The notes beneath the pieces are model-generated. The model saw only the letters and a program-made list of their open reading frames with translations, did not search any database and had not been told where the DNA came from. Of a stretch of 32,000 bases of DNA, positions 1 through 32,000 are shown piece by piece. Source of the DNA: Synechocystis sp. PCC 6803 substr. PCC-P (GTDB taxonomy: Bacteria > Cyanobacteriota > Cyanobacteriia > Cyanobacteriales > Microcystaceae); assembly GCF_000284455.1 (NCBI RefSeq), contig NC_017039.1:240001-272000 (forward strand), given 5' to 3'. The stretch's first letter is position 1, and every line of letters starts with the position of its first letter. The translations under genes and the position numbers were made by a program.

Positions 1-198
1 ATCCACCCGTTGAGTTACCACAAGGGTTTTGGGGTTAATGCCCTGGGGCAAATTGTCGGCGATCGCCCCTAGGTTAACGGGTGGCAAATTTTTGGAACCA
101 CCACTGGGGCTGAAATACCAAATCCCTGCCCCGATCAAACCCACCAGCATCAGGGCGGGGAAAAAGCCGCCGTTAGCTTTCGGTGACTTTTTAGTCAT
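1..198 (-). CDS. Hypothetical exported or membrane-anchored protein, N-terminal fragment (gene continues beyond window start)
   Basis: Absent from the supplied track because it runs off the edge. A reverse-strand ATG at 198-196 opens an uninterrupted 66-codon frame to position 1: MTKKSPKANGGFFPALMLVGLIGAGIWYFSPSGGSKNLPPVNLGAIADNLPQGINPKTLVVTQRVD. A basic N-terminus followed by a hydrophobic helix looks like a signal anchor or signal peptide. I prefer it to the + strand ORF 29-232, whose product is featureless and Pro/Gly/Arg-rich. Confidence 0.45.
   Translation of the reverse strand, partial: MTKKSPKANGGFFPALMLVGLIGAGIWYFSPSGGSKNLPPVNLGAIADNLPQGINPKTLVVTQRVD
59..66. repeat. HIP1 (highly iterated palindrome, GCGATCGC), one example of dozens of dispersed copies
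   Basis: Exact GCGATCGC at 59-66. Further exact copies that I located include 914-921, 8573-8580, 11117-11124 and 11762-11769, with many more throughout the window. This octamer's over-representation is a known hallmark of many cyanobacterial genomes. Confidence 0.9.
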
Positions 199-298
199 CC
201 TTCGTCGGGTTGACCGAGGTTGGGGACGGTAAGAACTCACGGTGTAATGAGCGTTGATTAACGCTGAAAAATTGAAGTTGACAAAACCAAGAAAAAAC

Positions 299-829
299 CT
301 AAGCGCCGACAAACTTGAGGGAAACACCGTTCATGCAATAGCGTTTACCGGTGGGCTGGGGACCATCATCAAAAACGTGACCTAAATGGCCGCCACAACG
401 GGCGCAATGAACTTCAGTGCGAGTCATGAAAAAGGATTTATCGACAGTGTAAGCCACAGCATTTTCCAAGGGAGCATAGAAACTAGGCCAGCCGGTGCCG
501 GAATTAAACTTGGTTTCGGAAGAAAATAAGGGAAGCTCGCAACCAGCACATTCGTAAGTACCTAAATCATAGTTTTTGTCCAGGGGGCTAGTACCAGCTC
601 TTTCCGTGCCATGTTTGCGGAGTACTTTATAGGCCTCTGGACTTAGTTGCTGTTGCCATTCTGCATCGGTTTTGGTGACTTCAAAAACTTCGTTTGTTTT
701 AGGCATGATTTGAGGTTCTAGTTCGGATTTAAGTTGGGGTTGGGATTGGTTGGTTGAATTTACATATTGAGCCAGCCAGAAAGCTCCCAAGGAGGCGGTG
801 CCCACTTCTAAAAGGTAACGTCTTTTCAT
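299..829 (-). CDS. msrB: Peptide-methionine (R)-S-oxide reductase MsrB with an N-terminal signal-like extension
   Basis: 176-aa ORF with an ATG at 829. It carries SelR/MsrB hallmarks: two Zn-binding CxxC pairs (CAGC, CARC), [17 protein letters not shown] and the catalytic RYCMNG. The first ~40 aa ([23 protein letters not shown]...) look like a twin-arginine or Sec signal. An in-frame Met42 (ATG at 706) would give a typical cytosolic-length enzyme. Confidence 0.9.
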
Positions 830-862
830 GGTTAAAGTTTGGATGGGTGAGGTACGGGAAAC

Positions 863-2047
863 TTAACTGGTGGGATTACGAAGTTGGGCCGTTTGTACGG
901 TTAGGCTTAAACGGCGATCGCCCCGGAGTAGGTCGAGTTTGAGAGCTTTGTTCAAACCGGCTTGTTCTACTATGCGCTGTAGGCGGGCACCATCGCTAAT
1001 GGGAGTACCGTCCACCGCCACAATGACATCTCCCCGACGGATACCGGCCCTTTCAGCGGGGGTTCCGGGCAAGACCCGCATCACCAAAATGCCATCCACT
1101 TCAGGAATGATAAAGGGAGAATTGGGATTGCGATTATTCTGCTGGGCTTGGTCCACCGTGATATTCATCATTTGCACCCCAATGTAGGGATGGGGCACTG
1201 TTCCCCCCGCAGCGAGGGTATTTTGAATTGCCTTGGCCTGATCTATCGGAATGGCAAAACCAATGCCAGTGGCATCGGCTCGGATGGCGGTGTTAATGCC
1301 AATCACTTCTCCCCGGGCATTGAGCAACGGGCCACCGGAATTGCCGGGGTTAATGGCGGCATCGGTTTGAATAAATTCCACCCGCTTATCGGGGATACCG
1401 GCCTGGGCGGCGGATCTTCCCAATGTGCTAATAATTCCTAGGGTAACTGTATTATCTAACCCCACCGGATTACCCACGGCGATCGCCCAATCTCCCACCT
1501 GCAGATTACTGGAAGTGCCAAGGGGAGCCACTGGTAGGGCAGAACCCTGGGGCTCAATTTTCACCACAGCCAAATCTGTCACTTCATCGGTGCCCCGCAC
1601 CTGGCCGTCGAAAGTACGGCCATCCCGGAGAGTCACCACCACTTTACTGGCACCATCTACCACATGGGCGTTGGTGAGAATAATGCCACTGTTGTCGATA
1701 ATGAAGCCACTACCCTGGCCGGCAATGCGTCTTTCCCGGGGAGGTACGGGGAAGGATCTACCAAAAAATTCCTGGAAGAATGGGTCGTCCAAAATGGGGT
1801 CAGTGCGACGGGTTACCACTGTCTCCGTATCGATGCGCACCACCGCTGGCCCAGAACGGGATACGGCCGCCGCCACAAAGCTTTCTGAGGTCAAGGGTAC
1901 CGATGCCTGGGCGGTAATCACAGGAGCCGGGGGCAAATCGTCCGCCGCCGCCACTGCATGGGGTAAATTGGCGATACCAAAAGCCGTGCCCACTGCAAAA
2001 GCCAATAAGTAACCGCCGATGCGGCGTAACCAAGTGGGATATTTCAT
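863..2047 (-). CDS. hhoA: Deg/HtrA-family periplasmic serine protease with a C-terminal PDZ domain
   Basis: The ORF is 863-2056; I prefer the ATG at 2047 (MKYPTWLRRIG...) over the TTG at 2056. It has an N-terminal signal peptide (LLAFAVGTAFGIANLPHAVAA), the trypsin-fold triad context TNAHVV ... D ... GNSGGPL, and a PDZ-like C-terminus (GILVMRVLPGTPAERAGIRRGDVIVAVDG). The hhoA symbol comes from recollection of Synechocystis gene order and is less certain than the family call. Confidence 0.88.
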   Translation of the reverse strand: MKYPTWLRRIGGYLLAFAVGTAFGIANLPHAVAAADDLPPAPVITAQASVPLTSESFVAAAVSRSGPAVVRIDTETVVTRRTDPILDDPFFQEFFGRSFPVPPRERRIAGQGSGFIIDNSGIILTNAHVVDGASKVVVTLRDGRTFDGQVRGTDEVTDLAVVKIEPQGSALPVAPLGTSSNLQVGDWAIAVGNPVGLDNTVTLGIISTLGRSAAQAGIPDKRVEFIQTDAAINPGNSGGPLLNARGEVIGINTAIRADATGIGFAIPIDQAKAIQNTLAAGGTVPHPYIGVQMMNITVDQAQQNNRNPNSPFIIPEVDGILVMRVLPGTPAERAGIRRGDVIVAVDGTPISDGARLQRIVEQAGLNKALKLDLLRGDRRLSLTVQTAQLRNPTS

Positions 2048-2398
2048 CGTCTCCAAATACGCATTAGCAAGGATTTACAGAAATTTTCACTTTTGCCATT
2101 CTAACAGGGACGATTTTACCTAAGAATCCGTTTTCAAAGCTTTTCCACGCCACTGACTTGTGGGCAATAGACTAGCCCAAGCAAACTTGGGGGCCGGAGT
2201 GGGAGTTGCCGAACGGTTTCTTGGGATGGATTGACTCAACCCCGGGTGGGCTTGAGTTTGCTGCGCCCCAGGCTAGTTTTTCTTGAGTTTATCCCCCGTG
2301 ATAGGCTGATGGGGGGAGGAATCAGCCAGTCTGGCAACCTGCTACGATCGCCTCCTACTAAACCGCCCTATTTACCTTTGCACGACTGCATTACCGCC

Positions 2399-3094
2399 AT
2401 GGCAGAACCCATTTCCCTATTGTTAGTTGATGATGAACCCGGTGTACGGGAATCCGTGCAGGCGTTCCTAGAAGATAGTGGTGATTTTAAGGTGGATTTA
2501 GCGGCCAATGCCACGGAAGCTTGGGATTATCTTCAGCACCATTTGCCGGCTTTGGTCATTTCCGACATTATGATGCCCCAGGTGGACGGTTATCAGTTTT
2601 TGCAAAAGCTCCGGGAGGATGCCCGCTTCCAGTCGTTGCCGGTGGTGTTTCTCACGGCCCGGGGGATGACTGGCGATCGCATTCAAGGTTATCAAACTGG
2701 CTGTGACGCTTTTTTATCCAAGCCCTTTGACCCCGATGAATTGGAGGCGATCGTCCGTAATTTATTAGCTCGTCAACAGGCCAGTAGCGATGCGGGCAGT
2801 GAATCGGCTAAGTTACAGGAAATTTACCAGGAAATCCGGGCTTTAAAGGAGCAAATTGGCCAACCCAGCGGTATCCACACCACTCCGTCGCCGATCAAGC
2901 TGGATTTTACCCCCAGGGAACAGAGCGTTTTAGATTTGGTTTCCCAGGGCTTAATGAACAAAGAAATTGCGGCCCAGTTGAAGACCAGTGTCCGCAACGT
3001 GGAAAAGTATGTCAGTCGTTTATTTACCAAAACTGGGACTAATAGCCGCACTGAATTAGTTCGTTTTGCCCTGCAACACGGCTTAACAGAATAA
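2399..3094 (+). CDS. rre1: NarL/LuxR-type two-component response regulator (REC + HTH)
   Basis: The track ORF starts at TTG 2231. The receiver domain begins directly at ATG 2399 (MAEPISLLLVDDEPGVRE...SDIMMPQVDGY...LTARG...KPF). The C-terminal LuxR-type HTH reads TPREQSVLDLVSQGLMNKEIAAQLKTSVRNVEKYVSRLFTKTG. The rre1 symbol is recalled from Synechocystis and unverified. Confidence 0.85.
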   Translation: MAEPISLLLVDDEPGVRESVQAFLEDSGDFKVDLAANATEAWDYLQHHLPALVISDIMMPQVDGYQFLQKLREDARFQSLPVVFLTARGMTGDRIQGYQTGCDAFLSKPFDPDELEAIVRNLLARQQASSDAGSESAKLQEIYQEIRALKEQIGQPSGIHTTPSPIKLDFTPREQSVLDLVSQGLMNKEIAAQLKTSVRNVEKYVSRLFTKTGTNSRTELVRFALQHGLTE

Positions 3095-3157
3095 CTATGA
3101 CAAGTTCGCAGCAATTATTTGGTTGAGCCAGTCTTTTTTGATTTTTCCCAAGGTACT

Positions 3158-4144
3158 ATGTCTGAAAATTTTGCAGTTGCTACGCCGGTGCGGGTCGGAA
3201 TTGTCGGTACTGGTTATGCGGCCCAACGTCGGGCGGAAGTTTTCCGGGGCGATCGCCGTAGTCAATTGGTTAGTTTTTGGGGCAATAGTGAAGCCAATAC
3301 AGCTAAATTTGCCGATACTTTTGGAGTTAGACCCCAGCAATCTTGGCAGGCATTAATTAATGATCCAGAGATAGATTTAGTGCTCATTGCCACCATTAAC
3401 CAACTCCATGGGGCGATCGCCGAGGCGGCATTGCAAGCCGGTAAACATGTGGTGTTGGAATATCCTTTAGCGTTAACCTATGCCATGGGCAAAAAACTAC
3501 AACAGTTAGCCCGGGAAAAAGGTAAATTACTGCATGTGGAACATATTGAACTATTGGGGGGAGTACACCAAGCCATTCGCCAGAACCTAGGCAAAATTGG
3601 TGAGGTTTTTTACGCCCGCTATAGCACCATCATGGGACAAAATCCCGCTCCCCAACGTTGGACCTATCACCATCAGCAATTTGGCTTTCCTTTAGTGGCG
3701 GCCTTGTCCCGCATCAGTCGGTTTACGGATTTATTCGGTACAGTACAGCAGGTGGATGCCCAATGTCGTTTTTGGGATCAGCCTAATCCGGAATATTTTC
3801 GGGCTTGTTTAGCCACCGCCTATCTCCAGTTTAATAATGGTCTTAAAGCGGAGGTTATCTATGGCAAAGGGGAAGTTTTTCACCAGAATGAACGGATTTT
3901 TACCCTCCATGGCGATCGAGGCACCTTAATTTTTGTCGGGGAAACAGGTAGGTTAATTCAGGGACAAACGGAAACTGAAATTACCGTTGGTAGTCGTCGA
4001 GGACTGTTCAGACAAGACACGGAAGCAGTGTTGGATTATCTAACCACTGGTAAGCCCCTTTATGTGGATTTAGAAGCTAGTTTATATGCTTTAGAAGTGG
4101 CGGATCTCTGTGCCCAAGCTTGTGGATATAAGGTTGAAAATTAG
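3158..4144 (+). CDS. bvdR: Biliverdin reductase (Gfo/Idh/MocA-type NAD(P)-binding oxidoreductase)
   Basis: ATG at 3158 (MSENFAVATPVRVGIVGTGYAAQRRAEVF) gives 328 aa. It has an N-terminal Rossmann GxGxxA motif and resembles the biliverdin reductase family. Length and position next to rre1 match my recollection of Synechocystis bvdR. The oxidoreductase fold is certain; substrate specificity is recalled rather than proven. Confidence 0.7.
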   Translation: MSENFAVATPVRVGIVGTGYAAQRRAEVFRGDRRSQLVSFWGNSEANTAKFADTFGVRPQQSWQALINDPEIDLVLIATINQLHGAIAEAALQAGKHVVLEYPLALTYAMGKKLQQLAREKGKLLHVEHIELLGGVHQAIRQNLGKIGEVFYARYSTIMGQNPAPQRWTYHHQQFGFPLVAALSRISRFTDLFGTVQQVDAQCRFWDQPNPEYFRACLATAYLQFNNGLKAEVIYGKGEVFHQNERIFTLHGDRGTLIFVGETGRLIQGQTETEITVGSRRGLFRQDTEAVLDYLTTGKPLYVDLEASLYALEVADLCAQACGYKVEN

Positions 4145-4159
4145 CGGAAATATCGGCAG

Positions 4160-4708
4160 TTAGCCAAACAAAAATTGGCAGATATAAACTGCTGAAAAAA
4201 TCCCCACTACATCGGCCGTCAGCCCGGCCAGAAGGGCATAGCGAATTTTTTTAATGCCCACTGAACCAAAATAAACCGCCAGTACGTAAAATGTGGTTTC
4301 CGTAGAACCAAACATGGTGGCCGCAGTTTTCGCAATCAAGGAATCGGGGCCATGTTGTTCTACCAAGTCAGCAAACAAACCAAAGGAACCACTGCCGGAA
4401 AGGGGACGCATTAGGGCCAACAGTAAGTTCTCCGGCGGAAAATTGACCAAACTCAACACTGGGCTAAGCACCGTCAGCAATAAATCCAGCATGCCAGAAG
4501 CCCGAAACATGGCGATCGCCACTAGCATAGCCACTAGGAAAGGAATAATCCTCACGGCAATGGTGAAACCTTCCTGGGCTCCGTCCACAAAAACTTCGTA
4601 AACTTTAACTTTTTTGACCACCAGGCCATAAAAGGGAATGCCACAGAGCAAAAAGGGAATAACATATTTTGCTCCAGCATTAAAAATATCAGCGACGGAT
4701 TCGAGCAT
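4160..4708 (-). CDS. spmB: SpmB-like integral membrane protein (nucleoside-recognition / Gate domain family)
   Basis: 182-aa polytopic hydrophobic ORF. It resembles spore-maturation protein B homologues (MRPLSGSGSFG, GSTETTFYVLAVYFG) and is paired with an SpmA-like gene immediately upstream on the same strand. Confidence 0.75.
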   Translation of the reverse strand: MLESVADIFNAGAKYVIPFLLCGIPFYGLVVKKVKVYEVFVDGAQEGFTIAVRIIPFLVAMLVAIAMFRASGMLDLLLTVLSPVLSLVNFPPENLLLALMRPLSGSGSFGLFADLVEQHGPDSLIAKTAATMFGSTETTFYVLAVYFGSVGIKKIRYALLAGLTADVVGIFSAVYICQFLFG

Positions 4709-4782
4709 TATTTTTCTATATCCTGGGGGAAGTAAAAAGCACTAACAATTAGTTCTTATAGTTTTTATATTTATCAAACAAG

Positions 4783-5394
4783 TTAATTAAATTCTTCTTC
4801 TGGTTCCACCGTAGCAGGCAAAGCAAATATCTTAAGTCGGGCTAAAAGTTTAGCTGCAATAATGGCTGTTGCCGTGGAACAAGTAGTAGCCAAAATTGTT
4901 GAGAAAAAAATGTCATTGGCCGCCGTCCCCATTAAACCCACCACCGTAGCAGGCAAAATTAATTGCACACTGGAAGTATTAATAGCTAAAAACATACACA
5001 TGGCATCGGTGGCGATACTTTTATTGGGATTGATTTCCTCCAACTCCTGCATCGCTTTTAAGCCCAAAGGGGTGGCCGCATTACCTAGTCCCAAAATATT
5101 GGCGGACATATTCAACACAATGGAACCGATCGCCGGATGCTCTGGGGGCACATCGGGAAAGAGTTTGATAGTGATGGGTTTAACCAGCTTGGCAATTAAT
5201 TCCACCAAGCCGGCCGCTTCAGCAATTTTCATCATGCCCAACCACAGGGCCATAATGCCAATCAAACCAATGGAAAGTTCCACCGCTGTCCCGGCACTTT
5301 CAATGGCGGCCTCCGTCACTGCTTCAATTTTGCCCGTCACCGTCCCGGCTATCACCGATAGCAAAATAATTGCAAACCAAATGTAGTTGAGCAT
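4783..5394 (-). CDS. spmA: SpmA-like integral membrane protein (nucleoside-recognition / Gate domain family)
   Basis: The ORF extends to GTG 5436. Family members typically start MLNYIW, which corresponds to ATG 5394; ATG 5418 is also possible. The protein is polytopic, with motifs LNMSANILGLGNAATPLGLKAM. Confidence 0.72.
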   Translation of the reverse strand: MLNYIWFAIILLSVIAGTVTGKIEAVTEAAIESAGTAVELSIGLIGIMALWLGMMKIAEAAGLVELIAKLVKPITIKLFPDVPPEHPAIGSIVLNMSANILGLGNAATPLGLKAMQELEEINPNKSIATDAMCMFLAINTSSVQLILPATVVGLMGTAANDIFFSTILATTCSTATAIIAAKLLARLKIFALPATVEPEEEFN

Positions 5395-5501
5395 AACCCC
5401 TAGGGTAAACTTCCCCATCCCAGACGGGGAAAGCACGAGCCTTGTTTCAATCGGGGTTACGCCAAGGCACTCCCAAATGCCCCAAACCTATGGGCTTGTC
5501 C

Positions 5502-7019
5502 CTAGTCTGTGTGGTAAATGCGCCGTCCGTAAAGCTCCGTAATGAAACTCAAATGCCCCGATAGCCAATCGTTGAGTTGGTCGGGATGGTAACGCCAACC
5601 CCAGTTGCCCGCCGCAGTGCCCGGTAAGTTCATGCGACAGTCACTACCCAAACCGAGGATGTCCTGGAGGGGAAAAATTGCTAGGGCCGCCACCGAACTG
5701 GACGCTAGGCGAATTAAGCTCCAATGGATACCTTCGTTGCACACACAGCCGAGGTAATTGATCACCTTTTGCTGATCATCCTCTGACCGTTCCTGAAACC
5801 AGCCCACGGTGGTGTCGTTGTCGTGGGTGCCGGTATAAACCACCGCGTTGCCATTGCTGTAGTTGAAGGGCAGAAAGGGATTACCCCGGTCGGAGTCAAA
5901 GGCGAAATGGAGCACTTTCATGCCGGGAAAGTTAAATTCATCCCGTAGCGCTTCCACTTCCGGAGTAATTACCCCCAAATCTTCGGCCACAATGGGTAAA
6001 TTATCACCCAGGGCTTTCCCTAGGGCTTGGAAAAATTCCTTGCCGGGGGCTGGATACCATTCGCCATTTTCAGCAGTTTTTTCCCCTTGGGGCACTCCCC
6101 AATAGGACTCGAAGCCCCGGAAATGGTCAATGCGGACAATGTCTAGATATTGCAGATTGGCTTTAAAACGCTTAATCCACCAGGCAAAGCCCGTAGCTTT
6201 GAGGGTTTCCCAGTCGTACACAGGATTACCCCAGAGTTGCCCTGTGGCACTGAAATAGTCCGGTGGTACCCCGGCCATCATGGCCGCTTCTCCGGTTTCC
6301 GGATCAAGGCAAAAGTTCTCTGGATTGGCCCAAACGTCAGCGCTATCGTGGGCAACGTAGATGGGTAGGTCCCCAAAAATGGCTATGTGCCGTTGGTTAG
6401 CGTAGGCTTTGACTTCCTGCCATTGGCGAAAACCAAGAAATTGCAAAAATTGATGGTATAAAACTTCCGTTTTCAGGCGATCGCCCCAGATTTTCAGGGC
6501 TTCCGGTTCCCGCCAGGCAATGTCCTTGTCCCATTGATGCCAACCGGCTCCATTGTGGGCTTCTTTGATGGCCATGAACAGGGCGTAATCTGCTAGCCAA
6601 TCACTTTGGGCTTGGCAAAATTCTGCAAATTCCTGCTCAATTGCTAGCTCTATGTTGGTACGGAACTGGGCAAAGGCCTGTTTTAAAACTTGGGATTTGT
6701 AGGCGATCGCCTGGTCATAATCCACCCTGGGGTTAGTAAATGGGGGGGCTTGGTCTAATAAACTCGGTGGCAAAAATCCTTCTTCAGCTAGGCGATCAAG
6801 GCTAATCAACCAAGGATTAATTGCTAGGGCAGAATAGCAAAGGTAAGGGGAATTGCCGAATCCGGTGGGGCCCAACGGCAATATTTGCCATACACTCTGG
6901 TCTGCGTCCGCCAAAAAATCGATGAACTGAAAAGCACCGTCCCCCAAGTCCCCAATGCCGAAACGACTGGGCAAGGAGGTGGGATGGAGCAGAATACCGC
7001 TACAGCGTTTATCTAACAT
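5502..7019 (-). CDS. malQ: 4-alpha-glucanotransferase (amylomaltase, GH77)
   Basis: 505 aa with typical GH77 signatures: GILLHPTSLPSRFGIGDLG at the N-terminus, WGNPVYDW, RIDHFRGF, IVAEDLGVITPEV and YTGTHDNDT. Confidence 0.93.
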   Translation of the reverse strand: MLDKRCSGILLHPTSLPSRFGIGDLGDGAFQFIDFLADADQSVWQILPLGPTGFGNSPYLCYSALAINPWLISLDRLAEEGFLPPSLLDQAPPFTNPRVDYDQAIAYKSQVLKQAFAQFRTNIELAIEQEFAEFCQAQSDWLADYALFMAIKEAHNGAGWHQWDKDIAWREPEALKIWGDRLKTEVLYHQFLQFLGFRQWQEVKAYANQRHIAIFGDLPIYVAHDSADVWANPENFCLDPETGEAAMMAGVPPDYFSATGQLWGNPVYDWETLKATGFAWWIKRFKANLQYLDIVRIDHFRGFESYWGVPQGEKTAENGEWYPAPGKEFFQALGKALGDNLPIVAEDLGVITPEVEALRDEFNFPGMKVLHFAFDSDRGNPFLPFNYSNGNAVVYTGTHDNDTTVGWFQERSEDDQQKVINYLGCVCNEGIHWSLIRLASSSVAALAIFPLQDILGLGSDCRMNLPGTAAGNWGWRYHPDQLNDWLSGHLSFITELYGRRIYHTD

Positions 7020-7116
7020 GCAAGCCTAGGAAGGAAAATCTCTTTCCAGATTTAACATATCCAACGGGCCAAGAAATGACTTTACTGGTTTTGGCGGCGC
7101 TACTGTCAAGATGTGC

Positions 7117-7569
7117 CTATAAACCCATGGGATCACAGCGAATTTCCACCTGAAAGCCATCCGGGTCATAAAAATAAATTCCCCGGCCCGTCGGCCTGGT
7201 CACGGGGCCCGATGCAATGGTCACTCCATGGGCTTCCAACACGGCGATCGCCTGGTCAAACTGTTCCGGGGCAATGTCAAACGCCAAATGATCGGTGCGA
7301 GTGAAGGATTGGTGGGGATCTACTGCCGGGGGAGATAAATTCGGTGTGGCAAACAGATCAATTACGGTGCCATCGGGGGTGATGAAATTGCTGACCTTTC
7401 CCTCTTCCACCATGGTTTTGAGGGTAAGGGGAATTTCTTCTCCCGCCAATGGTTTCAACCCCAAAATATGGCCGTAAAAGTGGCAGGATTTTTCCATATC
7501 TTTAACGTTCAAAGCAATGTGGTGCACACGCCGTAAACTACCCATAGGTAAACCAGAAGAAAGGGTCAT
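7117..7569 (-). CDS. VOC-family protein (glyoxalase / bleomycin-resistance / extradiol dioxygenase fold)
   Basis: 150 aa. The motifs HHIALNVKDMEKSCHFYGHILGL and HLAFDI ... GRGIYFYDPDGFQVEI are typical paired beta-alpha-beta-beta-beta modules with metal-ligand His/Glu positions. Substrate unknown. An alternative start exists at Met9 (7545). Confidence 0.75.
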   Translation of the reverse strand: MTLSSGLPMGSLRRVHHIALNVKDMEKSCHFYGHILGLKPLAGEEIPLTLKTMVEEGKVSNFITPDGTVIDLFATPNLSPPAVDPHQSFTRTDHLAFDIAPEQFDQAIAVLEAHGVTIASGPVTRPTGRGIYFYDPDGFQVEIRCDPMGL

Positions 7570-7618
7570 GGTGAGAGAAAGGGCTCAACGATCAACACTG
7601 TCCCTGTTTTAATGGTTG

Positions 7619-8713
7619 ATGGGCGGTTCTGCCAAATTTTTGTCGCCAACTTCCACTTCTCTTCTGCCTTTGTCTCAATCATTTCCACCCAATTTATCTA
7701 CTCCGTCCCAGCCTGACCAAACCATTGGGGAGTTAGGAGAACAAGCTCTGTTGGCCCAACTACAAAAATTTTCCCCGGCGGAGATAACGGGGGACGATGC
7801 CGCTGTGTTCGATTTACCCAACTCGGACTCCCTGGTAATCAGCACGGATATGTTGGTGGAAAATGTCCATTTTAGTGACCAAACCACCTCCGCTTTTGAC
7901 GTGGGTTGGCGGGGAGCAGCGGCCAATTTATCGGATTTAGCAGCCATGGGGGCCACACCGACGGGTATTACTGTGGCTTTGGCTTTGCCTCCCTCCACTC
8001 CGTTGGCTTGGATTTTAGACGTTTACAAAGGTTTGACGGCTTGTTTAGAGCCTTGGCGGACTCCAATTCTGGGGGGGGATGTTTCCCGATCGCCGCTTAA
8101 AACTATTAGCATTACGGTTTTGGGTCAAGTGCCCCAGGGTAAAGCCTTGTATCGTCACCAAGCCAAAGTGGGGGATTGGATTATTGCCACCGGCGACCAT
8201 GGAACGTCTAGAGCTGGCCTGGAATGTTTACTTCATCCGCACAAGACTGAGCATTTACCACCAGAACAAAAACTAATTTGGCAACGGGCCCATCAACGGC
8301 CCCAACCCCGCTTAGATTTAGTGCCCTCCCTTCTTAGCTTGGAAACGAGCATTGGCGCCATGGACAGCAGTGACGGCCTCGCTGATGCTGTATTGCAAAT
8401 TTGTCGGGCTAGTCAGATGGGAGCGGAGTTATGGGCGGAAAAACTCCCCATCCCCCAGGGGTTGACCGATTGGGTCGGTCTGGAAACTGCCAGGGAATGG
8501 ACTCTCTATGGCGGTGAAGATTTTGAATTAATCCTCGCGATTCCCCCTTTGGAAGCACAAAAATGGCTCATGGCGATCGCCTCTTTGGATTTATCCCCCA
8601 ACCGTTCTCCTCGAGTCATTGGTCAAATCACCAATGGGACTGAGGTGTTATTAGTGCTGGAGGAGGAAAGGGTAGAAAAATTATCTCTACAGCGGGGATT
8701 TCAGCATTTTTAG
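7619..8713 (+). CDS. thiL: Thiamine-monophosphate kinase
   Basis: AIR-synthase-related fold with ThiL signatures: IGELGEQALL, GDDAAVF, LVISTDMLVENVHF, GWRGAAANLSDLAAMGA, GGD and AMDSSDGLADA. The first ATG is at 7619, immediately after TTG 7616. Confidence 0.85.
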   Translation: MGGSAKFLSPTSTSLLPLSQSFPPNLSTPSQPDQTIGELGEQALLAQLQKFSPAEITGDDAAVFDLPNSDSLVISTDMLVENVHFSDQTTSAFDVGWRGAAANLSDLAAMGATPTGITVALALPPSTPLAWILDVYKGLTACLEPWRTPILGGDVSRSPLKTISITVLGQVPQGKALYRHQAKVGDWIIATGDHGTSRAGLECLLHPHKTEHLPPEQKLIWQRAHQRPQPRLDLVPSLLSLETSIGAMDSSDGLADAVLQICRASQMGAELWAEKLPIPQGLTDWVGLETAREWTLYGGEDFELILAIPPLEAQKWLMAIASLDLSPNRSPRVIGQITNGTEVLLVLEEERVEKLSLQRGFQHF

Positions 8714-9024
8714 TTTTGATAACATCTTTCGCTGCTAGATGCAAAAAAAGTTTAGTAAATTTCTACGAATCAGAGAAACTGATCTTGAAGAAGTGGTATT
8801 TTTTCAGACTTAGGCCAAAAAGTGTGAAGATAAATTACAATACTTATGGTATTTAAGTATTATTAAAAGCTTTTATGGATCAGCGTTATAACCGCTTTAC
8901 ACGTATCAGGTTGATTCGGAATGGGTTCTAGCCCGATAGAGAGATAAATATTAGCCCCCAGACTTGTTTTACTAAGTATTATTTAAATATCTACCAAAGG
9001 GATGATGGCAGAAGAATTTTGGTA

Positions 9025-9030
9025 TATAAT
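9025..9030 (+). promoter_or_regulatory. Candidate -10 hexamer (TATAAT) for the 9062 gene
   Basis: A perfect TATAAT lies 32 nt upstream of ATG 9062, within a 348-bp AT-rich intergenic region. I see no convincing -35, so the call is weak. Confidence 0.2.
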
Positions 9031-9061
9031 GCCGCCATGATCCAATTACCAAAATCCTCCC

Positions 9062-10117
9062 ATGGTTAGAGCTATACGTCCTCCCATTGTGCCTACCCTA
9101 AAAAAGACTTGGTGGCAAAAAGGGGTTTTTAGTGCGGAAAATGGATTCGGTCGTTGGTTTCAACGGGTTTTCGGTCGTTACTTCCAGGGAAAAGAGTTAG
9201 TTTCGGAGAGTTCTTTGTTTCTCCATCAGCGGGCCATGGAGGAGGCGGGGATTTTGGGTCGGAATGCGGAAGCCCTCGACAACGAAAAATTTGGCAAGAA
9301 AGAATTCTTAGTATTAGTTCGACTCCGTTACATCCTGGCCAAAAATATCGGTGAATATAAGGGACTTAATAATAGTGTAGAACTACTTCAGGCGGCGATC
9401 GACGCCAAGGACAGCTTCATTACCATAGACCAAGCAGAACATCGTTTCCGGGGAAGCAAGCAACAGGAACTGTATCGTTTTACCGACGATCTGCTTAAAC
9501 GTTTTGAAAACACCAAGCAATTTCGCCAAGAGGTTAATGAGCGCTTCTCCGAGGCAATCCCTAATATCCAAACAGAGGAAGGACGGGTGGCAATGGAGAG
9601 CTATGCTACCCATTTGAATCGACTATCAGAGAAACCTTTGGGTCTGAAACTTCTGTCTCTGTTCAAAGCTTATCATTTGGGAGATTATTCGATTCTTCGT
9701 CAAATTTCTGATTTAGTGCAGGGTCTGAACAAAAGTGATTTGCATGAATATGAAACTCTTGTGCCGCTGGTGAAAAAAAATTATTCAGTTTTTGAAAAAT
9801 TGGGACAAATCATTAGCTTGCCCAGTGAAAAAAGTGAACCGGATACCTTTGCCAAAATGACTCAAATATTAGCCCTGAATTATAAATATCGCCTTTCCTT
9901 TGGACAATTTGAAGACTTGTTGGGCATGATGAAACGTTGGTATCGACCCTATCAAACCATTATCAACATCCGTGAAACCCATCCACCTCAGCAGTATCGA
10001 CAACCAGACCAATTTCAGGATTTGATTGCTGGTGAAAAAGTTTATTTAAAGTATAGAAACTGGCTAACGGATAAAAAATCTGGCATGGTATTTTTAGATT
10101 TTGAAGACGAAGATTGA
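9062..10117 (+). CDS. Hypothetical protein, paralog A of an unrecognised family (soluble or peripheral; basic/aromatic N-terminus)
   Basis: 351-aa ORF with an ATG start. It aligns collinearly, with no obvious gaps, to the C-terminal ~300 aa of the next gene. Shared anchors are VSESxLFL, DNxKF..EFLV...RY, G[ED]Y[KQ]GL, RG[ST]KQQ, LP...[KR]SPDT[FY], W[YH][KR]P[YF]..I[IV]NIR, IAG, [YH]RN.L.D.K[ST]G and a terminal FEDE. I recognise no catalytic or binding motif. Confidence 0.75.
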   Translation: MVRAIRPPIVPTLKKTWWQKGVFSAENGFGRWFQRVFGRYFQGKELVSESSLFLHQRAMEEAGILGRNAEALDNEKFGKKEFLVLVRLRYILAKNIGEYKGLNNSVELLQAAIDAKDSFITIDQAEHRFRGSKQQELYRFTDDLLKRFENTKQFRQEVNERFSEAIPNIQTEEGRVAMESYATHLNRLSEKPLGLKLLSLFKAYHLGDYSILRQISDLVQGLNKSDLHEYETLVPLVKKNYSVFEKLGQIISLPSEKSEPDTFAKMTQILALNYKYRLSFGQFEDLLGMMKRWYRPYQTIINIRETHPPQQYRQPDQFQDLIAGEKVYLKYRNWLTDKKSGMVFLDFEDED

Positions 10118-10159
10118 TTGATTTTTTCGTTTTTTAATTATTCCCTTGCTAATATTATT

Positions 10160-11641
10160 ATGAACTTTTATATTGCTCAAGCTAAGCCTTCGCCTTCTCC
10201 CGAAACTGAGACAGATCAATCATTTTGGGACAGAATCAAGTCTTTACTCAACTTTGCCCAAAACAAGCCTGCAGATAAGATTAATCAACAGTTACAAGAC
10301 CGCTACCATGGCATTATTCCCCCAGAAGAATTACAAGATAAAATCACTGCTGGAGAAAGGGAGGCATTGGCACAACAACTAAGTGAAGGCGGGGAAATGA
10401 ATTTGGATGCCATCCGAACCGAAGGGTCAGGGGCAGAACTAGATGCTAAACTTAACCAGATTGTCGCCATTGGTGGGGAAAATTTAGACGGAAGTGGTAG
10501 TGGTACTTTAAATTTCAGTAGTCCCTATGTTTTTGGCGGTGGATTAGTCGGCTTGCTGGTGTTGGTATGGTGCCTGCAATCTCTGAATACTTGGTCAAAT
10601 TTACGGGAAAAATTGATGGGGGAAGAGGGAGTCTATTATCAAATTTTAGAAAAGTTTGGCAAAGCTAAACCTAAGGTTTCTGAAAGTGATTTATTTCTCT
10701 ATAACAAAGCTTTGGTGGAGTTAGAAAAGCAGGCTAAAAAAGCTATCAGTATTGACAACGACAAATTTAGCAGTAATGAATTTCTTGTTTTTGCTAAAAT
10801 CCGCTATTCATTCAACAATGATGTAGGGGATTACCAAGGCTTAAAAACTTACTTACAAACTTTACAATCCGCTATTAAAGCTCAGGCTAGCTATTTAATT
10901 TTGGGGCAGGTGGAAAGCAGTTGTAGGGGAACGAAACAGCAACAGTTTTATGATTTTTGCCATCAATTACTCCATGATGATCTATCTGGGCAAGAACTGC
11001 GGCTTCAAGTCAAAGAAAAGCTTGAAGAAGTACTCAGTGTTGCTAAAACTGATGTAGGAAAAGCTAACTTAGAAAAGTATGCAGATGAAATTGGGAGGCT
11101 AGCAGATGATCCCCAGGCGATCGCCATTATGAATCGGTTTAAGGGAGAGCAAGAGGACGATTACGCCACAATGAAAAAGGTGGTAGATATTATCGGTTGT
11201 TTCAATCAGGAAGAAGTTAGTGATCGTCGTATTGTTATGCACACGACCATGGAACATTACGACGATTTTGAACACCTAGCAGACATTATTGACTTGCCAG
11301 AAGGAAAGCGGAGTCCTGATACCTATTCTCGTCTGTTACAGTATCTAGCCCTAGAACAGCGTCACCAATGGTCTTTTCTGCAATTTCAAAATTTGGTGGA
11401 GGTTTTACGACAATGGCACAAGCCCTTCCGGGCAATTGTCAATATTCGTCAAAAATACCCTGGGACAGAATTCCGTCGACCAGCAATTTTTAAGGAACCC
11501 ATTGCCGGTTTAACTTTGTACGAAAAGCATCGCAATGCCTTGATGGATAATAAGACCGGCCACAGTTTTATTGCTTTTGAAGATGAAGGGGATGACTCAG
11601 AAGATTTGACCGCAATCCCCATAGCGCCAATTCCTTCTTAG
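10160..11641 (+). CDS. Hypothetical protein, paralog B (N-terminal acidic region + one predicted TM helix + the domain shared with paralog A)
   Basis: The track ORF starts at TTG 10118, abutting the upstream stop. The first ATG is 10160 (MNFYIAQAKPS...). A single hydrophobic segment, VFGGGLVGLLVLVWCLQSL, precedes the ~300-aa domain homologous to 9062-10117. The C-terminus is an acidic tail, FEDEGDDSEDL. Confidence 0.75.
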   Translation: MNFYIAQAKPSPSPETETDQSFWDRIKSLLNFAQNKPADKINQQLQDRYHGIIPPEELQDKITAGEREALAQQLSEGGEMNLDAIRTEGSGAELDAKLNQIVAIGGENLDGSGSGTLNFSSPYVFGGGLVGLLVLVWCLQSLNTWSNLREKLMGEEGVYYQILEKFGKAKPKVSESDLFLYNKALVELEKQAKKAISIDNDKFSSNEFLVFAKIRYSFNNDVGDYQGLKTYLQTLQSAIKAQASYLILGQVESSCRGTKQQQFYDFCHQLLHDDLSGQELRLQVKEKLEEVLSVAKTDVGKANLEKYADEIGRLADDPQAIAIMNRFKGEQEDDYATMKKVVDIIGCFNQEEVSDRRIVMHTTMEHYDDFEHLADIIDLPEGKRSPDTYSRLLQYLALEQRHQWSFLQFQNLVEVLRQWHKPFRAIVNIRQKYPGTEFRRPAIFKEPIAGLTLYEKHRNALMDNKTGHSFIAFEDEGDDSEDLTAIPIAPIPS

Positions 11642-11666
11642 AATGTGTTTGGAAAGTTTTATTCTG

Positions 11667-11724
11667 CCCCCTAAATTCCCCAATAATGGGGGACTTGCAC
11701 TCAGTTTCCCCCCAAATTTGGGGG
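11667..11724. terminator. Two G/C-stem hairpins between convergent genes (possible bidirectional terminators)
   Basis: The C-run at 11667-11671 (or 11678-11681) can pair with the G-run at 11688-11692 around an AATAAT loop. A perfect palindrome, CCCCCAAATTTGGGGG, sits at 11709-11724. Both lie in the 116-bp gap between the stop at 11641 (+) and the stop at 11758 (-). There is no strong U-tail, so the call is tentative. Confidence 0.35.
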
Positions 11725-11757
11725 CCAGGGGGGCTTTTCAAACAGGCTCTTAGGCCA

Positions 11758-13116
11758 TTAGGCGATCGCCCGGTTGCGTCCTTGGGATTTAGCACTGTAT
11801 AAAGCCTGATCTGCTTCACTAATAATTCTTTCAATGGTGTCTTCCGGCATGGGAATTATACTACTAACACCAATGCTAATAGTCACATATTTACTGACTG
11901 AAGAACCTTCATGGGGAATGGCCAAAGCGGCGATCGCCTGGAGCATATTTTCCGCCATGGCTAAAGCATCTTGCCGATTTGTATTAGGTAAAACTATGAC
12001 AAATTCCTCGCCGCCGTAACGGGCTACTAAATCAGTAATGCGTTTAGCAATATCCACCAAAGTATTGGCTACTTTTTGCAAACAATCATCCCCCTTTTGG
12101 TGACCATAGAGATCATTATAAGCTTTGAAATAATCAATATCGACCAAAATCAAAGACAATGGTTTTTGTTCCCGGCAATGTCTTTGCCATTCCTGGGCTA
12201 AATACTCATCAAAGCGACGGCGGTTAGCAATGTGAGTTAAACCATCAATATTGGCTAATAGTTGCAACTGCTGATTTGCCGCTTGTAATTCCAATTCCAT
12301 CCTTTTTCGATCAGTAATATCTCGCACCGTGACAGCAAAACCATCCCCTAATTTAACTGCTACAAAATGATACCAATCAGAATTAGCAATGGGAAAATAA
12401 ATATCTTGGGTTAAAAAAGTACCCGTCTCGACCAAATTAACAAACTGGTCAAAAAGTTGGGGATCTAGGCGTTGTAAAAAACGCTTCAGTAATACCCGAC
12501 CAATTAAATCTTCCCGACTCCGATTAAAAGCTTTGGAAAGAATGGGATTAATTACTAAACAACGAAAATCTTCAATATCTCCCGTTTGGGGATTACGCAC
12601 CGCTTGCATGGCCGCAATGCCATCTAAAGCAGAATTTAAAACACTGGAAAGTAGGGCCCTCGATTGGTAGAGGACTTCTTCTGCTTCCCGGCGTTTTCTT
12701 ACTTCTCTTTTGAGGGCAATCCGTTGCCTTTGAATGGTAAACTGACCCTCTATGCGAGCCACCACTTCTTCAATTTGAAAAGGTTTGGTGATGTAGTCTA
12801 CTCCACCACATTCAAAAGCTTTAACCTTATCAAAAGTATCCCCTAGGGCACTAATAAAAATGATGGGGATATCCTGTAATTCTTCTTCTTTTTTAATCAT
12901 TTCACAGACTTGATACCCGTCCATATCTGGCATTTTAATATCAAGTAAAATCAAGTCTGGACGTTTGACTTGTAAGGTTCTAAGGGCCATTTTGCCACTG
13001 GTAACACTCCGCACCGTGTAGCCCAAATTTATTAGTAAATCACTCAACAATTGTAGGTTGTTGGGTAGGTCATCTACCAACAGGATATTTCCTTTTTTTT
13101 CATCGGTATTTTCCAT
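11758..13116 (-). CDS. Response regulator-diguanylate cyclase (REC - coiled coil - PAS-like - GGDEF)
   Basis: 452 aa. The receiver reads ILLVDDLPNN...LLDIKMPDMDGY...ISALG...KPF. The GGDEF domain carries an intact GGEEF active site and a canonical I-site RxxD five residues upstream (RITDLVARYGGEEF). A PAS-like region lies between them. The start is 8 nt downstream of the kinase stop. Confidence 0.9.
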   Translation of the reverse strand: MENTDEKKGNILLVDDLPNNLQLLSDLLINLGYTVRSVTSGKMALRTLQVKRPDLILLDIKMPDMDGYQVCEMIKKEEELQDIPIIFISALGDTFDKVKAFECGGVDYITKPFQIEEVVARIEGQFTIQRQRIALKREVRKRREAEEVLYQSRALLSSVLNSALDGIAAMQAVRNPQTGDIEDFRCLVINPILSKAFNRSREDLIGRVLLKRFLQRLDPQLFDQFVNLVETGTFLTQDIYFPIANSDWYHFVAVKLGDGFAVTVRDITDRKRMELELQAANQQLQLLANIDGLTHIANRRRFDEYLAQEWQRHCREQKPLSLILVDIDYFKAYNDLYGHQKGDDCLQKVANTLVDIAKRITDLVARYGGEEFVIVLPNTNRQDALAMAENMLQAIAALAIPHEGSSVSKYVTISIGVSSIIPMPEDTIERIISEADQALYSAKSQGRNRAIA

Positions 13117-13124
13117 AATAATTA

Positions 13125-15629
13125 CTATGATAGCGGCTCAATTAAATCAAGAATTTTTTCAAATTCAAATCTACGTACTAATTTAGTTAGATTTTGCTCC
13201 AATTCTGACTCTGAAGCTGGAATTTCTGCTATCAATTTCATTACCTGCTCAGTGTCAGCTTCTAAAAGATAATGGGATAACTGAGTCAACCAATCCTGGG
13301 ACATAATTAGAAAACTTTCTGGCTTCAGTGCGGTGTCTTCATGATTATCGTTCTTGTTTGGGGCTGACTCATAAACATATGTTACTCCTAAATGTTTGGT
13401 CAAGGAGTCAAAAATGGTGTTCTCCCGGAATGGCTTACGGAGAAAATCATCGCATCCCGCCGACAGTACGATCGCCTTTTCTTCCTCTAGCACACTGGCC
13501 GTTAGGGCCACCACCGCCGTTGCATTGCCTTTGACCTGACCCTTAATGTATTTAGTTGCTTCATAGCCGTCCATCACGGGCATTCTCATGTCCATAAAGA
13601 TTAAATGGGGCTCCCAGCTTTCCCACAGGGCGATCGCCTCCTGGCCGTTACTAGCTTCTTCGATCTCAAAACCAAAGGGAGCGAGGAGTTTAATTAGTAA
13701 TTGACGATTCACACTTTTATCATCCACCACCAGAATTTTATAGACAGGTTGTCCTGGGGTGAGGGCAAGAACTTTTTTCGCAGAGTTGGGTTCCCGACTC
13801 AAAGTTATTTCCCCCAAATCAACTAAAATCGAAAAGCTAAAGGTGGTCCCCTGGTCAACCACACTACTAACGTTAATATCTCCCCCCATTAACTTAATAA
13901 ACTGACGGGTAATTGCGAGGCCTAATCCGGTGCCTTCCTGGGCATTACGACCAGATTCTGTTTGGGAAAAAGCTTCAAATAAGTGACTCAACTCCACTTC
14001 ACTAATTCCTTTACCCGTATCTTTAATTGTGAAGTCTAACCAATATTTATTTTTAGGCTCCGTTGATGTTTCTGGGTTAATCACTTCCTGTTGTTCTGCA
14101 TTTCTAAAGTTGCTAGTTAGGACTACTTCTCCCTCCGTTGTAAATTTAATCGCGTTACTGAGAAGATTTAGCAAAATTTGTCTGAGCTTAATTTCATCGC
14201 CGTAAACGTATCTCGGTAAATCATGATCTCGAATAAAAATCAGCTCGATACCTTCATTGGCCGCCTTGAGATGCAACATATCTTCTAAATCATCCAGAAG
14301 AAGATAAAGATCAAAATTATGGCGATTTAAATGGGTTTTACCAGCTTCAATCTTAGAAAAATCAAGAATATTATTGATTAAATTTAATAAATATTCCCCG
14401 CTACGTTGAATAATGCCAGCATTTTCATACTGCTCCATTGGTAGATTTTTGGTACGCAGCATCAGCTGGGAAAAACCAATAATAGCATTGAGAGGAGAGC
14501 GCAGTTCATGGCTCATATTAGCCACAAATGTGCTTTTAGCCTTAGCCTCACTTTCAGCTATTTCTTTTGCCCTCACTAGGTCAACCTGTTTTTGTAAGGA
14601 TTCATTGTATTCTATGAGAATTTTTTCCCTTTGAGCTCTTTCTAATTCCCTTTGTTGATAGAGTTCCTGGAGCTTTTGATTTTGTTCTATTAATATCTGA
14701 TTGGTCGTAAACAATTGATTTTTCGATCTTTCATTTTCACTGAGGACGGCATTTAAAACTAGGGTTGTCATACTGATGCAAGCTAAAATTGATTGCAATA
14801 ATAAAAGTTGATCTTTGATAGCTGCTTTTTCTTGGTCTAGGGCAAGAATTAACACCAACAGGGCAGAAACTACAATTGTCAACAGAGAAGATCCAACTTC
14901 AGTGAAGCGAAAGGCTGACCAAAGTAAAAAAGGAATCAGTAGATACTCAATGGGATAACCGTTGGCAATAATTTTAACAATTAATAAAATAAAAAAAATA
15001 ATGCTAGCCGCTTCGAGCCATTGTTCTTGTAGTAGTTTAATAAATACTTTAAAATTATGATTACAAGCAATGATAAAGGGAGTAACAATCAAGAGGGCAA
15101 AAGCATCACTCAACAACCAAGTATAGGCAATTTCAGAATATAAGCCGAAAGAAATTTTCTCAAATAAATATAATAAAAATGGACAAATGATTGCAGCGGG
15201 AAGACGACTACCAAAGCAAACAAAAACAATAAATCTAATAATATTCTTAATTTTAGAAAATAGATAATTATTGGCTGTAAGAATGTCACTAAGATAGACT
15301 GAAAAAAGATTGACTAAACTGACTACCCCAGTGATCGCCACCGTTAGTATGAAATTAGCAGCACTTTCCAAACCGTGGAGAGCCATAATTTCTCCCAGTA
15401 ATAATCCCCCAACCATACCCGGCCAGACTTGGTAACCCCAAATAGATAAAAAGCCTACAGCCATACCCGTAGGAATCCAAATGGGCGATGAAGCGGTGCC
15501 CGCATAGGTAATAAATAATTGGGAAATATAGATAGTTCCATAGATGGCGATCGCCACTATAATTTGCCTTTGCCAAGACACTGATCGAAAATCAGCCAAA
15601 CCTTTGAAAACATGGTTATTGATTTGCAT
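13125..15629 (-). CDS. Hybrid sensor histidine kinase (polytopic MASE1-like N-terminus, HisKA, HATPase_c, REC, helical C-terminal tail)
   Basis: 834 aa. The first ~290 aa have multiple TM helices with a MASE1-like SPIWIPTGMAVGF...WPGMVGGLLLGE signature. They are followed by a coiled coil, the H-box SHELRSPLNAIIGFSQL, the N/G boxes NLLSNAIKFT, DTGKGI and GTGLGLAI, and the receiver ILVVDDKSVNRQLL...FMDMRMPVMDGY...LTAS...KPF. I recall this locus as a Hik-numbered hybrid kinase in Synechocystis, unverified. Confidence 0.9.
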   Translation of the reverse strand: MQINNHVFKGLADFRSVSWQRQIIVAIAIYGTIYISQLFITYAGTASSPIWIPTGMAVGFLSIWGYQVWPGMVGGLLLGEIMALHGLESAANFILTVAITGVVSLVNLFSVYLSDILTANNYLFSKIKNIIRFIVFVCFGSRLPAAIICPFLLYLFEKISFGLYSEIAYTWLLSDAFALLIVTPFIIACNHNFKVFIKLLQEQWLEAASIIFFILLIVKIIANGYPIEYLLIPFLLWSAFRFTEVGSSLLTIVVSALLVLILALDQEKAAIKDQLLLLQSILACISMTTLVLNAVLSENERSKNQLFTTNQILIEQNQKLQELYQQRELERAQREKILIEYNESLQKQVDLVRAKEIAESEAKAKSTFVANMSHELRSPLNAIIGFSQLMLRTKNLPMEQYENAGIIQRSGEYLLNLINNILDFSKIEAGKTHLNRHNFDLYLLLDDLEDMLHLKAANEGIELIFIRDHDLPRYVYGDEIKLRQILLNLLSNAIKFTTEGEVVLTSNFRNAEQQEVINPETSTEPKNKYWLDFTIKDTGKGISEVELSHLFEAFSQTESGRNAQEGTGLGLAITRQFIKLMGGDINVSSVVDQGTTFSFSILVDLGEITLSREPNSAKKVLALTPGQPVYKILVVDDKSVNRQLLIKLLAPFGFEIEEASNGQEAIALWESWEPHLIFMDMRMPVMDGYEATKYIKGQVKGNATAVVALTASVLEEEKAIVLSAGCDDFLRKPFRENTIFDSLTKHLGVTYVYESAPNKNDNHEDTALKPESFLIMSQDWLTQLSHYLLEADTEQVMKLIAEIPASESELEQNLTKLVRRFEFEKILDLIEPLS

Positions 15630-15822
15630 TTTATCTTCTATTTTTTATAGAAAAAATACTTAAATCACGGTCTGAGATGACAATAAATTATCCTAATTTT
15701 CCAGAGAGACTCTAAACAATTTAAATAAACTTAAGCTTAGTTTTGATTTCAATTTGACAACAGAAGGAGATTGTAAACCCCTCTTTTTGCCCAGAAGCGG
15801 GCTTTGGCATTGGCTCCCCACC

Positions 15823-16305
15823 CTAATGAGTTGGTTCAATGGTTTTACCCATGGCAAATCGACGTAAATTTTCTCCCCCTATGGTAACGGTTTCTTCCGC
15901 TATGACCACAAAGCCCCTGGACTCGAAAAAGGGCCGGGCTACCATACTTGCTTTAGTCTCAAGTTCCCTTACCCCGTCAGCGATGGCCAACTGCTCTACT
16001 GCTTGCATCAATATGGTGGCAATGCCCAGGCGGGTAAAGGCTGGATGGACAAAAAGCAGGTCCACCAATCCAGCGCCATTGTAGCCAATAAAGCCAATGA
16101 TGGTTTCTCCTTGCTCAGCCACCAACACCACCATGGATTCCAGGCGATCGCCCCACCGCTGTAAGTCTGGTTCGGATGGGGCCCAAGCACTTAGTTGGGC
16201 TGGGGAATAATATTTAATACCTAACTGATGGACAGCTTCAGTGAAAATTTGAATGATATTGTTTAAATCCGAGGGACGATATGGGCGTAGATGGATGGTG
16301 TTCAC
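15823..16305 (-). CDS. GNAT-family N-acetyltransferase
   Basis: The ORF runs to TTG 16359. GTG 16305 gives a typical GNAT N-terminus (M)NTIHLRPYRPSDL. The acetyl-CoA binding region reads LFVHPAFTRLGIATILMQAVE. Substrate unknown and start codon uncertain. Confidence 0.78.
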   Translation of the reverse strand: MNTIHLRPYRPSDLNNIIQIFTEAVHQLGIKYYSPAQLSAWAPSEPDLQRWGDRLESMVVLVAEQGETIIGFIGYNGAGLVDLLFVHPAFTRLGIATILMQAVEQLAIADGVRELETKASMVARPFFESRGFVVIAEETVTIGGENLRRFAMGKTIEPTH

Positions 16306-16596
16306 TTTGGCTACCTTGGGACGAAAGTTGCCAATCTTTGGCTGAGAAATATTTTGCAATGTAAAGTTAAAAAGCAGAGGGGGTCAGCACCATGGTTAAA
16401 ATTTCCGATATCTTGGTCGTTTTAATTGCTTTCCTTGGAACTTGCTTGTAATGTAACCAGTTTTAATACACTCCCTTGGTTTTCACCATTGCCAATGCAG
16501 AGATTTGGAGGGTTAAACCAAGTCCCCTAGGGTCTGGGAACAGGACTTTGCATTTGAATCGGACAGTGCAAAATGATTTGGGACTGGGCAAGGCGA

Positions 16597-16602
16597 TATA
16601 AT
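16597..16602 (+). promoter_or_regulatory. Candidate -10 hexamer (TATAAT) upstream of hemJ
   Basis: A perfect TATAAT lies 96 nt upstream of ATG 16698, in the 338-392 bp (depending on the GNAT start) divergent intergenic region. The -35 is not convincing. Confidence 0.2.
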
Positions 16603-16697
16603 GGCCCCCTTGGGTATGAGCTGATGACCCACCCTGTTCCTGGGAAATGCCCAAGCGCGAGTATTTCTCCCTCCCTTGTCCACTGTCAACGTTTACC

Positions 16698-17279
16698 ATG
16701 GCCTACTACTGGTTTAAAGCCTTCCACTTGATTGGCATTGTTGTTTGGTTTGCTGGATTATTTTATTTAGTGCGTCTTTTTGTCTATCACGCCGAGGCAG
16801 ACCAGGAGCCGGAACCAGCTAAAACTATCCTCAAAAAACAGTATGAGTTGATGGAAAAGCGGCTTTACAACATCATCACTACCCCCGGCATGGTAGTTAC
16901 GGTGGCTATGGCGATCGGTCTCATTTTCACAGAACCCGAAATTCTCAAATCCGGCTGGCTCCACATCAAACTCACCTTTGTGGCGTTACTGTTGCTTTAC
17001 CATTTCTATTGTGGTCGGGTGATGAAAAAGCTAGCCCAGGGGGAATCCCAATGGAGTGGGCAACAGTTCCGGGCTTTAAATGAGGCACCGACTATTTTGC
17101 TCGTGGTGATTGTCCTACTGGCGGTGTTTAAGAATAATTTGCCCCTGGATGCGACCACTTGGTTAATTGTAGCTTTGGTTATTGCCATGGCTGCTTCGAT
17201 TCAACTCTACGCTAAAAAACGTCGCCGGGACCAAGCACTATTAACGGAACAGCAAAAAGCGGCTTCTGCTCAGAATTAG
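16698..17279 (+). CDS. hemJ: Protoporphyrinogen IX oxidase, HemJ type
   Basis: The track ORF starts at 16647. The family N-terminus MAYYWFKAFHLIGIVVWFAGLFYLVRLF begins at ATG 16698, giving 193 aa with four predicted TM helices and the conserved His in FHLIG. This matches the HemJ (DUF2214/UPF0093-like) family known from Synechocystis. Confidence 0.82.
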   Translation: MAYYWFKAFHLIGIVVWFAGLFYLVRLFVYHAEADQEPEPAKTILKKQYELMEKRLYNIITTPGMVVTVAMAIGLIFTEPEILKSGWLHIKLTFVALLLLYHFYCGRVMKKLAQGESQWSGQQFRALNEAPTILLVVIVLLAVFKNNLPLDATTWLIVALVIAMAASIQLYAKKRRRDQALLTEQQKAASAQN

Positions 17280-17425
17280 CTGCTAACGTTGCTGACATGG
17301 TGACTGCAACTACCTACAACCAAGAGAAGTTGAGTTTAAGCTAGGCTTCATGCTTACTCCCTAACTCTGTCGCCACTTTAATCTGTTACCTATACTCTTA
17401 CATAAATATTTTCCATCACCCACTG

Positions 17426-18175
17426 ATGTCCCATACTCTGACTAAGCTCGATCTACCCACCTTACAAACGGAGCTGGAAAATGCCACCGCCCAACAGATC
17501 ATTACCTGGGCGGCCCAAACCTTTGGCCCTGGCTTGGTGATGAGTACTAGTTTTGGCATTCAGGCGGCGGTGATGCTCCATTTAGTGACTAGCATTGTGC
17601 CCAATATTCCTGTTATCTGGATTGACACGGGCTATTTACCGCTGGAAACCTATCAATTTGCGGATCAGTTGACCGGACGGCTACAGCTAAATTTAAAGGT
17701 TTACCAATCTCCCCTCAGCCCAGCTCGCATGGAAGCTCTGTACGGCAAGCTCTGGCAACAAAAAGACGTGGAATCCCTCAACCGTTATGATCAAATCCGC
17801 AAAGTTGAACCGATGCAGAGGGCATTAAAAGAACTAGAGGCGATCGCCTGGTTGACGGGGTTAAGGAGGGATCAAACTCGGCACCGCCAGAATTTGAAAC
17901 CAGTGGATCTCCAGGGTAATCAGTATAAAGTTCTCCCCATTTTGGACTGGAATTCTAAGATGGTTTACGAATATCTCACCGCCCACGATTTACCCTACCA
18001 TCCGTTTTTTGACCAGGGTTACGTCTCTGTGGGGGATTGGCATTCTAGCCGGCCCCTGATGGCCCACGATGAAGATGAAAGGGATACCCGTTTCCACGGC
18101 CTCAAACAGGAATGTGGTTTACATTTACCCCTGTCCCCGGAAGCTGGCCAGAGTTTGGATTCCAGTGCTTTGTAG
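17426..18175 (+). CDS. cysH: Phosphoadenosine phosphosulfate (PAPS) reductase, thioredoxin-dependent
   Basis: 249 aa. It has a PP-loop-like STSFG, WIDTGY, and the C-terminal catalytic KQECGLH motif. The protein has only one Cys and therefore lacks the CC...CxxC Fe-S ligands of APS reductases. That argues for the PAPS-type enzyme. Confidence 0.88.
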
Positions 18176-18226
18176 GGCAGTCAATGGCACTCGAAAGCTC
18201 TACTAACCTGTTGCCTGGAGAGAGGC

Positions 18227-19363
18227 TTAATTTTTGCTCAATGCTTCCGATAAACATTCAGCGGCCTGTTCTACCAAGGGAATGGTTTGTTGATACACCA
18301 TGCGGGTAGGTCCCAAAATGCTCACACTTCCCATGGGAATCTCTTGTTGGCGATAAATGGCGGACACCAACGTGCAAGGATGCATGGATTCCAGCGGGTT
18401 TTCTGCGCCAATGCGGATGGTCACCACTGGGCGGGTTTTAGGCATAGTTTCCCCGGTTAGCAAATTCATTTCCTGACCCAAGTTAGCCAGATTATCTCCA
18501 TAGTTATCGGGGTCGAACAGCAGGGAAAATAATTTATCCTGTTCCTGTTCTAACAAAGACAACAGCATTTGTACCTGTTCCAACTGGGAAAACTCTGGTT
18601 GTTGGATTACCTTAGAAACCCCATGAACCACTAAGGGGCCCGCCATGCGCCGTTGCAGGAGGGGCTTGATTTGTTGTTGTAAGCCTTTGAGAAAATCGGC
18701 ATAGATACTAAATTTTTGGTCTAGCTCTTGCCAATTTAAATGGCTCAACTCAGAAAGGTTTTTTCCCCGCAATTGGGCATTGAGAAAGTTGGAGAAAATT
18801 GCCAATTCCTGTTCCAATTCTCCCTCTTCCTTTGCTTCCATGGCAGCGGGTAAATCTAGGGTAGCGGAATGGGTGTGATAGCTGTCGGTCACCAGAATAA
18901 TTAATATCTGATGGGACGGTAACAGCATTAACTGTAAATGCCGCAATTGCACCGTTTCCGTTTGGGGAAAAGTAATCAGGGCGATATAACCGCTCAAGCC
19001 TGCCAAAATTTGCCCCATTCTCTGGATCAGGGCTTCAAAATGCCAATTATCACCATTAATTTCGTTTTCCAGTCGTTGTTTAACCGTGCGGCTCTGGCGA
19101 TCGCTCCAGGTCAAAAGATTATCAACATAAATGCGGTAACCGGAATCGGAGGGAACCCGCCCGGCGGAGACATGGGGTTGGTAGAGTAAACCCGCTTTTT
19201 CTAGTTGGCCGAGGGCATTGCGAATGGTGGCGGAACTGACAGCAAATTGATATTCCTGGGCCAGGGTATGGGAGCCCACAGGCTCGGCGGTGGCGATGTA
19301 GTGCTGGACGGTGGCGCGGAGAATTTGCTGATGGCGATCGTTTAAGCGGAGGGGCTTCACCAT
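18227..19363 (-). CDS. hrcA: Heat-inducible transcription repressor HrcA
   Basis: 378 aa. The N-terminal winged-helix signature LNDRHQQILRATVQHYIATAEPVGSHTLA ... SSATIRNALGQLEKAGLL ... HVSAGRVPSDSGYR is characteristic of HrcA. Confidence 0.9.
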   Translation of the reverse strand: MVKPLRLNDRHQQILRATVQHYIATAEPVGSHTLAQEYQFAVSSATIRNALGQLEKAGLLYQPHVSAGRVPSDSGYRIYVDNLLTWSDRQSRTVKQRLENEINGDNWHFEALIQRMGQILAGLSGYIALITFPQTETVQLRHLQLMLLPSHQILIILVTDSYHTHSATLDLPAAMEAKEEGELEQELAIFSNFLNAQLRGKNLSELSHLNWQELDQKFSIYADFLKGLQQQIKPLLQRRMAGPLVVHGVSKVIQQPEFSQLEQVQMLLSLLEQEQDKLFSLLFDPDNYGDNLANLGQEMNLLTGETMPKTRPVVTIRIGAENPLESMHPCTLVSAIYRQQEIPMGSVSILGPTRMVYQQTIPLVEQAAECLSEALSKN

Positions 19364-19559
19364 TGTTTCCTAAATTGCGGGCTAAAGACTAGATGTTAAA
19401 ACGGTTGTTGTCGGGATAGATAAATTGGGTTCAGAGTTAAAAGTCTATAAAGGATTCTTAAAAAAATTAGATTATAAAATAATTACCCAGGATTTGCTTG
19501 GGCCGTTGCTGGTGTGCCCTGGATTATATCCCATCAATTAAAAGTGAAAGTTAAGCAAG

Positions 19560-19644
19560 CGGAGAGGGTGGGATTCGAACCCACGTTGAGTTTCCCCAAA
19601 CCCGATTTCAAGTCGGGCGCATTCGACCACTCTGCCACCTCTCC
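19560..19644 (-). tRNA. tRNA-Ser (anticodon UGA), class II with a long variable arm
   Basis: The reverse complement reads GGAGAGG-TG-GCAGAGTGGTCGAATGC-G-CCCGA-CTTGAAA-TCGGG-TTTGGGGAAACTCAAC-GTGGG-TTCGAAT-CCCAC-CCTCTCC-G. It has a 7-bp acceptor stem, a TPsiC loop TTCGAAT and an anticodon loop CT-TGA-AA. CCA is not encoded. Confidence 0.92.
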
Positions 19645-19701
19645 AGGGGGTCAAAGATTAGTTAATCATCTTACCATGGCCGTCCTAGGGACATTGCCCG
19701 G

Positions 19702-20271
19702 TCAATTTTGTTCGGCACTGCATTGGGGTTTAAGCAGTCCTGGAATAGTGGCCAGTAATTCTCCGGCGATCGCCAGAGGATCTTGGTCTGCCTGCAGGGG
19801 AAACCGGAGATCCGCCTGGGCGTAGAGGGGTTGCCGTTGGGCCAATAAATTTCCTAACCGTTCTTCCAGATTTTCCACCTGGAGCAGGGGTCTTGCTTCA
19901 TCTCCCTGGAGCCTGGCCAAAAGTAATTCCAGGGAACCATCAAGCCAAATGACCAGGCCATGGTGTAGATAACTCCAATTTTGTCGTCGGAGCACCACTC
20001 CGCCCCCGGTGGCAATGACGCTTCTGGTTTGGGCCGCCAGATGTCCCAACACTTCCGTCTCCAAATCCCGAAAAGTATCTTCCCCATCCTCCGCAAAAAT
20101 GTCGGCGATCGCCTTGCCAGCCACCCGCTCAATCAACACATCCGCATCGAAAAAACGGTACCCCAACTGTTCTGCCAACAACGGCCCGACGGTGGATTTA
20201 CCACTGCCCATCATGCCGATCAGAAACAGGTTAACGCCTTGTAATTGTTCTTTGATTAGATCCTGGGCCAT
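19702..20271 (-). CDS. aroK: Shikimate kinase
   Basis: 189 aa with the P-loop [11 protein letters not shown], then DADVLIE, FRDLE and ATGGG, typical of AroK. Confidence 0.9.
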
Positions 20272-20462
20272 GGCAAAAGTTACAGAGGTTGAAAAATAGT
20301 GAACAGTAATTGGATGTCAGTCCGAAGCCAATTTGCCCCCTAGGGTTCGGCAACGCATCGGCGTTCCCTAGCTTAAATTATCTTGATGTCCAAAGAAGGC
20401 TCGCTTTCGGGAATCACCATTACCATTGGAGGGAAAGACGTTGAACTTGTTTAATCGCCATT

Positions 20463-21638
20463 ATGGGTAAGAATCTCCTCGAACAACTGCGCCAATTTAC
20501 AGTGGTGGTGGCCGACACCGGCGACATCCAAGCCATTGAAACCTTTACCCCCAGGGATTCCACCACTAATCCTTCTTTGATTACGGCGGCGGCCCAGATG
20601 CCCCAGTACCAGGAAATTGTGGACAGCACCCTGCTCAAAGCTAAGGACGAAGCTGGGGAAAATGCATCTATTAAAGACATTGTCCGATTGGCCTTTGACC
20701 GTTTGGCGGTGGCTTTTGGCCTCAAAATTCTGCAAATTATCCCCGGCCGGGTTTCTACGGAAGTTGATGCCCGCCTTTCCTACGACACGGAAGCCACCAT
20801 TGCCAAAGCTCGCTACCTAATTGGGGAATATGCCAAAGCTGGCATTGATAAAAAACGCATTCTGATCAAAATTGCTTCCACTTGGGAGGGTATTAAGGCT
20901 GCAGAAGTATTGGAACAAGAAGGTATTCACTGTAACCTTACTCTACTATTCGGTCTCCACCAGGCGATCGCCTGTGCCGAAGCCAAAGTCACCCTAATTT
21001 CCCCCTTTGTGGGACGCATTTTGGATTGGTACAAAAAAAGTACTGGCAAGGAATATGACAGCCACGAAGACCCAGGGGTACAGTCTGTTACAACCATTTA
21101 CAACTACTACAAACGCTTTGGTTACAAAACTGAAGTGATGGGAGCCAGCTTCCGTAACATTGGCGAAATCATCGAACTGGCCGGCTGTGACCTGTTGACC
21201 ATTTCCCCCCAACTGTTGGATCAACTGCGGAACACCGAAGGGGATTTACCTCGCAAACTCGACCCCGCCACGGTGCCCCAGGACATTGAAAAAATTGTTA
21301 TGGACAAGGCCACCTTCGACAAAATGCATGCCGAAGATCCGATGGCCTCGGAAAAACTGGCCGAAGGCATTGCCGGTTTCACCAAGGCTCTGGAGGTGTT
21401 GGAACATTTATTGGAAGAAAGGTTAAAAGTTCTCGATGGCCAAGAGCACATCAAACATGGGGCAGAGGAAATTTTCCATGCCTATGATCTAGATGGGGAC
21501 GGTTTTATTACCAGGGAGGAATGGGCCGGCACCGATGTGGTTTTTGATGCCCTAGACCGGGACCATGATGGCAAAATCACCGCCGCTGAAATGTCCGCTG
21601 GGTTGGGAGCCGCTTTCCGTTTAGCCTCTGTTGGTTAG
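20463..21638 (+). CDS. tal: Transaldolase (class I, TalB-like) with a C-terminal pair of EF-hands
   Basis: 391 aa. Motifs are [17 protein letters not shown], the Schiff-base Lys context [12 protein letters not shown], and [11 protein letters not shown]. The last ~59 aa contain two canonical 12-residue Ca-binding loops, [12 protein letters not shown] and [12 protein letters not shown]. Confidence 0.92.
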
Positions 21639-21669
21639 GTGTTCTCAGGGCCCAGCCCTTAAAAGTATT

Positions 21670-21691
21670 GGGGAAAACCATCCCCTCTTTT
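21670..21691 (+). terminator. Candidate rho-independent terminator after tal
   Basis: Stem GGGGA (21670-21674), loop AAACCA, stem TCCCC (21681-21685), followed by TCTTTT. It lies 32 nt after the tal stop. The stem is short, so confidence is moderate. Confidence 0.45.
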
Positions 21692-21862
21692 GCTGTCCTC
21701 AACGGGGCTTTTTGCCATGGCCGCCGTTGTAGTTTCTCCCCAGTTAATCACAGCACCATTATTTTGCTGAGTTGCCCTCAGTTTGGGGGCGAGGGAGGGC
21801 ACAGATTCCGCTAAACTGGGGGGGATTGCAATGTTTCTTTACTTAACCACTATTTAAGCAAT

Positions 21863-22060
21863 ATGACGATTGAAATAGGTCAAAAAGTTAAGGTTTACCG
21901 TCTGCGGGACCGGGTTTCCCCCGATGTGGTGGGTAAACTAGGTAAAGTCGGTGTTGTTAAGGATTTTAAAATGACCGATGGCAGTGGCATTGGAGCGGTG
22001 GTTTCCTTTGATGACCGCACCGCCACCTGGTTTTTTGAGGATGAGCTCAAAGCGATTTAA
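21863..22060 (+). CDS. Small conserved hypothetical protein (65 aa, SH3/KOW-like beta-rich appearance)
   Basis: ATG start and a clean ORF with no overlap. MTIEIGQKVKVYRLRDRVSPDVVGKLGKVGVVKDFKMTDGSGIGAVVSFDDRTATWFFEDELKAI resembles small cyanobacterial/plastid-lineage proteins of unknown function (I believe a DUF2862-type family, unverified). Confidence 0.6.
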   Translation: MTIEIGQKVKVYRLRDRVSPDVVGKLGKVGVVKDFKMTDGSGIGAVVSFDDRTATWFFEDELKAI

Positions 22061-22176
22061 TAACTGGTTTTGCTCTCCCCCATTGGTTTTGACTACTTTT
22101 CCCGATCGCCGTTGAAGTGTTTTTACGGTTTGATTCGGGAATCTTTATTATTTTTGCTGGATTCTAGGAAATTGCT

Positions 22177-23265
22177 GTGGCGTTAGTTCTGACTTTTTTA
22201 GGGAAAGGCGGTGTTGGCCGCACCACGGTGGCGATCGCCGCGGCTAAAAAACTGGCCCAAGCGGGTCAGAGGGTACTGGTGCTGGGGCAGGATCCTAGTT
22301 TGGCCTGGCAATGGGGCATAACTCTGTCGGAAACGGCCCAGGGGGTGGAGGCGAACGTTGATGGTTTACTACTTAGTTCCACCCATCTGCTGGAAAGAGG
22401 CTGGGAAAAGCTCAAGGAAGTGGAAGCCCAGTATCTGCGATCGCCGGCGCTGAAAAATATCTATGGGGAAGAATTAGGAGTTCTGCCGGGCATGGACGAA
22501 GTGTTGGTGCTCAATGCCCTGCGGGAATACGAACTCAGTGGTCGCTATGACGTGCTGATTTACGACGGCCCCGGTAACCTCTCCACTCTGAGAATGTTGG
22601 GCATTCCCGAAATTGCCAGTTGGTATTGGCGGCGTTTCCAGAAAGTATTGGCGGATTCGGAAGTGGTGCAGACCCTTTCCCCCTTTGTGCAACCCGTGGC
22701 CAGTGCGGTGCTGAGTGTGAACTGGAGTCCAGACCAAATGCTCAACCATCCCGATGGCCCCCAAAATTTATTGCAACAAGGTAAAGCGGCGATCGCCGAC
22801 CCCAATCGGTTTGCCGCCTATTTGGTTACTAGCACTGATTCCCTGGCGCAAAAAGCAGCCCAGAGCTATTGGGGTGGGGCCCAGCAAGTCGGAGTAACAG
22901 TAAAGGGCGTGATTCAAACTCCCTTGGGTAATGGCAGTTTAGATGCAAATTTATTTGATCCGTTGCTCATTGCGGCTCTACCAAGTTACAACCAAGGTAA
23001 CTGGCAACCCCTGATGGATGCGCTCCCTAATCCCCAGGCCATGGGGTCGGCTCCCCGACCATTGGAAATTGACGTTAACGCCCGCCAGGTGAAGGTATTT
23101 TTGCCCGGTTTTGATAAACGTCAGGTGAAATTAACCCAGTCCGGGCCGGAGTTAACCATTGAAGCGGGGGATCAGCGGCGCAACATTGACTTACCGGGGA
23201 ATCTACGGGGTAAGGGAGTGACGGGAGCCAAATTCCAAGGAGGATATTTAATTGTTAGTTTTTAG
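22177..23265 (+). CDS. ArsA/Get3-like P-loop ATPase fused to a C-terminal HSP20/alpha-crystallin-like domain
   Basis: GTG start, 362 aa. It has the deviant Walker A GKGGVGRTTVAIAAA and the switch region DVLIYDGPG. The last ~70 aa (23053-23262), IDVNARQVKVFLPGFDKRQVKLTQSGPELTIEAGDQRRNIDLP...GAKFQGGYLIVSF, follow the alpha-crystallin-domain pattern. Confidence 0.8.
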   Translation: MALVLTFLGKGGVGRTTVAIAAAKKLAQAGQRVLVLGQDPSLAWQWGITLSETAQGVEANVDGLLLSSTHLLERGWEKLKEVEAQYLRSPALKNIYGEELGVLPGMDEVLVLNALREYELSGRYDVLIYDGPGNLSTLRMLGIPEIASWYWRRFQKVLADSEVVQTLSPFVQPVASAVLSVNWSPDQMLNHPDGPQNLLQQGKAAIADPNRFAAYLVTSTDSLAQKAAQSYWGGAQQVGVTVKGVIQTPLGNGSLDANLFDPLLIAALPSYNQGNWQPLMDALPNPQAMGSAPRPLEIDVNARQVKVFLPGFDKRQVKLTQSGPELTIEAGDQRRNIDLPGNLRGKGVTGAKFQGGYLIVSF

Positions 23266-23965
23266 TGTTAACTTGACCCAATCCCTGCGTCGGCGTGGTT
23301 TTTGGTTCACCCTGGCCCTGGTGGGGTTGGCGATCGCCGTGGGTAGCTTTCTCATCAGTCCTTTTTCCAAGGTTATTCCCGACCCAGTGGTGGACATTAA
23401 CCCGGTCTCTACAACGGCAAGGGGCACCGAAAAAGCCGTTTTTGCCGGGGGCTGTTTTTGGGGACTGGAGGCCATGTTTGAGGAAGTGCGGGGTGTTAAG
23501 GATGTGCAAACCGGCTACAGCGGCGGCACTGAAGCCACGGCCAACTATGCCAGGGTGAGTGGTGGCGGCACGGACCATGCGGAATCCATTGAAATTGTTT
23601 ATGACCCCGCCCAGGTAAGTTACGGCGAACTGCTGAAAATTTTCTTTTCCGTCGGCCATGACCCCACCCAAGTTAACCGCCAGGGCGTAGACCAGGGTCG
23701 TCAATATCGTTCGGCCATTTTTGCCACCACTCCTGAGCAAAAGCAGGTGGCCCAAGCTTACATTGACCAACTAGAGGAAAGTCAGGCCTTTGACCAGGCG
23801 ATCGCCACGGAGGTGAATGACTTTGATGCCTTTTATCCAGCGGAGGATTATCACCAGGATTTTGTCCAACGGAATCCGGCCCATCCCTATGTGTTGGTCC
23901 ATGATTTGCCCAAACTCCGAAAATTTCGTCAGCAGTATAGCGATAAATTAAAAGCCCAAAGTTAG
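23252..23965 (+). CDS. msrA: Peptide-methionine (S)-S-oxide reductase MsrA with an N-terminal signal/anchor
   Basis: It has the catalytic GGCFWGLEAMF motif plus YSGG, GTDHAESIEIVYDP and YHQDF. The N-terminal ~60 aa contain SLRRRGFWFTLALVGLAIAVGSFL, which is an RRR followed by a hydrophobic helix. TTG 23252 is preceded by AGGAGG (23239-23244) and overlaps the upstream gene by 14 nt. TTG 23273 is an alternative start. Confidence 0.88.
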   Translation: MLVFSVNLTQSLRRRGFWFTLALVGLAIAVGSFLISPFSKVIPDPVVDINPVSTTARGTEKAVFAGGCFWGLEAMFEEVRGVKDVQTGYSGGTEATANYARVSGGGTDHAESIEIVYDPAQVSYGELLKIFFSVGHDPTQVNRQGVDQGRQYRSAIFATTPEQKQVAQAYIDQLEESQAFDQAIATEVNDFDAFYPAEDYHQDFVQRNPAHPYVLVHDLPKLRKFRQQYSDKLKAQS

Positions 23966-24189
23966 GGGTTAGTAAACCTTGTTTAAATCAAGACTTACTT
24001 TTGTCTAGTTATAAGCAGTCTAGGACGATCACCATGGTCGTCCAGCAAGGGCTTAACAAGGCCCTAAATGACTGTCAATCCACTCTCAGCCCCTCCTTTA
24101 ATAGGCAAGAAAATTGGCAAAAGCGACCTTCAGAAGGACAAAAATAGTGGGCTTTGGCTAACTACCAGAGAAATTACTGAACAAAATCA

Positions 24190-24477
24190 ATGACCGATAT
24201 TCAAAAACAGTTACAAGAAGAACTAGCCCCCATGGATTGGGGCACCATTATTCCCCACGCCAAACGGGATGCGGTGATTGTGGTGGATAGTAGTTTAGAT
24301 TTGCTCTCCGTTGGTCTGGCGATCGCCAAGGATGAAGTTAACCAAGTCAACCATTGGATTAGCGAATTATTGATCCATAAGCCCACGGAGAAGGAATTGA
24401 CCGATTGGAACGATGATCCAGAACGGGAATTTCAAACCCTGATTGTGCAACCCTATGTGTTAGTACAACCCGGTTGA
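24190..24477 (+). CDS. Small conserved hypothetical protein (95 aa)
   Basis: A clean ATG-initiated ORF in an otherwise empty interval. The sequence (MDWGTIIPHAKRDAVIVVDSSLDLLSVGLAIAKDE...) resembles a cyanobacterial DUF family (I believe DUF2288, unverified). No functional motif. Confidence 0.55.
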   Translation: MTDIQKQLQEELAPMDWGTIIPHAKRDAVIVVDSSLDLLSVGLAIAKDEVNQVNHWISELLIHKPTEKELTDWNDDPEREFQTLIVQPYVLVQPG

Positions 24478-24515
24478 ATTGAGGGTCTTTAACTACAGGT
24501 CTTAAAAAGTACAGC

Positions 24516-25316
24516 CTAAGCATCAATGGCCCGGATTTGGGTCAGGATAGCTTCCGCTTTTTGGGCCATGTCCTTTTTCTCTTGGGCGTTGAATAATTCG
24601 GCGGCCTTGGTTAAATCGGCGATCGCCTTGGGTTCATCTCCCAGACGATATTGGGTTAACCCTCGATTGAAATAGGCTTCAGCGGAGTCGGGATCCAACT
24701 GAATGCTTTGGTTATAATCCGCTAAGGCTTGTTGGTCTTGCTTGAGACGATTATGGGTCAACGCCCGGTTGTAATAGGCATTGGCATGTTGGGCATTAAT
24801 GCGAATGGCATCGTTATAGTCGGCGATCGCCGTAGTTTCATTGCCTAATTGGGACTGGGAGTTACCCCGATAAACATAAAAGTCCGCATAGTTGGGATTA
24901 ATTTCGATGGCATTGCTGCAATCTTGAATGGCTTTGTCGTACTGACTCAGTAAAAAATAAGCATAACAACGGTTACCCAGGGCATAGGCAAATTCAGGAT
25001 TTAAACTAATGGCCTGGTTGTAGTCCGTAATGGCCGCCTGGTATTGCCCCAAAACGTGCTTGGCATAGCCCCGGTTGTAATAGGCATCGGCGTCCTGGTC
25101 ATTGAGTTTGATGGATTCGGTAAAATCGGCGATCGCCCCGGAGAAATTTTGCGCCGCTAGTTTGTCCACCCCATCGTTGTACCATTGCACCGCTGACTTA
25201 GTTTGGGCCAACACGGGCAAGCTCAAGCCCCAGGCAAAGGTTAAAGCCATGACGGTGAAGCGTTGGGGCCAGGGAAAAGGATGGGGGGATGCCATAGAAT
25301 TTTTCAAAATTAACAT
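24516..25316 (-). CDS. Exported tetratricopeptide-repeat (TPR) protein
   Basis: 266 aa. It has a signal-like segment FTVMALTFAWGLSLPVLAQ followed by about six consecutive 34-residue TPR units, with recurring A..Y.NRG.......Y..AI.DY..AI.L.P... patterns. Confidence 0.85.
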   Translation of the reverse strand: MLILKNSMASPHPFPWPQRFTVMALTFAWGLSLPVLAQTKSAVQWYNDGVDKLAAQNFSGAIADFTESIKLNDQDADAYYNRGYAKHVLGQYQAAITDYNQAISLNPEFAYALGNRCYAYFLLSQYDKAIQDCSNAIEINPNYADFYVYRGNSQSQLGNETTAIADYNDAIRINAQHANAYYNRALTHNRLKQDQQALADYNQSIQLDPDSAEAYFNRGLTQYRLGDEPKAIADLTKAAELFNAQEKKDMAQKAEAILTQIRAIDA

Positions 25317-25413
25317 CAGGTCAATGGGCGGAGGTGGGTAGTTGGCCTAGATTAGGGCAATCTACTTGCCATGGGCAATGGAATTCGTTTGGAATGAATG
25401 AAATTAAACTCCC

Positions 25414-25938
25414 TTAGTTGATGAACCATGGTAACAAGCTGGGAATTACCAATGGATCCCCCCTCAGCCAGGCAATTAACAGGGCCAAGGCCAAACAGCC
25501 CCCCAGGGTTAAACCCAACAGAGCCAGCGCAAAAAACTCCCCCGCCGACAAAGGGCGATCACTAGCATCCAAATAGGCGGAATTTCTTCCCAAGCTTGTT
25601 GATGCGGCCGAATTTTGCCCTTGGAGGGGATCCGGCGGTACCTGAATCACATTCCAACGGGAATAGCCAATTTGCAAGTCGTACACAGAACGGCGATCAG
25701 GATTGCTCAATACAGCATAAGCCTCATTCAAGCGCTGAAATTTGACCGTGGCAATGTCTGGGGTTAATAGGGTAGTGTCTGGATGGTAGCGCTTGCTTAA
25801 TTCCCGGTAGGCTCGACGGATGGCCACCGGGGAAGCGGCGGGGTGTAGTTCCAAAACACCGTAATAACTGTCGGCAAAAGGAGAAGGGGCCACTCCCGGT
25901 CGGGGTCGAGATTGGGTGGAATGGGGATTAGAAGACAC
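25414..25938 (-). CDS. J-domain (DnaJ-like) protein with a C-terminal transmembrane anchor
   Basis: GTG start, 174 aa. The J-domain reads YYGVLELHPAASPVAIRRAYRELSKRYHPD (HPD motif). There is no Gly/Phe or Zn-finger region. The C-terminal hydrophobic helix is FFALALLGLTLGGCLALALLIAWL. Confidence 0.85.
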   Translation of the reverse strand: MSSNPHSTQSRPRPGVAPSPFADSYYGVLELHPAASPVAIRRAYRELSKRYHPDTTLLTPDIATVKFQRLNEAYAVLSNPDRRSVYDLQIGYSRWNVIQVPPDPLQGQNSAASTSLGRNSAYLDASDRPLSAGEFFALALLGLTLGGCLALALLIAWLRGDPLVIPSLLPWFIN

Positions 25939-25994
25939 GGGAAAGTTTACATTGGGAAAGACTTTGCCCTATTTTAGACTGAGTTTTTTCCACG

Positions 25995-26600
25995 ATGATT
26001 ATGTCTGTGTGTTTGCCATGGCTGGCCCGTTGTCGCCGCTTTCTCATAGTTTCCCTTGCTTTTGCTATGTTACTGCTGGGAATCTGGGGCACTCTGCCCT
26101 TTTCCCTGTCCGATCACGGTACGGCGATCGCCGCTTTGGAAGATGACCGTTACGATGGCAATATTTTTGTTGTATATGCCGGCAATGGTTCCCTGGTGCC
26201 GCCCCGCTTAAACCTAAGAGAATCCTTTGAACGCAAATTGCCGGTTATTTTGGTTTATTACCTCGATGACAGTAAAGATTGCAAACAGTATGCTTTCATC
26301 GTTTCCCGTATGCAGGAATTTTACGGTCGGGTTGCTAGCATTATTCCCGTTTCCGTTGACAGCATTCCCGACCAAAAGCGTTTCCGTCGCGATGAGCCTG
26401 GCTATTACTACAGCGGTGGGGTACCCCAGACGGTAATTCTAGACAAAAGCGGCAAAAAAATCTTCGACGCCCAGGGAGCACTTAAGTTTGAAGTAGTGGA
26501 TGATGTTCTCCGGGATTTATTTGATTTATTGCCCCGTTCCGAGTCCATGGAACTGAAACAGCGTACCTATAACGAATTCAATAGTGAATTAGTCGATTAA
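25995..26600 (+). CDS. Membrane-anchored thioredoxin-fold protein lacking the CxxC active site
   Basis: 201 aa with the N-terminal TM helix FLIVSLAFAMLLLGIWG. The thioredoxin-like core reads PVILVYYLDDSKDCKQYA ... GVPQTVILDKSGKKI, where the usual WCxxC position reads SKDCKQ (a single Cys). It resembles a cyanobacterial/chloroplast thylakoid thioredoxin-like family; the precise function is unverified. Confidence 0.65.
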   Translation: MIMSVCLPWLARCRRFLIVSLAFAMLLLGIWGTLPFSLSDHGTAIAALEDDRYDGNIFVVYAGNGSLVPPRLNLRESFERKLPVILVYYLDDSKDCKQYAFIVSRMQEFYGRVASIIPVSVDSIPDQKRFRRDEPGYYYSGGVPQTVILDKSGKKIFDAQGALKFEVVDDVLRDLFDLLPRSESMELKQRTYNEFNSELVD

Positions 26601-26618
26601 CTCATTCTTTCCGACAAC

Positions 26619-26664
26619 AAAAAAACGGATAAGCCCAGTAAAGTTAGTTGGGTTTATCCGCTTT
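26619..26664. terminator. Bidirectional rho-independent terminator between convergent genes
   Basis: AAAAAAA (26619-26625), then stem CGGATAAGCCCA (26626-26637), an 11-nt loop, stem TGGGTTTATCCG (26649-26660; 12 bp with one G:U), then CTTT. The A-tract upstream and T-tract downstream allow function on both strands. Confidence 0.7.
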
Positions 26665-26701
26665 AAGGTCAATTTGTTACCGGAAATTTAGGGGAAAAAG
26701 T

Positions 26702-28471
26702 CTAGGGGTCATGGTCGTCCGGGCCGAAGTCAAAATCGTCTAGGGAAGTTGAGATTACAGCATCGGCACCGGGGGAGCTGGTGTCACTCAACAAGGCATC
26801 CAAGTCATCTAACTCGCCACTTCCACTGGAGGGGGCTTCTCCGAGCATGTCCGCTAAACCGGGAAAAAGATCATCATCCTCGTGTAACTCAGCTTGGTTT
26901 GCATTGCCTTCATCGGTTTGCAGTAGGGCCAGCAAATCGTTGTCAGAGGAATTGGGATCTTCATCTAAAATATTGATGAAAGGATCTCCCCCATGGGTTT
27001 CCGGGTTGAGCTCCAGCAGGTCAGGAAAATCACCACTGCCCTCCCCTAATGTCTCCATGCCGACAAAACCGGCGCTGATGGGTTCTTCATTGGAAAACTC
27101 CGGTAGGAACTCATCCTCATTCTGTCCGGGAAAAAGCTCCGTCTCTTCTGTTTGCAATTCCAAAAGAAAGTCGAGGTCATCGGCTTCAGCGTCCCCATCC
27201 CCCGGCAAAATCTCTTCAGTGGTTAGCTCAGGGGCTGGAGTATCTGTGCCCAGACTTGCCAGTAGATCTTCAGACAGATTCAAGTCATCACCGGAGTCGG
27301 ATGTGAAGGAAAGATCGTCACCAAGGTCTTCCAATTCTCCCAGAGTCTCAGTTTCCGCCGGGGTTTCGCTGAATAAAGGGAGTTCAGGGGCTGACTGTTC
27401 TTCGGTTAACTCGGCTAAAAATTGATCACTACTTTGTTCCGTTTCCGCCGCTTCTGGTGTTTCCACACTGGATAGCTCTGCTAGTTGTTGTCCTGGGTTG
27501 GTGATGCCCTCATCATTGATATCAGGCAATTCCGTTGCCAAGTCCATGGGCTCAAAATTTTCTTCCCCACCACCAAAGTCCATATCTGGTAGGGAGGCTT
27601 CTGGGGGGGCATCAACCCAGTTTTCCAAATCAGCTTCCGCCTCTACCTCGGTGGTTTCAGTGGGGGGAGCATCAAAGGGGGAAAACGTTTCTTCCTCCAC
27701 CATGGGTTCCCCTACTGGCCCCTGGTAGTCTAAAGGTTCGGTTTCCAGTTCTGCTGTGGGAGGAGCATCAACCCAATTCTCTTCCTGTTCTGGAGTAATT
27801 TCCGCTATTTCAGGCGTTTCTTCCGTGACAGTGGCCTCCATGAATTCTGCTACGGGTTCGGCCGCCGGAATAAATTCTTCCCCTGGGACTTCGGTAAATT
27901 CGGCGATCGCCGGAGGAGCAACATCGGCATCAAAGGATTCCTCCTCGGCTAACGGTTCTTCCTGCTCTTCTACCGAGGGTTGGGCTTGCTGAAGCGATTC
28001 AATTTCAGCCTGGTATTGGTTCTGGAGGGCTTGGACTCTGGCTTGGTGTTCCTGCTCCATGGCCAACAACTGAGCTTGCAGGGCGGCAACTTCATCACTC
28101 TGGTCGAGGGGCCGTTGTTCTTCTGCCGGCCCACTTTCCCTGAGGGACTGGAGCTCATCTTCCAAAGCTGTTTTTTCTGCCGTCAACTGGGCCAGGGCCG
28201 CCGCTTGGGCTGTTTGAAGCTCGTCTAACTGGTTACGATGGCTGGACTCCAGAGATTCCAATCTAGCTTGGAGGGCTTGGGTTTCGGCTTTTTGGGCTTC
28301 CAACTGAAATTGGAGAGTTTCGGTATCTTCACTGGCACTTTTGGCACGGCCCAGTTTGCTTTTGGTGCTATCCAACTTTTTCTGAAGTTTGGTAACCAGG
28401 GTGAAATAGGTGCCGGCAAAACCAACGACTAGCCCAATGATTACCGCCAACACCAAAGATAAAGTTTCCAT
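26702..28471 (-). CDS. Membrane-anchored coiled-coil protein with a very long acidic low-complexity C-terminal region
   Basis: 589 aa. It has an N-terminal TM helix (LSLVLAVIIGLVVGFAGTYFTLV), a Gln/Ala/Glu/Leu-rich coiled coil (residues ~50-160), and then a D/E/P/T/L-rich region. I find no Lys or Arg after residue 145. Internal repeats include ENWVDAPP (x2) and D-L-L-type motifs (x5). Codon periodicity and length support a real gene. Confidence 0.75.
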   Translation of the reverse strand: METLSLVLAVIIGLVVGFAGTYFTLVTKLQKKLDSTKSKLGRAKSASEDTETLQFQLEAQKAETQALQARLESLESSHRNQLDELQTAQAAALAQLTAEKTALEDELQSLRESGPAEEQRPLDQSDEVAALQAQLLAMEQEHQARVQALQNQYQAEIESLQQAQPSVEEQEEPLAEEESFDADVAPPAIAEFTEVPGEEFIPAAEPVAEFMEATVTEETPEIAEITPEQEENWVDAPPTAELETEPLDYQGPVGEPMVEEETFSPFDAPPTETTEVEAEADLENWVDAPPEASLPDMDFGGGEENFEPMDLATELPDINDEGITNPGQQLAELSSVETPEAAETEQSSDQFLAELTEEQSAPELPLFSETPAETETLGELEDLGDDLSFTSDSGDDLNLSEDLLASLGTDTPAPELTTEEILPGDGDAEADDLDFLLELQTEETELFPGQNEDEFLPEFSNEEPISAGFVGMETLGEGSGDFPDLLELNPETHGGDPFINILDEDPNSSDNDLLALLQTDEGNANQAELHEDDDLFPGLADMLGEAPSSGSGELDDLDALLSDTSSPGADAVISTSLDDFDFGPDDHDP

Positions 28472-28788
28472 GTAATGTCTCCAAAGTGACAGTTAAGTTA
28501 GAAAATACCCATTCCGACCAAGGAGCTCAGCAGTAACGGGTTGTTAGTCTGGTTGACCAACGGGAAAAATCAGTCTTTGTTGAGCTGAGCTAAAAGACTC
28601 AATTCACTGTAACAGTGTGTAACTAAATTGAATGAGCAAGATTAGCTTAAATGATAGGGAATTTTGGGAAAGCGATGCTCCTAAGTCAAAATTTCTTAAG
28701 AATTACCGCCGCAAGCCACGAAAAATTTGTCGGTATTTTACCCACAAACGTTGCCAAACCTATTAGATTTGCATTACTTCAACTTGCT

Positions 28789-29727
28789 TTAATGGGAGCT
28801 TTGACTTTCTGCAAAGGCGGCATATACCCCTTGAACGTTATACCAATTGAGGAAAATTCGGGCAATTTCTAGGGCTAGTTGGGGGCGATCATGGTCAATG
28901 AGCCATTGGAGGAGTGGGGCCATTGTTTTTTCATTCAAGCGTCCCCCTAAGGAGAGTAATCCCCATAGAAACCAATGGAGCCGAGTCATTTGAATCATCA
29001 GCCGCACTTCCCAGGTGGGATGTTTTTGGTAAAATAAAACCCCCATACGCCCCCGTTGTATTTCCTGGTCGATTAATTTGGGGATTTGTTGCAAACTGAA
29101 GGGAGGATGCCAATGATAGCCCACTGCCCGGGGGCATTTAACGAGTTTTAGACCTAAATTTTTCAGTCTGACTCCCAATTCCAAATCTTCCCAGCCATAC
29201 AGTTGAAAGCCAGTGTCAAATAAGCCTGCTTCTAGTAACCATTGCTTGGCGATCGCCACGTTGCCAGTGGCAAAGAAGGCGGCGGAATAATCAGTGAGTT
29301 TGTAGGGTTCCGATTGGGGAGAGTCAAAGTTACAGGTATTGACCACGGCCCCATAGGTAAAAACCCGGTCTGAATTGTATTGTTTTTGGCCCCGTTGTAA
29401 ACCTTCGGCATGGGCTTGGAGAAAAATGTCCGTCACCACCAAATCACTGTCAATAAAAATGATGGTGTCCCCGGCGGCTTCCTTAACCCCAAGATTCCGG
29501 GCGGCAGCGGGCCCCTGGTGGTCCTGTTCCCAGGTTCGGACATGGGGAAATCCCTGGCAATGTCCATCTAGCCAGGCTAGGGTGCCATCGGTGGAGCCGT
29601 CATCCACCACCACAATTTCGTAGCCTGAAATTAAGGTTTCGTCAAAGGTTTGTTGTTCCAGGGCCCGTAGGCATTTTTCCAGGATCGGCAGACGATTATA
29701 GGTGGGAATGACAACACTGAAAAACAT
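28789..29727 (-). CDS. Family 2 glycosyltransferase
   Basis: 312 aa. The GT-A signatures are FSVVIPTYNR, VVVDDGSTDGT, AAARNLG and the DxD motif FIDSDL. Confidence 0.85.
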   Translation of the reverse strand: MFFSVVIPTYNRLPILEKCLRALEQQTFDETLISGYEIVVVDDGSTDGTLAWLDGHCQGFPHVRTWEQDHQGPAAARNLGVKEAAGDTIIFIDSDLVVTDIFLQAHAEGLQRGQKQYNSDRVFTYGAVVNTCNFDSPQSEPYKLTDYSAAFFATGNVAIAKQWLLEAGLFDTGFQLYGWEDLELGVRLKNLGLKLVKCPRAVGYHWHPPFSLQQIPKLIDQEIQRGRMGVLFYQKHPTWEVRLMIQMTRLHWFLWGLLSLGGRLNEKTMAPLLQWLIDHDRPQLALEIARIFLNWYNVQGVYAAFAESQSSH

Positions 29728-29772
29728 AAATAAACCCAGGCATTTTCAAGGGACCTTCCAGCTTAACTTAGC

Positions 29773-30435
29773 CTAGGCGGTCAATAATTCCTGAGCTGTG
29801 TTGGCCACCTGTTCCACCTGATCCTGAGCCAACTGTTGCAGTAGGCTTTGGCGATCGGGATGTTCTAGATGACCCACCGCCAGGGCTAAACGATAGCGCA
29901 CTTGCCAGTCTTCGTCTTGTACTAAGGAGGCAAGCAGAGGTAGGGCTTCCGGGTTGCCCAATTCTCCCAACGCACTGATGGCCGCCGTTCTAATCAAGCT
30001 ATTCTCAGAATCAAGGGCGATTTTCAGCAGGTCGAAGCCCCGGCGATCGCCCATTTCCCCCAGGGTGGCCACAATGCTCATCTGCAAGAGCCATTCAGGA
30101 GTTTCTTCGTAGGCTTTTTGCAAGTCAGGGTAGGCGGCGGTTAATTTTAGCCCCCCAATCACGTCGGCGGCCACCGATTGCACATCAATTTCCGGATCGT
30201 TAAACAGCCGATCGCGCAGGAGTTGCAATGATTGTTCCAAATCGGCTTTACCCACCGGATCCAGTTGACTAACAGCGGCATAGCGGATGCGGGGATTGGC
30301 ATCGTTAACCAAAGGTTTCAGCAGGGGAAAAGCTTCGGCCGGCTCCAGGGCCCGCAATTGATTCAAGCCCCGGACTTTATCACTAAAATTATCCGAACCC
30401 AGTAATGCTTTGATGGCGGTGAGGGAATCACTCAT
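29773..30435 (-). CDS. nblB: HEAT-repeat protein, NblB / phycocyanobilin-lyase-related family
   Basis: 220 aa of tandem HEAT-like (PBS lyase-type) repeats with recurring ..R..A...LG..G...A...L. The family resembles CpcE/NblB. The nblB symbol is recalled from Synechocystis gene order and is less certain than the fold call. Confidence 0.7.
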   Translation of the reverse strand: MSDSLTAIKALLGSDNFSDKVRGLNQLRALEPAEAFPLLKPLVNDANPRIRYAAVSQLDPVGKADLEQSLQLLRDRLFNDPEIDVQSVAADVIGGLKLTAAYPDLQKAYEETPEWLLQMSIVATLGEMGDRRGFDLLKIALDSENSLIRTAAISALGELGNPEALPLLASLVQDEDWQVRYRLALAVGHLEHPDRQSLLQQLAQDQVEQVANTAQELLTA

Positions 30436-30475
30436 AACAAGATTGGAAAAATCAACTAAGGGCTAGGGTTAGGAA

Positions 30476-31369
30476 TTAAGACGGGCTGGACCAGCCTGGT
30501 GGATGGAAATGCTGGAGGTCTGCCAATTGTAGGACTTTTGTGGGGTAGCTGCCAAAAATTTTAAGCACTTCTGTGTATTGTTTGAGCTTTTCTAGGGCTT
30601 CCTGGAGTCTGGGTTCCGTTTGGCTGGCTTCTAAATCCATAAAAAAAACATATTCCCCCAAAGACCTTTTGGTGGGGCGGGATTCAATGCGACTCAGGTT
30701 AATATTCCTCTGGGCCAGGAGTTGCAGGGGAGCTACTAGGGCTCCGGGCACATTGCGGGGAACACTAAAGGCAAGGGTGGTATGGCTTCCAGCAAGATAA
30801 CCCTCTGAACTGATCGCCCAGAAGCGAGTGCAATTGTCAGGATAATCTTGAATGTCCGTTTGTAGTACAGAAAGATCGAATAGGGTGGCGGCCCTAGGAG
30901 AGGCGATCGCCGCCGCTGTGGGGTCATCACCAATAATCTGAATCGCTTCAGTGGTGGAATTGGCCGGCACCAAACTTACCTGGGGAAGATGAGCCCCCAA
31001 CCATTTCTGGCATTGCCCCAGGGCTTGGGGATGGGACACAACCTTGGTTAAATCCGCCAAAAGTTTTCCCCGGCTGAGCAAAACATGGGTAATGGGCAGC
31101 ACTAATTCCTGTTGTATTTTTAAATTTTCCGCCGCCCAAAGGCAGTCCAGGGTAATGGCAATGCCTCCTTCCGTCGAATTCTCCACCGGCACGATCGCCA
31201 CATCCACCAAGCGTTGGGCCGCCGCCTCCAGGGTTTTGCCAATGCTGGGACAGGGAAAAAACTCCACCGCCTGCCCAGTGCGCTCCTGATGCTGTTCCCC
31301 ATAAACCAGGGCGACGGTTTCCGTGTTGGTTCCCCTTGGCCCCAAATGTGCAACGACCAATGGCGGCAT
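30476..31369 (-). CDS. pheA: Prephenate dehydratase
   Basis: 297 aa. The PDT domain reads VAHLGPRGTNTE ... VPVENSTEGGI ... SHPQALGQC ... with a TRF motif (NCTRFW). The C-terminal ACT domain carries ESRP (NLSRIESRPTK). Confidence 0.9.
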   Translation of the reverse strand: MPPLVVAHLGPRGTNTETVALVYGEQHQERTGQAVEFFPCPSIGKTLEAAAQRLVDVAIVPVENSTEGGIAITLDCLWAAENLKIQQELVLPITHVLLSRGKLLADLTKVVSHPQALGQCQKWLGAHLPQVSLVPANSTTEAIQIIGDDPTAAAIASPRAATLFDLSVLQTDIQDYPDNCTRFWAISSEGYLAGSHTTLAFSVPRNVPGALVAPLQLLAQRNINLSRIESRPTKRSLGEYVFFMDLEASQTEPRLQEALEKLKQYTEVLKIFGSYPTKVLQLADLQHFHPPGWSSPS

Positions 31370-31430
31370 AAATTCTCCCCAGGAAAGCTGGTACAGAAAA
31401 TGTTATCATTTTGCAGTGGAATTAGGTTGC

Positions 31431-31502
31431 GCCGAAGTAGCTCAGTGGTAGAGTAGCTGATTCGTAATCAGTTGGCCGTGGGTTCAAATCCCATCTTCGG
31501 CT
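31431..31502 (+). tRNA. tRNA-Thr (anticodon CGU)
   Basis: GCCGAAG-TA-GCTC-AGTGGTA-GAGT-A-GCTGA-TTCGTAA-TCAGT-TGGCC-GTGGG-TTCAAAT-CCCAT-CTTCGGC-T. It has a perfect 7-bp acceptor stem and an anticodon loop TT-CGT-AA, is 72 nt long, and does not encode CCA. Confidence 0.9.
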
Positions 31503-31683
31503 TTGTTTTTTCAGTCCGCCTACACAATTTTCCCTAAATTTGCTCCAGTCTTTTTAGAACAGATAAAAAGTCTAAGCAATTAGGCCTATACTTACTCTAA
31601 TGTCGGGTGCTATACCACAAGGCCCTCGACGAATTGACACACTGAAGCGTCGGGAAATTTTAGGCTGTGGGGGCAGTGCAATT

Positions 31684-32000
31684 ATGGCCAGACAGGATTA
31701 CTGGGCTCCGATTCATCGTCATGAACTGGTTCGCTGGATTAAGGGCAGTGGCAGTGCGAGTTTTTGGCAGAATCCCCTCCTACATAATATTCTTTTAAAT
31801 CTTCTGGTAGCTCTGTTTTATGTTGTAGGAATTAGGCTGAGCGACCAGTTAGTTAGCACTCTATTGCCGGGAAGAATTTCCCCTGTTTGGTTTCCTTCTG
31901 CCCTCACCTTTGGTGTGTTTTTTCACTTTGGTCATTGGGTTACCCCCGGCATTATTCTTGGCTCAGTGTTGGGTTTAGTTTCAGTACTTTCTACCTTTGA
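31684..32000 (+). CDS. Membrane sensor protein, N-terminal fragment with a MASE1-like module (continues beyond window end)
   Basis: Absent from the track because it is open at the window edge. ATG 31684 opens a stop-free frame to 32000: MARQDYWAPIHRHELVRWIKGSGSASFWQNPLLHNILLNLLVALFYVVGIRLSDQLVSTLLPGRISPVWFPSALTFGVFFHFGHWVTPGIILGSVLGLVSVLSTF. The ISPVWFPSA...G....PG...G..LG pattern parallels the N-terminus of the kinase at 13125-15629. Confidence 0.55.
   Translation, partial: MARQDYWAPIHRHELVRWIKGSGSASFWQNPLLHNILLNLLVALFYVVGIRLSDQLVSTLLPGRISPVWFPSALTFGVFFHFGHWVTPGIILGSVLGLVSVLSTF

Follow-up and report, generated by a model that had tools for sequence, protein, structure and literature searches.

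Several described systems place helical proteins at the bacterial membrane. PspA and Vipp1 (IM30) of the phage-shock/IM30 system are stress-induced, all-helical peripheral proteins that have an N-terminal amphipathic helix and an ESCRT-III hairpin with a long α1-α2; their structures are present in the PDB, and PspB/PspC are the small bitopic membrane partners encoded alongside. EzrA, which is linked to FtsZ, has an N-terminal transmembrane (TM) helix followed by a cytoplasmic all-helical region built of spectrin-like repeats. Hanks-type kinases carry sensor or localization modules behind the kinase domain and a Pro-rich linker, and bestrophins and the α-pore-forming toxin SmhB are long, helical and membrane-associated. 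The main model organism among cyanobacteria, Synechocystis PCC 6803, still lacks functional assignments for nearly half of its proteome. Its neighboring genes slr1788 and slr1789 (here A and B) are expressed, conserved and strongly induced with a stress regulon, and they encode a confidently predicted fold with no neighbor in the PDB. The novelty is that of an unplaced family in a narrow clade, not of a new mechanism.

The pair lies in a 32,000-nt stretch of contig NC_017039.1 (positions 240,001-272,000), here called the window (Table 1). By exact-sequence look-up, the two products match Slr1788 (BAA16803.1) and Slr1789 (BAA16804.1), both listed as "Unknown protein", in agreement with an earlier note on this DNA. 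The reading frame of B is open from a first TTG (10118-11641, 507 aa) on the same strand as A; its start is corrected here to the ATG at which the database protein begins. The two reading frames are in frame with a single TGA between them. Programmed read-through of this TGA, joining A to B, was considered and rejected, because the frame relation is lost in the orthologous locus L001 and because the 879-aa A-B "fusion" proteins in databases are an artefact of gene calling with genetic code 4, in which an upstream TGA is also read as Trp. Comparison with the L001 orthologs indicates purifying selection on both A (pN 0.095, pS 0.70, pN/pS ~0.13) and B (pN 0.139, pS 0.76), with pS saturated in each case.

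Table 1. Features of the slr1788/slr1789 region; positions are those of the window.
Feature	Position	Strand	Remarks
Extended HIP1 palindrome GGCGATCGCC	8572..8581	.	Lies in thiL (3' part), 480 nt before the start codon of A
AT-rich intergenic region ahead of A, 348 nt	8714..9061	+	Presumed promoter and 5' UTR
Gene A, slr1788	9062..10117	+	351 aa, ATG start; short family member without TM
A residues 14-42 (KKTWWQKGVFSAENGFGRWFQRVFGRYFQ)	9101..9187	+	Basic, aromatic; predicted interfacial membrane-binding amphipathic helix
A residues 46-347, conserved all-α family domain	9197..10102	+	Conservation over 160 full-length members; AF2
A residues 345-351 (LDFEDED), acidic-aromatic C-terminal tail	10094..10114	+	Family alignment
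TGA stop of A and 42-nt spacer	10115..10159	+	Open frame common to A and B
Gene B, slr1789	10160..11641	+	493 aa from the ATG at 10160; long bitopic member
B residues 1-123, acidic, predicted extracytoplasmic, small helices	10160..10528	+	Composition, AF2
B residues 41-51 (INQQLQDRYHG), conserved ectodomain motif IN..[ILV].[DE]RY.G	10280..10312	+	
B residues 124-142 (YVFGGGLVGLLVLVWCLQS), single transmembrane helix	10529..10585	+	Kyte-Doolittle mean 2.01
B residues 157-476, conserved all-α family domain	10628..11587	+	BLASTP: paralogous to A 30-350

A and B are paralogs. BLASTP aligns A30-350 collinearly with B171-490 (residues 157-476 of the 493-aa form) with 109/321 identities (34%), 62% positives, one gap and an E-value of 8e-75, a similarity far beyond chance, which bears out the earlier estimate by eye of a collinear domain of ~300 aa with about one third of positions identical. 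The conserved islands listed at that time also stand in both proteins, namely VSESxLFL, DNxKF..EFLV..RY, G[ED]Y[KQ]GL, RG[ST]KQQ, W[YH][KR]P[YF]..I[IV]NIR[EQ], IAG..Y.K[YH]RN.L.D.K[ST]G and F.FEDE, with one exception: LP..[KR]SPDT is only approximate, reading LPSEKSEPDTF in A and LPEGKRSPDTY in B. Both proteins carry the family-defining residues F82, E126, Y138, Y181, F283, W293, P315, F318 and G324. The full set of near-invariant positions in the domain of A comprises F77, E81, F82, E126, Q134, Q135, Y138, G174, Y181, F201, K202, Q268, F283, W293, R304, P315, F318, G324 and K330. The LDFEDED-type tail is found in members from Microcystaceae/Merismopediaceae; Pleurocapsales and Geminocystis members lack it.

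The AlphaFold2 (AF2) models of both proteins are all-helical, as had been proposed from composition. The model of A (pLDDT 82, pTM 0.71) has ~15 helices, mostly of 10-30 residues with many turns; pLDDT is mostly 83-94 in the domain, with lower values in blocks 201-210 (71) and 341-350 (70), and falls to 35 in the C-terminal tail, which is disordered. In the model of B (pLDDT 81) the domain exceeds 90 through most of the region. Profile and structure searches returned nothing that would place the family, in keeping with the earlier failure to assign it. In a Pfam scan A matched only CUT (E 0.13, 12.7 bits against a cutoff of 24.4) and B had no match; among 49 members of one family alignment, no Pfam family matched more than four members or scored below E 0.002. 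Scans of A and B against NCBIfam, PADLOC (anti-phage defence) and PHROGs (phage proteins) gave no match, nor did searches of PDB sequences by single sequence or by family profile. Foldseek of both models against the PDB found no structural neighbor (best E 0.2), and that of the A model against the viral structures of BFVD remained at noise level (best E 0.48). The fold of the domain thus has no detectable relative, "new" here meaning unplaced.

The searches also set this family apart from the described systems. Unlike PspA/Vipp1, A and B have no PspA_IM30 Pfam match and no fold match in the PDB, and short-to-medium helices take the place of the ESCRT-III hairpin. Like EzrA, long forms such as B carry one N-terminal TM helix followed by a cytoplasmic all-helical domain (~330 residues). 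However, there is no EzrA Pfam match, hhalign of halves and thirds of the domain revealed no internal repeats (probabilities <1%), and the long forms have a sizeable ectodomain with a conserved motif of its own. The top Foldseek rows, bestrophin homologs and SmhB, have noise-level scores (E 0.2-1, TM-scores 0.08-0.16, rmsd above 20 Å), and the family domain itself contains no hydrophobic TM segments, so that the likeness is only that of long, helical, membrane-associated proteins.

Several polar residues are near-invariant (88-99%) across a set of 160 full-length members that span <35% pairwise identity. This would suit a domain that is an unrecognized all-α enzyme or a small-molecule or lipid-binding protein, in which E81, E126, Q134, Q135, Y138, Y181, K202, Q268, R304 and K330 are the candidate residues of a site at the membrane surface, where proximity to the membrane would suit a lipid or envelope-precursor substrate. 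We consider such an activity very improbable: no catalytic family was matched by sequence or structure, no metabolic gene is conserved in the neighborhood in the recovered loci, and aromatic or hydrophobic residues, apparently structural, occupy most of the invariant positions.

The family is small. A profile search of 1.84 billion representatives yielded 224 proteins at E<=1e-3, 155 of them at E<=1e-30. All 51 recovered genome loci (51/51), which were collected with A-type alignment and peptide patterns, belong to unicellular or baeocyte-forming cyanobacteria, and the family is found only there. Short forms without TM and with a Trp-rich basic N-terminus, like A, make up about 108 of the ~181 members with an intact domain start. 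In the long forms, an ectodomain is followed by one TM helix and the domain, often behind a leading signal peptide. A TM helix just ahead of the domain was found in at least 49 long forms by a strict scan and in ~55 after correction of alignment boundaries; a signal-peptide-like N-terminus is present in 21 of 60, and 19 have both. P0079 has a C-terminal TM helix instead of an N-terminal one. Two divergent full-length members, P0083 and P0165, combine a Pkinase domain (1e-37 and 1e-35), a Pro-rich linker, WW and the family domain, with no TM helix. They are less than 50% identical to each other and P0165 is an ordinary gene of an NCBI assembly; the incomplete 289-aa sequence P0216 appears to be a third Pkinase fusion. 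Taken together, the Trp-rich/basic short forms, the ectodomain-TM forms, the C-terminal TM and the kinase fusions suggest that the domain is cytoplasmic and, in nearly all members, membrane-proximal.

The N-terminus of A, previously described as basic, aromatic and amphipathic-looking, has 9 K/R against 2 D/E and nine aromatic residues within positions 1-45. Residues 27-41 have the top helical hydrophobic moment of the whole protein (0.86), and AF2 places a low-confidence helix at 28-41 (pLDDT 45-53). In the family alignment, the WW of the short forms coincides with the point where the TM helix of the long forms ends on the cytoplasmic side. This N-terminus may bind the membrane interface and, with the all-helical, predicted peripheral character of A, recalls PspA/Vipp1, a likeness that is analogous and not diagnostic. 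For B, the acidic N-terminal region (19 D/E against 10 K/R in residues 1-123) and the single hydrophobic helix are likewise borne out: AF2 predicts helices within residues 64-103 (pLDDT ~80) and a helix at 127-141 in the TM region. The ectodomain motif of B recurs in 34 of 61 long-form family members. B is predicted to be N-out/C-in from homologs that have a signal peptide ahead of the same region; since B itself has no signal peptide, translocation of its 123-residue acidic N-terminus is suggested by homology only. The division into one TM-anchored and one peripheral-looking protein, which the earlier note had described for this pair, is a family-wide property according to this comparison of architectures.

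Expression data connect the two genes. In a lexA mutant of Synechocystis, the RPKM of slr1788 rises from 33.6 to 388 and from 65.9 to 359, and that of slr1789 from 16.3 to 152 and from 29.6 to 153. Both genes are thus up 5-12-fold with tightly parallel induction ratios and are co-regulated in Synechocystis. Heat- and salt-stress genes rise with them, and hspA, htpG, dnaJ, ggpS and spkD are among the co-induced genes. A promoter and terminator scan, uninformative overall, gave weak consensus promoter matches only upstream of A and no terminator-like site between A and B, which would fit an operon. Sll1130 has been reported to repress slr1788 via a HIP1 motif in its upstream region (PMC6331805). 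The HIP1 site in Table 1 is the closest one upstream of slr1788 and is probably the reported motif. Because Sll1130 is currently classed as a MazF toxin, it may act on slr1788 post-transcriptionally. At the protein level, the complexome and APEX supplements searched contain neither Slr1788 nor Slr1789, and Slr1789 is absent from a proteome table that contains Slr1788, which was detected in five of five growth conditions (PMC9175036 supplement).

From these features we tentatively favor, at somewhat below an even chance, a stress-induced assembly at the membrane of anchored B and peripheral A via their shared domain. slr1788 and slr1789 would share a transcript and be induced along with the heat- and salt-stress regulon. 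B would expose its small acidic ectodomain with the IN..RY.G motif on the outside and hold its domain, behind the TM helix, at the cytoplasmic face of the membrane. The membrane contact of A, an anchor-less copy of the domain, would come from its basic amphipathic N-terminus, rich in Trp and Phe, and probably in addition from pairing with anchored B. The two together might form a scaffold or signaling platform on the membrane under stress, and in some lineages the same domain is fused directly to a Ser/Thr kinase. Such an arrangement would resemble the phage-shock system in its stress induction, here with hspA and htpG in the lexA mutant, and in a small bitopic membrane partner encoded alongside. 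However, unlike PspA and PspB/PspC, the anchored and the peripheral protein are here paralogous to each other, and the likeness to the phage-shock/IM30 system, being one of analogy, appears to be functional only.

The distribution of the two forms among genomes bears on whether A and B act together. The A clade and the B clade each have 100% bootstrap support and each contain Synechocystis, Snowella and Merismopediaceae members; the split between A and B is thus old and the duplication is not strain-specific, a point on which the earlier note had made its proposal of partnership depend. A short+long tandem pair has also arisen independently in loci L037 and L038, where the four-gene clade is supported at 100%, the short pair at 89% and the long pair at 83%. 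With the old A and B clades, this second tandem makes the short+long pairing look selected. On the other hand, the pair is not always tandem. In most of the recovered loci, the 10 kb to either side, as far as the contig extends, contain no second family copy. The number of copies per locus ranges from one to three, in the orders A->B, B->A and B->A->A', and same-type duplications occur too (A/A', and three short copies in L025). Only short forms occur in Crocosphaera, Cyanothece and Microcystis, and only long forms in Pleurocapsales. In Synechocystis-like MAGs, the B orthologs P0065 and P0066 (56-57% identity) have aroA on one side and an NTP-transferase gene on the other, and no A-type gene beside them. 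The single-copy and one-type genomes imply that the domain can function where the other type of paralog is missing. A and B may accordingly be sub-functionalized paralogs that act independently, alone or as homo-oligomers, doing the same job in different places, with B fixed in the membrane, A soluble or reversibly bound, and the tandem a mere trace of duplication. The variable copy number and order, the predominance of single-copy loci, the unlinked B orthologs and the same-type duplications all speak for this; nevertheless it seems somewhat unlikely to us in view of the twofold origin of the short+long tandem and the tightly parallel induction in the lexA mutant. In addition, 6/6 B-clade genes in the recovered loci adjoin an A-type gene, a count that is biased because the loci were found with A-type peptide patterns.

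The kinase fusions raise another question, that of a link to Hanks-type Ser/Thr kinase signaling, in which the domain would be a regulatory or docking module, free-standing A and B would be membrane-localized substrates, activators or adaptors of a kinase, and B would be a receptor-like sensor by way of its ectodomain motif. In P0083 and P0165, and apparently in P0216, the Pkinase domain is N-terminal to the family domain, which thus sits behind the kinase and its linker like the accessory domains of such kinases; the extracytoplasmic motif conserved among the long forms would fit sensing or binding, and the lexA mutant also shows 8-15-fold induction of spkD (sll0776). Unlike these accessory domains, however, more than 98% of the family members are free-standing and kinase-free, and no Pfam accessory domain was matched. 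The fusions are rare (two or three of ~220 members), with Pfam finding no Pkinase domain in A or B and, among their relatives, finding it in P0083 and P0165. No kinase gene is conserved beside the family in the recovered loci, and the rise of spkD is one among about a hundred changes in the lexA mutant. We regard such a role in kinase signaling as improbable.

The neighborhood of the family varies between lineages. All-against-all clustering of the ORFs in the 51 loci revealed no non-family gene common beyond close relatives: thiL is a neighbor in the Synechocystis clade only, rplU-rpmA in Crocosphaera/Cyanothece, and a binding-protein gene with a hybrid kinase in Snowella. A link to the adjacent MASE1 hybrid kinase/REC-GGDEF operon, raised earlier as a possible co-occurrence, was rejected: the operon is convergent in the window and is not conserved beside the family elsewhere. 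The kinases beside the Snowella family genes match in the catalytic core only (35-38%), and their sensor regions are different.

If the model of anchored B with peripheral A is true, the pair would represent a clade-specific membrane-stress or signaling module, which could shed light on how membranes are protected or monitored in these cyanobacteria. A more specific version, in which a lineage-specific envelope/membrane-stress module is built on the new all-α fold, has B sense the outside via IN..RY.G and recruit A to the inner face of the membrane, where a signaling or membrane-protecting assembly, sometimes linked to a kinase, would form; in this detail we hold it to be unlikely. The occurrence of one domain with an N-terminal TM helix, a C-terminal TM helix, an amphipathic anchor or a Ser/Thr kinase provides testable handles in a tractable organism. 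Nothing connects the family to FtsZ beyond two hints, the UniRef name "MinC" of P0031 and a sub-threshold match of P0099 to ZipA_C (E 0.004).

Slr1788 (A) and Slr1789 (B), both listed in databases as 'Unknown protein', represent a genuine protein family that is small, clade-restricted, expressed and stress-regulated. BLASTP aligns the two proteins over 321 residues with a single gap, 34% of positions being identical and 62% positive (E 8e-75). This agrees with an estimate by eye in the earlier note of a collinear domain of about 300 residues, about a third identical; every motif island listed there was found, one of them matching approximately. Neither protein has a significant match in Pfam, NCBIfam, PADLOC or PHROGs, 49 family members scanned one by one against Pfam gave no recurring match, and PDB sequences gave none, either by single sequence or by family profile. 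AlphaFold2 models built from family alignments are all-helical and confident (A, mean pLDDT 82 and pTM 0.71; B, mean pLDDT 81, mostly >90 within the conserved domain). Foldseek comparison of both models with 350,542 PDB chains, and of A also with BFVD, returned no match below E 0.2, the TM-scores of the rows from both databases being mostly 0.08-0.16; no internal repeats were found in the domain. The confidently predicted fold thus has no PDB or BFVD neighbor, and the view that the family could not be placed withstood all of these sequence and structure searches. The membership tests that could be run for known systems (PspA/Vipp1, EzrA-type and others) came out negative, and the likeness to PspA/Vipp1 with PspB/C, to EzrA-type scaffolds and to kinase accessory domains is one of functional analogy only. 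That such an unplaced fold hides an unrecognised enzyme or ligand binder seems very improbable. Uncharacterised lineage-specific families are common; the novelty here is that of an unplaced family rather than of a new mechanism, and its architectures are informative.

Coordinates of A, B and associated features in the window
Feature	Position	Strand	Description
A, Slr1788	9062-10117	+	351 aa, ATG start; exact-sequence match BAA16803.1
B, Slr1789	10118-11641	+	507 aa from first TTG; ATG at 10160 gives 493 aa, exact-sequence match BAA16804.1
Sll1673	11758-13116	-	REC-(PAS)-GGDEF response regulator; operon with Sll1672, convergent with B
Sll1672	13125-15629	-	MASE1-HisKA-HATPase-REC hybrid kinase; operon with Sll1673, convergent with B
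Extended HIP1 copy, GGCGATCGCC	8572-8581 (palindrome 8573-8580)	.	Nearest upstream of A (480 nt); inside thiL

Searched by word index, a set of 5.8 billion proteins yielded 59 clusters with A as query and 12 with B. A full HMMER profile scan, run over 1.84 billion representatives at 50% identity, returned 224 proteins at E<=1e-3, including 155 at E<=1e-30. Scanning 185,579 species, each represented by a single genome, with two A-type peptide patterns, by which divergent members were possibly missed, yielded 51 loci, all cyanobacterial. Those named to genus or family level are all from unicellular or baeocyte-forming cyanobacteria (Synechocystis, Snowella, Merismopediaceae, Microcystis, Crocosphaera, Cyanothece, Geminocystis, Xenococcaceae, Hyella, Pleurocapsa, Waterburya). 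Among 160 full-length members F82 is conserved at 100%, and Y181, E126, G324, F318, Y138, P315, F283, W293, F77, R304, K202, K330 and Q268 at >90%.

Architectures were counted over the approximately 181 members in which the start of the domain is intact. Short, A-like forms without a transmembrane (TM) helix number 108, and long forms with one TM helix immediately N-terminal to the domain at least 49 by strict scan, or about 55 with alignment boundaries corrected. A signal-peptide-like N-terminus occurs in 21 of 60 long forms; because 19 carry both signal peptide and TM helix, these are predicted to be N-out/C-in. B has no signal peptide and is assigned an N-out topology by homology. In the member P0079 a C-terminal TM helix replaces the N-terminal one. 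Two complete, mutually divergent members without a TM helix (P0083 and P0165, the latter an ordinary gene of an NCBI assembly) carry a Hanks-type Ser/Thr kinase joined to the domain by a Pro-rich linker, and the truncated P0216 appears to be a third such fusion. Given these varied architectures, the domain is, judged from sequence, cytoplasmic and repeatedly set at a membrane by different devices; its predicted topology and membrane proximity are well supported by the family-wide comparison. The fusions bring to mind a kinase-signalling adaptor or substrate, a role that is improbable for A and B. One fusion, a 698-aa protein at locus L052 (8001-10097), has a Cys-rich, zinc-ribbon-like N-terminus (MSYCLN..C....C..C), as does P0083, and its gene neighbors are folC-like, clpS and Rce1-like genes.

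Short forms have their WW aligned opposite the cytoplasmic end of the long-form TM helix, and residues 14-42 of A are basic and aromatic and contain the protein's strongest amphipathic segment; A is therefore plausibly a peripheral membrane protein. The N-terminal region of B is acidic, as the earlier note stated, but not a mere spacer: it carries, as INQQLQDRYHG (residues 41-51), the ectodomain motif IN..[ILV].[DE]RY.G common to 34 of 61 long forms, and for this reason is regarded as a small conserved module. The best-supported reading, held tentatively, is that A and B would be a stress-induced, membrane-associated pair, in which B may act as a bitopic anchor or sensor and A as a peripheral paralog, joining B through the shared domain and its own amphipathic N-terminus. 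A-B hetero-assembly and the downstream function are what we infer.

In a neighbor-joining tree (100 bootstraps), the A clade and the B clade, the latter of long forms throughout, each have 100% support and span the same taxa (Synechocystis, Snowella, Merismopediaceae), so the split is old rather than strain-specific. An A' clade of short forms and a Pleurocapsales clade of exclusively long forms likewise have 100% support, and the anchored form is plausibly ancestral. Because the tandem short+long pair of loci L037 and L038 forms its own clade (100%; short pair 89%, long pair 83%), this combination has had at least two origins. Both loci (L037, 8600-10950; L038, 9971-12460) are from uncultured cyanobacterial MAGs; their pair arose by duplication independently of the A/B split, and the two have opposite gene orders.

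The pair is not always tandem, and several observations count against an obligate partnership. Two or three tandem copies occur in just 12 of 52 loci, in more than one order (A->B, B->A, B->A->A'). Near the match, Crocosphaera, Cyanothece and Microcystis have short forms only and Pleurocapsales long forms only; orthologs of B (56-57% identity) are flanked by aroA and an NTP-transferase gene, without an A-type gene beside them. With such loci in view, A and B may be independent, sub-functionalised paralogs, although this is rather doubtful. In Crocosphaera watsonii WH 8501 (about 10000-12241 of its locus), the first of two tandem copies is split into two ORFs (92 and 154 aa) despite a full-length tblastn match, a probable pseudogene adjoining an intact 352-aa copy.

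Upstream of A/B lie malQ, a glyoxalase gene and thiL, and the flanking genes are consistent with the slr1788/slr1789 locus of Synechocystis PCC 6803. The stop codons of B and of the Sll1673/Sll1672 operon are 116 nt apart. No other gene was found conserved beside the family across the recovered loci; that operon, whose co-occurrence had been raised as a question, is not co-conserved. In Snowella and Merismopediaceae loci, the A-type gene is followed in the same orientation by a periplasmic-binding-protein-like gene and a different hybrid kinase; these kinases and Sll1672 have the catalytic core alone in common. An 88-aa minus-strand ORF (11568-11834) overlapping both the 3' end of B and the spacer that separates it from sll1673 is probably spurious.

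A and B share one reading frame; between them lie one TGA and 14 sense codons (10115-10160). Two 879-aa database entries (P0225, P0228), through which Slr1788 and Slr1789 fall into one 90%-identity cluster, have this TGA and another upstream of A (9038-9040) translated as Trp; the apparent A-B fusion was rejected as a genetic-code-4 gene-calling artefact. The shared frame is not preserved in an 85%-identical ortholog locus, and comparison with these orthologs indicates purifying selection (pN 0.095 for A and 0.139 for B; pS 0.70-0.76, saturated).

In a lexA-disrupted mutant, RPKM rose from 33.6 to 388 (11.6x) and from 65.9 to 359 (5.5x) for slr1788, and from 16.3 to 152 (9.3x) and from 29.6 to 153 (5.2x) for slr1789 (PMC4759255, Table 1), together with hspA, htpG, dnaJ, glucosylglycerol genes, other salt-inducible genes and spkD (PMC4759255). 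These parallel ratios fit a single transcription unit; no terminator-like site was found between A and B. The Slr1788 protein was seen in 5/5 growth conditions of a proteome study (PMC9175036). Sll1130 was reported to repress slr1788 via a HIP1 motif in the upstream region (PMC6331805). The literature now classes Sll1130 as a MazF-type toxin (PMC10743179), which makes the mechanism of this effect uncertain. The HIP1 palindrome GCGATCGC has 36 copies in the 32-kb window versus 0.13 expected by chance (e.g., 8573-8580, 11117-11124 and 11762-11769), one of them within B. Such hyper-abundance is usual in cyanobacteria. Lineage-specific and signalling genes make up a low-GC block at 9000-16000 (slr1788, slr1789, sll1673, sll1672), with G+C of 0.35-0.43 versus about 0.50 in the flanks.
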